In this document: positions 1-64,000 of the stretch, piece after piece
How positions within the stretch are numbered: the first letter of the stretch is position 1
Layout of the letters: the number at the start of each line of letters is the position of its first letter
NCBI RefSeq assembly: GCF_003334405.1
Contig: NZ_QOWM01000003.1
From: Escherichia coli
GTDB taxonomy: Bacteria > Pseudomonadota > Gammaproteobacteria > Enterobacterales > Enterobacteriaceae
Length of the DNA stretch: 64,000 nucleotides
Direction: 5' to 3' (one strand)
Translations under genes and position numbers: made by a program
Notes under the pieces: model-generated
Database searches by the model: none
What the model was told of the DNA's origin: nothing
What the model saw: only the letters and a program-made list of their open reading frames with translations

Positions 1-123
1 AACTGTTTTTGCGCCATGTCGGTTGTTCGCCCAGCGATTACCGTAGACAATTTAAAAACTGTTTTGCGGAACAAGAAATCCTATCTGAATTTCCTCAACC
101 GGTAAGTCTTGTTGGATAAATCT

Positions 124-155
124 GGCGGCGCAGTTTGTTAAGAAGCTGCGCCGCC
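124..155. terminator. GC-rich hairpin (10-bp stem) immediately downstream of the ydiO stop; possible terminator
   Basis: Inverted repeat ggcggcgcag / ctgcgccgcc read directly; flanking U-tract is weak. Confidence 0.35.
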
Positions 156-161
156 TGCAGA

Positions 162-1313
162 TTATTTGTTCTGATAGTCTTTCAGGATCTGCCGACCTGC
201 TACGTAAATCATAATTTCGTCTGTACCGCCGCCGATACGTTCACAACGGACATCACGCCAGAAGCGGGAGACGCGCGCCTCATCGGTATAGCCCAGACCG
301 CCCATGATTTGAATCGCATCATCAATGACTTCCATTGCGGTACGTGCACAGTACAGTTTTGCCAGCGCCGCGCTGGTGCGCAGTGACTGATGCTGATCGG
401 CTTGCCATGCCACTTTCAGCACCATGTTGCGCATGTTGTCGATCTTAATCGCCATCAGCGCCAGTTTTTCCTGGATCATCTGGTTATGACCAATGGGCTT
501 ACCAAAAGCGATACGTTGGTTGGCATAGCGGGCGGCATCTTCAAAGGCGCATTCGGCAAAGCCGGTGCTGCGCGCGGCGTTGATCAGGCGCTCCATCTCA
601 AAGTTGTACATCACATTGAGGAAACCCATTCCTTCTTCGTCCACCATGTCGCTCTCTTCAACCTCCACGTTGTCGAGATAGACTTCGCAGGTGCTGAGCA
701 TATGCCAGCCGATTTTATGCAGCGGGTTAATCTTAATGCCGGGCTTACTGGAGTCGACCCACCACAGGGTGAAGGCTTTTTTGGGATCTTTCGGTTGCGG
801 ATCGCGCGCCAGCACCAGCATATACGGGTACTCTTTCGCACCGGTAATAAAGGTTTTTTGTCCGTTGATGTAGACCTTGCCGTTTTTACGCGTGTAAGTG
901 GTAGTGGCACTGTTGTTATCTGAGCCAGCACCTGGTTCCGTCAACGCCAGGGCATAGGCGGGATCACCCGTTTCCAGGGTGCTCTCTGCCGTTTTACGTA
1001 GCTGCTCTGCAGAACCGAAACGGCGCATACTGTGAATACATTGACCGTTGGTAATTAAAAATGCCGGAGCACCGCATTTTGACACTTCCATCAGCGCCAG
1101 CATTTGGGTGACGTAATCCGCAGGGATACCACCAAATTCTTCCGGCACGCCAAGCATGGAAATACCGTTATCCGCCAGCGCCCGCATAAACTCACGCGGA
1201 TATGTCCCGTTTTGATCGCAGGTGCGGAAATACTCTTCCGGAAAGTTAGTCGTAATCAGTTCGCGAATACTGGCCAGCAGCAGTTCTTGTTCTTCAGTTA
1301 AAGAAAAATCCAT
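162..1313 (-). CDS. ydiO: acyl-CoA dehydrogenase family protein
   Basis: ORF track 162..1367; start trimmed to the MDFSLTEEQ ATG at 1311-1313 behind a GGAG motif (383 aa); acyl-CoA dehydrogenase-like sequence; K-12 synteny. Confidence 0.85.
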   Translation of the reverse strand: MDFSLTEEQELLLASIRELITTNFPEEYFRTCDQNGTYPREFMRALADNGISMLGVPEEFGGIPADYVTQMLALMEVSKCGAPAFLITNGQCIHSMRRFGSAEQLRKTAESTLETGDPAYALALTEPGAGSDNNSATTTYTRKNGKVYINGQKTFITGAKEYPYMLVLARDPQPKDPKKAFTLWWVDSSKPGIKINPLHKIGWHMLSTCEVYLDNVEVEESDMVDEEGMGFLNVMYNFEMERLINAARSTGFAECAFEDAARYANQRIAFGKPIGHNQMIQEKLALMAIKIDNMRNMVLKVAWQADQHQSLRTSAALAKLYCARTAMEVIDDAIQIMGGLGYTDEARVSRFWRDVRCERIGGGTDEIMIYVAGRQILKDYQNK

Positions 1314-1326
1314 CATTATACTCCTG

Positions 1327-2922
1327 TTAATGAGCCGCTTCAGGCAGGACAAAACCCATCGCCGCATCGATAAATAATCTTTCGTCCATCAGTTTGAGTT
1401 CTGGCGAAATCACTGGGGTGAAATCCATTTTGTCGAGAATATCTTTTTGTAAATCGACGCCAGGGGCGATTTCGATTAAATGCAGGCCGTCTTCTTTCAG
1501 CGTGAATACTGCGCGCTCAGTGATATAACGAACATCCAGCCCTCGCTCGAGAGCGATTTTTCCGCTGAAAGTAATTTCCGGTAGTTCCCGAATAAATTTC
1601 TTCACCCGTCCTTCCTGGACGATATTTAATTTGCCGTCGGTAATTTCTGTTTTTAAACTGCCCGCAGTTAATGTGCCGCAGAAAATGATTTTCTTCGAAG
1701 TGGCACTGATATCAATAAATCCACCGGTGCCCATGATTTTACCATTGAATTTATGCACGCCGACGTTACCGTGCTGGTCGACTTCAGCAAAACTCAAATA
1801 ACAAACATCCAGACCGCCACCGTGATAAAAATCAAACTGGGACGTCATATCCAGAATGGCACGGGTATTCACGTTCGCGCCAAAGGCGATCCCCTGTGAA
1901 GTAATTCCGCCAATCGGACCTGTTTCTACCGTCAGAATAAAGTCATCAGCACAACCTTCTTCTCGGGCGACCAGGCCAATGCCGTCAGCAATACCGACGC
2001 CGACATTCCCCACCGCGCCTTTACGCATTTCGAATAATGCGCGCCGCGCAACTAATTTACGTTGGTTTAGGGGCAGGCTAAGTTTGGTACTGTCATCAAG
2101 GGTGAAGTCACCAGAAATAAAGCGGTTAACCGGTGCACCGCCATACAGTTGGGTTTGATCCGGATCGACCACCACAATATCCACCAGATAACCCGGAATA
2201 CGGACAGATTTAGGATGCAGCGTGGCTTTCTTAACCATTTTCTGCACCTGCATCATCACAATACCGCCGTTATTGTGCACCGCCTGGGCAATAACCAATG
2301 CGTCGAGATACATCACCTCATCTTCAAAAGTGGCGTAGCCTTCACTGTCGCAGGTGGTAGCGCGAATGAAGGCAATATCTGGCGCAATCGCTTTGTAATA
2401 GAGATATTCTTTGTTATCAAACTCGACCAGTTTAATCAGGTCTTCTTTAGTGACTTCATTCAGTTTGCCGCCTTGCTGGCGTGGATCGACAAATGTCCCG
2501 ATGCCAATATCACTAATAATACCAGGCTGGTGGGCTGCGGCGGCGCGTAAGGTTTGTGTAAGTACACCTTGTGGGTAGTTATAAGCAATAATTTTATTTT
2601 GTTCTGCGAGTTCAGAAATACGCGGCGATTGTCCCCAGTGACCACATAATGCCCATTTCACCAGACCTTCTTGCGCCAGAGGACTAATACCACGGTCGGC
2701 GCGATCGCCAAGCCCTGTTGGACTAATAATCGATAAATTACGTGGTGTTTGAGTCTGTTTATATTTATCAGCAAGAGCAGTAATTAACGTGGTGGCTTCC
2801 AGAATACCGCCGCCAGCGCCTAACACACAAAGTGTTGCTTCGTCGGGAATATAATTCACCGCTTCCTGTGCCGACAGGACCGGCACTCGTCCATTAATAC
2901 GAGGTGGTTTTACAGGTTTCAT
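1327..2922 (-). CDS. ydiF: acetate/acetoacetate CoA-transferase (fused alpha/beta subunits)
   Basis: 531-aa ORF with CoA-transferase family sequence; position between ydiO and aroD. Confidence 0.85.
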   Translation of the reverse strand: MKPVKPPRINGRVPVLSAQEAVNYIPDEATLCVLGAGGGILEATTLITALADKYKQTQTPRNLSIISPTGLGDRADRGISPLAQEGLVKWALCGHWGQSPRISELAEQNKIIAYNYPQGVLTQTLRAAAAHQPGIISDIGIGTFVDPRQQGGKLNEVTKEDLIKLVEFDNKEYLYYKAIAPDIAFIRATTCDSEGYATFEDEVMYLDALVIAQAVHNNGGIVMMQVQKMVKKATLHPKSVRIPGYLVDIVVVDPDQTQLYGGAPVNRFISGDFTLDDSTKLSLPLNQRKLVARRALFEMRKGAVGNVGVGIADGIGLVAREEGCADDFILTVETGPIGGITSQGIAFGANVNTRAILDMTSQFDFYHGGGLDVCYLSFAEVDQHGNVGVHKFNGKIMGTGGFIDISATSKKIIFCGTLTAGSLKTEITDGKLNIVQEGRVKKFIRELPEITFSGKIALERGLDVRYITERAVFTLKEDGLHLIEIAPGVDLQKDILDKMDFTPVISPELKLMDERLFIDAAMGFVLPEAAH

Positions 2923-3064
2923 TGTTAATTCCTGATTCAGATGTGATTTTCCCTACGCCAAATGGAGAATTAGCGCACAGAGACTCACGAAATATTTTTA
3001 TTAAATACGATTGAATATATTTTTTAGTTCGGCGGGGAGGGTGTTCCCGCCGAAATATTATTGC

Positions 3065-3823
3065 TTATGCCTGGTGTAAAATAGTTAATACCGTGCGCAA
3101 ATCATTTACCGAGATTTGCCCTGGCGCAGACGCTTTTTTTACCGCACCAAAAGTTGCCGCCGAGCCAAATACTTCACCAGCCAGACGAGAAATTACGCCA
3201 GTTTTTGCCATCGACATCGTGATAATTGGACGATCGGCATACTGCTCCTGCATCTCCAGGGTCGCGGCAAGCAACGTCAGCACATCGCTGGTACTTTGCG
3301 GCATCAGCGCAATCTTAGGAATATCGGCGTCGAAGGATTGCATTTTGCGCAGACGGGCAATGATTTCTTCGGCTTCCGGCGTTTTATGGAAGTCATGGTT
3401 GGACATGACTACTTTCACATCATGCGCGTGGGCGTAGGCGACGGTTTCTTTAACCTGATCATCACCGGTAAATAACTCCAGATCGATCATATCAACCAGG
3501 CCGCTGTCGATGGCTGCACGATTGAGTGCAATATAAGCCTCGGTGGAAATCGCCTGCTCGCCGCCTTCTTTGGCACTGCGGAAGGTAAACAGCAGCGGTT
3601 TTTCTGGCATGGTCTCACGGAGAATTTTTGCTGCCGCCATGACAGACTCCACATTGGAGAGGTCGGCATAGTGGTCCACACGCCATTCCAGAATATCAAA
3701 GTCCGCTTCACGATAGGCGAGAGCTTCGGATTTCACGCTGGCGATATCTTTCGCCATCAGCGAGACGATGATTTTAGGTGCGCCCGTACCAATGACGAGA
3801 TCTTTTACAGTTACGGTTTTCAT
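3065..3823 (-). CDS. aroD: 3-dehydroquinate dehydratase, type I
   Basis: 252-aa ORF recognised as AroD; K-12 synteny. Confidence 0.9.
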
Positions 3824-3853
3824 TTTTTACCCTTTCTGCACGCGGTCAGCCTG

Positions 3854-4720
3854 TCAGGCACCGAACCCCATGACCTGTTTAACATATTCCAGAGGGAAAT
3901 CTTTGCCAGTCCATAATGTGAACTGTTCAGCCCCTTGCCACAACAACATGCCGTATCCATCAATCGTTTTGCAACCAGCTTGTTGCGCCTGCTGCAATAA
4001 CTTCGTCATATGCGGGTTATACACGCATTCAGTGACCAGAAGTCCCGGATGTAACAGACTGATATCATTAACCAATGATTCATTCTCAAGGGGTTTCATA
4101 CCCACTTTTGTGCCATTGGTTAAAATGTCGGCGGAAGCCAGGGCTTCAGCAAAGGCTTGCTGATCGGCGAGATCGGTGACCGTGACGACACAATCGGTGT
4201 TTTCATTAACCCGCTGCGCGAAGGCGAGGGCTTTATCGAAGAACTCATCCCGACGGTTAAAGAGTTTAATTTCTTTTAAACCTTCAATTGCCCCCTGCGC
4301 GCCAATTGCCGTTGAGGCACCACCGGCCCCTAACAGCACCATCGTTTTGCCTTTGATATCAAAACCGCTCTCTTTAATGGCGCGAATATGGCCCGTGCCG
4401 TCGGTGTTATAGCCACGCAGATAGCCATCATCATTAACGATGGTGTTGATGGCCCCCACCAGTTTGGCAGCTGGTGTTAATTCATCAACATATTCACACG
4501 CCAGTTGTTTGTTCGGCATCGATACACCAGTTCCGCGCATTTTGAGGGCTTTTAATCCTTCAATTGCTCCAGGAAAGCTATCGTTATCCACTTCGAAGGC
4601 CATATAGGTAAATGGCAATCCCGCTTTTTCTAAGGCTTTATTCTGCATTTCGGGCGATAAACTGTGGCGGATAGGATAGGCCATCAACCCAATCAATTCG
4701 TATTTTGCGGTAACATCCAT
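3854..4720 (-). CDS. ydiB: quinate/shikimate dehydrogenase (NAD(P)-dependent)
   Basis: 288-aa ORF, shikimate dehydrogenase family with GAGGA nucleotide-binding motif; adjacent to aroD. Confidence 0.9.
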
Positions 4721-4731
4721 AATTAACTCCT

Positions 4732-6003
4732 TTAACCTCTATGCTTAATTGTGTTTAACCGGGTGCAAAATTTACGCTCGCCAAACCGCACATCATTTTC
4801 AGGAATAATGAAAACGCGGTAATAGCGGATAAAAACAATAATTGCGGTAATCAGGGCCAGCAGCGCGAAAGTAAAATCGAGAACAATGATATATTGCAGG
4901 CCGATGTTCGACAGATAACCGGTAATCAGTGGAATAACAAAGTTAGCCAGTCCACCCATCATCATATAAATACTGGTGACTTTGGCTTTGCTTTTGGGAA
5001 AAAACTCTGACATGACCGAAACGCCGAGCTGTAAAATGCCGCCAGCTGCTGAGAAACCGATAACAAAGGCTCCGGCATTGCACACCAGTGGAGAAGGGTA
5101 CAGGTAGATAATGGCTGCTGTTATTGTTGCCAGTGCAGAGTTAAATACATTAGCCCAGATGGGCCGGACCATTTTTTTCAGTAGTGCGGCAAAAATAAAG
5201 ACACAGACCAACGAGCCCATACTGTAATAAGAGATGGTTTTTAATGCCTCAGCTTCTGACATACCAGCAAAAGCCATCGCATATTTGGGCATCCACACCA
5301 CAATCACATAAAAGGTCGAGAATGCGGCTACACCGAACAGTACCGATGAAACACCTTCCAGCCAGACTAACGGTTTGCTGTTCATTTGCGGTAATTCATT
5401 AGTTACGCTGGCGTCCACCAACTGGCTGGGGAATTTGCTTTTCAACAGCATCAGCGTGATCAGTACAAATAGAATACCCGGAATAATCAGCCCATAGCCG
5501 TACCAGATATTATTGAGCAACATATAGCTCACCAGCATTGGGTAGAACATTTGCCCAAATGACACCATCGCTTTAACCAGTATGACCGCCGAACCAGAGG
5601 CTTTCGGAAAGCATTCCATGAGCGCGGGGTAGCCACCCGTATCCAGCGCTGAGTTAGCGATACCTACGCACACTGCCAGACCGTAGGCGAGAGTTAAATT
5701 CGGGCAAGCGGGAATACCAAAGAAGAATAGCAGATACATTATTACTGCCATTAATATCACCGCCCGACGACCAAACTTATCGGAGATCACACCGAAGAAT
5801 AAAATACTGATCAATCGCCCCAAACCGATACCGGAAATTAAGTAGGCAATGCCCGCGTTGTCAGTGGAAAACTTTTCCGCCAGAGATGACATATTTTGGG
5901 CAAGCGTAATAACACTAATGCCGTGCAGGAAGTAGCTGAAGTAAATACAAAGAACAGCCAGGATAAATGGCGTGCTGAAAGCCTTATTTTGAGACATTTT
6001 CAC
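4732..6003 (-). CDS. ydiN: MFS family transporter
   Basis: 423-aa highly hydrophobic ORF with MFS-like GRxxDKFGRR motif; true start may be the MSQNKAF Met two codons in. Confidence 0.8.
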
Positions 6004-6223
6004 AGCTCCTTGCTGAAAGATAATTTCGTTACCGTACGTATTGTTCTCCGACGGTTTACATAATTACTATACTGAAGATGATTTTCCCTGGGTACATGGC
6101 ATAAAGTTTATGTTTCCAGGAATATTGCATGTCATAGTTTGTTTTTGATCGCGATTTTCCTTAGTTAGCGCAGAAAGAGTTATTTATCCGTAAGATCTTG
6201 CATGACCTGAAAAGAATATTGCA

Positions 6224-7438
6224 TTACCCACCCGGAGCGACATTTTCCTTTAGCGAGTGATGCCGCGTTTTTTTGCGGCTGCGTAAGCCGATAAACAGTG
6301 CCAGTAAAAAACCGATGGCAGCGATGGCGGTATCGAACCACATAATATCGGCAATACTTCTTTGGGACAGATGAGCCGTAATCAACGGAATAGTAAAGGT
6401 CGCAATACTGCCCGCACTGTAATAGATCCCTGTAGCTTTACCTTTAGCGTAAGGGAAACGTTCAGCCATTAACGTCAGGCCAATTTGCACAACACCTCCA
6501 GCAGAGGTAAAACCAATGACAAAAGCAAATATTATCACCACATAAAATGTGGGATGCAGGCAGACGGTAAACAGAGCAATAAATGAGATAAAGGTGTACA
6601 GCATCAGTAATGTTGTTGGGCGAACGGTATTACGAATGAGTGGAGCGGTAATAAATACACAAAGCAGCGAACCCACGGTGTAGATACTGAGTAGTTTGAT
6701 CGACATAGTGTATGACATGCCTGCAACAAATTGTCCGTACTGTGCCAGCCACTGGCTAACCAGATAAAACGTTGCCATTGAGATATAGCCATATAAGGTA
6801 TAACTGGCTAAATAGATAATTGAACAGCGATGTTCCGTAGAGCTGGTGGTTTTCTTTATGACAGGTAAGCGACGACCCGGATGGGGTGGGAACGTACAAC
6901 GGTATAAAAACAGAGCGTTAATAAACATAATGCCTGCAGCAATCATAAAGGACCAACCGAACCACAGTTCAGCCCACACTAACAGGCTAATGATTAGCGG
7001 TAATAAAAATTGTCCGCTGGAAACAAATGCTTTAATTAAAATATTGGCTGTCCCAGGTGAGCGTGGAAAAGCTTCCATCAAACTGGGATAAGTGCCTGCA
7101 TCGAGAAAACTGTTTGCCATTCCCGCCAGAAAGCCAAAAACATAAGCGATAATGATGTTATTGGTCTGCAGGATGCCAAAAAAGAAGGCCATATAGCAGC
7201 ACATCCCGAGCATGATAAAAGGGCGGCGACCAAAGCGATCGGATAATAATCCTGCAAAAAGCAAGACACTTAATCGACCAATGCCCAGCGATGAGATAAC
7301 TATCGAGACACCCGCGGCATTAGTCTGCCAAAGTGTCTCCAGCGAGGCCATATTCAGGCTCATCAAAAGGACGCCCATACCATGCACCAGGTAATTAAAA
7401 TACAACCCAAGTGCGGTAGGGAAATAGGGATTTTTCAT
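6224..7438 (-). CDS. ydiM: MFS family transporter
   Basis: 404-aa hydrophobic ORF, paralogous to ydiN, DRFGRR motif. Confidence 0.8.
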   Translation of the reverse strand: MKNPYFPTALGLYFNYLVHGMGVLLMSLNMASLETLWQTNAAGVSIVISSLGIGRLSVLLFAGLLSDRFGRRPFIMLGMCCYMAFFFGILQTNNIIIAYVFGFLAGMANSFLDAGTYPSLMEAFPRSPGTANILIKAFVSSGQFLLPLIISLLVWAELWFGWSFMIAAGIMFINALFLYRCTFPPHPGRRLPVIKKTTSSTEHRCSIIYLASYTLYGYISMATFYLVSQWLAQYGQFVAGMSYTMSIKLLSIYTVGSLLCVFITAPLIRNTVRPTTLLMLYTFISFIALFTVCLHPTFYVVIIFAFVIGFTSAGGVVQIGLTLMAERFPYAKGKATGIYYSAGSIATFTIPLITAHLSQRSIADIMWFDTAIAAIGFLLALFIGLRSRKKTRHHSLKENVAPGG

Positions 7439-7537
7439 AGGTTCTACTTAGCAAAGGTGCTTTAAAAAGTGAAGCGATGTTGTGTCAGCATCCGTTCATT
7501 ATTGTTGTAACAACGACAATTCCTTTCTGTGGAAAAA

Positions 7538-7894
7538 TTAACAAAGCCGCTCCAGATCGTGTGCATATAATTCAGCAGCTACCGATTGATAGATCTTCCA
7601 GTCAATAAAATTGCCATCAGGGTAGACTCGTTGAAATGCGGTTAAGTCGGGGAAAAAACGCATGGTGTTGTTGCCGATGCGGTTATTTATTTTCTCTATG
7701 ATGGCATGAAGATGTTTTTTTCTTTGCTGACGCATAGCCAACAGTTGCTCGACTACACGATCAGGAATGGCACACTTGCCATTTTCCCACTGACGCCAGC
7801 TTTCACTGTCACCGGTCTGGGCAATCCAGGTCGCGCATTCATCAATAGTCATGGCAAAAATATGGCGGAGTGCCTGGAGTTCATAAGCGTTCAT
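7538..7894 (-). CDS. ydiL: uncharacterised protein
   Basis: ORF track 7538..7921; I favour the internal MNAYELQ start (118 aa) from my recollection of the annotated length; function unknown. Confidence 0.6.
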   Translation of the reverse strand: MNAYELQALRHIFAMTIDECATWIAQTGDSESWRQWENGKCAIPDRVVEQLLAMRQQRKKHLHAIIEKINNRIGNNTMRFFPDLTAFQRVYPDGNFIDWKIYQSVAAELYAHDLERLC

Positions 7895-8031
7895 CGTGTA
7901 ATGGCTGCATGAAATAAACAATAAAATATAAATAACATTATCAGCCTGCTGACGGCTTGAAGAGAGTCACAGTATCTTGTGCAACATTATTGGAAAGAGT
8001 GAGGGGCGAGGTAGCGAAGCGGAAAAATGTT

Positions 8032-8137
8032 AAAAAAAAGCCCATCGTGGGAGATGGGCAAAGACTACACACAGCAATTCGTTGTTTCACTCAGGGGATT
8101 TCCATGCTTATAAATCAATATGTTGATTTATAACCGT
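8032..8137 (-). ncRNA. rprA: RprA small regulatory RNA (Hfq-dependent activator of rpoS translation)
   Basis: Minus-strand sequence ACGGTTATAAATCAACATATTGATTTATAAGCATGG...CCCACGATGGGC followed by a T8 run matches my recollection of RprA; lies in the ydiL-ydiK intergenic region. Confidence 0.85.
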
Positions 8138-8322
8138 GAGCTAATAGTAGGCATACGGACTTTTTGCGTCGATCAGATTCGTCTCATTAGTTTAAAAACT
8201 GTAAAGAATTTGCGACAGGTACTACCAGCTGAATGGCGGTAAGCAGGAAAATATGGGGAAGAGCAAGCAAATATCAATTAGCGGTGGTTAACAATCAGGC
8301 GGCAGAGCCGCCTGATGAGAAA

Positions 8323-9435
8323 TTACTTATTCGGTTTCTCGATTTCGCCAAGTTCTTCGAGAATTTCTTCCGGTTGGTCCGTCGGCGGCGGGACTTCTTC
8401 CACCCACGCGGCAAACAGACGCCAGGAAACGGCTAACAGAACCGGACCAATAAACAGACCGATCATCCCGAAAGCAATCAAACCACCAATAACGCCAGAG
8501 AGAATCAGGATCAGCGGTAAATCGGCACCCATGCGAATTAACATTGGGCGGATGACGTTATCCAGCGTGCCAACCACACCGCTCCACACTAACAATACCG
8601 TTCCCCAGGTGGTATCGCCAGTCCAGTAGAGCCAGATAATCGCCGGAATCAGTACCGGCAACGGGCCAAGCTGGACAAGGCAGGAGAGGATCATTAACAC
8701 CGTTAGCAACGTTGCATAAGGTACGCCGGATACGGCGAGGCCGATACCGCCAAGCACTGCCTGTACTAACGCCGTCACCACCACACCCAGCGCCACCGCG
8801 CGGATAGCCTGTGCCGCCAGCAGCACGGCGGCATCTCCGCGAACGCCTGCCAGACGGGTTGCAAAATGGCGAATGCCTTGTGCCACCTGTTCACCGCGCC
8901 AGTACAGCAGGGCACTGAAGAGAAGCATCAGCGCACAATGCACCATAAAGCGCCCGATATGCGCCGCCTGCCCAACGAACCAGGTGGTGGTGGTGCCAAT
9001 ATAAGGGCGGACTTTCGCCATGATCGCCGTCCCCCCCATATCCAGCAAGTTGTGCCAGCCTGCATACAGCTTCGCGCCAATCACCGGAATGGTATTAAGC
9101 CACGCCAGATCGGGTAACGTCATGTCACCGCTGGAAATGGCTTTAATTAGCGGGCCGCTGCCGTCGACGATACTGTTAACCAGCAAAGCAATAGGGATGA
9201 TAAACACCATCACTAATAACAGCGTCATCACCAGAACGGCGAGAGAGCGGCGGCCAAACATGATCTTTTGCAAACGTAACAATACCGGCCAGGTGGCGAT
9301 AACCACCGTACCGGCCCATGCAAAGCCGAGAATAAAGGGTTGAACAATCCACAGACATGCCACAATCATGATGGCTAAAAACAGCACCGAAAGCAGAATT
9401 TGTGCGACATCCCTGGGCTGACGAACATTTACCAT
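8323..9435 (-). CDS. ydiK: AI-2E family (PerM/TqsA-like) inner-membrane transporter
   Basis: 370-aa multi-TM ORF; K-12 synteny. Confidence 0.85.
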   Translation of the reverse strand: MVNVRQPRDVAQILLSVLFLAIMIVACLWIVQPFILGFAWAGTVVIATWPVLLRLQKIMFGRRSLAVLVMTLLLVMVFIIPIALLVNSIVDGSGPLIKAISSGDMTLPDLAWLNTIPVIGAKLYAGWHNLLDMGGTAIMAKVRPYIGTTTTWFVGQAAHIGRFMVHCALMLLFSALLYWRGEQVAQGIRHFATRLAGVRGDAAVLLAAQAIRAVALGVVVTALVQAVLGGIGLAVSGVPYATLLTVLMILSCLVQLGPLPVLIPAIIWLYWTGDTTWGTVLLVWSGVVGTLDNVIRPMLIRMGADLPLILILSGVIGGLIAFGMIGLFIGPVLLAVSWRLFAAWVEEVPPPTDQPEEILEELGEIEKPNK

Positions 9436-9823
9436 AACTACTTTTCACCTTTTTTGTGCGTCAAATCGTCGACGCGACGTGAACACGCGAAACTCACCTG
9501 CATAATGATGAGCAATTTCAGCGGTTTTTAACAGGCCGATTCTGCCCTTAATTCTGATGGGCGTGTTAGAAAAAAATGTGGTACAACAACTCAGGCAACA
9601 CGCAAACGATTTACTCGTCGTATTTCAAGTTGCATGTGCTGCGGCTACGTTCGTTCACCCCAGTCACTTACTATTGTAAGCTCCTGGAGTTCACTCGCTT
9701 GCCGCCTTCCTGCAACACGAAATCCATAGAGTAAACAAACATCACCTTTCAGTGCGCTATTGCAGCAGCCTGAAAGAATAGTGTATCGACCTACATCACA
9801 GACCGCAGGAAAGGGTCAATATA

Positions 9824-12800
9824 ATGATTCCACAGATTTCCCAGGCACCCGGCGTCGTTCAACTGGTGCTTAATTTTTTGCAAGAGCTGGAGCAACAAGG
9901 TTTTACCGGCGATACGGCGACAAGTTATGCCGATCGTCTGACAATGTCGACCGACAACAGTATTTACCAACTTCTCCCCGATGCGGTGGTATTTCCGCGT
10001 TCAACCGCAGATGTGGCGCTGATCGCCCGTCTTGCCGCGCAGGAACGCTATTCATCGCTGATCTTTACCCCCCGCGGCGGCGGCACCGGCACTAACGGTC
10101 AGGCGCTCAACCAGGGGATTATTGTTGATATGTCCCGCCATATGAACCGCATCATCGAAATTAACCCTGAAGAGGGCTGGGTGCGCGTTGAGGCCGGGGT
10201 GATAAAAGATCAACTCAATCAGTACCTGAAACCGTTCGGCTACTTTTTTGCGCCGGAACTTTCGACCAGCAACCGGGCAACGCTCGGTGGGATGATCAAT
10301 ACCGATGCATCCGGTCAGGGATCGCTGGTCTATGGCAAAACGTCAGATCACGTACTTGGCGTACGCGCGGTGTTGTTGGGGGGCGATATTCTCGATACGC
10401 AACCTTTACCCGTCGAATTGGCGGAAACGCTGGGTAAATCCAATACCACAATCGGGCGAATTTATAACACGGTTTATCAACGTTGCCGTCAGCAACGCCA
10501 GTTAATTATCGACAACTTCCCCAAACTTAACCGCTTTCTTACCGGTTACGATCTGCGTCATGTCTTTAACGATGAGATGACCGAGTTCGACCTGACGCGC
10601 ATTCTGACGGGTTCAGAAGGGACGCTGGCCTTTATTACCGAAGCGCGGCTGGATATTACACGCTTGCCTAAAGTGCGCCGTCTGGTGAACGTCAAATATG
10701 ACTCTTTTGACTCTGCGCTGCGTAACGCGCCGTTTATGGTTGAGGCGCGGGCGCTTTCGGTAGAGACGGTGGACTCAAAAGTGCTGAATCTGGCGCGGGA
10801 AGATATTGTCTGGCATTCCGTCAGCGAGTTGATTACCGATGTGCCTGACCAAGAGATGCTCGGGCTGAACATTGTGGAATTTGCTGGTGATGATGAGGCG
10901 CTGATTGATGAGCGGGTAAATGCACTCTGTGCGCGGTTGGATGAGCTGATCGCCAGTCATCAAGCAGGTGTCATCGGCTGGCAGGTGTGCCGTGAGCTGG
11001 CGGGGGTTGAACGTATCTATGCAATGCGCAAAAAAGCCGTTGGTCTGCTTGGCAATGCCAAAGGTGCCGCTAAGCCAATTCCGTTTGCTGAGGATACCTG
11101 CGTACCGCCGGAACACCTGGCGGATTATATTGCTGAATTTCGCGCGCTGCTCGACAGCCACGGCTTAAGCTACGGTATGTTCGGTCACGTCGACGCAGGT
11201 GTCTTGCACGTCCGTCCAGCGCTGGATATGTGCGATCCTCAACAAGAGATTTTGATGAAGCAAATCTCTGATGACGTGGTGGCGCTGACTGCGAAATACG
11301 GTGGTTTGTTGTGGGGCGAGCACGGCAAAGGTTTTCGCGCTGAATACAGCCCGGCGTTTTTCGGTGAGGAACTTTTTGCAGAACTGCGCAAAGTGAAAGC
11401 GGCATTTGACCCGCATAACCGACTCAACCCAGGGAAGATTTGCCCGCCAGAAGGTCTCGATGCGCCGATGATGAAAGTGGACGCGGTGAAGCGCGGTACA
11501 TTCGATCGGCAGATCCCCATTGCGGTACGCCAGCAGTGGCGCGGTGCGATGGAGTGTAACGGCAACGGTTTATGCTTCAACTTTGATGCCCGTAGTCCGA
11601 TGTGTCCGTCGATGAAGATCACCCAGAACCGGATTCATTCACCGAAAGGGCGCGCAACGCTGGTGCGTGAATGGCTGCGTTTGTTGGCGGATCGCGGCGT
11701 TGATCCACTCAAACTGGAACAAGAACTGCCTGAATCCGGCGTCAGTTTGCGGACGTTAATTGCCCGCACGCGCAATAGCTGGCATGCGAATAAAGGCGAA
11801 TATGACTTCTCACACGAAGTCAAAGAGGCGATGTCGGGCTGTCTGGCCTGTAAAGCGTGTTCGACCCAGTGCCCCATCAAAATTGATGTGCCGGAGTTTC
11901 GCTCTCGTTTTCTGCAGCTCTATCACACCCGTTATTTACGCCCGCTGCGCGACCACCTCGTCGCTACGGTCGAGAGCTACGCGCCGCTGATGGCACGCGC
12001 GCCGAAAACCTTTAACTTCTTCATTAACCAGCCGCTGGTGCGCAAACTCTCGGAAAAACATATCGGCATGGTTGATTTGCCGCTGCTGTCGGTCCCCTCG
12101 CTACAACAACAAATGGTGGGGCATCGCTCGGCAAACATGACGCTGGAACAGCTTGAATCTCTCAATGCAGAGCAGAAAGCGCGCACAGTGTTGGTGGTGC
12201 AGGACCCCTTTACCAGCTATTACGATGCGCAAGTGGTGGCGGATTTTGTCCGTCTGGTCGAAAAATTAGGTTTCCAGCCTGTGTTACTGCCATTTTCGCC
12301 AAATGGCAAAGCCCAGCATATTAAAGGTTTTCTTAATCGTTTTGCGAAGACGGCGAAAAAGACGGCGGATTTCCTCAACCGTATGGCGAAGCTGGGTATG
12401 CCAATGGTGGGCGTCGATCCGGCGCTGGTACTTTGTTATCGCGATGAATATAAACTGGCGCTGGGCGAGGAGCGTGGCGAGTTTAACGTCTTACTGGCGA
12501 ATGAATGGCTGGCAAGCGCACTTGAGTCACAGCCAGTGGCTACAGTCAGCGGTGAATCATGGTATTTCTTTGGTCACTGTACCGAAGTTACCGCCTTGCC
12601 GGGTGCGCCAGCACAATGGGCCGCGATATTTGCCCGTTTTGGCGCGAAACTGGAAAATGTCAGCGTGGGTTGCTGCGGCATGGCAGGGACTTACGGACAT
12701 GAAGCGAAAAACCATGAAAATTCGCTCGGGATCTATGAGTTATCCTGGCATCAGGCTATGCAGCGACTGCCGCGTAACCGCTGTCTGGCGACCGGATATT

Positions 12801-12880
12801 CCTGCCGTAGCCAGGTAAAACGGGTTGAAGGCACGGGGGTACGCCATCCTGTGCAGGCTTTACTGGAGATTATTAAATGA
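9824..12880 (+). CDS. ydiJ: large FAD-linked oxidoreductase with Fe-S cluster motifs (reported D-2-hydroxyglutarate dehydrogenase)
   Basis: 1018-aa ORF; N-terminal FAD-binding type sequence; CLACKACSTQCP 4Fe-4S motif and C-terminal Cys-rich region visible in translation. Confidence 0.85.
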   Translation: MIPQISQAPGVVQLVLNFLQELEQQGFTGDTATSYADRLTMSTDNSIYQLLPDAVVFPRSTADVALIARLAAQERYSSLIFTPRGGGTGTNGQALNQGIIVDMSRHMNRIIEINPEEGWVRVEAGVIKDQLNQYLKPFGYFFAPELSTSNRATLGGMINTDASGQGSLVYGKTSDHVLGVRAVLLGGDILDTQPLPVELAETLGKSNTTIGRIYNTVYQRCRQQRQLIIDNFPKLNRFLTGYDLRHVFNDEMTEFDLTRILTGSEGTLAFITEARLDITRLPKVRRLVNVKYDSFDSALRNAPFMVEARALSVETVDSKVLNLAREDIVWHSVSELITDVPDQEMLGLNIVEFAGDDEALIDERVNALCARLDELIASHQAGVIGWQVCRELAGVERIYAMRKKAVGLLGNAKGAAKPIPFAEDTCVPPEHLADYIAEFRALLDSHGLSYGMFGHVDAGVLHVRPALDMCDPQQEILMKQISDDVVALTAKYGGLLWGEHGKGFRAEYSPAFFGEELFAELRKVKAAFDPHNRLNPGKICPPEGLDAPMMKVDAVKRGTFDRQIPIAVRQQWRGAMECNGNGLCFNFDARSPMCPSMKITQNRIHSPKGRATLVREWLRLLADRGVDPLKLEQELPESGVSLRTLIARTRNSWHANKGEYDFSHEVKEAMSGCLACKACSTQCPIKIDVPEFRSRFLQLYHTRYLRPLRDHLVATVESYAPLMARAPKTFNFFINQPLVRKLSEKHIGMVDLPLLSVPSLQQQMVGHRSANMTLEQLESLNAEQKARTVLVVQDPFTSYYDAQVVADFVRLVEKLGFQPVLLPFSPNGKAQHIKGFLNRFAKTAKKTADFLNRMAKLGMPMVGVDPALVLCYRDEYKLALGEERGEFNVLLANEWLASALESQPVATVSGESWYFFGHCTEVTALPGAPAQWAAIFARFGAKLENVSVGCCGMAGTYGHEAKNHENSLGIYELSWHQAMQRLPRNRCLATGYSCRSQVKRVEGTGVRHPVQALLEIIK

Positions 12881-13287
12881 TATGGAAACGGAAAATCACC
12901 CTGGAAGCACTGAATGCTATGGGTGAAGGAAACATGGTGGGGTTCCTGGATATTCGCTTTGAACATATTGGTGATGACACCCTTGAAGCGACAATGCCAG
13001 TAGACTCGCGGACAAAGCAGCCTTTCGGGTTGCTGCATGGAGGAGCATCCGTGGTACTGGCCGAAAGTATCGGTTCCGTTGCCGGTTATTTATGTACCGA
13101 AGGTGAGCAAAAAGTGGTTGGTCTGGAAATCAATGCTAACCACGTCCGCTCGGCACGAGAAGGGCGGGTGCGCGGCGTATGCAAACCGTTGCATCTCGGT
13201 TCGCGTCACCAGGTCTGGCAGATTGAAATCTTCGATGAGAAAGGGCGTTTGTGCTGTTCGTCACGATTGACGACCGCCATTTTGTGA
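12877..13287 (+). CDS. menI: 1,4-dihydroxy-2-naphthoyl-CoA thioesterase (hotdog fold)
   Basis: 136-aa ORF, PaaI/hotdog thioesterase-like; start overlaps ydiJ stop by 4 nt. Confidence 0.85.
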   Translation: MIWKRKITLEALNAMGEGNMVGFLDIRFEHIGDDTLEATMPVDSRTKQPFGLLHGGASVVLAESIGSVAGYLCTEGEQKVVGLEINANHVRSAREGRVRGVCKPLHLGSRHQVWQIEIFDEKGRLCCSSRLTTAIL

Positions 13288-13386
13288 CGTTGTCACCAGA
13301 AAAGTGTGACGCATATTGCTTTTGGTCATTATCTGCACAGTAAACGGTGGTATACTGTGCAGGTCTTGTCTAAAAGCGAGGATGCT

Positions 13387-13575
13387 ATGTCTACTCAACT
13401 TGATCCCACCCAGCTGGCCATTGAATTTTTACGCCGTGACCAGAGCAATCTTTCACCTGCCCAATATCTCAAACGTCTGAAACAACTAGAACTTGAATTT
13501 GCTGACCTGCTTACTCTCTCTTCTGCTGAATTAAAAGAAGAAATCTACTTTGCCTGGCGTCTGGGCGTGCATTGA
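13387..13575 (+). CDS. ydiH: small uncharacterised protein
   Basis: ORF track 13306..13575 (89 aa); trimmed to the MSTQLDPTQ start at 13387 (62 aa). Confidence 0.6.
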   Translation: MSTQLDPTQLAIEFLRRDQSNLSPAQYLKRLKQLELEFADLLTLSSAELKEEIYFAWRLGVH

Positions 13576-13769
13576 TCCTGACTTAATGCCGCAAGTTCGC
13601 CAAATCGACCTGGATTAACCTCCGTCCAGGTTCGATGACCTTCTTAATACTGCTTATCTACCGCCTGATATTGTTCAAAAATAATACTAATCGCAGTTTG
13701 TGTTAAAACGGCGGGTTAGCTTTATGAGATTATTCTTATCGCCCCTTCAAGAGCTAAGCCACTGAGAGT

Positions 13770-13843
13770 GCCGGAGATAAGCGCCGGATGGGGTAGAAAC
13801 CCTTAAGCCTGTGTCGCACAGACTTAAGGGTTTTCTTATTTCT
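13770..13843 (+). ncRNA. rydB: candidate small RNA ending in an intrinsic terminator (possibly RydB)
   Basis: Stem cccttaag/cttaaggg (13800-13830) followed by TTTTCTTATTT, preceded by a short ccgg...ccgg hairpin, in the ydiH-sufA intergenic region where RydB is described; the 5' end is a guess. Confidence 0.35.
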
Positions 13844-14062
13844 GAACGCTGCACTTTTTTACCTATCTCTTAAATAGTCATTTTCAATACAACTTTTTCT
13901 TTTTCATCACAGCCTTAATGCTCCTTAGATAATAACCATTATCTAACAATGAGATACCTAATTCTTAGCGTGCCTGTTAACCCACACATCAGGGTCTATG
14001 CTTATTAAAAGCAGGCAAAAAGCATGTTTTACGGTAAAGCCCCTGCGTTTGCTGGGTTGAAC

Positions 14063-14077
14063 TGATAATCATTATCA
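14063..14077 (+). promoter_or_regulatory. Fur box in the suf operon promoter
   Basis: tgataatcattatca, a near-perfect match to the GATAATGATAATCATTATC Fur consensus, about 45 bp upstream of the sufA start. Confidence 0.75.
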
Positions 14078-14122
14078 CTAACATGCTGTTATACGCTGAA
14101 AGCGATGAAGTGAGGTAAATCG

Positions 14123-14491
14123 ATGGACATGCATTCAGGAACCTTTAACCCACAAGATTTCGCCTGGCAAGGCTTAACGCTGACACCCGCAGCGGCGATA
14201 CACATCCGTGAGCTGGTGGCAAAGCAGCCGGGTATGGTCGGCGTGCGCTTAGGCGTGAAGCAAACGGGCTGCGCGGGCTTTGGCTATGTGCTCGACAGTG
14301 TTAGCGAGCCGGACAAAGACGATCTGCTGTTTGAACACGACGGCGCGAAGCTGTTTGTCCCGCTGCAAGCGATGCCGTTTATTGATGGCACGGAAGTCGA
14401 TTTCGTTCGTGAAGGACTTAATCAGATATTCAAATTTCACAACCCTAAAGCCCAGAATGAATGTGGCTGTGGCGAAAGCTTTGGGGTATAG
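14123..14491 (+). CDS. sufA: Fe-S cluster A-type carrier
   Basis: 122-aa ORF with C-terminal CGCGESF motif; first gene of sufABCDSE. Confidence 0.9.
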
Positions 14492-14499
14492 GCGGTACT

Positions 14500-15987
14500 A
14501 TGTCTCGTAATACTGAAGCAACTGACGATGTCAAAACCTGGACCGGCGGCCCGCTGAATTATAAAGAAGGATTCTTCACCCAGTTAGCCACCGATGAGCT
14601 GGCAAAGGGGATAAACGAAGAGGTGGTGCGCGCAATTTCGGCGAAGCGTAATGAGCCGGAGTGGATGCTGGAGTTTCGTCTAAACGCCTATCGCGCATGG
14701 CTGGAGATGGAAGAACCGCACTGGTTGAAAGCGCACTACGACAAGCTGAATTATCAGGATTACAGCTACTACTCAGCACCATCGTGCGGTAATTGTGACG
14801 ACACTTGCGCGTCTGAACCTGGCGCGGTGCAGCAAACTGGCGCGAACGCCTTTTTAAGTAAAGAGGTGGAGGCGGCGTTTGAGCAGTTGGGCGTTCCCGT
14901 GCGGGAAGGCAAAGAGGTGGCGGTGGATGCCATTTTCGACTCAGTTTCGGTTGCCACTACTTATCGCGAAAAACTGGCGGAGCAGGGAATTATTTTCTGT
15001 TCCTTTGGTGAGGCGATCCACGATCACCCGGAACTGGTGCGTAAATATCTCGGCACCGTGGTGCCGGGGAATGACAACTTCTTTGCCGCGCTTAATGCGG
15101 CGGTAGCCTCTGACGGTACGTTTATTTATGTGCCTAAAGGCGTGCGCTGCCCGATGGAACTTTCCACCTATTTTCGCATTAACGCAGAAAAAACCGGGCA
15201 GTTTGAGCGCACCATTCTGGTGGCCGACGAAGACAGCTACGTCAGCTACATTGAAGGCTGTTCCGCTCCGGTGCGTGACAGCTATCAGTTACACGCGGCA
15301 GTGGTGGAAGTCATCATCCATAAAAACGCCGAGGTGAAATATTCCACGGTACAAAACTGGTTTCCTGGCGATAACAACACCGGCGGTATTCTCAACTTCG
15401 TCACCAAGCGTGCTTTGTGCGAAGGCGAAAACAGCAAAATGTCATGGACGCAATCAGAAACCGGGTCAGCGATTACGTGGAAATATCCCAGCTGCATTTT
15501 GCGCGGCGATAACTCCATTGGTGAGTTTTACTCAGTGGCGCTGACCAGCGGTCATCAGCAAGCGGATACCGGCACCAAGATGATCCACATCGGTAAAAAC
15601 ACCAAATCGACCATTATCTCGAAAGGGATCTCTGCCGGACATAGTCAGAACAGTTATCGCGGCTTAGTGAAAATCATGCCGACGGCAACCAATGCGCGCA
15701 ATTTCACTCAGTGCGACTCAATGCTGATTGGCGCTAATTGTGGGGCGCATACCTTCCCGTATGTTGAGTGTCGTAACAATAGTGCGCAACTGGAACACGA
15801 GGCAACGACATCACGTATTGGTGAAGATCAACTGTTTTACTGCCTGCAACGCGGGATCAGCGAAGAAGACGCCATCTCGATGATTGTTAACGGTTTCTGC
15901 AAAGACGTGTTCTCGGAGCTGCCGTTGGAATTTGCCGTTGAAGCACAAAAACTCCTCGCCATCAGTCTTGAACACAGCGTCGGATAA
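14500..15987 (+). CDS. sufB: Fe-S cluster assembly scaffold SufB
   Basis: ORF track 14461..15987; start trimmed to [10 protein letters not shown] (495 aa); SufB sequence recognised. Confidence 0.9.
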
Positions 15988-15996
15988 GGAATAAAC

Positions 15997-16743
15997 ATGT
16001 TAAGTATTAAAGATTTACACGTCAGCGTGGAAGATAAAGCTATCCTGCGCGGATTAAGCCTCGACGTTCATCCCGGCGAAGTTCACGCCATTATGGGGCC
16101 AAACGGTTCGGGCAAAAGTACCTTATCGGCAACGCTTGCCGGGCGAGAAGATTATGAAGTGACGGGCGGCACGGTTGAGTTCAAAGGCAAAGATTTGCTT
16201 GCGCTGTCGCCGGAAGATCGCGCGGGCGAAGGCATCTTTATGGCCTTCCAGTATCCGGTGGAGATTCCAGGTGTCAGTAACCAGTTTTTCCTGCAAACGG
16301 CACTTAATGCGGTGCGCAGCTATCGCGGCCAGGAAACGCTCGACCGCTTTGATTTTCAGGATTTGATGGAAGAGAAAATCGCTCTCCTGAAGATGCCGGA
16401 AGATTTATTAACCCGTTCGGTAAACGTTGGTTTTTCCGGCGGCGAGAAAAAGCGCAACGATATTTTGCAAATGGCGGTGCTGGAACCGGAGTTATGCATT
16501 CTTGATGAGTCGGACTCCGGGCTGGATATTGACGCATTAAAAGTGGTCGCCGATGGCGTGAACTCGCTGCGTGATGGCAAGCGCTCATTCATCATTGTTA
16601 CGCACTACCAACGCATTCTCGACTACATCAAGCCTGATTACGTTCATGTGCTATATCAGGGACGAATTGTGAAATCCGGCGATTTCACGTTGGTCAAACA
16701 ACTGGAGGAGCAGGGTTATGGCTGGCTTACCGAACAGCAGTAA
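15997..16743 (+). CDS. sufC: Fe-S cluster assembly ATPase SufC
   Basis: 248-aa ORF with Walker A GPNGSGKST and ABC signature. Confidence 0.92.
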   Translation: MLSIKDLHVSVEDKAILRGLSLDVHPGEVHAIMGPNGSGKSTLSATLAGREDYEVTGGTVEFKGKDLLALSPEDRAGEGIFMAFQYPVEIPGVSNQFFLQTALNAVRSYRGQETLDRFDFQDLMEEKIALLKMPEDLLTRSVNVGFSGGEKKRNDILQMAVLEPELCILDESDSGLDIDALKVVADGVNSLRDGKRSFIIVTHYQRILDYIKPDYVHVLYQGRIVKSGDFTLVKQLEEQGYGWLTEQQ

Positions 16744-17989
16744 CGCGCTGCAACAGTGGCATCACTTGTTTGAAGCTGAAGGGACAAAACGCTCCCCGCA
16801 AGCACAGCAGCATTTACAACAATTGCTGCGTACCGGACTGCCGACACGTAAACATGAAAACTGGAAATATACGCCGCTGGAAGGGCTGATCAATAGCCAG
16901 TTTGTCAGCATTGCGGGAGAGATATCCCCACAGCAGCGTGATGCCTTAGCGTTAACGTTAGACTCCGTGCGGCTGGTGTTTGTCGATGGGCGTTACGTGC
17001 CCGCACTGAGCGATGCAACTGAAGGCAGCGGATATGAAGTGAGCATTAACGACGACCGTCAGGGTTTACCCGACGCTATTCAGGCGGAAGTGTTTCTGCA
17101 TTTGACGGAAAGCCTGGCACAAAGCGTGACGCATATCGCCGTGAAGCGCGGTCAACGGCCGGCAAAGCCATTGCTGTTAATGCATATCACCCAGGGCGTG
17201 GCAGGTGAAGAGGTGAACACTGCCCATTACCGACATCATCTGGATCTGGCGGAAGGTGCCGAAGCAACGGTGATCGAACATTTTGTCAGCCTGAATGATG
17301 CTCGTCATTTTACCGGGGCACGGTTCACTATCAACGTCGCAGCGAATGCCCACTTGCAGCATATCAAGCTGGCGTTTGAAAACCCGCTCAGTCACCACTT
17401 TGCTCATAACGATTTGTTGCTGGCTGAGGATGCCACCGCATTTAGCCACAGTTTCCTGCTGGGTGGCGCAGTGTTACGACACAACACCAGTACGCAACTC
17501 AATGGCGAAAACAGCACGCTGCGGATCAATAGCCTGGCGATGCCGGTGAAAAACGAGGTGTGTGATACCCGTACCTGGCTGGAACACAATAAAGGTTTTT
17601 GTAACAGCCGACAGTTGCACAAAACTATCGTCAGCGACAAAGGCCGCGCGGTATTTAACGGTTTGATCAACGTCGCGCAGCACGCCATCAAAACGGATGG
17701 TCAGATGACCAACAACAATCTGCTGATGGGCAAACTGGCGGAAGTGGATACGAAACCGCAGCTGGAAATCTATGCAGATGATGTGAAATGCAGCCACGGC
17801 GCGACGGTGGGGCGTATTGATGATGAACAGATATTCTATCTGCGCTCGCGCGGGATCAATCAGCAGGATGCCCAGCAGATGATCATTTACGCCTTCGCTG
17901 CCGAACTGACGGAAGCACTGCGTGATGAGGGGCTTAAACAGCAGGTGCTGGCCCGAATCGGTCAACGGCTGCCAGGAGGTGCAAGATGA
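16718..17989 (+). CDS. sufD: Fe-S cluster assembly protein SufD
   Basis: 423-aa ORF; overlaps sufC by 26 nt; operon context. Confidence 0.9.
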
Positions 17990-19206
17990 TTTTTTCCGTC
18001 GACAAAGTGCGGGCCGACTTTCCGGTGCTTTCGCGTGAGGTAAACGGTTTGCCGCTGGCTTATCTCGACAGCGCCGCCAGTGCGCAGAAACCGAGCCAGG
18101 TGATTGACGCCGAGGCCGAGTTTTATCGTCATGGCTACGCGGCGGTGCATCGTGGTATTCATACCTTAAGCGCCCAGGCGACCGAGAAAATGGAGAACGT
18201 GCGCAAGCGGGCATCGCTGTTTATTAATGCCCGTTCGGCGGAAGAGCTGGTGTTCGTCCGCGGCACGACGGAAGGGATCAATCTGGTCGCCAATAGCTGG
18301 GGCAACAGCAACGTGCGGGCGGGCGATAACATCATCATCAGTCAGATGGAGCACCACGCTAACATTGTTCCCTGGCAGATGCTTTGCGCACGCGTTGGCG
18401 CAGAGCTGCGTGTGATCCCGCTCAATCCCGATGGTACGTTGCAACTGGAGACGCTGCCTACGCTGTTTGATGAGAAAACTCGCCTGCTGGCAATTACTCA
18501 TGTCTCCAACGTGCTTGGCACAGAAAATCCACTGGCGGAAATGATCACGCTTGCGCACCAGCATGGCGCAAAAGTGCTGGTGGATGGCGCTCAGGCGGTG
18601 ATGCATCATCCGGTGGATGTTCAGGCGCTGGATTGCGACTTTTACGTGTTCTCCGGGCATAAACTGTATGGCCCCACCGGAATTGGCATTCTTTATGTGA
18701 AAGAAGCCTTGTTGCAGGAGATGCCGCCGTGGGAAGGGGGCGGTTCTATGATCGCCACCGTCAGCCTGAGTGAAGGCACTACCTGGACCAAAGCACCATG
18801 GCGGTTTGAAGCCGGTACACCCAATACCGGGGGCATCATTGGTCTTGGCGCGGCGCTGGAGTATGTTTCGGCGCTGGGGCTTAATAACATAGCCGAGTAT
18901 GAACAGAATCTGATGCATTATGCGCTATCACAGCTGGAATCTGTACCGGATCTCACTCTCTATGGCCCACAAAACAGGCTTGGCGTTATTGCTTTTAATC
19001 TCGGTAAACACCACGCCTATGATGTTGGCAGTTTTCTCGATAATTACGGCATTGCTGTGCGTACCGGACATCACTGCGCAATGCCATTGATGGCCTATTA
19101 CAACGTCCCTGCGATGTGTCGGGCGTCGCTGGCCATGTATAACACCCATGAAGAAGTGGATCGTCTGGTGACCGGCCTGCAACGTATTCACCGTTTGCTG
19201 GGATAA
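17986..19206 (+). CDS. sufS: cysteine desulfurase SufS (PLP-dependent)
   Basis: 406-aa ORF, class V aminotransferase-like; ATGA overlap with sufD. Confidence 0.92.
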
Positions 19207-19218
19207 CAGGGAGGCACT

Positions 19219-19635
19219 ATGGCTTTATTGCCGGATAAAGAAAAGTTGCTGCGTAATTTTTTACGCTGCGCCAACTGGGAAGAGAAATATCTCTACATTA
19301 TTGAGCTGGGCCAGCGTCTGCCAGAATTACGCGACGAAGACAGAAGTCCACAAAATAGCATTCAGGGCTGTCAGAGTCAGGTGTGGATTGTCATGCGCCA
19401 GAATGCCCAGGGAATTATTGAATTACAGGGCGACAGCGATGCGGCGATTGTGAAAGGGCTTATTGCGGTCGTCTTTATTCTCTACGATCAGATGACGCCG
19501 CAGGATATTGTCAATTTCGATGTGCGTCCGTGGTTTGAAAAAATGGCGCTCACCCAACATCTCACCCCATCTCGTTCACAAGGTCTGGAAGCGATGATTC
19601 GCGCAATTCGCGCCAAAGCCGCTGCACTTAGCTAA
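19219..19635 (+). CDS. sufE: sulfur acceptor SufE
   Basis: 138-aa ORF; last gene of the suf operon. Confidence 0.9.
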
Positions 19636-19783
19636 ACTAAAAGGACAGCTTTCATCCGGTTGGCTCACATTGCCGGATGGTCAATGTTTACACTGACCTG
19701 CACAGGAGTGTTTTGGTTTCAGGTGAACATAAGCGCCATCCGACGTTTCAGCGTGAGTCTCCGGCAAATACAGGAGGTTTACA

Positions 19784-20788
19784 ATGAAACGCGCGTCTTT
19801 GCTTACACTCACGCTTATCGGCGCTTTTAGCGCCATCCAGGCTGCCTGGGCGGTTGATTATCCGCTACCACCAACCGGAAGCCGACTGGTTGGGCAAAAT
19901 CAAACGTATACGGTGCAAGAAGGGGATAAAAACCTTCAGGCTATTGCCCGACGTTTTGATACTGCGGCAATGTTGATCCTTGAAGCCAATAACACTATCG
20001 CCCCGGTGCCAAAACCTGGTACGACGATAACTATTCCTTCACAACTGTTATTACCTGATGCACCGCGTCAGGGGATTATCGTTAACCTTGCAGAGCTGCG
20101 CCTTTATTATTATCCGCCGGGAGAAAATATTGTGCAGGTTTATCCAATAGGTATTGGATTGCAGGGGCTGGAAACGCCGGTGATGGAAACGCGTGTTGGG
20201 CAGAAAATCCCTAACCCAACCTGGACGCCTACGGCAGGCATTCGTCAGCGTTCGCTGGAGCGTGGCATTAAATTACCGCCAGTCGTTCCTGCCGGACCAA
20301 ATAACCCGCTAGGACGTTACGCACTGCGCCTCGCGCATGGTAATGGCGAATACCTCATTCATGGTACCAGTGCGCCGGACAGCGTCGGTTTGCGCGTCAG
20401 TTCAGGGTGTATTCGCATGAATGCACCGGATATTAAAGCCTTGTTCTCCAGCGTGCGGACGGGAACGCCGGTGAAAGTGATCAACGAACCGGTGAAATAT
20501 TCCGTGGAGCCTAACGGGATGCGTTATGTTGAAGTACATCGACCACTATCGGCAGAAGAACAGCAGAACGTTCAGACAATGCCATACACACTGCCAGCAG
20601 GCTTTACGCAATTTAAAGACAATAAGGCTGTAGATCAGAAGTTAGTCGATAAAGCGTTGTATCGTCGGGCAGGGTATCCGGTTTCGGTGAGCAGTGGAGC
20701 AACTCCCGCAGCCAGCAATGCGCCTTCAGTAGAGTCAGCGCAGAATGGTGAACCAGAGCAAGGGAATATGTTACGCGTGACGCAGTAG
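19784..20788 (+). CDS. ldtE: L,D-transpeptidase with LysM domain
   Basis: 334-aa ORF with signal peptide and YkuD-type catalytic motif (HGT...SSGCIRM). Confidence 0.85.
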
Positions 20789-20803
20789 CGGTAAACGGCA
20801 GAC

Positions 20804-20836
20804 AAAAAAAATGGCGCACAATGTGCGCCATTTTTC
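20804..20836. terminator. bidirectional intrinsic terminator between ldtE and lpp
   Basis: A8 run, stem atggcgcaca/tgtgcgccat, T5 run; symmetric, so usable from both convergent genes. Confidence 0.8.
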
Positions 20837-20851
20837 ACTTCACAGGTACTA

Positions 20852-21100
<249 letters not shown>

Positions 21101-21343
21101 CTAGATTGAGTTAATCTCCATGTAGCGTTACAAGTATTACACAAAGTTTTTTATGTTGAGAATATTTTTTTGATGGGAAGGCACTTATTTTTGATCGTTC
21201 GCTCAAAGAAGCATCGAACGCTGGGTTTTAGATAAAAAAATTGAGAGAAAACAGGATGCTTCCATCGGATTCATCTTAGATAAAGTGAGATTATATAGTG
21301 AAATCCGATTTGATTTTTTATTGCTTCTGGTTATCGATTAAAT

Positions 21344-21366
21344 AAAAAAAGCGCCCATCAGGGCGC
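21344..21366 (-). terminator. intrinsic terminator of pykF
   Basis: Stem gcgccc-atca-gggcgc followed on the minus strand by a U7 run, 33 bp past the pykF stop. Confidence 0.75.
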
Positions 21367-21398
21367 TTCGATATACAAATTAATTCACAAAAGCAATA

Positions 21399-44880: not shown

Positions 44881-47800
44881 ATCCCCAATCCAGCCCTTGT
44901 GGCGAACTTGAAAATCCCGCCTCACGCAGCAGCGTAAACATCGGCGTTTGCCGGACCGGTAGATCATTCACTTCTGTTAGCGTAAAGCGCAGCCGTGGTT
45001 CGCGACGCAGTGCGGTAGTCAGCGCGTGGAAAACCTCTGGGGCGAGTAATTCCTCTTTTTCCTGCCAGACCAGCATTTTTTTGCCACCTTGCGCCAGATA
45101 GAGTAACAATTTGCCGCCAGAAACGACCACCAGCGCACCCGCCCGACGCGTTGGAACCAGCGTTGCCGGATGTGCAGGCCAGGGCAGAAGATTTCCCCAC
45201 ACATTAGCCGGATCGTTGGCAGAGAGCGCCACTGGTGTATAGTGGCGCGTTTGCGTGGCTTGTGTCGCCAGATCGCGCAATCGGTCAATAGTCAGACGTT
45301 CAGCGAATTGCGCGCCACCCAGACCTTCTACAAAACGACCTCGCATAATTCGCCCGGAGTCTTCCATACTTCGACAAAGCGTTTGCATCGATGGAAACCC
45401 GCCAGGGATATTTTCGGCTATCACCGCCTGACGACTGATGATGCCGTAGCGGTCGAGCATATTTTCCGCCAGCGCCAGCATCCTTTCGGTATCGTTTAGT
45501 GGCTCCACCTGCAATAACGACCAGCGTCCAGCCAGATTTGGTGTGTTGTAAGATACCCGCGGCGAGACGGGTTGCGCATAGACAGGACGTCCACGACGAG
45601 CCCGGTGACTGCGGCGAGTTGAGGTGCGTGCGTTGGAACTGCTGCGGGTGAGGGCGCGTAACGGTGCCCAAATGTCGCTGGTGATGACGCCTTGCCAGAC
45701 CAGCGCCCATAACGCCTCTTGCAGGGCAGAGAGATCAACCGATTCGCCGATTTTGTCGCGTATCCGTTGGCTGATTTGTTGTGCAAACCAGGCTCCTCCG
45801 TCAGCCAGAACAGCGACTATCGCTTGTTGCAGCGCCGAACGATTCGCCTGATCCGCTTCGGCGGGAGTGAACGATTCTGCAGCATATTCCTGTAGATGCA
45901 GTGCCACCAGGCCGTCATCTTCACCCAGTTTTTTTTGCCCCGACCAGATAACCGCACCGGTTGCCAGTAATTCATCGAGCATTTCTGACGAATAGTCGCG
46001 TACGCGGGCAGGCAGGATCTGGCTTTCCCAGAGTGAGGCGGGTAAACCGACTCCGGCAAGCTGTTCGATCACCCGCATCACGCCATCTACGCCCTCATAA
46101 ACGCCTGGCGATGTTGAGGCAAAGAGCGCCGGGCTACCATCGGTGGCGGGTAATACGCCCTGACGTTCCAGCAGCAATCGCGCATAGGTCGTGGCTGCAA
46201 CGGGACGCGTCGCTTCTCTGGCGGCTTGCAGCGAGCGCAAACGCAGACGACGAAATACTTCATCGCTCACCCAGATGTCTTGTTGCAGATTCATCACCAG
46301 ACCCTGTTCACGCAGTTGCTGAAGCTGCTCTTCGACAATGGCAATACCGAGACTAAACTCATGAGCCAGTTGTTCAGCCGTGACCAGAGCATGAGCCCGG
46401 AGATAGCGCAGAAAGAGGTCGCGAAGCGGGTAACTGACTCTATGTAAATAAATCTCTGGCAATGACTCTGGTAGTCGTACGCCGAGGGCATCACGCAGCC
46501 TGGCGGCATCATCCATACAGGCAAGACGCTCCTGTCCGCTAATCATCGCTGGGAAGATTCGTTTTACTGCAAGAAGATTTTCCAGATACGACGCAACCTC
46601 TTCACTGCTGCCTGTATGCCGTTGCGCCAGGTCTTCAACGGTCATTGGCCCCAGTTCGCGCAGCAGGTCGAACAATCCTTCTTCACCTTTCGCTCTTCTG
46701 CCAGGAGCCAGTCGTTGCAACTCTTCTTCCACCTGGCGAATGACCTGCGGGTCGAGTAATTCCCCCGGATCGACCTGTCCGAGTAGATTGCGCAGTAACT
46801 CGCTGTCCAGCGACAGTACGGATGCCCGGCGCTCTGCCAGCGGGGCGTCGCTCTGGTACATAAATTCCGCGACATAGCCGAACAATAAACTTGTGGCGAA
46901 AGGCGAGGGCGTAGTGGTCGTTACATCGGATATTTGAATTTCGCCACCGTTCAGGCGACGCATCAAACGTTCCAGTGCGGGAAGATCATAAACATCTTGC
47001 AGACATTCGCGTAGGGTTTCGAGAATGACCGGAAAATCCGGATATCCCTGAGCGATTTCCAGCAACTGACTGGCGCGCAGCCGTTGTTGCCAAAGCGGGG
47101 TGCGATGGCCCGGAGTGCGCCCCGGCATTAATAATGCCCGCGCGGCGCATTCGCGAAAACGGGCGGCGAAAAGTGCCGAGCTGCCTACCGCCTCGCGGAC
47201 AATTTGCAGCAACTTTTCTGGTTCAAACAAAAAAATCGCGGCATCGGGCAATTTACCATCGGTGTCAGGAATACGTGCAACAATGCCGTCATCACTGGCG
47301 ACCACCGACGCGTCAGCGCCCCATAGCGCATGTATTCGCCCGGCAATCGCCACCGCCCAGGGTTCATGCACCCGTCTTCCATAGGGAGAGTGCAAAATAA
47401 TACGCCAGTCACCAATTTCATCACGGCACCGTTCGAGGACCAGATGGCGACTCCCCGGAACGATGCCCGTCGCGTTGCGCTGCTCCTCAATCAACCCCTG
47501 AATATTGGCGATCGTATTTTCTTCTGCCAGCCACGGGGGAATAGTCCCGGAAAAGAACGCGCCATCCGCCAGCAAATGAAGAAAATCGCCGATCATCTCG
47601 CCTAATTCAGCCGGACGTCCGTTACCTTCACCACGCCAGAAGGGGAGCCGGGCAGAACGACCCGGAGCAGGAGTCACAATCACCTGATCGCGGGTGATTT
47701 GCTGGATCCGCCATGAGGTAGCGCCGAGAGTGATAATGTCGTTCACCCGCGACTCATATACCATCTCCTCATCCAGTTCACCCACCCGCCGCGAACCGGC

Positions 47801-49495
47801 CTTTTCTTCACCTTCGGGTAATAACACGCTATACATGCCACGATCCGGAATGGTGCCGCCGCTGGTAACCGCCAACAATTGAGCGCCAGGTCGGGCGGTC
47901 AATATCCCGGTCTCCCTGTTCCAGACCAGTTTGGGGCGAAAAGCAGAAAAATCGCCAGAGGGATAGCGCCCGGAAAGCATATCCAGCGTGGCGTCAAAAA
48001 CACGTCTTGGCAGATCTTTCCACGGTGCGGCACGGCGTACGCGGGAGTACCATTCGTCTACCTGTAATGCATCCATCGCCGCGGCGGCAACGGTTTGCTG
48101 CGCAAGGACGTCGAGAGGATTATGCGGTGGTGTCAGGTTTTCCAGCCTGCCTGCGAACATACACTCTACAATGACTGCGGAATCGACTAAATCACGCCGG
48201 GTACGGGGGAAAAACAGCCCTTTAGATACACCGCCAACCTGATGTCCGGCGCGACCAATGCGTTGTAACCCACTGGCAACAGAAAGCGGCGTTGCCACCT
48301 GAATCACCAGATCCACCGCGCCCATATCAATCCCCAGTTCAAGACTGGAGGTTGCGACCACGCAGCGTAATTCACCCGATTTCAGCGCCTGTTCGGTGAT
48401 TGCTCGTTGTTCTTTAGAGACGGAGCCGTGGTGTGAGCGGGCAATAAAAACGTCGCTACTTTGTACACGGTTAGAGGTTGCGCCGGAGGTCGACTCGAAA
48501 TGGGCCGCATCAACGGCGATAGACGGGGAACGCTGTAAGCGTGCGGCGTAAAGCTCATTTAATCGTGCCGTCAGTTTTTCCGCCAGCCCCCGCGAATTAG
48601 TAAAGACAATGGTCGAGCGATGGCGCAACACTTCATCAAGGATACCCGTTTCAATATATGGCCAGATGGAGCCTTCCCGGCCGGCATGGCTGTCTTCGCC
48701 GGTGCCGCTGGCGACCGATGAGACATCATCCATATTGGCGACCGGTACGACAATTCGTATCTGCGGATGGCGCATTGCGGGCGGGTTGACTACCGTAACC
48801 GGGCGATCGCCACCAAGAAATGCTGCCACATCGCTGGCTGAGCGCACAGTGGCAGAAAGGCCAATTCGCTGTGCTGAGGTGTGGAGCAGCGCATCGAGCC
48901 GCTCCAGACTTAACGCCAGATGCGCACCACGTTTACTGCCCGCTACCGCGTGGACTTCATCAATAATTACCGTTTCGACGCCGCGTAGCGTTTCGCGCGC
49001 GCGGGAGGTCAGCATCAGATAGAGTGATTCGGGTGTGGTGATCAGAATATCCGGCGGATTACGGGTGAGTTTGCTGCGTTCCTGTGCAGGCGTATCGCCA
49101 GTACGGATCCCTACGCGAAGATTGACTTCCGTTTCGCCGCGCCGCCGCCGTTCATCGGCAATACCCTTCAACGGGATCTGCAAGTTGCGCTGAACGTCGG
49201 TGCCCAGGGCTTTTATCGGTGAAATATAGAGGATGCGTGAGGTTTTACGCTTATGCGCCTCGCGGGTATCTTCGCCGCCTTCGCGGAAGAGCCGATCGAG
49301 GGCGTAGAGAAATGCTGCCAGCGTTTTCCCGGAGCCGGTCGGTGCAATCACCAGCGCATGTTCGCTTCGCGCCGCCACATGCCAGGTTTGCGGCTGGACA
49401 GCGGTCGGCTGTTTAAAGGCGCGAAGAAACCAGTCGCGGGTCGCCGGTGAAAACACGTCCGGCAGGAGCGATGAAGGGTCTGGATTATCTGCCAT
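44879..49495 (-). CDS. lhr: large ATP-dependent helicase Lhr (DEAD/DEAH superfamily 2)
   Basis: 1538-aa ORF with Walker A APTGSGKT and DEVH motifs. Confidence 0.93.
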   Translation of the reverse strand: MADNPDPSSLLPDVFSPATRDWFLRAFKQPTAVQPQTWHVAARSEHALVIAPTGSGKTLAAFLYALDRLFREGGEDTREAHKRKTSRILYISPIKALGTDVQRNLQIPLKGIADERRRRGETEVNLRVGIRTGDTPAQERSKLTRNPPDILITTPESLYLMLTSRARETLRGVETVIIDEVHAVAGSKRGAHLALSLERLDALLHTSAQRIGLSATVRSASDVAAFLGGDRPVTVVNPPAMRHPQIRIVVPVANMDDVSSVASGTGEDSHAGREGSIWPYIETGILDEVLRHRSTIVFTNSRGLAEKLTARLNELYAARLQRSPSIAVDAAHFESTSGATSNRVQSSDVFIARSHHGSVSKEQRAITEQALKSGELRCVVATSSLELGIDMGAVDLVIQVATPLSVASGLQRIGRAGHQVGGVSKGLFFPRTRRDLVDSAVIVECMFAGRLENLTPPHNPLDVLAQQTVAAAAMDALQVDEWYSRVRRAAPWKDLPRRVFDATLDMLSGRYPSGDFSAFRPKLVWNRETGILTARPGAQLLAVTSGGTIPDRGMYSVLLPEGEEKAGSRRVGELDEEMVYESRVNDIITLGATSWRIQQITRDQVIVTPAPGRSARLPFWRGEGNGRPAELGEMIGDFLHLLADGAFFSGTIPPWLAEENTIANIQGLIEEQRNATGIVPGSRHLVLERCRDEIGDWRIILHSPYGRRVHEPWAVAIAGRIHALWGADASVVASDDGIVARIPDTDGKLPDAAIFLFEPEKLLQIVREAVGSSALFAARFRECAARALLMPGRTPGHRTPLWQQRLRASQLLEIAQGYPDFPVILETLRECLQDVYDLPALERLMRRLNGGEIQISDVTTTTPSPFATSLLFGYVAEFMYQSDAPLAERRASVLSLDSELLRNLLGQVDPGELLDPQVIRQVEEELQRLAPGRRAKGEEGLFDLLRELGPMTVEDLAQRHTGSSEEVASYLENLLAVKRIFPAMISGQERLACMDDAARLRDALGVRLPESLPEIYLHRVSYPLRDLFLRYLRAHALVTAEQLAHEFSLGIAIVEEQLQQLREQGLVMNLQQDIWVSDEVFRRLRLRSLQAAREATRPVAATTYARLLLERQGVLPATDGSPALFASTSPGVYEGVDGVMRVIEQLAGVGLPASLWESQILPARVRDYSSEMLDELLATGAVIWSGQKKLGEDDGLVALHLQEYAAESFTPAEADQANRSALQQAIVAVLADGGAWFAQQISQRIRDKIGESVDLSALQEALWALVWQGVITSDIWAPLRALTRSSSNARTSTRRSHRARRGRPVYAQPVSPRVSYNTPNLAGRWSLLQVEPLNDTERMLALAENMLDRYGIISRQAVIAENIPGGFPSMQTLCRSMEDSGRIMRGRFVEGLGGAQFAERLTIDRLRDLATQATQTRHYTPVALSANDPANVWGNLLPWPAHPATLVPTRRAGALVVVSGGKLLLYLAQGGKKMLVWQEKEELLAPEVFHALTTALRREPRLRFTLTEVNDLPVRQTPMFTLLREAGFSSSPQGLDWG

Positions 49496-49587
49496 TAACG
49501 CTATTCCCCGTGAATATCATGCAGGATGCGTGGAATAGCCTCACTATAGATGCCTGAATCATTGCATGTCATCAGGCATCGACTCGA

Positions 49588-50235
49588 TTACACCTCTTCG
49601 GCGGCAGATAGCGGCCAGCCTCCCAGACGTTTCCAGCGGTTGACGATTTCACAAAACAGCACAGCAGTGCGTTCGGTGTCGTACAGCGCGGAGTGCGCCT
49701 GGGTGCTGTCGAAGTCCATGCCAGCGGTCTGGCAAGCCTTTGACAATACGGTTTGTCCGAGTGCCAGCCCGGCCAGTGCAGCAGTGTCAAAAGTGGCGAA
49801 AGGGTGGAACGGGTTACGTTTCAGTGAGGCGCGTTCTGCGGCGGCCATCATAAAGCTGTGATCAAAATTGGCATTGTGCGCCACCATAATGGCGCGGTTA
49901 CAGCCGCTCGCTTTAATACCTTTACGTACAACTTTAAAAATTTCGTGCAGCGCCTCGTATTCGCTGACCGCGCCGCGATCGGGATCGTTCGGGTCAATGC
50001 CGTTGAAGGCGAGGGCTTCTGGTTGCAAATTTGCGCCGACAAATGGTTCGACGTGGAAATGTAATGTGGTGTCCGGCATCAGCCAGCCTTGTTCATCCAT
50101 TTTCAGGGTGATGGCGGCAATCTCAAGCAGCGCATCGGTTTTGGCGTTAAATCCGGCTGTTTCAACATCGATCACAACAGGATAAAAACCACGAAAACGG
50201 TCGCACAGACCGGTAAGTTGAGCGTTATCGGACAT
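49588..50235 (-). CDS. rnt: ribonuclease T (DEDDh 3'-5' exoribonuclease)
   Basis: 215-aa ORF recognised as RNase T; immediately upstream of lhr on the same strand. Confidence 0.93.
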
Positions 50236-50337
50236 CTGATTCTCTTAATACGGATAAATTGCAGCGCGCATTATGACAAATATTACTTGTCGATGCAGTA
50301 AAGATGCGGGCGCGATGAGTTCACGCCCGGCAGGAGA

Positions 50338-50745
50338 TTAGTTGCCCAGACCGCGACCGGCGTCTTTCTCTTCGATTAACTCAATTTTGTAACCGTCCGG
50401 ATCTTCCACAAACGCGATAACCGTAGTACCGCCTTTTACCGGACCCGCTTCACGGGTCACGTTACCCCCGTTTTGACGGATTTTTTCGCACGCTTCAGCG
50501 GCGTTATCTACGCTAAGCGCGATGTGACCATAAGCAGTGCCGAGTTCGTATTTATCCACGCCCCAGTTGTAGGTCAGTTCAATCACCGCTTCTTCGGTTT
50601 CCGGGCCGTAGCCAACAAACGCCAGTGAGTATTTGTATTCCGGGTTTTCGCTGGTACGCAGCAGTTTCATGCCCAGCACTTTGGTATAAAAATCGATGGA
50701 GCGTTGCAAATCGCCAACGCGCAGCATGGTATGAAGAAGACGCAT
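50338..50745 (-). CDS. gloA: glyoxalase I (lactoylglutathione lyase)
   Basis: 135-aa [32 protein letters not shown]... recognised as GloA. Confidence 0.95.
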
Positions 50746-50825
50746 CTTTTTATCCTCAAAATGGCTAACAGATTCAAAATGTTGTTTTAGTATAGCGGCG
50801 GCTTTACGCCGCTCGCAATGTTGGA

Positions 50826-51923
50826 TTACAACGTCGGGTAATCGGTATAGCCTTCCGCGCCGCCACCGTAGAAACTTTCGGCACGCTGTGGGTTAAGCTC
50901 AGCTTTGCGCTGCAAGCGGGCGACCAGATCCGGGTTCGCAATCCAGTCACGACCAAATGCCACCGCATCAATTAACCCTTTGCCGATCAGCGTTTCAGCT
51001 TTTTCTACTGTGTATGCACCTGCGCCGATAATCGGACCGTGGAAACGGGCGCGTACTTTTTCGCGGAACGCATCAGTATACGGTTCACCCCCCGCCCAAT
51101 CTGGTTCTGACATATGCAGATAAGCAATGCCGCGTTTACCCAGTTGTTCAATCAGATACAGTGCATCGGCTTCTTCATTCGGGCCGTTATCTGTGTTCTG
51201 GAAAGTACCGATTGGTGAAACGCGAATGCCAATGCGATCGGCACCCCATTCTTCAATCCCGGCATCGACCACTTCCAGTACCAAACGTGCGCGATTTTCC
51301 ACGCTGCCGCCGTACTGATCGGTACGATGGTTTGAAGAAGGAGAAAGGAACTGATGCAGCAAATAACCGTGAGCAGAGTGGAGCTCTACCAGATCAAAAC
51401 CGGCTTCACGCGCGTTAGCAATGGCCTGACGGAAATCATTGACGATACCTGGAATCTCTTCCAGTTCAAGCGCACGCGGCATGGATGTTTCAACACGGAT
51501 CGCCTGACCATTTTCATCGCGCAGAGAAGTACGTGTTCCCGCGCTAAGTGCTGAAGGCGCTACCGGTGCCTGACCGCCAGGTTGCAGGCTGGCGTGAGAA
51601 ATGCGTCCGGTGTGCCACAGCTGCATGGCCATATGACCATTTTCAGCATGAACGCCAGCGGTGATTTTTTTCCATGCGGCAATTTGCTCCGGACTATGGA
51701 TGCCAGGCGCACCTGCATATCCTTTTGCCTGGGCAGAAATTTGCGTGGCTTCACTAATAATCAAACCGGCACTGGCACGTTGGCGATAGTATTCCGCCAT
51801 CAACGGGGTAGGAATGTCACCCGGTTCAATACTGCGCAGACGCGTCAGCGGTGCCATAAAAATACGGTTTGCCGCCGTGATCGCGCCCACTTTCAGTGGG
51901 GAATACAGTTTTTCAGATGACAT
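50826..51923 (-). CDS. nemA: N-ethylmaleimide reductase (Old Yellow Enzyme family, FMN)
   Basis: 365-aa ORF of the OYE family. Confidence 0.93.
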
Positions 51924-51959
51924 AAAGGCTCCCGGTCGTCTGGTGATAAAAAATGCCTG

Positions 51960-52559
51960 CTAAACGGCAGGCGTCGCAATAATGTTTTTTACATGGGCCA
52001 GCGCGTTTTCCAGTGGCTCGAAACTGCGCGAAATTTTGGCCTGCAGATTCGCGCCAAGCCACAGTGCGTAAAGCACTTGTGCCTGTTGCAGCGGTTCGCC
52101 ACAAAAGGTTAAACAATGGTTCTCACGGCCATTTTCCAGCGCCTGAGAGAGCAGGGCGATCACGCCGCGAGCACCTTTATCCATCGCGCTGCGCATATCT
52201 TCTGACAGATCGCACACTTCGGCAGAGAGTTTTACTGTCAGGCAACCACTGATGGTTCCATGTTGGCAAAACTGGTTCAGTGTTTGCTGGTAATAAGCCA
52301 GTATGCGGTCGCGGTAGTTACCTTCGCCGGATTGCAGCAACTCAGTCAGTCGCTGGTGATATGCGGCGTAATGACGCTCAAGCATGGCAACGCCAAACGC
52401 TTCTTTAGAGCGAAAGTAGTGATAGAAGGACCCTTTCGGCACTTCAGCGGTTTTTAGTAATTCGCTTAGCCCCATCCCGGTGAATCCACGTTGCAGGCAA
52501 AGTTGCTCGCCCGTCGCCAGGAGATGTTCGCGAGTATCATGTTCGGTGTGTTTGTTCAT
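51960..52559 (-). CDS. nemR: TetR-family electrophile-sensing repressor NemR
   Basis: 199-aa ORF with N-terminal TetR HTH; first gene of nemR-nemA-gloA. Confidence 0.92.
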   Translation of the reverse strand: MNKHTEHDTREHLLATGEQLCLQRGFTGMGLSELLKTAEVPKGSFYHYFRSKEAFGVAMLERHYAAYHQRLTELLQSGEGNYRDRILAYYQQTLNQFCQHGTISGCLTVKLSAEVCDLSEDMRSAMDKGARGVIALLSQALENGRENHCLTFCGEPLQQAQVLYALWLGANLQAKISRSFEPLENALAHVKNIIATPAV

Positions 52560-52573
52560 GCGTTGGAGTGTAG

Positions 52574-52589
52574 TAGACCAGTCGGTCTA
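52574..52589. promoter_or_regulatory. NemR box (operator) at the nemR promoter
   Basis: Perfect 16-bp palindrome tagaccagtcggtcta (TAGACC-N4-GGTCTA), 15 bp upstream of the nemR start. Confidence 0.75.
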
Positions 52590-52661
52590 GTGCAAGCAAA
52601 GTTGCTACTTTGGACATTAACAGCTTCAATAATGGTAATAATCTTATCTGAGGAGGGCGAA

Positions 52662-52901
52662 GTGGCGGAGCAATTAGAGTTCTTTCCCGTCCAGAGCCCG
52701 TGCCGGGGAATTTGCCAGTCTGACGAACGCGGGTTTTGTCGCGGCTGTTTTCGTAGTCGTGATGAGCGTTTTAACTGGAATAAAATGAGCGATGGCGAAA
52801 AACAAGAGGTGCTGCGCCTTTGTCGGCAGCGATTAATGCGCAAATTACGCGCAAATAAGCCAGCGTCATCAGACGAACCGGAGCAACCATCACTCTTTTG
52901 A
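52662..52901 (+). CDS. ydhL: small Cys-rich DUF1289-like protein
   Basis: ORF track 52491..52901; trimmed to the GTG at 52662 behind GAGGAG (79 aa, VAEQLEFFPVQSPCRGICQSDERGFCRGCF...). Confidence 0.65.
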   Translation: MAEQLEFFPVQSPCRGICQSDERGFCRGCFRSRDERFNWNKMSDGEKQEVLRLCRQRLMRKLRANKPASSDEPEQPSLF

Positions 52902-52949
52902 ACCTAATCTTGCGTATACTCCTCTCATATCTGATAAGAGGAAGCGATT

Positions 52950-53846
52950 ATGGTTCAGCGTATTACTATTGCGCCGCAAGGCCCGGAGTTTTCCCGTTTT
53001 GTGATGGGCTACTGGCGATTGATGGACTGGAATATGTCCGCCCGCCAGCTGGTCAGTTTTATTGAAGAGCATCTGGATCTCGGCGTGACCACCGTGGACC
53101 ATGCTGATATTTATGGTGGCTATCAGTGCGAAGCGGCGTTTGGCGAGGCACTGAAACTGGCACCTCACCTGCGTGAACGGATGGAAATCGTCAGTAAATG
53201 CGGTATCGCGACGACCGCGCGTGAAGAAAACGTCATTGGTCATTACATCACTGACCGCGATCACATCATTAAGAGCGCCGAACAGTCGCTAATTAATCTC
53301 GCGACCGATCATCTGGATTTGCTGTTAATCCACCGACCAGACCCGTTAATGGATGCCGATGAAGTGGCGGACGCGTTCAAACATCTGCATCAGAGCGGCA
53401 AAGTGCGTCATTTTGGCGTATCGAACTTTACGCCTGCGCAATTTGCCCTGTTGCAATCACGTCTGCCGTTTACCCTTGCCACTAATCAGGTGGAAATATC
53501 CCCGGTGCATCAGCCGTTACTGCTGGATGGCACGCTCGACCAACTACAACAACTGCGTGTTCGTCCGATGGCGTGGTCCTGCCTTGGTGGTGGTCGTCTG
53601 TTTAATGATGATTATTTCCAGCCGCTGCGTGATGAACTGGCTGTGGTGGCAGAGGAGTTAAACGCGGGCTCGATTGAACAGGTGGTTTACGCCTGGGTAT
53701 TACGTTTACCATCGCAGCCGCTGCCAATTATCGGTTCAGGTAAAATTGAGCGCGTACGGGCAGCTGTCGAAGCAGAAACACTGAAAATGACCCGTCAACA
53801 ATGGTTTCGTATCCGTAAAGCGGCACTGGGGTACGACGTACCGTAA
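52950..53846 (+). CDS. ydhF: aldo-keto reductase family oxidoreductase
   Basis: 298-aa ORF, AKR family. Confidence 0.88.
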   Translation: MVQRITIAPQGPEFSRFVMGYWRLMDWNMSARQLVSFIEEHLDLGVTTVDHADIYGGYQCEAAFGEALKLAPHLRERMEIVSKCGIATTAREENVIGHYITDRDHIIKSAEQSLINLATDHLDLLLIHRPDPLMDADEVADAFKHLHQSGKVRHFGVSNFTPAQFALLQSRLPFTLATNQVEISPVHQPLLLDGTLDQLQQLRVRPMAWSCLGGGRLFNDDYFQPLRDELAVVAEELNAGSIEQVVYAWVLRLPSQPLPIIGSGKIERVRAAVEAETLKMTRQQWFRIRKAALGYDVP

Positions 53847-53926
53847 GCACTTTTAGGAATAGCCGCCGTTCAAAAATGTGTCACTGGTTTACACTTATTC
53901 AGGAATGCACAATGAACGGAGGTCCT

Positions 53927-54448
53927 ATGAAACGTTTTAGTCTGGCTATTCTGGCGCTGGTTGTTGCAACCGGCGCACAAGCTGCCAGTGAAAAAGTCGA
54001 GATGAACCTCGTCACGTCGCAAGGGGTAGGGCAGTCAATTGGTAGCGTCACCATTACTGAAACCGATAAAGGTCTGGAGTTTTCGCCCGATCTGAAAGCA
54101 TTACCCCCCGGTGAACATGGCTTCCATATTCATGCCAAAGGAAGCTGCCAGCCAGCCACCAAAGATGGCAAAGCCAGCGCCGCGGAATCCGCAGGCGGGC
54201 ATCTTGATCCACAAAATACCGGTAAACATGAAGGGCCAGAAGGTGCCGGGCATTTAGGCGATCTGCCTGCACTGGTCGTCAATAATGACGGCAAAGCTAC
54301 CGATGCCGTCATCGCGCCTCGTCTGAAATCACTGGATGAAATCAAAGACAAAGCGCTGATGGTCCACGTTGGCGGCGATAATATGTCCGATCAACCTAAA
54401 CCGCTGGGCGGTGGCGGTGAACGCTATGCCTGTGGTGTAATTAAGTAA
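53927..54448 (+). CDS. sodC: periplasmic Cu,Zn-superoxide dismutase
   Basis: ORF track 53876..54448; trimmed to MKRFSLAILALVVATGAQA signal-peptide start (173 aa); GFHIH motif. Confidence 0.93.
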   Translation: MKRFSLAILALVVATGAQAASEKVEMNLVTSQGVGQSIGSVTITETDKGLEFSPDLKALPPGEHGFHIHAKGSCQPATKDGKASAAESAGGHLDPQNTGKHEGPEGAGHLGDLPALVVNNDGKATDAVIAPRLKSLDEIKDKALMVHVGGDNMSDQPKPLGGGGERYACGVIK

Positions 54449-56461
54449 TTAAGAGGCCAGCGTACCTTGCGGTGGTGCTTGCTCAAGTTGCGAAAGCGAG
54501 CAGTACAGCCGCCAGACAATTGCCGCCAGCTCACGGGCGGCAGGTTGATGATGACGGGCAAGGCTGTCGCAAATCCGCTGTAATTCTTCAAGTGTGGCCG
54601 CCAGTGATTTTTGCTGAACGCCACGCTCACTCATCACTCCCCGCAACAGTGAAATACAGTTATCCCGTACTCGCGATAACGGATCGGAACGCGATTCCCA
54701 GTCGCGCAATTGCCAGACAACATGAGAACAGTTCAGCAGCACTACACCCCAGCGTAATAACCAACGGCGAGCCAGCGCATCCTGGCTGTTACTCAACTGA
54801 CTGACGTGATGATAAGTGAGCGATTCAAATTCGCTTTCACTCAGTGTTGGATGGCGGCTTAGCTGATCGACAAAATCCCGGCGCAGCGCGCGAATATGGC
54901 GGCGGCTTTTACGAGCATCCGATCCTGGACGCAGAATGGCGAACGCTAACCACGCCAACGCGACGCCAACGATTTTTGCCAGATTATCGTTAAGAAAATC
55001 AGCAAAATCATACACCGGGGGATTAGTGACAGCGATAAAAGAACCCATAAAAACAATCAGTTGCCCCCACAATGCGGCAAATTTTGGCATCTGCAATTTA
55101 AGAAGCTGCATTGTCGCCAGCAGTGGAAAGAGAAACAGTAAAAATTGCCACAGATCGCTAATCTGGACCATCAGACCAAATTTGACCACAAAGCTGAATA
55201 GCGAAAGTAACACCAGCGTGCGCATCAGAAGTGACAACGACTTAAACGGTGCTGCGACGGCGGAGTAGAGTACGCAGCTAATTGCTGCCAGCGTTAATGC
55301 ATTGGCACCGGCATCCCATTGCGAAGCAATACTCCATGCGCCAATCATCATCAACGTACAAAATGTACGCAGCCCGCTCCACATAGCTTCGGCGTTATCG
55401 GTATGACGAGCCAGGCCGGATGTCCGTGGGAGTCTGGTATGATCATCTACACCGCTTTGCAGACGATGTAATTCCTGACTACTTTGCAGATAAAGGCGGC
55501 AAAAATAACGTAGTCGCTGCCAGAAGGCGACGTGCCGATAGTCGGCGACGTTGGTCGGGCGTAGCGGGGCGATAATACGTGCGACGGTGTAAACATCTGT
55601 TTGCGAACTGGCGAGCGCCGTCAGCAACTGTTCGAGAATTTCTCGTGTGGCACCTGGCGGTGAGGGCCAGTTGAGCAACATACGTCGCAGGCTGGAGATG
55701 ACACTGGTCATACGTAATTGCTGGTGGAGCAGCGCATTAAGGCGCGCGTTTTGCTGGCGAAAACGATAGTGGCTCCAGAAAGCCTGGATACGCAGCAAAT
55801 TCATGGTCAGTATCTGCCCAATCACCCCTTCATGTGCTGCACGAATGGCATCGGTTGTTTCAGGCTGCCAGAGTAAACTGGCATGTTCCAGTAATCGGGC
55901 GTGCATGTTTTTCAATGCGGTTAAAAGGGCAGTAGCATCGGAACTGCTCGGCAGGATCATCATCATCATGCCGCCGCACAAAATACCGACTATTACCTCG
56001 CAAACGCGCGCCTGAGCGATATCCCACAGCTGGCTGGCCTCAGTAATATTAACCATCGGAAAGGCGATGATGGCAGCCGTGTAGCCCGCCAGTTGAAATG
56101 CATACGCGACGTTATTCGTGAAGTGCGCACAGGCCCAGGTACAAAAGCCAAGCCACGCCGACATGCTCAATAGAAAAAACCACGGCTCATTGAGCGTATG
56201 CCCGGCAAGAAGCAGTGCCGCAATGGCTCCGAGCAAACTGCCAGCGATGCGTCCGAGGCTTTTGCTGATAACACCGCCAACGGTGGGAAAGCTAACCACT
56301 GCAGCCGAGGTCATCGCCCAATAGGGTTCATCCAGATTTAAATAATAGGCAACCGTCAGCGCCAGACACATGGCAATGGTATTGCGTAACGCATAACGCC
56401 ATTGCGCCAGCGTGGCCCTGAACCAGGGCAAATTGCGCAAGGACCATGACGATGCGTTCAT
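54449..56461 (-). CDS. ydhK: FUSC-family (AaeB-like) inner-membrane efflux protein
   Basis: 670-aa two-domain hydrophobic ORF; stop codon abuts the sodC stop with zero gap. Confidence 0.85.

Positions 56462-64000: not shown

Follow-up and report, generated by a model that had tools for sequence, protein, structure and literature searches.

The rprA gene for the small RNA RprA between ydiK and ydiL in a 64,000-nt stretch of Escherichia coli DNA

Identity and spread of the rprA locus

The minus strand of positions 8032-8137 is, with near certainty, the rprA gene, encoding the 105-106-nt Hfq-associated small RNA RprA. All positions refer to the window, the whole stretch of 64,000 nt that was analysed. 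Read from the window, the minus strand of this interval is ACGGTTATAAATCAACATATTGATTTATAAGCATGGAAATCCCCTGAGTGAAACAACGAATTGCTGTGTGTAGTCTTTGCCCATCTCCCACGATGGGCTTTTTTTT. An Rfam 15 scan of the whole window at gathering thresholds returned a match to the RprA family (RF00034) at 8137-8030 on the minus strand (118.5 bits, E = 1.6e-16), covering model positions 1-108 of 108 and compared with a gathering score of 70. Moreover, window 8020-8200 (minus strand), comprising promoter, gene and terminator, was 100% identical over 181 nt to positions 1770309-1770489 of E. coli K-12 MG1655, and this identity includes 63 nt of promoter. The curated K-12 ncRNA b4431 (rprA, 1770372-1770477, 106 nt) maps exactly onto 8137-8032, the interval already marked in a preliminary description made from the letters alone. 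That description had recognised RprA on the minus strand and proposed an alignment to the Rfam family as a check; the full-length match, together with the complete identity to b4431, confirms the recognition. The assignment of the gene to 8032..8137 on the minus strand therefore draws on RF00034, on the identity to b4431 and on RefSeq annotation. According to the curated K-12 feature, the primary transcript, of approximately 105-106 nt on the minus strand, would begin with the A at 8137 (+1) and have its 3' end within the run of eight T residues.

Compared with K-12 rprA (b4431), no difference was found in the features tested: the sequence over 181 nt, the length, the position relative to ydiK and ydiL, the RcsB box, the promoter, the 5' hairpin, the central pairing region and the terminator are all the same. 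Every testable defining feature of RprA was present, namely the model score, identity to the type sequence, synteny, the RcsB box, the terminator and complementarity to rpoS, and the analyses of window 8032-8137 revealed no counter-evidence to this identity. For this interval, the computed results are the identity, the family, the anatomy, the conservation of the promoter box, the covariation, the synteny and a complementarity to rpoS that falls where it would be expected. What is said about the transcript, its dependence on RcsB, the part played by Hfq and the effects on targets comes from published work on K-12, whose sequence is identical, and would be expected to apply here by analogy.

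The locus is nearly universal in the species. The 1.2 kb around rprA was matched in 5,425 of the 5,426 complete E. coli genomes, and the 108-nt RprA element had an identity of 99% or more in at least 5,422 of them. Where this 1.2-kb stretch was annotated in E. coli genomes, the annotation named ydiK, ydiL and 'rprA: antisense sRNA RprA'. Among the best-matching E. coli genomes, four (NZ_CP116925.1, NZ_CP019071.1, NZ_CP116923.1 and NZ_OY754443.1) had the ydiL-rprA-ydiK region split, with the pieces lying approximately 770 bp further apart. The split site was annotated as an IS1-family transposase in three of these four genomes and as a hypothetical protein in the fourth, indicating that IS1 was inserted in this region in the genomes with the annotated transposase. 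Comparison with the complete E. coli genomes found no such insertion in window 7500-8700 itself.

Beyond E. coli, the exact 19-mer GCTGTGTGTAGTCTTTGCC from the conserved 3' region, which lies inside the 23-nt 3' core described below, was used to scan one genome per species, and exact matches were found in at least 120 stretches of DNA across Enterobacterales. Among the matches listed, the genera were Escherichia, Citrobacter, Enterobacter, Pantoea, Erwinia, Pectobacterium, Dickeya, Serratia, Yersinia, Hafnia, Edwardsiella, Proteus, Providencia, Morganella, Photorhabdus, Xenorhabdus and Arsenophonus. Because an exact match was the criterion of collection, the 19-mer is necessarily invariant in this species set. 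The comparisons of covariation, promoter box and synteny described below span more than 100 Enterobacterales species.

Several other RNA features were found in the window by the same Rfam scan. STnc550 was matched at 40666-41056 on the plus strand (396.5 bits) and rydB at 13741-13801 on the plus strand (81.6 bits), both above their gathering scores, and two tRNA genes lie at 31920-31993 and 32001-32074, both on the minus strand. In addition, HPnc0260 was matched at 31793-31955 on the plus strand (112.1 bits), again above the gathering score. At its 3' end this match runs antisense to a tRNA gene, one of the two just named, and it therefore probably reflects the part of the model that is antisense to tRNA and not a real homologue.

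Promoter, terminator and neighbouring genes

The rprA promoter was read by eye relative to the curated +1, upstream of which the minus strand runs ...AAACTAATGAGACGAATCTGATCGACGCAAAAAGTCCGTATGCCTACTATTAGCTC. A sigma-70-type core promoter, identical to that of K-12, was read at 8144..8172 on the minus strand; it consists of the -35 hexamer TCGACG at 8172-8167 and, after a 17-bp spacer, the -10 hexamer TACTAT at 8149-8144, with +1 at 8137. Abutting the -35 hexamer is the RcsB box TGAGACGAATCTGA at 8173..8186 (minus strand, -49 to -36), which exactly matches the RcsB homodimer pattern TN(G/A)GAN4TC(T/C)NA defined in PMC7913699; RcsB has been crystallised on the Salmonella rprA promoter from -53 to -33, CTATTGAGACGAATCTGATCG (PMC7913699). 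Each of the two hexamers has only 4 of 6 consensus matches. Because the hexamers are this weak, the automatic promoter scan, with a cut-off of 9 of 12 hexamer matches, did not report the rprA promoter and listed only TTGATA...CATATT at 8277-8250, an unrelated site. Weak hexamers fit an activator-dependent promoter. The Rcs phosphorelay responds to envelope stress, and its output, RcsB in phosphorylated form, would bind the box at -49 to -36 and activate this weak sigma-70 promoter.

The pattern of the RcsB box occurs three times in the whole window compared with 2.1 times expected by chance, so the count by itself is meaningless, and the evidence lies in the position of the box and its conservation across species. 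Specifically, a match was present at most 220 nt upstream of the core in 110 of the 114 loci among the matches listed, with the same modal distance as in E. coli, whereas in the control only 3 of 108 equal downstream stretches, again among the matches listed, contained one. The other two exact matches in the window lie at 13725-13738 and 21265-21278, the first of which (TGAGATTATTCTTA) ends 3 nt before the rydB match; with the total at chance level, both may be meaningless.

At the other end of the gene, a consensus scan of 7850-8400 found a single terminator-like site, on the minus strand. This Rho-independent terminator occupies 8032..8059, with a stem-loop at 8059-8040 and the T8 run at 8039-8032. 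The stem GCCCATC / GATGGGC has seven pairs, five of them G-C, and a loop of 6, and is followed by TTTTTTTT; the scan thus agrees with the GC hairpin plus U8 ending that had been noticed beforehand. Transcription of rprA would accordingly be predicted to start at 8137 and end at this hairpin and U8 run. As in Hfq-dependent sRNAs generally, we take the terminator to serve also as the 3' Hfq-binding module.

In the RefSeq annotation of an identical locus, ydiK lies at 8323-9435 and ydiL at 7538-7894, both on the minus strand, and the gene order on this strand is ydiK, rprA, ydiL, ydiM and ydiN. The siting of RprA between ydiL and ydiK in the preliminary description agrees with this annotation, and the gap there put at about 400 bp measures 428 bp (7895-8322). 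Across the order, a YdiK homologue was encoded upstream on the same strand in 84 of the 86 Enterobacterales loci with enough flank, among the matches listed. YdiL was found downstream of rprA in only 7 of 103 loci, all of them Escherichia or Citrobacter, among the matches listed. The conserved position of ydiK, together with the conserved RcsB box, indicates that the linkage of ydiK to rprA and the control by Rcs hold across the order. The scarcity of YdiL marks ydiL as a lineage-specific neighbour, and the label 'ydiL-ydiK intergenic region' is likewise lineage-specific.

A GC-rich hairpin, CAGGCGGC-TCT-GCCGCCTG, was observed at 8296-8314 on the minus strand. It starts 9 nt past the stop codon of ydiK, is not followed by a T-run and may be a terminator or stabiliser of ydiK.

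The common strand of ydiK, rprA and ydiL, and the regular occurrence of rprA after ydiK in the species compared, could be read as a sign that rprA is not an independent gene and instead belongs to a neighbouring transcript, either as the 3'UTR or terminator of ydiK or as the 5' leader of ydiL. The lack of a T-run in the ydiK hairpin makes some read-through towards rprA conceivable. However, an exact RcsB box, a -35 and a -10 hexamer are correctly spaced relative to the mapped +1, the box is kept in nearly all of the loci compared, and transcription of rprA is reported to be strictly RcsB-dependent from its own promoter (PMC6298664). Moreover, RprA is retained in the many loci where ydiL is not downstream, and its strong terminator is located 137 bp before the ydiL start. 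The conserved RcsB-box promoter, the terminator and the fact that most species with RprA lack ydiL contradict a neighbouring transcript, which we regard as extremely unlikely, and rprA is best described as a gene with its own promoter and terminator.

RNA structure, sequence variation and partial copies

RprA can be divided into four parts, all on the minus strand. The 5' hairpin (nt 5-30, 8108..8133) has an 11-bp A/U-rich stem, UUAUAAAUCAA / UUGAUUUAUAA, with the loop CAUA. The central region (nt 32-74, 8064..8106) is largely unpaired in predicted folds and holds target-pairing sequences, including the complement of the rpoS leader. The conserved 3' core ATTGCTGTGTGTAGTCTTTGCCC (nt 60-82, 8056..8078) forms the start of a processed form that consists of roughly the last 47 nt, and the terminator hairpin described above follows. 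Both the 105-nt RprA and the processed 60-105 form were detected by Northern blot in K-12, where the sequence is identical (PMC3465796, PMC9262595). The processed form is found alongside full-length RprA and has activity of its own, narP being one example of its targets (PMC9262595).

The 106-nt RNA folds at -25.8 kcal/mol compared with -18.4 +/- 2.95 kcal/mol for dinucleotide shuffles (z = -2.5). Its minimum free energy (MFE) fold consists of the 11-bp 5' hairpin and the terminator hairpin, and the 5' hairpin is also present in the centroid fold. The RF00034 consensus differs at this point, with a 5' hairpin of 4 bp and a 13-nt loop, whereas the MFE fold has an 11-bp stem and a 4-nt loop.

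Sequence variation among homologues was examined in an alignment of 111 distinct sequences, among the matches listed. In the terminator, 99.2% of the cells were paired, and four of the seven pairs had changed on both sides (CG to UA 16 times; AU to GC or UA 9 times). In the 5' stem, all 11 pairs showed double changes in this alignment, in which the 5' halves of Yersinia, Providencia, Xenorhabdus, Serratia and others align poorly. Because of this poor alignment of distant genera, the covariation of the 5' hairpin was reassessed on a full-length subset of 62 homologues, among the matches listed. RNAalifold recovered part of the 5' stem and the terminator from this subset, and one pair of the 5' stem showed the compensatory states UA (38), GU (7), GC (6) and AU (2). 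In the 111-sequence alignment, the structure given above was 84% paired, compared with 28-51% when the 3' partners were slid by 1-3 columns, and none of 500 shuffles reached its covariation score. The covariation counts are consistent with the 11-bp 5' stem, although RNAalifold recovers only part of it.

This kind of variation also bears on whether the conserved sequence might encode a small protein and not an RNA regulator. Three open reading frames overlap the region mechanically: one of 49 aa at 7941-8090 on the minus strand, one of 58 aa at 7957-8133 on the plus strand and one of 40 aa on the plus strand, the first two being the possible coding sequences for such a protein. However, neither of the two RefSeq records inspected for the locus annotates any of the three, and the 49-aa frame begins within RprA and crosses the terminator into poorly conserved DNA. 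The homologues differ from one another by indels and, in the stems, by compensatory changes of both partners, a pattern of RNA structure and not of codons, and regulation by base pairing has been proven with compensatory mutations (PMC3465796). A coding role is effectively refuted and a small protein is given hardly any weight, and the earlier statement that the interval is not a protein ORF stands; the variation is that expected of the RNA RprA.

In addition to the chromosomal gene, copies of the 3' half only, none of them annotated, turned up when phage and plasmid collections were searched with RprA by BLAST. One is located directly after the thymidylate synthase gene of the Erwinia phage Ea9-2, a lytic N4-like member of the Schitoviridae (L125:1501-1544), and another lies near a repressor gene of the Escherichia phage vB_EcoM-606R2 (L124:1501-1546). 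Two others were found on the 88-kb Enterobacter plasmid pJBIWA008_2 (L126:1501-1556) and on the 89-kb phage-plasmid of E. coli CH468 (L123:3001-3048), which carries packaging, tRNA and Tad2 genes. A second, partial chromosomal copy was observed in Phytobacter massiliensis (L075:1177-1284) on the same contig as the full copy (L074). This copy spans the region from the CCCCTGAGTGAAAC motif to the terminator; its 5' part is unrelated and has no 5' hairpin, and no RcsB box was found upstream of it. In the alignment, the 23-mer core (window 8078-8056) was 100% identical in the four phage and plasmid copies and in the second-copy sequence, and in each phage or plasmid copy the core is followed by a terminator of its own, differing in sequence and still self-complementary, and a T-run.

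The partial copies correspond to the processed, active form of RprA. One speculative and rather unlikely possibility is that the copies on phages and phage-plasmids imitate processed RprA and in this way feed into the Rcs/RprA regulon of the host or titrate it. The core copies could also be relics of recombination with the host or, in temperate phages, fragments of attachment sites. A literature search for phage-encoded RprA-like RNAs found nothing relevant and no paper describing the partial copies.

Targets and regulatory role of RprA

The complementarity between RprA and the rpoS leader was computed by scanning RprA nt 30-78 against 36-nt windows of the K-12 leader from -268 to +53. The best duplex joined RprA nt 32-74 with rpoS -128 to -93 at -27.9 kcal/mol, which was only modestly above the controls, 5 of 100 shuffles being equally good. 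The position of this duplex corresponds to the upstream arm of the inhibitory stem of the leader, the region targeted by DsrA, RprA and ArcZ, all of which are reported to pair there (PMC4152358). The predicted duplex thus agrees with the published target, with modest support, and by itself would not establish a target. An RNAduplex calculation with full-length RprA and a 230-nt rpoS leader gave -55.9 kcal/mol, again equalled by 5 of 100 shuffles, and was rejected, as it represents an unrealistic whole-molecule pairing with huge internal loops.

Previous work describes RprA as a 105-nt sRNA that is induced through RcsC/RcsD/RcsB and is stabilised and assisted in pairing by Hfq (PMC3465796, PMC4152358); in the literature on the identical K-12 sequence, envelope stress is the inducer, acting via Rcs. 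csgD and ydaM (dgcM) are repressed by direct pairing, with compensatory mutations as proof (PMC3465796, PMC4152358). The pairing regions of RprA are nt 28-45 and 60-97 for csgD (PMC3465796) and nt 30-70 for narP (PMC9262595), and hdeD and Salmonella ricI are also regulated by RprA (PMC9262595).

By analogy with K-12, the central region of the RNA described here would pair with the rpoS 5' leader, in the upstream arm of its inhibitory stem. Such pairing would free the ribosome-binding site, an anti-antisense mode of activation, and shield the mRNA from RNase E. In addition, RprA would repress csgD, ydaM/dgcM, hdeD and narP through base pairing in or close to the regions where their translation starts, and the processed 3' form (approximately the last 47 nt), which contains the highly conserved core, may also be active.

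The other two Hfq-dependent sRNAs that activate translation of rpoS, DsrA and ArcZ, act like RprA as anti-antisense RNAs on the same arm of the rpoS leader hairpin (PMC4152358), whereas their sequences are unrelated to RprA and their loci are different. No match to DsrA or ArcZ was found in the window by the Rfam 15 scan. The inducing signals also differ: DsrA responds to low temperature, ArcZ is under aerobic/ArcAB control, and RprA responds to envelope stress through Rcs.

The RcsB-activated promoter, RprA and its terminator account for most of the 428-bp gap between ydiK and ydiL, so that no hidden protein gene or new element is required there. RprA at 8032-8137 is an already known and ordinary element, with nothing novel at the locus, and its roles are textbook knowledge, so that its confirmation adds no new biology. 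RprA connects envelope stress, via Rcs, with both the general stress response (RpoS) and the control of biofilm formation (CsgD and DgcM).

What the first reader, a model, noticed from the sequence alone, without database searches (positions are those of the whole stretch)
9824..12880. ydiJ: 1018-aa multidomain FAD / Fe-S oxidoreductase with a long divergent upstream region
The protein combines an FAD-binding oxidase domain with CxxCxxCxxxCP and further Cys clusters. It has been linked to D-2-hydroxyglutarate oxidation. The 388-bp divergent region shared with ydiK (9436-9823) contains palindromes (cgtcgacgcgacg, ctttcag...ctgaaag) whose function I cannot assign.
Basis: partly seen in the sequence, partly recalled or inferred. 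Interest (0 to 1): 0.3.

Follow-up and report, generated by a model that had tools for sequence, protein, structure and literature searches.

The report
Known enzyme gene with repeat insertion

Summary
The ORF, its domains and the 388-bp ydiK-ydiJ spacer are as described. The ydiJ ORF is 100% identical to E. coli K-12 MG1655. YdiJ is a published D-2-hydroxyglutarate dehydrogenase.

The spacer is long because the ydiJ 5' leader carries a 122-bp ERIC repeat (9612-9733) plus a 60-bp single-copy segment (9734-9793). About 21.5% of 5,424 complete E. coli genomes lack both, including B2 strains such as Nissle and LF82. So do Citrobacter, Enterobacter and Klebsiella, which keep the roughly 200-213-bp ancestral spacer.

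Published start sites put the main ydiJ start at 9595. It lies behind a conserved extended -10 (TGgTACAAC) and is followed at +6..+21 by a PurR-type operator (9600-9615). The last four bases of that operator come from the ERIC end.

- **Palindrome 2 (9746-9776)** lies inside the Escherichia-only insertion. It is broken in O157:H7 and occurs no more often than chance.
- **Palindrome 1 (9467-9479)** is conserved only in Escherichia and one Citrobacter. It overlaps a hairpin (9458-9475) in the ydiK leader that keeps its position in 51 of 76 enterobacterial leaders, with 33 different stems.

Verdict: ordinary and largely known. The minor new details are the hybrid operator, the leader hairpin and a local recombination signal.

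The parts
9824..12880 (+). ydiJ coding sequence: D-2-hydroxyglutarate dehydrogenase, with a GlcD-type FAD domain and a GlpC-type Fe-S domain
   Evidence: ORF. NF049975 scores 1727.9 bits against a cut-off of 1350. Pfam domains. CLACKACSTQCP at 673-684. Identical to MG1655 ydiJ. Enzyme characterised in PMC9504171.
8323..9435 (-). ydiK coding sequence: AI-2E family transporter, divergent neighbour of ydiJ
   Evidence: ORF. NF008216 scores 687.6 bits. RefSeq annotation. The divergent pairing with ydiJ is kept in all 79 other loci that could be examined.
9458..9475 (-). Hairpin in the ydiK 5' leader (RNA GCGUCGA-cgau-UUGACGC). Its 3' end lies 22 nt before the ydiK ATG.
   Evidence: A hairpin ends 20-24 nt before the ATG in 51 of 76 distinct enterobacterial leaders, against 4.6 +/- 2.1 in shuffles, with 33 stem variants. 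Covariation score is 0.364 against 0.175 in shuffles, reached by 0 of 500. RNAalifold on the same alignment found no consensus.
9467..9479 (.).
   Evidence: Present. Chance level. The exact string occurs only in Escherichia and C. amalonaticus.
9502..9507 (-). -10-like CATTAT for the proximal ydiK start site at 9497 (62-nt leader)
   Evidence: TSS 1,767,036 in Kim 2012 and Romero 2014, mapped to the window. Lies in the conserved block TAATGAT.
9539..9544 (-). -10-like CAGAAT for the distal ydiK start site at 9532
   Evidence: TSS 1,767,001 in Romero 2014. The hexamer sits at -12..-7. Lies in the block GATTCTGCC, largely invariant across the 14 aligned species.
9569..9587 (+). ydiJ promoter: A-tract plus extended -10 TG-g-TACAAC (9579-9587). 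Main start site at 9595.
   Evidence: TSS 1,766,938, 49 reads, UTR 229 nt (Kim 2012), checked against the window. The block AAAATGTG[AG]TA is present in 78 of 83 spacers.
9600..9615 (-). PurR-type operator AGTAAATCGTTTGCGT at +6..+21 of the ydiJ transcript. Bases 9612-9615 belong to the ERIC end.
   Evidence: A PWM built from the 28 PurR sites of Cho 2011 scores it 18.42 bits. That is second in the 64-kb window after the purR operator itself. A ChIP-chip peak covers the ydiJ/ydiK spacer. The homologous site scores at least 11.84 in 66 of 79 loci.
9612..9733 (+). ERIC (IRU) miniature inverted-repeat element, transcribed within the ydiJ leader
   Evidence: 25-nt terminal arms. ERIC2 primer matches 20 of 22 bases at 9652-9673. 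Median 12 places per E. coli genome. 85-87% identical to the ERIC between ybhI and ybhJ. RNA fold -39.2 kcal/mol, z -4.35. Weak Rfam hits V_AS5 and Ysr49.
9734..9793 (+). Single-copy segment that always accompanies this ERIC.
   Evidence: Found only in the 4,256 genomes with the long allele, one place each. No similarity elsewhere in the window or in 80 loci. Hairpin -13.6 kcal/mol, z -2.46. Left arm mutated in O157:H7, Tig207, E1V33 and E. albertii.
9744..9744 (+). Second mapped ydiJ 5' end (80-nt leader), 11 nt past the ERIC. Primary or processed is undecided.
   Evidence: Kim 2012 position 1,766,789, 25 reads, checked.
9807..9815 (+). ydiJ ribosome-binding region AGGAAAGGG
   Evidence: Sequence. 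The last 30 nt before the ATG are 100% identical across Escherichia species, and GGGTC is invariant across 14 genera.

Best explanation
The window carries the ordinary E. coli K-12 ydiK-ydiJ divergent pair. ydiJ encodes the known FAD/Fe-S D-2-hydroxyglutarate dehydrogenase.

The ancestral control region is about 200-213 bp. It holds two ydiK promoters, a ydiK leader hairpin, and one ydiJ extended -10 promoter. A PurR operator follows immediately, within the first 21 transcribed bases of ydiJ.

In an ancestor within Escherichia, an ERIC mobile repeat inserted right after the operator core. A further roughly 60 bp of unique DNA containing a hairpin lies directly downstream of the ERIC. Together they lengthen the ydiJ leader from about 54 to 229 nt and turn it into a strongly folded RNA.

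- **Shown:** the anatomy, the insertion polymorphism, the repeat-family membership, the published start sites and the published PurR ChIP peak.
- **Inferred:** that PurR with hypoxanthine bound at +6..+21 blocks ydiJ transcription; that the ERIC end, which supplies 4 operator bases, strengthens that site; and that the folded leader changes ydiJ mRNA stability or translation.

Palindrome 1 is one register of a ydiK-leader hairpin whose position, not sequence, is conserved.
For: - **Identity:**; literature.
- **ERIC membership:**; defining features from reviews.
- **Insertion polymorphism:** 4,256 of 5,424 genomes cover the full spacer. The rest span 486 bp instead of 661 bp. The short allele reads ACGATT-AATCTCT-CATCAC.
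- **Ancestral state:** the short allele is collinear with Citrobacter, Enterobacter, Klebsiella, Leclercia and Lelliottia. Distance from the ydiK start to the operator stays at about 150-165 bp. Distance from the operator to the ydiJ start ranges from 38 to 223 bp.
- **Start sites:** Kim 2012 and Romero 2014, verified on the window.
- **PurR:** ChIP peak. PWM 18.42 bits for the long allele against 12.39 for the short one. Site conserved in 66 of 79 loci.
- **Leader folding:**
Against: - No expression data compare the long and short alleles.
- Cho 2011 did not name ydiJ or ydiK among the genes whose mRNA changed in a purR mutant, and listed no motif for this peak. PurR control is therefore binding only, with no demonstrated effect.
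- The promoter scan found no consensus sigma-70 promoter in the spacer. This fits an extended -10 promoter but offers no independent support.
- The empty site is not a clean target duplication: AATCTCT in the short allele against TA...TA-AACAAA in the long one. The origin of the 60-bp segment is unexplained.
- The high conservation of the ERIC between Escherichia species could reflect function. It is equally explained by a short recombination tract.
Confidence: 0.85

Rival explanations
1. The two small palindromes are operators for dimeric transcription factors that control the divergent promoters.
For: Both have dyad symmetry and lie between the two genes. The region is bound by at least one regulator in vivo (PurR).
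Against: - Both occur at chance frequency.
- Palindrome 2 lies at +152..+182 of the ydiJ transcript, inside DNA absent from 21.5% of E. coli and from all other genera. Its left arm is CTTTCTG in O157:H7 and CTTTCGG in E. albertii with no matching change in the partner arm.
- At palindrome 1, the stem sequence changes freely between genera while pairing is kept. Thirteen leaders need G-U pairs that exist only on the ydiK-sense strand. This is how an RNA hairpin behaves, not a protein site.
Confidence: 0.05
2. The ERIC and the adjacent hairpin are not passive. As part of the 229-nt leader they set ydiJ mRNA half-life, processing or translation, and the long allele is kept for that reason. This is compatible with the best explanation and goes one step further.
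For: - Both are transcribed from the main start site.
- A second 5' end at 9744, 11 nt past the ERIC, could be a processing product.
- ERICs co-transcribed with genes in Yersinia alter mRNA stability through an RNase E site (reviews).
- The ERIC is 95-98% identical between Escherichia species, while third codon positions of the flanking genes are 66-78% identical.
Against: - Short-allele strains are abundant and successful (Nissle, LF82).
- The high identity extends about 80 codons into both genes at synonymous sites. This points to recombination rather than constraint on the ERIC.
- 3' end mapping lists no termination site in the leader.
- The Yersinia effect was described for ERICs downstream of genes, not in 5' leaders.
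Confidence: 0.3
3. The conserved ydiK-leader hairpin is a transcription attenuator (a leader terminator) that controls read-through into ydiK.
For: - The hairpin keeps its position in 51 of 76 leaders.
- In Enterobacter, Lelliottia, Leclercia and Siccibacter it is followed by a T-rich tail. The terminator scan flags it in Enterobacter sp. RIT418 as CGCCAGCCGATCTGGCG TTTATTTAAG.
Against: - In Escherichia, Citrobacter, Salmonella and Klebsiella the tail is A-rich (ACAAAAAAGG), and no terminator is called there.
- The whole 65-nt E. coli leader folds no better than shuffles, z -0.31.
- No alternative anti-terminator pairing was found.
- No 3' end in the leader appears in published mapping.
Confidence: 0.15
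4. The 5' end at 9744 is a genuine second ydiJ promoter created by the ERIC end, so the repeat donates a promoter rather than only a leader structure.
For: 25 reads in a start-site data set. A possible TAAACA at -12..-7 and TGCAAC 15 nt upstream, both inside the ERIC. Another weak start inside the ERIC on the other strand (9665) has a TACAAT -10.
Against: Both hexamers are poor and the spacer is short. The promoter scan called nothing. Romero 2014 lists no ydiJ-strand start here. The position just 3' of a long hairpin also fits a processing or exonuclease stop.
Confidence: 0.2

Closest known systems
YdiJ-type D-2-hydroxyglutarate dehydrogenase (NCBIfam NF049975; Samsonov et al. 2022, PMC9504171)
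   Same: It is this protein. The DNA is identical to MG1655 ydiJ. The GlcD-type FAD domain and the GlpC-type Fe-S domain are both present.
   Different: Nothing differs. No solved structure of the full-length protein is in the PDB.
[quoted passage not shown] 1991; reviews PMC2229807, PMC3184786, PMC10969869)
   Same: Size, terminal inverted arms, the conserved central core matched by the ERIC2 primer, many dispersed copies, intergenic and transcribed location, TA at the element ends, and presence/absence variation between strains.
   Different: - This copy sits in a 5' leader and abuts an operator, supplying its last 4 bases.
- It is always accompanied by a 60-bp single-copy segment of unknown origin.
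- The empty site is not a simple TA duplication.
PurR operators, especially the glyA operator AGGTAATCGTTTGCGT (Cho et al. 2011, PMC3159470)
   Same: A 16-bp dyad with central CG. It is identical to the glyA site at 14 of 16 positions. Its PWM score lies inside the range of known sites. PurR occupies the region in vivo when adenine is present.
   Different: - It lies downstream of the start site (+6..+21), unlike the sites between the -35 and -10 elements, which Cho 2011 found at 14 of 32 PurR-regulated promoter regions and describes as the general position.
- No PurR-dependent change in ydiJ or ydiK mRNA has been reported.
- The ancestral (short-allele) version scores only 12.4 bits.
ERIC elements co-transcribed with Yersinia genes that modulate mRNA decay (De Gregorio et al. 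2005, as summarised in PMC2229807 and PMC10969869)
   Same: An ERIC transcribed as part of an mRNA and folding into a long stem-loop.
   Different: The Yersinia cases are 3' of the affected gene and depend on orientation and ribosome traffic. Here the ERIC is 5' of the coding sequence. No stability data exist. The original paper could not be read.

Membership tests
YdiJ-type D-2-hydroxyglutarate dehydrogenase (NF049975) | Full-length match above the curated cut-off | tested here: met
   1727.9 bits against a cut-off of 1350, covering residues 1-1016 of 1018. ORF identical to MG1655 ydiJ.
YdiJ-type D-2-hydroxyglutarate dehydrogenase (NF049975) | N-terminal GlcD-type FAD-binding oxidase domains | tested here: met
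   PF01565 at 52-192 (7e-38) and PF02913 at 281-539 (3.3e-68).
YdiJ-type D-2-hydroxyglutarate dehydrogenase (NF049975) | C-terminal GlpC-type Fe-S domain with a CxxCxxCxxxCP motif | tested here: met
   Fer4_8 at 577-687. GlpC model NF008369 at 664-1016, 1.3e-31. CLACKACSTQCP at 673-684.
YdiJ-type D-2-hydroxyglutarate dehydrogenase (NF049975) | D-2-hydroxyglutarate-specific dehydrogenase activity | not testable with these tools
   Taken from the literature. The purified E. coli enzyme has Km 83 uM (PMC9504171). Knock-outs accumulate D-2-HG (PMC12297413).
ERIC / IRU element | About 127 bp, an imperfect palindrome with terminal inverted repeats, folding into a long stem-loop | tested here: met
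   122 bp between TACTCG and GAGTA (9612-9733). Arms 9610-9634 and 9711-9735 are 76% complementary. RNA fold -39.2 kcal/mol, z -4.35.
ERIC / IRU element | Conserved central core (the sequence the ERIC primers were designed on) | tested here: met
   ERIC2 matches 20 of 22 bases at 9652-9673 (-), with 0 expected by chance. ERIC1R fails an ungapped search within 3 mismatches. By eye this is because this copy lacks one base, as the gap in alignment A6 shows.
ERIC / IRU element | Multiple dispersed homologous copies in the genome | tested here: met
   Median 12 places per E. coli genome, range 2-18. Aligned along its whole length with the ybhI-ybhJ copy at 85-87% identity, and with ERICs from two other genera.
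ERIC / IRU element | TA at the termini and a target-site duplication | tested here: inconclusive
   The element begins TA(CTCG) and ends (GAG)TA. The flanks (ATT | AACAAAC) do not reproduce the short allele (ATT-AATCTCT-CATCAC) as a simple TA duplication.
PurR operator | 16-bp dyad matching ACGNAAACGTTTGCNT with a central CG | tested here: met
   AGTAAATCGTTTGCGT scores 18.42 bits. The training sites range from 11.84 to 24.84 with median 20.0. Only 2 positions in the 64-kb window reach this score.
PurR operator | PurR occupancy in vivo | not testable with these tools
   Taken from the literature. ChIP-chip peak at 1,766,545-1,767,225, log2 ratio 1.08, seen with adenine only, assigned to ydiJ/ydiK with no motif listed (Cho 2011).
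PurR operator | PurR-dependent repression of the adjacent gene | not testable with these tools
   Not reported. ydiJ and ydiK are not among the genes named as differentially expressed, and the supplement is not held.
Intrinsic terminator | GC-rich hairpin followed by a T run on the transcribed strand | tested here: not met
   Neither palindrome is called in the window. The tails are ACAAAAAAGG for the ydiK hairpin and AATAGTGTAT for palindrome 2. The orthologous ydiK hairpin in Enterobacter sp. RIT418 is called.
Described RNA families (Rfam 15) | A covariance-model match at either palindrome | tested here: not met
   No hit at 9458-9479 or 9746-9776 at E up to 1. Only sub-threshold V_AS5 and Ysr49 hits over the ERIC.

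The most novel reading that the evidence does not exclude
The ERIC insertion was co-opted. Its end completes a stronger PurR operator (18.4 against 12.4 bits), and its hairpin restructures the ydiJ leader. D-2-hydroxyglutarate disposal would then be tied more tightly to purine status in most Escherichia. On this reading the long allele spread between Escherichia species by short recombination tracts because it was favoured. The natural long and short alleles would be a ready-made test of regulatory evolution driven by a mobile repeat. Separately, the position-conserved ydiK leader hairpin could be an undescribed cis-regulatory RNA of a PurR-associated transporter gene.
Probability: 0.15. Interest if true: 0.45.

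Novelty: already known. Interest (0 to 1): 0.2.

Why it matters
As handed over, the finding does not open a new question. The enzyme is characterised, the repeat family has been known since 1990-91, and PurR binding to this spacer was reported in 2011.

The re-analysis contributes a coherent map of a previously unannotated control region:
- which conserved blocks are promoters;
- where the PurR site is, which Cho et al. could not place;
- the fact that 4 of its 16 bases come from a mobile repeat;
- the fact that about one E. coli genome in five carries the repeat-free ancestral leader.

This gives anyone engineering ydiJ or D-2-hydroxyglutarate production a reason to check which allele their strain has. 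It also offers a small natural experiment on how ERIC insertions affect a downstream gene.

Tried and rejected
- **Consensus promoter and terminator scan of the spacer:** no promoter. The only terminator-like site is inside ydiJ coding sequence at 9851-9870.
- **ERIC1R primer search:** no ungapped match within 3 mismatches. By eye, this copy lacks one base there, as the gap in alignment A6 shows.
- **Cappable-seq supplement (PMC4782308):** no entries for this locus in the stored text.
- **Papers not held:** Thomason 2015 dRNA-seq, De Gregorio 2005, and Wilson and Sharp 2006. I could not check whether this ERIC copy and its polymorphism are already tabulated.
- **Klebsiella start sites** for the orthologues were not in the stored part of Kim 2012.
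- **PurR paper supplements** are not held.
- **3' end mapping (Adams et al.):** no 3' end in either leader, only one inside ydiK.
- **RNAalifold on the model-fitted ydiK-leader alignment:** no consensus structure. I attribute this to one-column register shifts between genera seen by eye. I therefore relied on an alignment-free positional test and on pair counts with controls.
- **The 60-bp segment** was searched against all E. coli genomes, the window and 80 loci. No second copy and no relative was found.
- **A 25-codon upstream ORF in the long ydiK leader (9438-9515, -)** was considered and dropped. Its start codon is absent in Citrobacter, and it lies upstream of the proximal start site.
- **A CRP half-site reading of TGTGATA** was considered and dropped because the second half is not conserved (my reading).
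Full report
**What is there**

The ORF list gives 9824..12880 (+), 1018 aa, and the divergent ORF 8323..9435 (-), 370 aa. This leaves a 388-bp spacer at 9436-9823. A 661-bp query across the spacer is 100% identical to E. coli K-12 MG1655, where the genes are annotated ydiK and ydiJ. The whole ydiJ ORF is identical to the MG1655 copy.

The protein matches NCBIfam NF049975 'D-2-hydroxyglutarate dehydrogenase YdiJ' at 1727.9 bits, against a cut-off of 1350. It also has weaker matches to GlcD (N-terminal) and GlpC (residues 664-1016). Pfam finds FAD_binding_4, FAD-oxidase_C and Fer4_8. The motif CLACKACSTQCP is at 673-684.

No full-length relative has a solved structure; the PDB matches listed cover only the FAD domain. 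The enzyme has been purified and characterised (PMC9504171). It has been shown to be the only D-2-HG dehydrogenase of E. coli, with both domains required (PMC12297413). The protein half of the finding is correct and already known.

**The palindromes as observed**

In dinucleotide-preserving shuffles of the spacer, inverted repeats of these sizes are expected about as often as observed (p=0.32 and p=0.22).

It has 25-nt arms at 9610-9634 and 9711-9735, which bound a 126-bp imperfect palindrome.

**The 126-bp palindrome is an ERIC element**

- The widely used ERIC2 primer matches 20 of 22 bases at 9652-9673 on the minus strand, with none expected by chance (primer sequence as printed in many papers).
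- A 136-bp query over the element finds a median of 12 places per genome in 5,426 complete E. coli genomes.
- In genomes that lack this copy, the best match is the element between ybhI and ybhJ. It is 85-87% identical over query bases 5-129.
- An alignment with that copy and with ERICs from two other genera is homologous end to end. It fixes the ends at TACTCG...GAGTA, that is 9612-9733.
- As RNA it folds into one long stem-loop, -39.2 kcal/mol, z -4.35.
- Two sub-threshold Rfam hits (V_AS5, Ysr49) cover it.

These are the defining features given in reviews: about 127 bp, terminal inverted repeats, TA ends, dispersed copies, and strain-to-strain presence or absence.

**The long spacer is a derived allele**

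Only 4,256 of 5,424 E. coli genomes (78.5%) cover the full query. The remainder span 486 bp instead of 661 bp.

Two such genomes show that 9612-9793 is replaced by AATCTCT, giving a 213-bp spacer. The segment 9734-9800 is single-copy and occurs in exactly the 4,256 long-allele genomes. The ERIC and the adjacent 60 bp therefore always travel together.

Short-allele strains include Nissle 1917, LF82 and MP1. Their assignment to phylogroup B2 is my own knowledge.

In 80 orthologous loci from other species, ydiK and ydiJ are divergent neighbours wherever both were captured. Spacer length clusters at 193-213 bp. A length of 388 bp is seen only in Escherichia: E. albertii, E. whittamii, E. sp. E1V33 and an E. 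coli representative. Escherichia sp. MOD1-EC7003 has 213 bp.

The short E. coli allele is collinear with Citrobacter, Enterobacter, Klebsiella, Leclercia and Lelliottia, including the ATTAA that follows the operator core. Short is therefore ancestral and long is an insertion.

The distance from the ydiK start to the operator core is nearly constant (median 160 bp). The distance from the core to the ydiJ start ranges from 38 to 223 bp. Other lineages carry their own insertions in the same stretch. Two of these are independent ERIC insertions right next to the same operator, in L046 and L059.

The 60-bp segment has no relative in the window or in any fetched locus. It is bracketed by the direct repeat ACATCAC (9739-9745 and 9793-9799). 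This may mark a second small insertion, but its origin is unexplained.

**Transcription map**

Published start-site tables were mapped onto the window using the printed 51-nt upstream sequences. Kim et al. 2012 list these ends:
- for ydiJ, a main start at window 9595 (49 reads, 229-nt leader);
- for ydiJ, a second 5' end at 9744 (25 reads);
- for ydiK, weak starts at 9497, 9665 and 9952.

Romero et al. 2014 list ydiK-strand starts at 9497 and 9532, and none on the ydiJ strand.

The conserved blocks of the multi-genus alignment coincide with these sites:
- CATTAT (9502-9507, minus strand) lies upstream of 9497.
- CAGAAT (9539-9544, minus strand) lies at -12..-7 of 9532.
- TG-g-TACAAC (9579-9587), an extended -10 behind an A-tract, lies upstream of 9595. 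This block is present in 78 of 83 spacers.

The ERIC and the 60-bp segment therefore lie inside the ydiJ leader. Without them the leader would be about 54 nt and essentially unfolded, -6.3 kcal/mol. With them it contains two strong hairpins.

**PurR**

Cho et al. 2011 reported a PurR ChIP-chip peak over exactly this spacer. It was seen in adenine-grown cells only, and they listed no motif for it.

I built a weight matrix from their 28 listed sites and scanned the window on both strands. The best hit is the purR operator itself (40710-40725). That site is in the training set, so it serves only as a sanity check. The second best is AGTAAATCGTTTGCGT at 9600-9615 on the minus strand, at 18.42 bits. 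This is well inside the range of known sites, and the site was not used for training. It differs from the glyA operator at two positions.

It lies at +6..+21 of the ydiJ transcript, and 68 to 118 bp upstream of the two ydiK starts. I therefore infer that PurR acts on ydiJ, by hindering promoter escape or elongation, rather than on ydiK as later papers assume. This is inference: no PurR-dependent expression change is reported for either gene.

The homologous site scores at least as high as the weakest known site in 66 of 79 other loci.

Bases 9612-9615 of the operator are the first four bases of the ERIC. The ancestral version, GATTAATCGTTTGCGT, scores 12.39 bits. In the two other lineages with an ERIC at this spot the score is not raised (10.5 and 12.2 bits). 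The gain in Escherichia therefore looks accidental.

A functional link is plausible but speculative. D-2-HG is a by-product of SerA. From my own knowledge, serine feeds glycine, one-carbon and purine synthesis.

**Palindrome 1**

In the ydiK-sense strand the E. coli leader reads ...GUUCAC GUC GCGUCGA cgau UUGACGC ACAAAAAAGGUG...AUG.

Across genera the stem sequence changes while pairing is kept. Examples are GCGTCA/TGACGC, GCGCCA/TGGCGC, CGCCAG/CTGGCG, CACCGG/CCGGTG, ACCAGC/GCTGGT, TGCGCCC/GGGCGTA and TACGCTCA/TGAGCGTA.

An alignment-free test gives the following:
- a hairpin ends 20-24 nt before the ydiK start in 51 of 76 distinct leaders;
- shuffles give 4.6 +/- 2.1, with a maximum of 12;
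- there are 33 stem variants;
- only 38 leaders qualify under the pairing rules of the opposite strand, so 13 rely on G-U pairs in the ydiK sense.

On a model-fitted alignment, 45 cells change on both sides, against 8.3 +/- 4.2 in shuffles. The covariation score is 0.364 against 0.175, reached by 0 of 500 shuffles. Every slid control is lower. That alignment leans towards the structure, and RNAalifold on it returns no consensus. I read this as one-column register shifts between genera, so the support is good but not formal.

In several genera the hairpin is followed by a T-rich tail and is called terminator-like. In E. coli the tail is A-rich and nothing is called. The whole 65-nt E. coli leader folds no better than shuffles, z -0.31.

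My best reading is a leader hairpin that affects ydiK mRNA stability or ribosome access. An attenuator role in some genera is a weaker alternative.

**Palindrome 2**

It lies at +152..+182 of the ydiJ transcript and forms a bulged hairpin, -13.6 kcal/mol, z -2.46. There is no T tail.

It exists only where the insertion exists. Even within Escherichia the sixth stem base is A in K-12, T in O157:H7, Tig207 and E1V33 (a T-T mismatch), and G in E. albertii. The partner base never changes. The exact palindrome occurs in only 2 of the 80 genome-scan loci (L004 and L006). Nothing points to a conserved function.

**An evolutionary side signal**

| Region, K-12 against E. albertii | Identity |
|---|---|
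| ERIC | 95.1% |
| Left part of the spacer | 95.5% |
| Third codon positions of ydiK and ydiJ, overall | 66-68% |
| Neighbouring spacers | 82-86% |
| Third positions, first 40 codons of each gene | 90-97% |
| Third positions, next 40 codons | 82-85% |
| Third positions beyond that | mostly about 55-80% |

The same gradient appears against E. whittamii and a divergent E. coli-like genome. It does not appear next to the equally conserved rprA gene.

This looks like a short recombination tract centred on the spacer. The long allele has probably moved between Escherichia lineages. Two things follow:
- It explains why the long/short split does not follow species boundaries.
- The conservation of the ERIC cannot be read as evidence that it is functional.

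**Verdict**

The finding is real as an observation but ordinary. It consists of a known enzyme gene, a known repeat family, a previously reported PurR-bound spacer, and two small palindromes that are no more than chance would give.

The modest new points are:
- placement of the PurR site, and its hybrid origin;
- the ancestral repeat-free allele in about a fifth of E. coli;
- a position-conserved ydiK leader hairpin;
- the local recombination signal.

I could not check whether Wilson and Sharp (2006) already tabulated this ERIC polymorphism.

Noticed in passing
window 8030-8137 (-) and 13741-13801 (+): The small RNA genes rprA (118.5 bits) and rydB (81.6 bits) flank the ydiK-ydiJ-menI block. 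Both score above Rfam gathering thresholds.
   Followed up: no
window 40710-40725: This is the best PurR-matrix hit in the window, AGGTAAACGTTTGCCT at 21.95 bits. It is the sequence Cho 2011 list for the purR operator, so the purR gene itself lies in this window, about 31 kb from ydiJ.
   Followed up: partly
window 12877-12880: The ydiJ stop codon and the menI start codon overlap as ATGA. This suggests that ydiJ and menI (a 1,4-dihydroxy-2-naphthoyl-CoA hydrolase) are co-transcribed and translationally coupled.
   Followed up: partly
L046 2268-2380; L059 2338-2461 and 2097-2202: ERIC elements have inserted independently right after the same PurR operator core in Enterobacter sp. JUb54 and in the L059 genome. 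The Escherichia and JUb54 insertions are within one base of each other. L059 has a second ERIC on the ydiK side. The TTAA/TA stretch after the operator looks like an insertion hot spot.
   Followed up: partly
L010, L014, L025/L030/L033/L035/L036/L048/L063, L027/L028, L053/L065/L073, L075/L079 (spacers of 257-419 bp): Other genera carry their own non-ERIC insertions in the ydiJ leader. Salmonella has about +50 bp, Kluyvera about +55 bp, and Raoultella and an Enterobacter sp. +120 to +180 bp. In C. amalonaticus about 200 bp lie between the promoter block and the PurR site. None was identified.
   Followed up: no
window about 9100-10300, compared with L004, L006, L007: Synonymous-site identity between Escherichia species is 90-100% in the first 40 codons of both ydiK and ydiJ. 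It decays to background (mostly about 55-80%) over about 80 codons. No such gradient exists next to rprA. This is the signature of a short recombination tract or sweep centred on the spacer.
   Followed up: partly
L059 (record CACSKA010000003.1): The record is titled Chryseobacterium sp. 18061. Yet it carries a typical enterobacterial ydiK-ydiJ locus (YdiJ 87% identical to E. coli) with ERIC elements. It is probably a mislabelled or contaminated assembly.
   Followed up: no
L084 1-32 (E. coli O157:H7 FRIK2533): ydiK is annotated as a frameshifted pseudogene in this O157:H7 genome. I did not check whether this is real or an assembly error.
   Followed up: no
E. coli genome collection: Among the genomes listed, those that lack the ydiJ-leader ERIC (for example Nissle, Ecol_244) show only 3-9 ERIC-like places. 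K-12-like genomes show 10-14. ERIC load seems to differ by lineage.
   Followed up: no
window 9665 (-) and 9673-9678: A weak published start site (3 reads) lies inside the centre of the ERIC on the ydiK strand, with a TACAAT -10 formed by the ERIC loop. The repeat may carry a minor outward promoter.
   Followed up: no
window 9438-9515 (-): A 25-codon upstream ORF (MLIIMQVSFACSRRVDDLTHKKGEK) ends 2 nt before the ydiK start codon. It would be present only in transcripts from the distal start at 9532. Its internal ATG is absent in Citrobacter.
   Followed up: partly
ydiK coding region (K-12 U00096.3 position 1,769,889): A supplementary table of Adams et al. lists a 3' end internal to ydiK. It was not mapped to window coordinates because the offset between genome versions was not verified.
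   Followed up: no

Follow-up and report, generated by a model that had tools for sequence, protein, structure and literature searches.

The rydB small RNA gene and the suf Fur box in the ydiH-sufA spacer of Escherichia coli, and a possible wider family of RydB-like RNAs

The ydiH-sufA spacer and the suf control region

The spacer described here lies in a 64-kb stretch of Escherichia coli DNA (the window) that is 100% identical to MG1655, and K-12 annotation was mapped onto it. The upstream neighbour, ydiH (13387-13575, plus strand, RefSeq annotation), encodes 62 amino acids. A plus-strand hairpin in its 3' region (13604-13636; -16.5 kcal/mol, z = -3.97) is probably a ydiH terminator or stabiliser; in the conservation map its conservation is confined to Escherichia. 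Downstream is sufA (14123-14491, plus strand), annotated as the first gene of sufABCDSE. Both features found between these genes, RydB (a small RNA) and the suf Fur box, are genuine and were known before, and the spacer very probably consists of two independent, previously described units: the rydB gene and the sufA promoter. There is no support for a connection between RydB and the Fur box despite their shared spacer, given that 1.5-kb insertions part rydB from suf in Salmonella and some Citrobacter and that Klebsiella, Pantoea, Rahnella and phages carry RydB at other, unrelated loci.

The Fur box is a perfect 7-1-7 palindrome, TGATAATCATTATCA (14063-14077, assigned to neither strand), identified by motif match and conservation. 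It agrees with TGATAATNATTATCA at 15 of 15 specified positions and is the only zero-mismatch match in the window (chance expectation for matches with up to 2 mismatches, 0.24). Compared with the 19-bp consensus GATAATGATAATCATTATC, 16 of 19 positions agree on the minus strand. The box ends 45 nt before the sufA ATG (14123) and is present at all 80 Enterobacteriaceae sufA loci compared (about 30 genera), with 0 mismatches in 47, 1 in 25 and 2 in 8. A Fur ChIP-seq peak and Fur-dependent expression have been documented for sufABCDSE, a review also describes Fur repression, and for PsufA itself the literature documents that Fe-Fur represses and apo-IscR activates (PMC8561392 for the promoter -35). 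An earlier note on this DNA had called a strong Fur box here, about 45 bp upstream of sufA, and had read it as a sign of iron-responsive suf control. The first claim is borne out by the exact palindrome and its conservation; the second agrees with the literature, which makes the box the operator through which Fur represses the sufA promoter.

The -35 element of PsufA is TTGAAC (14057-14062, plus strand), within the IscR type-2 site at roughly 14038-14062 (Mettert & Kiley, 2021, PMC8561392). The -35 region is conserved as GGTTGAA at every one of the 80 loci. From geometry and invariance across genera, TAACAT (14079-14084, plus strand) is the probable -10, with a 16-bp spacer, and transcription would then start near 14091. 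In the sequence, the Fur box abuts the -35 and fills the whole spacer between -35 and -10. Further upstream is a candidate OxyR site, recognised by motif and position, CTAT-N7-ATAG-N7-(C/A)TAT (13862-13891, plus strand). This block is shared by all 23 aligned genera, and it accompanies sufA where rydB is displaced. A putative IHF site identified by alignment, TAACAATGAGATA in E. coli (13944-13956, plus strand), is a perfect WATCAANNNNTTR in Citrobacter and other genera. The OxyR and IHF sites at suf probably correspond to these two blocks. A review places the OxyR site far upstream of suf, with IHF, which is required, in between. Also present in the alignment is a near-invariant block, CAGGGTCTATGCTTATTAAAAG (13990-14011, plus strand; about -100 to -80 of PsufA), with coverage in about 60 of the 80 loci. 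The inverted repeat TAGATAAT-AACC-ATTATCTA (13926-13945) was considered as a second Fur site and rejected, having the wrong spacing and 3 mismatches to the 7-1-7 pattern. The repeat is conserved in Escherichia only, and its conserved part belongs to the IHF-like site.

Fe-Fur binds the palindrome, as shown in the literature, and under the established model bound Fur would exclude RNA polymerase and compete with the activator apo-IscR, whose site includes the -35; OxyR and IHF are expected to act on PsufA from upstream. As a perfect palindrome overlapping the core promoter, the Fur box does not differ from the one in the published Fur/IscR/OxyR/IHF architecture of PsufA. The block at 13990-14011 is an addition to that architecture, with no factor assigned to it in the literature consulted.

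Identity, ends and fold of RydB

The plus-strand RNA encoded upstream of the suf control region is RydB, also known as tpe7 and IS082. It matches Rfam family RF00118 with 81.6 bits (E = 4e-19; curated gathering threshold, 50 bits) over model positions 1-61 of 61, and this full-length match, the ydiH/sufA synteny and the 61-nt size agree. The gene lies in the ydiH-sufA interval on the sufA strand and overlaps the rydB ncRNA (b4430) that NC_000913.3 annotates at 1764713-1764780(-), corresponding to 13729-13796 in the window. In searches of the region and of the phage variants described below, the Rfam matches were to rydB only; mir-1278 and asX4 were far under threshold. On Northern blots RydB is reportedly roughly 60 nt.

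Published Term-seq gives a sole RydB 3' end at NC_000913.3 1764708(-), which is window position 13801, listed in at least two of three growth conditions. Its scores are 2.2e6 and 4.1e6; for comparison, those of tmRNA are 0.9-2.2e6, of CsrB 1.2-3.9e6, of 6S 0.4e6 and of Spot 42 0.04-0.09e6. No 3' end is listed in these tables at 17646xx, where the U-tract described below lies, an absence to which thresholds or ligation bias could contribute. The 5' end is probably G13741, as suggested by the Rfam model start and the conserved geometry of an extended -10 promoter. A discrete transcript of about 60 nt is thus indicated by one strong mapped 3' end and a predicted 5' end, and the full-length RF00118 match, the Term-seq end and covariation together define mature RydB as a 61-nt RNA (13741-13801, plus strand). 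The Rfam model ends at the same position as the Term-seq data, 13801. The K-12 annotation begins 12 nt upstream of G13741 and, being shifted relative to 13741-13801, is at odds with the mapped 3' end.

An extended -10 promoter, TG-a-GATTAT (13725-13733, plus strand), was recognised from its geometry and from the alignment of chromosomal loci, in which the TG, A(-11) and T(-7) are invariant. Transcription from it by sigma-70 RNA polymerase would start at G13741. The motif TGAGAnnAT also precedes plasmid and phage copies of the RydB core. Alignment of 26 chromosomal loci revealed a further conserved element in the promoter region, CGCAGTTTGTGTTAAAA (13692-13708, plus strand), which is also present in Klebsiella, Rahnella and phage copies and appears too distant from the -10 to be a normal -35.

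The RydB core folds, on the plus strand, as an outer stem, P1 (13741-13745 paired with 13790-13794), around a variable hairpin, P2 (13753-13755 paired with 13767-13769), and an invariant hairpin, P3 (gccggagataagcgccgg, 13770-13787). An invariant AGAGCU occupies 13750-13755, and a 7-nt 3' tail extends to 13801. The evidence for this fold is covariation. P1 covaries, as does the terminator stem, among 26 chromosomal homologues, and in an extended alignment of 100 rows (53 distinct) P1 and P2 together show 121 double-change cells versus 35 in shuffles, with 0 of 500 shuffles reaching the observed value. Controls in which the partner strand was slid gave at most 0.10, versus 0.30. P3 is uninformative because it never varies, and it was also the search key in the second viral search. 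A control of P1 length with mismatched partners (mean 4.2 versus 6.25 bp) used a lenient algorithm and was not discriminating, and the covariation test was relied upon. The 61-nt core has no unusual thermodynamic stability (z = -0.01).

Following the core is an intrinsic terminator (13796-13844, plus strand), identified by its fold and by compensatory changes. Its stem is interrupted, with 17 bp (13796-13834), and is followed by TTTTCTTATTT. The fold has an energy of -21.4 kcal/mol (z = -6.2), equalled by 0 of 200 shuffles, and compensatory changes were found in 11 of 16 stem pairs among the 26 chromosomal homologues. A simple terminator scan detected nothing at 13796-13844, since a single C/A mismatch within the stem exceeds its tolerance. 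In C. koseri, Pantoea, Klebsiella and phages, unrelated hairpins take the place of this one. The mature RNA ends at 13801, at the foot of the terminator hairpin and upstream of its 3' arm and U-tract. Structure and covariation suggest that RNA polymerase would stop at this strong terminator, and published 3'-end mapping identifies the 61-nt core as the species that accumulates. From this accumulation we infer that the hairpin is removed after termination by some nuclease, as for 4.5S, 6S, tmRNA and RNase P RNA. The missing 3' ends at the U-tract fit rapid removal of the hairpin and are not proof of termination there. The terminator, which ends about 18 nt before the OxyR-type block, may also shield the suf control region from heavy rydB transcription.

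These results bear on the remainder of the earlier note. Its suggestion of a small RNA, possibly RydB, proved correct from the RF00118 match and the b4430 annotation, and the discrete small plus-strand transcript that it proposed as a check is seen in the strong Term-seq 3' end. The two plus-strand hairpins that it described exist (P3 and the interrupted stem), with T-run coordinates that were 1 nt off. It was also right that there is no protein gene for the terminator to serve, as the ydiH reading frame stops at 13575 and is followed by a separate hairpin. The transcript of about 70 nt that it drew at 13770-13843, ending at the terminator, has to be revised: the accumulating RNA starts about 30 nt further upstream and ends at 13801, so the first hairpin is an internal RydB helix and the second is outside the abundant RNA. 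The clean terminator is therefore real and covarying but, lying downstream of the mature 3' end, is absent from the abundant RNA. Overall, the features of the note are confirmed and its interpretation is partly supported, in the RydB identity and the Fur operator but not in the transcript boundaries. As written, the finding re-discovers textbook features and carries little weight, because RydB, reportedly first described in 2001, and the suf Fur box, part of the well-studied Fur/IscR/OxyR/IHF promoter, were already established. A by-product for annotation is the conflict between rydB reference coordinates and 3'-end data, together with the omission of rydB by PGAP, which leaves it unannotated in sampled RefSeq E. 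coli genomes.

RydB-like elements in chromosomes, plasmids and phages

Of 5426 complete E. coli genomes, 5422 contain rydB, which in this species is a core gene found in one copy and without neighbouring phage genes. Citrobacter carries about 2 kb of additional genes that separate ydiH from rydB. Insertions of about 1.5 kb separate the rydB terminator from the OxyR block in Salmonella, where the insertion carries an opposite-strand transporter gene, and in the C. freundii group, where insertions of comparable size have uncharacterised content. With genes inserted on either side, rydB forms a unit of its own. In 55 of the 80 genera examined, the suf control region is retained in full, with no rydB within 3 kb. 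No divergent RydB-like copies were found near suf in those 55 genera or elsewhere in the window, and no L147-type paralogues were found in E. coli genomes. The RydB core occurs at a different chromosomal locus in Klebsiella and on megaplasmids of Pantoea and Rahnella.

The RydB core was also identified in about 95 viral contigs, and a RydB variant is carried by three cultured Yersinia phages (vB_YpM_39, 41 and 44). These elements are mostly located between the Q antiterminator and the lysis genes, often beside tRNA genes. Canonical cores are present in 43 viral contigs, with a holin or endolysin gene 170-1300 nt downstream on the same strand in 41 of them; upstream are NinG and Q-like antiterminators of three PHROG families. 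The P3 18-mer was found in 96 viral stretches, all but one of which are full-length matches to the covariance model built here. tRNA genes lie 45-400 nt away in 22 of the 88 viral loci scanned (21 contig stretches and the cultured phage locus), and these are the only tRNAs of those stretches. Many of the phage genes have a constitutive-looking promoter, then a terminator within 75-140 nt; some copies have no promoter of their own and are located after tRNAs. Most of the phage relatives escape the Rfam model, with 27 bits for the L162 type and no detection of the L140, L145 and L137 types at E < 0.1. The canonical query found no match in about 50,000 GenBank phage genomes.

The copies in these unrelated contexts, whose outer stem covaries strongly, appear to form a wider three-helix family, which is new here. 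Members share a P1 outer stem of arbitrary sequence, the invariant AGAGCU, the variable hairpin P2 and the invariant hairpin GCCGGAGAUAAGCGCCGG. They typically lie between Q antiterminator and holin/endolysin genes, often within tRNA clusters, and also on the Pantoea and Rahnella megaplasmids. RydB may be the chromosomal member of this wider, undescribed family of RNAs of about 55-65 nt, and not an enterobacterial suf-linked regulatory sRNA. Such RNAs would reside mainly in temperate Enterobacterales phages, would undergo maturation of the stable-RNA kind, losing the terminator or flanking transcript, and would act via a conserved partner in phage-host biology. We consider the chances of this proposal to be evenly balanced; if true, it would account for the near-identical core across three bacterial families with unrelated flanks. 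RydB apparently belongs to a larger structured family centred on the late-gene leader/tRNA region of temperate phages, and the Yersinia phages vB_YpM_39/41/44 and the Rahnella prophages are concrete systems in which to seek its function or partner.

Three resemblances of the phage elements were considered and set aside. The phi80-induced M3 RNA, a classic RNase P substrate, is annotated in the phi80 record at the cII/O junction as homologous to oop, and the covariance model found nothing RydB-like in the 16-kb right part of phi80. Reverse-complemented, AAGAGC gives boxA GCUCUU, but a nut-like site is contradicted by the strand and the order of elements. Resemblance to type I-E or I-F CRISPR repeats was superficial on inspection.

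Alternative readings of RydB and related systems

The sole reported effect of RydB is lower rpoS expression on overproduction. Annotators of Salmonella give RydB as 105 nt, a length that would include the terminator; in that organism it is ppGpp-repressed, along with SsrA and SsrS, and was recovered by Hfq co-immunoprecipitation with 10 versus 4 reads (2.5-fold). Mature RydB ends at 13801 and is without the 3' arm of the terminator hairpin and the U-tail that Hfq binds; the position of the terminator outside the mature RNA speaks against a typical sRNA of the Hfq class. We suggest, with low confidence, a trans-acting role for RydB as a stable, structured RNA, more probably via a protein partner than as a classical Hfq-dependent, terminator-bearing base-pairing sRNA. 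We know of no RydB target or regulator reported over 25 years and, to our knowledge, no essential function, partner protein or processing enzyme has been described. Predicted pairing of RydB with the sufA leader gave no signal (85% of shuffles were as good).

A reading that we hold tentatively, at slightly less than an even chance, sees in RydB the chromosomal copy of a stable RNA associated with phages, captured from or donated to temperate phages, with tRNA-like maturation and a role in phage-host interaction, not in iron or RpoS. It draws on the lysis gene downstream in 41 of the 43 canonical viral contigs, with Q-like antiterminators and NinG upstream, on the full-length model matches in 95 of 96 P3-bearing stretches, on the tRNA genes near 22 of 88 loci and on the cultured phages. 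It has to contend with the single-copy core status of rydB in E. coli (5422/5426 genomes), where phage genes are absent nearby, and with the failure of the canonical query to match the GenBank phage genomes; any role in phages is putative. This reading is compatible with our best explanation of the locus and extends it. RydB could also be a conventional Hfq-dependent base-pairing sRNA of about 100 nt that keeps its terminator and U-tail and represses rpoS by pairing with its leader, the 61-nt species being a breakdown product. The strong, covarying terminator, the 105-nt annotation and the rpoS effect would fit, as would the predicted RydB:rpoS-leader duplex (-54.9 kcal/mol versus -45.4 +/- 3.5 for shuffles, 1 of 300 as good in a crude search), which may leave room for base pairing. 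However, this calculation is blind to intramolecular structure, and the 5' GCCCC used is paired in P1. The very high-scoring 3' end at 13801 is the only one, with none at the U-tract; Hfq enrichment is just 2.5-fold, from 4 versus 10 reads; other taxa and phages have unrelated sequences, at variable distance, in place of the hairpin 3' of the core; and some phage copies are promoterless and follow tRNAs. We consider this reading improbable.

Far less credible is a cis-acting suf leader, in which transcripts begun at the rydB promoter would extend into sufABCDSE, with the hairpin as a regulated attenuator. Although rydB and sufA are on the same strand, 320 nt apart, with the terminator just upstream of the suf control region, this reading conflicts with the insertions that part them in Salmonella and the C. 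freundii group, with rydB at loci unrelated to suf, with the 55 of 80 genera that have the whole suf control region and no rydB within 3 kb, and with a mapped sufA promoter 300 nt downstream of rydB. A small protein translated from ATG 13725 (MRLFLSPLQELSH) can be rejected with near certainty for lack of a conserved reading frame. Most species retain the ATG, which opens a 13-codon ORF in K-12, but a 1-nt indel between it and the core puts Salmonella and several Citrobacter in a different frame, GTG replaces it in two species, phage copies are without the ATG, and the TG of this codon is accounted for by the extended -10.

RNA genes are known in the lambdoid Q-to-lysis region, including the tRNA clusters of Stx phages and short PR'-tR' transcripts (lambda 6S RNA, and StxS of Stx phages, which affects RpoS). 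The phage RydB-like genes share this slot and the direction of the lysis genes, and often adjoin tRNAs; the phi80 annotation has an analogous pR'-terminator-holin layout. Unlike lambdoid late leaders, the elements have no sequence similarity to lambda, phi80 or P22 leaders, lie 240-5500 nt from Q and follow three Q families. The first 25 nt of the RydB-like core have no -10-like element with A2/T6 of the kind expected for a sigma-dependent pause, and the covariance model found no RydB-like element in the right part of phi80 (16 kb, 30000-46150, spanning Q to lysis). Since unrelated Q genes of three families precede the same core, a function as Q-utilisation site is improbable.

The 3'-processed RNAs 4.5S (ffs), 6S (ssrS), tmRNA (ssrA) and M1 (rnpB) offer another comparison. 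Unlike these, RydB is absent from many Enterobacteriaceae. Like them, it has a very high Term-seq signal and a mature 3' end a few nucleotides past the closing helix and not at the terminator U-tract, and it shares ppGpp repression in Salmonella with SsrA and SsrS.

The ydiH-sufA spacer and the sufA promoter

The 1.2 kb surrounding the ydiH-sufA spacer matches E. coli K-12 MG1655 with 100% identity, and 5422 of 5426 complete genomes of the species carry it. The annotated genes, each encoded by the plus strand, are ydiJ, menI, ydiH (13387-13575), sufA (14123-14491) and sufB. Between menI and the ydiH start codon, at 13317-13378, is a long imperfect hairpin (TGCACAGTA...TACTGTGCA), which surfaced only as a sub-threshold mir-1278 match. 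The original observation, a Fur box together with plus-strand structures, is confirmed. The feature itself is already known, and only the phage-associated RydB-like family described below is novel.

The Fur box, TGATAATCATTATCA, lies exactly at 14063-14077, is the sole perfect 7-1-7 match in 64 kb and shares 16 positions with the 19-bp consensus. The -35 element of PsufA is TTGAAC, within an IscR type-2 site (Mettert and Kiley, PMC8561392). Because this hexamer corresponds to 14057-14062, the Fur palindrome follows it directly and takes up the 16-bp spacer as far as TAACAT (14079-14084), the probable -10 element. Across 80 sufA loci from ~30 genera of Enterobacteriaceae, the block GGTTGAAsTGATAATCATTATCACTAACAT is almost unchanged; the Fur box has no mismatch in 47, one in 25 and two in 8. 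In one of these loci (L058, Intestinirhabdus alba, 2843-3000), the suf promoter and its Fur box are intact, with the box 143 nt 5' of the ATG; a G+C-rich insertion of ~100 nt lies between the two and extends the sufA 5' UTR. Fur repression of the suf operon, Fur ChIP-seq occupancy, IscR activation and OxyR action from far upstream with IHF are documented in the literature. The Fur box that the earlier note placed at the suf promoter is correct, given the exact palindrome, its conservation and the published repression and occupancy, and this half of the finding was already known.

Other elements were identified nearby. The block CAGGGTCTATGCTTATTAAAAG at 13990-14011 (~-100 to -80 of PsufA) is near-invariant from Escherichia to Cedecea and Atlantibacter and might be an NsrR half-site. 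The region 13906-13945 contains a promoter-like sequence, ATCACA-16-GATAAT, and, overlapping it, the inverted repeat TAGATAAT-AACC-ATTATCTA. These hexamers, whose conservation is limited to Escherichia, were proposed from genomic SELEX as a 'constitutive' suf promoter (PMC3946193); the nearby rydB promoter could equally be the source of the SELEX peak. A second near-perfect Fur-type palindrome, TGATAATAAATATCA (one mismatch), occurs at 23770-23784 between fumD (ydhZ) and ydhY, ~250 nt upstream of ydhY.

RydB as a modular promoter-core-terminator unit

The suggestion that the small RNA is RydB was right, because 13741-13801 gives a full-length match to the Rfam rydB model (81.6 bits; gathering threshold 50). 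RydB has no known targets or regulators, according to a 2024 study. In E. coli its gene belongs to the core genome, in one copy and with no phage genes nearby. The curated K-12 record places the ncRNA (b4430) at 1764713-1764780(-), corresponding to 13729-13796, which does not coincide with the boundaries from Rfam and Term-seq (13741-13801). Despite the presence of the sequence in 5422 genomes, PGAP leaves rydB without a feature, both in its K-12 record and in the 12 RefSeq genomes that the core query listed.

In 26 chromosomal homologues, the sequence 5' of G13741 retains aTGaGAnnAT, in which TG, A(-11) and T(-7) are invariant, and also the element CGCAnTTTGTGTTAAAA at -49 to -33. We infer from this geometry an extended -10 promoter with a start 7-8 nt downstream. 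A small ORF of 13 codons from the ATG at 13725 was rejected, as its reading frame is not conserved. In E. coli strain L9 (NZ_CP142044.1), ISApl1 (IS30-family) is inserted within the extended -10, between TG and hexamer (13726-13728), with flanks that overlap by 3 bp; this is a natural disruption of the rydB promoter. Also present, at 13665-13678 and centred at about -70 relative to rydB, is an FNR/CRP-like half-palindrome (cTGAT-N4-TTCAA), whose TTGAT half is kept in Citrobacter and Salmonella. FNR is among the candidate rydB regulators in a 2024 preprint.

rydB occurs within 3 kb of sufA at 25 of the 80 loci, all from Escherichia, Citrobacter, Salmonella, Leclercia, Pseudenterobacter or Silvania; at the remainder it was undetectable within 3 kb by blastn, nhmmer or a covariance model. 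In the C. amalonaticus group, ~2 kb encoding a LysR-type regulator and a metallo-hydrolase-like protein separates ydiH from rydB. In Salmonella, the rydB terminator is parted from the OxyR block by an insertion of 1.5 kb that carries a transporter gene on the opposite strand, and the C. freundii group has 1.3-2.0-kb insertions at the same junction. As these insertions separate it from ydiH or from the OxyR block, the promoter-core-terminator unit moves as a module.

The chromosomal cores share 46 invariant columns, and only the outer stem (P1) covaries (C:G to U:A in Leclercia and Silvania, A-U/U-A in Pseudenterobacter). The stability of the 61-nt fold is unexceptional (z = -0.01).

Plasmid and viral relatives

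Blastn against plasmids identified the core with the TGAGAnnAT promoter motif at several unrelated places. Core copies adjoin a KGG-domain gene on Pantoea megaplasmids (510-530 kb), lie between a DNA methyltransferase and a holin-lysozyme-Rz cassette on Rahnella megaplasmids, and occur on a P. stewartii plasmid and downstream of patD in K. pneumoniae.

A strict pattern (38 specified bases) matched 43 IMG/VR viral contigs. In 41 of these, holin and/or endolysin genes follow the core by 170-1300 nt on the same strand; one of the other two is truncated and one lacks a match to the lysis-gene queries. Upstream are Q-like antiterminators of three PHROG families (753, 79, 127) and NinG. The 18-mer of hairpin P3 (13770-13787) alone matched 96 viral stretches, including divergent types that keep AGAGCU and P3 with wholly different outer stems (UCCCUU/AAGGGA, GUCCCG/CGGGAC, UGGCGU/ACGCCA, UUGUGGUUU/AAAUCACAA, GUUGUGUCU/AGGCACAAC, GCGUUCAA/UUGAACGU and others). 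The Rfam model picks up only some of these. The canonical core had no match in about 50,000 GenBank phage genomes, and the literature searched yielded no paper tying RydB to phages.

Of 88 viral loci scanned, 22 (21 contig stretches and the cultured phage locus) have same-strand tRNA genes at a distance of 45-400 nt from the element, and no other tRNAs. In one group of viral copies (L103 type), Q is followed by a promoter-terminator pair, tRNA-Gly, tRNA-Asn, a core without its own promoter, terminators and holin, in that order. In the cultured Yersinia phages vB_YpM_39, 41 and 44, tRNA-Met is followed by a RydB-like variant and a methyltransferase-like gene. Other copies adjoin a CI-like repressor, precede the small terminase subunit, or lie between a UmuC-like polymerase and a NinI-like phosphatase. 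One contig (L177, 8764-9117) has, between a Q-like gene and holin, a RydB-like gene and, ~100 nt later, an STnc100 sRNA homologue (78.8 bits); another (L163, 9519-9760) has two different RydB-like copies ~180 nt apart.

A covariance model made here from 19 sequences gave 99 full-length members (25-77 bits). In the alignment, which is fitted to this model, double changes occur in 6 of 7 P1 pairs and all inner pairs of the variable hairpin P2. Shuffles give 35 double-change cells, and none of the 500 attains the 121 observed. The covariation score falls from 0.30 to at most 0.10 when partners are slid. Invariance of P3 in this extended set is a product of collection, the 18-mer being the search key; that of AGAGCU is not.

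Ends of the RydB transcript

The transcript had been drawn at 13770-13843, with the wrong boundaries: these coordinates take in no more of RydB than its 3' half and add the hairpin that follows. One 3' end is listed for rydB, 1764708(-), equivalent to 13801 (Adams et al., 2021, supplementary Term-seq tables), a mapping confirmed by the printed 61-nt context; the same tables list no 3' end in 17646xx, the site of the terminator U-tract. Its scores (2.2e6 and 4.1e6) are within the tmRNA/CsrB range, above 6S and far above Spot 42. Given this single end and its very high scores, abundant RydB is 61 nt. The Northern band of Wassarman and colleagues from 2001 was reportedly roughly 60 nt, in agreement with this length.

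The hairpin at 13796-13834, with TTTTCTTATTT, had been read as a clean terminator of the sRNA. It is indeed highly stable (-21.4 kcal/mol, z = -6.2) and covarying (compensatory changes in 11 of 16 stem pairs), but its status as the end of the abundant RNA is wrong, since the 3' end at 13801 precedes the U-tract. Some hairpin always lies downstream of the core; unrelated ones at variable distance substitute in C. koseri, two other Citrobacter strains, Pseudenterobacter, Pantoea, Klebsiella and phage copies. The downstream hairpin is not part of the conserved RNA. On the simplest reading, transcription would terminate at 13796-13834 and the hairpin would then be removed. With its end ~18 nt short of the conserved OxyR-type block (13862-13891), the terminator may also shield the suf control region from the very active rydB promoter. 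A 3' end away from the U-tract is likewise found for ffs, ssrA, ssrS and rnpB, and rydB resembles them in this respect.

Follow-up and report, generated by a model that had tools for sequence, protein, structure and literature searches.

The inverted repeat between nemR and ydhL in the Escherichia coli window analysed here (the window being the whole stretch of 64,000 nucleotides) is very probably the known NemR operator of the autoregulated nemR-nemA-gloA operon, which acts on the DNA by promoter occlusion. It was found that the repeat lies in the promoter spacer upstream of the mapped nemR start, is conserved together with nemR in 37 orthologues, is hit by resistance mutations and matches the operator of the related regulator AcuR. 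For these reasons, the name of NemR site upstream of nemR, which the first-pass annotation had given to it, can be kept. The site, the repressor, the inducers and the leaderless transcript are all already in the literature. What is gained is a base-resolution map of two back-to-back promoters, one of which has the single operator in its spacer.

The inverted repeat in the nemR-ydhL gap

The sequence TAGACCAGTCGGTCTA was located by look-up on the top strand, at window positions 52574-52589. It lies in a 102-bp gap between the ATG of nemR (52559, minus strand) and the GTG of ydhL (52662, plus strand), and its earlier placement upstream of nemR, in a gap shared with the divergent ydhL, was thereby confirmed. 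A 1-kb query around the box has a match in every complete E. coli genome searched (5426 of 5426); the RefSeq annotation gives nemR, ydhL and ydhF. The operator and the genes of the nemR operon are as follows.

52574..52589, no strand assigned: NemR operator O1 (the NemR box), assigned from the sequence, conservation in 37 orthologues, the honey mutation, likeness to the AcuR operator and binding in the literature
51960..52559, minus strand: nemR, TetR-family repressor of 199 amino acids (RefSeq annotation)
50826..51923, minus strand: nemA, N-ethylmaleimide reductase, co-transcribed with nemR (RefSeq; NF007899, 763 bits; operon literature)
50338..50745, minus strand: gloA, glyoxalase I (RefSeq, profile match), expressed by read-through from the nemR promoter and from a promoter of its own
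50789-50818, minus strand: the gloA promoter, TTGCGA-18-TATACT (promoter scan; transcription start with a 37-nt UTR, 14 reads)

On the window strand, the box reads TAGACC-AGTC-GGTCTA, an inverted repeat whose two arms (6+6 bp) flank a 4-bp centre without symmetry. Reverse-complemented, the box is TAGACCGACTGGTCTA; the nemR strand thus has TAGACC-GACT-GGTCTA. The sequence had previously been described as a perfect 16-bp NemR palindrome. The sequence and its position hold, but the perfection does not: 12 of the 16 positions are symmetric since the central AGTC is not self-complementary, and complementarity is perfect in the 6-nt arms only. An inverted-repeat scan also returned a longer, imperfect version of the repeat with 11-nt arms (82%). 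Exact TAGACCnnnnGGTCTA occurs a single time in the window, 100 shuffled versions of the window gave no copy, and about 0.02 perfect 6-4-6 inverted repeats are expected in the 102-nt spacer (87 positions × 4^-6). With up to 2 mismatches, 0.87 matches to the box pattern are expected per window; thus, weight was put only on the exact match.

The nemR promoter and its leaderless start

In the tables of transcription starts by Kim et al. 2012 (PMC3415461), the E. coli nemR start (1724047, 15 reads) is identical with the gene start, with a 5′UTR of 0, and the nemR orthologue of K. pneumoniae (ydhM) also has a 5′UTR of 0 (20 reads). In window coordinates the E. coli start is position 52559 on the minus strand, the A of the ATG. 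Thus, relative to the nemR start the box covers −30 to −15, and the elements of the nemR promoter were placed as follows.

52559..52559, minus strand: nemR transcription start (published table, 15 reads; the −10-to-ATG distance is 6-8 nt in 31 of 37 orthologues)
52590..52595, minus strand: nemR promoter −35, TTGCAC, abutting the box (TTG is invariant in 37 orthologues; fits the mapped start)
52567..52572, minus strand: nemR promoter −10, TACACT, 1 nt after the box and 7 nt before the start (TAnnnT is invariant, at positions 1, 2 and 6)

The nemR strand thus reads TTGCAC (52595-52590), TAGACCGACTGGTCTA, C, TACACT (52572-52567), CCAACGC and ATG, and the 17-bp promoter spacer consists in full of the box and one further base. 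The nemR-nemA(-gloA) mRNA is leaderless and is without a Shine-Dalgarno sequence. A generic sigma-70 scan of positions 52400-52800 called no promoter. This result was dropped since the transcription start data and conservation indicate both the nemR and the ydhL promoter, which are below the thresholds of the scan: the nemR hexamers have 3/6 and 4/6, and the ydhL −10 is without an A at position 2.

Function of the box

According to a review, NemR is the repressor of nemRA that is inactivated by electrophiles and HOCl, and transcription reads through into gloA. Deletion of nemR raises nemA 15-fold and gloA 5-fold. Electrophiles reduce the affinity of NemR for DNA, and a glyoxal-resistance mutation lies in the NemR-binding site (review). 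In genomic SELEX, nemR was the single NemR target, which gives nemRA-gloA as the regulon. The window holds the same locus, sequence and repressor as the NemR box of E. coli nemRA-gloA (Umezawa et al. 2008; Lee et al. 2013; Gray et al. 2013). That system is autoregulated, responds to electrophiles and HOCl and has a single target, and the site in the window is no different. TAGACC-n4-GGTCTA is present in the nemR promoter of a nemR-nemA locus, it is conserved together with nemR at a fixed promoter position in 37 of 37 orthologues, and mutations of the site with a resistance phenotype are known from the literature (the honey G→A and the glyoxal-resistant mutant).

How might the box work? A NemR dimer of the TetR family would bind the two TAGACC/GGTCTA half-sites. 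Since the box and one base make up the whole 17-bp spacer, NemR bound there would fill the spacer and would presumably keep sigma-70 RNA polymerase off the promoter by steric occlusion. N-ethylmaleimide, methylglyoxal, quinones or hypochlorite modify NemR cysteines, upon which NemR leaves the DNA; according to reviews and a summary of the SELEX work, the binding of NemR and its relief by electrophiles or HOCl are published. This release would then give a leaderless mRNA beginning at the A of the nemR AUG, which carries nemA and, by read-through, gloA. ydhL-ydhF would be transcribed from a weak promoter of their own, 78 bp away, whose core elements are clear of the box. Umezawa and colleagues are said to have named this sequence the NemR box in 2008, and secondary sources indicate that NemR probably protects exactly these 16 bp.

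Laboratory evolution on honey bears on the site directly. The same intergenic G→A was reported in four independently evolved isolates resistant to methylglyoxal honey. With Manuka and Medihone (Leptospermum honeys rich in methylglyoxal), every isolate had a nemR mutation or that G→A, and the isolates other than the four had mutations in the nemR coding sequence. It was found that this G→A is at window position 52578; the base is the second G within the arm GGTCTA and is −19 of nemR and −84 of ydhL. The base sits in the promoter spacer, outside the −35 and the −10; an effect on promoter strength rather than on the operator is formally still an alternative.

Conservation of the box

A NemR search against one genome per species gave 80 loci ranging from 96% to 39% identity. 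Each of the 37 Enterobacterales nemR orthologues has the box, with a score of 10-12 of 12 and at 11-15 nt upstream of the start codon, or 23 nt in four Serratia loci. The layout of cTTGcat, TAGACCnnnnGGTCTA, n, TAnnnT and then ATG is fixed in the 37 orthologues. The information content is 2.0 bits at TTG, AGAC, GTC and TA..T, whereas the flanking positions carry about 0 bits. The four bases at the centre of the box are variable (GACT, GAAT, GATT, AATC, GATC and others). The box is retained at nemR whether ydhL is adjacent, 0.9-1.9 kb off or absent. In most Enterobacterales, the flanks of the box lengthen the site to ATTAGACC...GGTCTATTA, which is nearly the AcuR operator. The homologues at 39-48% identity, from beta-, gamma- and alpha-proteobacteria, have a 15-bp version, TAGACGACYGGTCTA, followed by a −10-like hexamer and then by 6-8 nt to the ATG. 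Thus, leaderless expression under an occluding operator seems to be a trait of the whole subfamily.

Comparison with AcuR

The best NCBIfam relatives of NemR are CurR and AcuR, both below the curated cut-offs. In Rhodobacter sphaeroides, 5′RACE placed the start of the AcuR transcript exactly on the AUG (Sullivan et al. 2011, PMC3017554). The AcuR operator, TAATAGAC/n6/GTCTATTA, overlaps the promoter, and its point mutants are constitutive; translation of the regulator gene, which is leaderless, is lower than that of the genes downstream (PMC3017554). NemR, of the TetR family too, is a homologue by its match to the NCBIfam model for AcuR (E = 1.3e-34), but its 119 bits compare with an equivalog cut-off of 247, so that NemR is a relative and not an AcuR. 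The two systems have in common the operator core TAGAC-n6-GTCTA, the overlap of the operator with the promoter between the −35 and the −10, and a leaderless start on the regulator AUG without a Shine-Dalgarno sequence, which was found for nemR as well. In both, the operon begins with the regulator gene, and next comes a reductase by which an electrophile is detoxified; the AcuR inducer, acrylate, is itself an electrophile. In contrast, the downstream genes of NemR encode an OYE reductase and a glyoxalase, whereas those in the operon acuR-acuI-dddL encode AcuI and DddL. Furthermore, NemR is inactivated via cysteine modification according to the literature, whereas acrylate is the co-inducer of AcuR (PMC3017554). 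By analogy with AcuR, the leaderless nemR may be translated poorly relative to nemA.

The divergent ydhL promoter

ydhL had been noted earlier as encoding a small Cys-rich protein. Indeed, the protein has 79 amino acids, with cysteines at C14-x3-C18-x7-C26-x2-C29 plus C54, and matches Pfam DUF1289 with E = 3e-19. ydhF is probably in an operon with ydhL, and their adjacency is kept in nearly all ydhL-carrying loci. A search for close homologues of ydhL found them in Enterobacterales only. The features on this side of the gap are listed below.

52662..52901, plus strand: ydhL, Cys-rich DUF1289 protein with a GTG start (RefSeq; Pfam match)
52950..53846, plus strand: ydhF, aldo/keto reductase (RefSeq, profile match)
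52637..52637, plus strand: ydhL transcription start (2 reads, weak alone; fits the conserved promoter motif)
52602..52607, plus strand: ydhL promoter −35, TTGCTA (TTGCnn with a fixed 17-nt spacer in 28 of 29 ydhL loci; fits the transcription start)
52625..52630, plus strand: ydhL promoter −10, TTCAAT (28 of 29 loci have (C)TTCA(A/C)T; the hexamer falls exactly at −12 to −7 relative to the transcription start)

The ydhL start is given at 1723969 with a 5′UTR of 25 and 2 reads (Kim et al. 2012, PMC3415461), and the 25-nt leader holds the Shine-Dalgarno sequence GAGGAGG (52650-52656). The ydhL strand reads TTGCTA, 17 nt, TTCAAT, 6 nt and +1 at 52637. The whole motif, TTGCnn-17-(C)TTCA(A/C)T, stands 25-32 nt before the start codon in 28 of the 29 ydhL-bearing loci. 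Because of this exact 17-nt spacing and the mapped start, a promoter of the sigma-70 type is preferred. Two other sigma factors were considered for the motif and rejected: sigma-54, since the conserved GC lacks a GG 12 nt before it, and sigma-E, since the GGAACTT of Yersinia is 22 nt from TCAAT, which is too far. A 16-nt direct repeat (52492-52507 and 52591-52606) is seen in Escherichia only. The IS1 insertion that was inspected (H1) lies between ydhL and ydhF, outside the nemR/ydhL gap.

Does the box also control ydhL-ydhF?

The first-pass annotation had asked whether ydhL-ydhF is co-regulated with nemRA-gloA. On this reading the box is a bidirectional operator, where its occupancy by NemR or the firing of the nemR promoter also controls the back-to-back ydhL-ydhF promoter, and both the DUF1289 protein and the aldo/keto reductase would join the electrophile response. 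I regard this as unlikely. In Escherichia and Citrobacter, the −35 hexamers of nemR and ydhL are 6 bp apart and the transcription starts are 78 bp apart; thus, the upstream contacts of RNA polymerase must overlap, and coupling through supercoiling is possible. Against this, the box occupies −63 to −48 relative to the ydhL start; it is 12 bp upstream of the ydhL −35 and lies outside the −35, spacer and −10. The TetR/tetO system, which is the model that the first-pass annotation implied, also has a TetR-family repressor, a divergent neighbour and a short common intergenic region. The tet operators, however, overlap both promoters, whereas the NemR box overlaps the nemR promoter only. Moreover, the NemR-regulated nemA and gloA lie downstream in the repressor's own operon and not across the divergent gap.

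Comparative genomics points the same way. Nine loci, in Enterobacter, Cedecea, Erwinia, Mangrovibacter and Yersinia, have ydhL at 0.9-1.9 kb from nemR and still retain the ydhL motif, and each of these loci has one box, at nemR; no box of at least 11/12 was found near ydhL or anywhere else in them. In the two such loci that were inspected (L009 and L030), the translation of the intervening gene looks like a phosphoethanolamine transferase. Serratia, Providencia and Budvicia have kept the box and nemRA and have no ydhL within 3 kb upstream; in a further locus (L026), the 667 nt of sequence upstream contained no ydhL. Where nemR and ydhL are adjacent, the box and the ydhL −35 are separated by 9, 12, 20, 23, 30-31, 37-38, 53 or 91 bp, without helical phasing. 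Thus, neither the linkage to the divergent promoter nor the spacing is conserved as it is expected for a tet-like arrangement. The neighbours of five distant DUF1289 genes are unrelated (YbjQ, formyltransferase and SDR, AraC and EamA, and UPF0227 across the five places), and no TetR-family or OYE gene is beside them.

Functional data can be cited on both sides. An OYE reductase, a glyoxalase and an aldo/keto reductase would fit one theme, and in an ASKA screen overexpressed ydhL was a hit for both H2O2 and HOCl resistance, as was gloA. Genomic SELEX, on the other hand, gave NemR no target besides its own operon. In the accessible part of a methylglyoxal RNA polymerase ChIP-chip study, the induced region covers 60% of ydhL in one experiment. 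This overlap is within the spread expected from the nemR promoter at that resolution; the region lies over nemR-nemA, ydhF is absent among the regions listed in that part, and in the second experiment the region begins inside the intergenic region. In the portion of a UPEC HOCl RNA-seq study that is available, the log2 changes are 3.0 for nemR, 2.7 for nemA, 1.0 for gloA and about 1 for c2040, an ORF between sodC and nemR that may be ydhL, ydhF or strain-specific. c2040 thus changes in the same direction as nemR, but about 2-fold compared with 8-fold for nemR, in a data set where well over a thousand genes change. No paper found in the literature search names ydhF and nemA together, and no report of ydhL or ydhF expression in a nemR mutant was found.

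Taken together, co-regulation of ydhL-ydhF with nemRA-gloA is unsupported by promoter geometry, comparative genomics, SELEX and ChIP-chip, because the box is outside the core of the ydhL promoter, the ydhL promoter is conserved apart from nemR and the spacing is variable. ydhL therefore appears to be independent of the NemR box. If bidirectional control is present, it would be confined to the genera whose −35 hexamers are a few bp apart. A weaker form, where NemR occupancy or a burst of divergent transcription modestly tunes ydhL-ydhF as a lineage-specific coupling in Escherichia and Citrobacter, is also unlikely. If true, it would tie the DUF1289 protein and the aldo/keto reductase to the electrophile and bleach response in Escherichia and Citrobacter only.

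RutR and other readings of the site

Is the site mainly a target of RutR, the regulator of pyrimidine catabolism, and not a NemR operator? The RutR box is likewise a 16-bp TetR-family site with GACC/GGTC cores, and it differs in the outer bases (TTGACC, compared with TAGACC in the NemR box). The RutR consensus, TTGACCAnnTGGTCAA, is matched by the NemR box at 11 of 14 specified positions. The exact 16-mer also occurs in the text of the RutR ChIP-chip paper. RutR has been reported to bind upstream of nemRA, nemR is listed in the RutR regulon, and a review states that RutR binds the same region too, so that NemR is not the sole protein there. However, the review describes this binding as without a role in nemRA-gloA regulation, with nemA expression unchanged in a rutR mutant. 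The box also co-varies with nemR across taxa, including homologues far beyond rutR-type regulation, and selection by methylglyoxal strikes nemR and the box interchangeably. A site that serves mainly RutR is thus very improbable, and operator function for NemR is the reading followed here.

A chance inverted repeat, or an RNA hairpin serving as a terminator or attenuator with no protein-binding role, can in my view be regarded as refuted by the conservation and the transcription start positions: the arms are short (6 nt) and about one match per window is expected with 2 mismatches, but the exact box never arose in the shuffled windows, its position is fixed in the 37 orthologues, no T-run was found after it, and it is upstream of both mapped transcription starts, therefore in neither mRNA, and must act as DNA.

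A second operator-like palindrome before nemA

I found that a second operator-like palindrome, designated O2, is present in the nemR-nemA spacer in 35 of 35 non-Escherichia Enterobacterales loci, with the sequence TAG(A/T)CGAC(C/T)GGTCTA. It is of the 15-bp operator type seen in the distant NemR homologues. The spacer is 44-90 nt long in the non-Escherichia loci, and O2 lies 10-24 nt before the nemA ATG, adjoining the Shine-Dalgarno sequence in most loci. It comes 3′ of a hairpin and a T-run that trail the nemR stop codon. O2 is not known to have been described. Its conservation suggests that other genera may repress nemA via two sites, with O2 acting as a second operator, a roadblock or part of a loop. 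E. coli is apparently atypical, as every other Enterobacterales genus examined has O2 before nemA. This could matter when the E. coli model of NemR, or NemR-based HOCl biosensors, are moved to Klebsiella, Enterobacter, Yersinia or Serratia. The corresponding features of the window are as follows.

51955..51972, minus strand: terminator-like hairpin GCCTGC-CGTTTA-GCAGGC, followed by ATTTTTTAT and spanning the nemR stop codon (scan)
51932..51942, minus strand: O2 remnant, left half, CAGACGACCGG (comparison with 35 non-Escherichia loci; the right arm is missing)

In other genera, too, the nemR stop codon is followed by a comparable hairpin remnant with a T-run. The right arm of O2 has been lost both in the window and in L002, the other Escherichia locus, where the spacer is 35-36 nt long, and the remnant CAGACGACCGG is joined directly to the GAG of the ribosome-binding site. 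Loss of this half of O2 in Escherichia agrees with SELEX in E. coli K-12, where NemR had a single target. A minor nemA 5′ end (3 reads), 19 nt before the gene, maps at position 51942 (PMC3415461).

Operator-like sites and transcript ends in nemR-nemA-gloA

Across the nemR-nemA spacers of loci L004-L036, L039 and L068, a second operator-like palindrome (O2), TAG(A/T)CGAC(C/T)GGTCTA, was found 10-24 nt 5′ of the nemA ATG in all 35 of the 35 non-Escherichia Enterobacterales loci. Distant NemR-like regulators also have this type of 15-bp palindrome in front of them. In Escherichia (the window and locus L002), the left part of O2 alone has been kept, and about 9 nt have been deleted. As only this part is left, the E. 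coli NemR system may be atypical in having a single operator. The remnant, a hairpin next to it and the gloA promoter lie in the window as follows.

51932-51942, minus strand: O2 remnant, left part CAGACGACCGG
51955-51972, minus strand: terminator-like hairpin spanning the nemR stop codon, GCCTGC-CGTTTA-GCAGGC followed by ATTTTTTAT
50789-50818, minus strand: gloA promoter, TTGCGA-18-TATACT, with the transcription start site (TSS) at about 50782

The hairpin sits within an operon whose co-transcription is reported. In other genera, a comparable hairpin remnant with a T-run was found 3′ of nemR. The hairpin may be a partial terminator setting the nemR:nemA ratio. At the other end of the gene, the nemR mRNA is leaderless in the published maps of E. 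coli and K. pneumoniae, the TSS (52559, minus strand) being the A of the ATG. No Shine-Dalgarno sequence was found for nemR, and nemA has GGGAG. The gap of 6-8 nt between the -10 element and the nemR ATG is conserved from Enterobacterales through the Burkholderia and Vibrio homologues. Further downstream, a gloA TSS has been published with a leader of 37 nt and 14 reads; this promoter of its own confirms the dual-promoter arrangement known from the literature.

The ydhL promoter and the nemR-ydhL intergenic region

On the opposite strand, a ydhL promoter was found in 28 of the 29 ydhL loci, with a spacer of exactly 17 nt throughout these 28.

52602-52637, plus strand: ydhL promoter to TSS

Its -10 element, (C)TTCAAT, is strongly conserved and unusual in that it is without the usual A at position 2. 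Because the published table lists just 2 reads for the ydhL TSS in E. coli (Kim et al., 2012; PMC3415461), the promoter is weak or condition-specific. Its -35 hexamer is overlapped by a perfect 6-4-6 inverted repeat, CAAAGT-TGCT-ACTTTG (52597-52612), the second such repeat in the region. In the alignment of sequences 5′ of ydhL, the other genera shown lack the repeat, and so it may be a product of chance or an Escherichia-specific site. A direct repeat, TGCA(G/A)GCAAAGTTGCT, was also found to be confined to Escherichia. Its two copies of 16 nt, identical at 15 of the 16 positions, lie in nemR codons 18-23 (52492-52507) and across both -35 hexamers of the intergenic region (52591-52606). The expected number of such pairs in 400 nt is about 1e-3.

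A further possible source of transcription is the sigma-54 site CTGGTTCAGTGTTTGCT published from ChIP (52272-52288, plus strand), which lies inside nemR in the antisense direction and is directed at ydhL, located 363 bp downstream according to the ChIP paper. From this site, a condition-specific antisense or ydhL transcript could run through the NemR box, the inverted repeat inside the nemR promoter.

Insertions and gene order around ydhL

In some genomes, ydhL is parted from nemR. At the Escherichia albertii locus (L003), ydhL is cut off from both nemR and the promoter it normally has by an insertion of about 120 nt, which lies some 120 nt upstream of the gene; the ydhL promoter motif was not found at this locus, where the gap is 222 nt. 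The inserted sequence resembles an ERIC/IRU-type repeat. At the two loci whose ORFs were listed, those of Enterobacter cloacae (L009) and Yersinia artesiana (L030), a gene of 547-585 aa lies between ydhL and nemR.

L009, 1217-2974, same direction as nemR: intervening ORF
L030, 1242-2885, same direction as nemR: intervening ORF

I judged the product to be phosphoethanolamine-transferase-like on its translated sequence. By gap size alone, a ydhL-nemR distance of about 1.8-1.9 kb was also found at L008, L025, L027, L028, L031 and L032.

The presumed ydhL-ydhF operon is itself split in E. coli strain Z1323CEC0011, in which an IS1 lies between the two genes (L087, 1263-1960). IS1 is likewise present within this 1-kb stretch around the nemR-ydhL region in a second genome (H2), where two DUF1289 genes are annotated.

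As for YdhL itself, overexpression of its gene (ydhL, 52662-52901) was a hit in an ASKA screen for resistance to H2O2 and also to HOCl. The essentiality call for ydhL was made by TraDIS only, and in a pcnB (poly(A) polymerase) mutant its transcript ranks within the top five for down-regulation.
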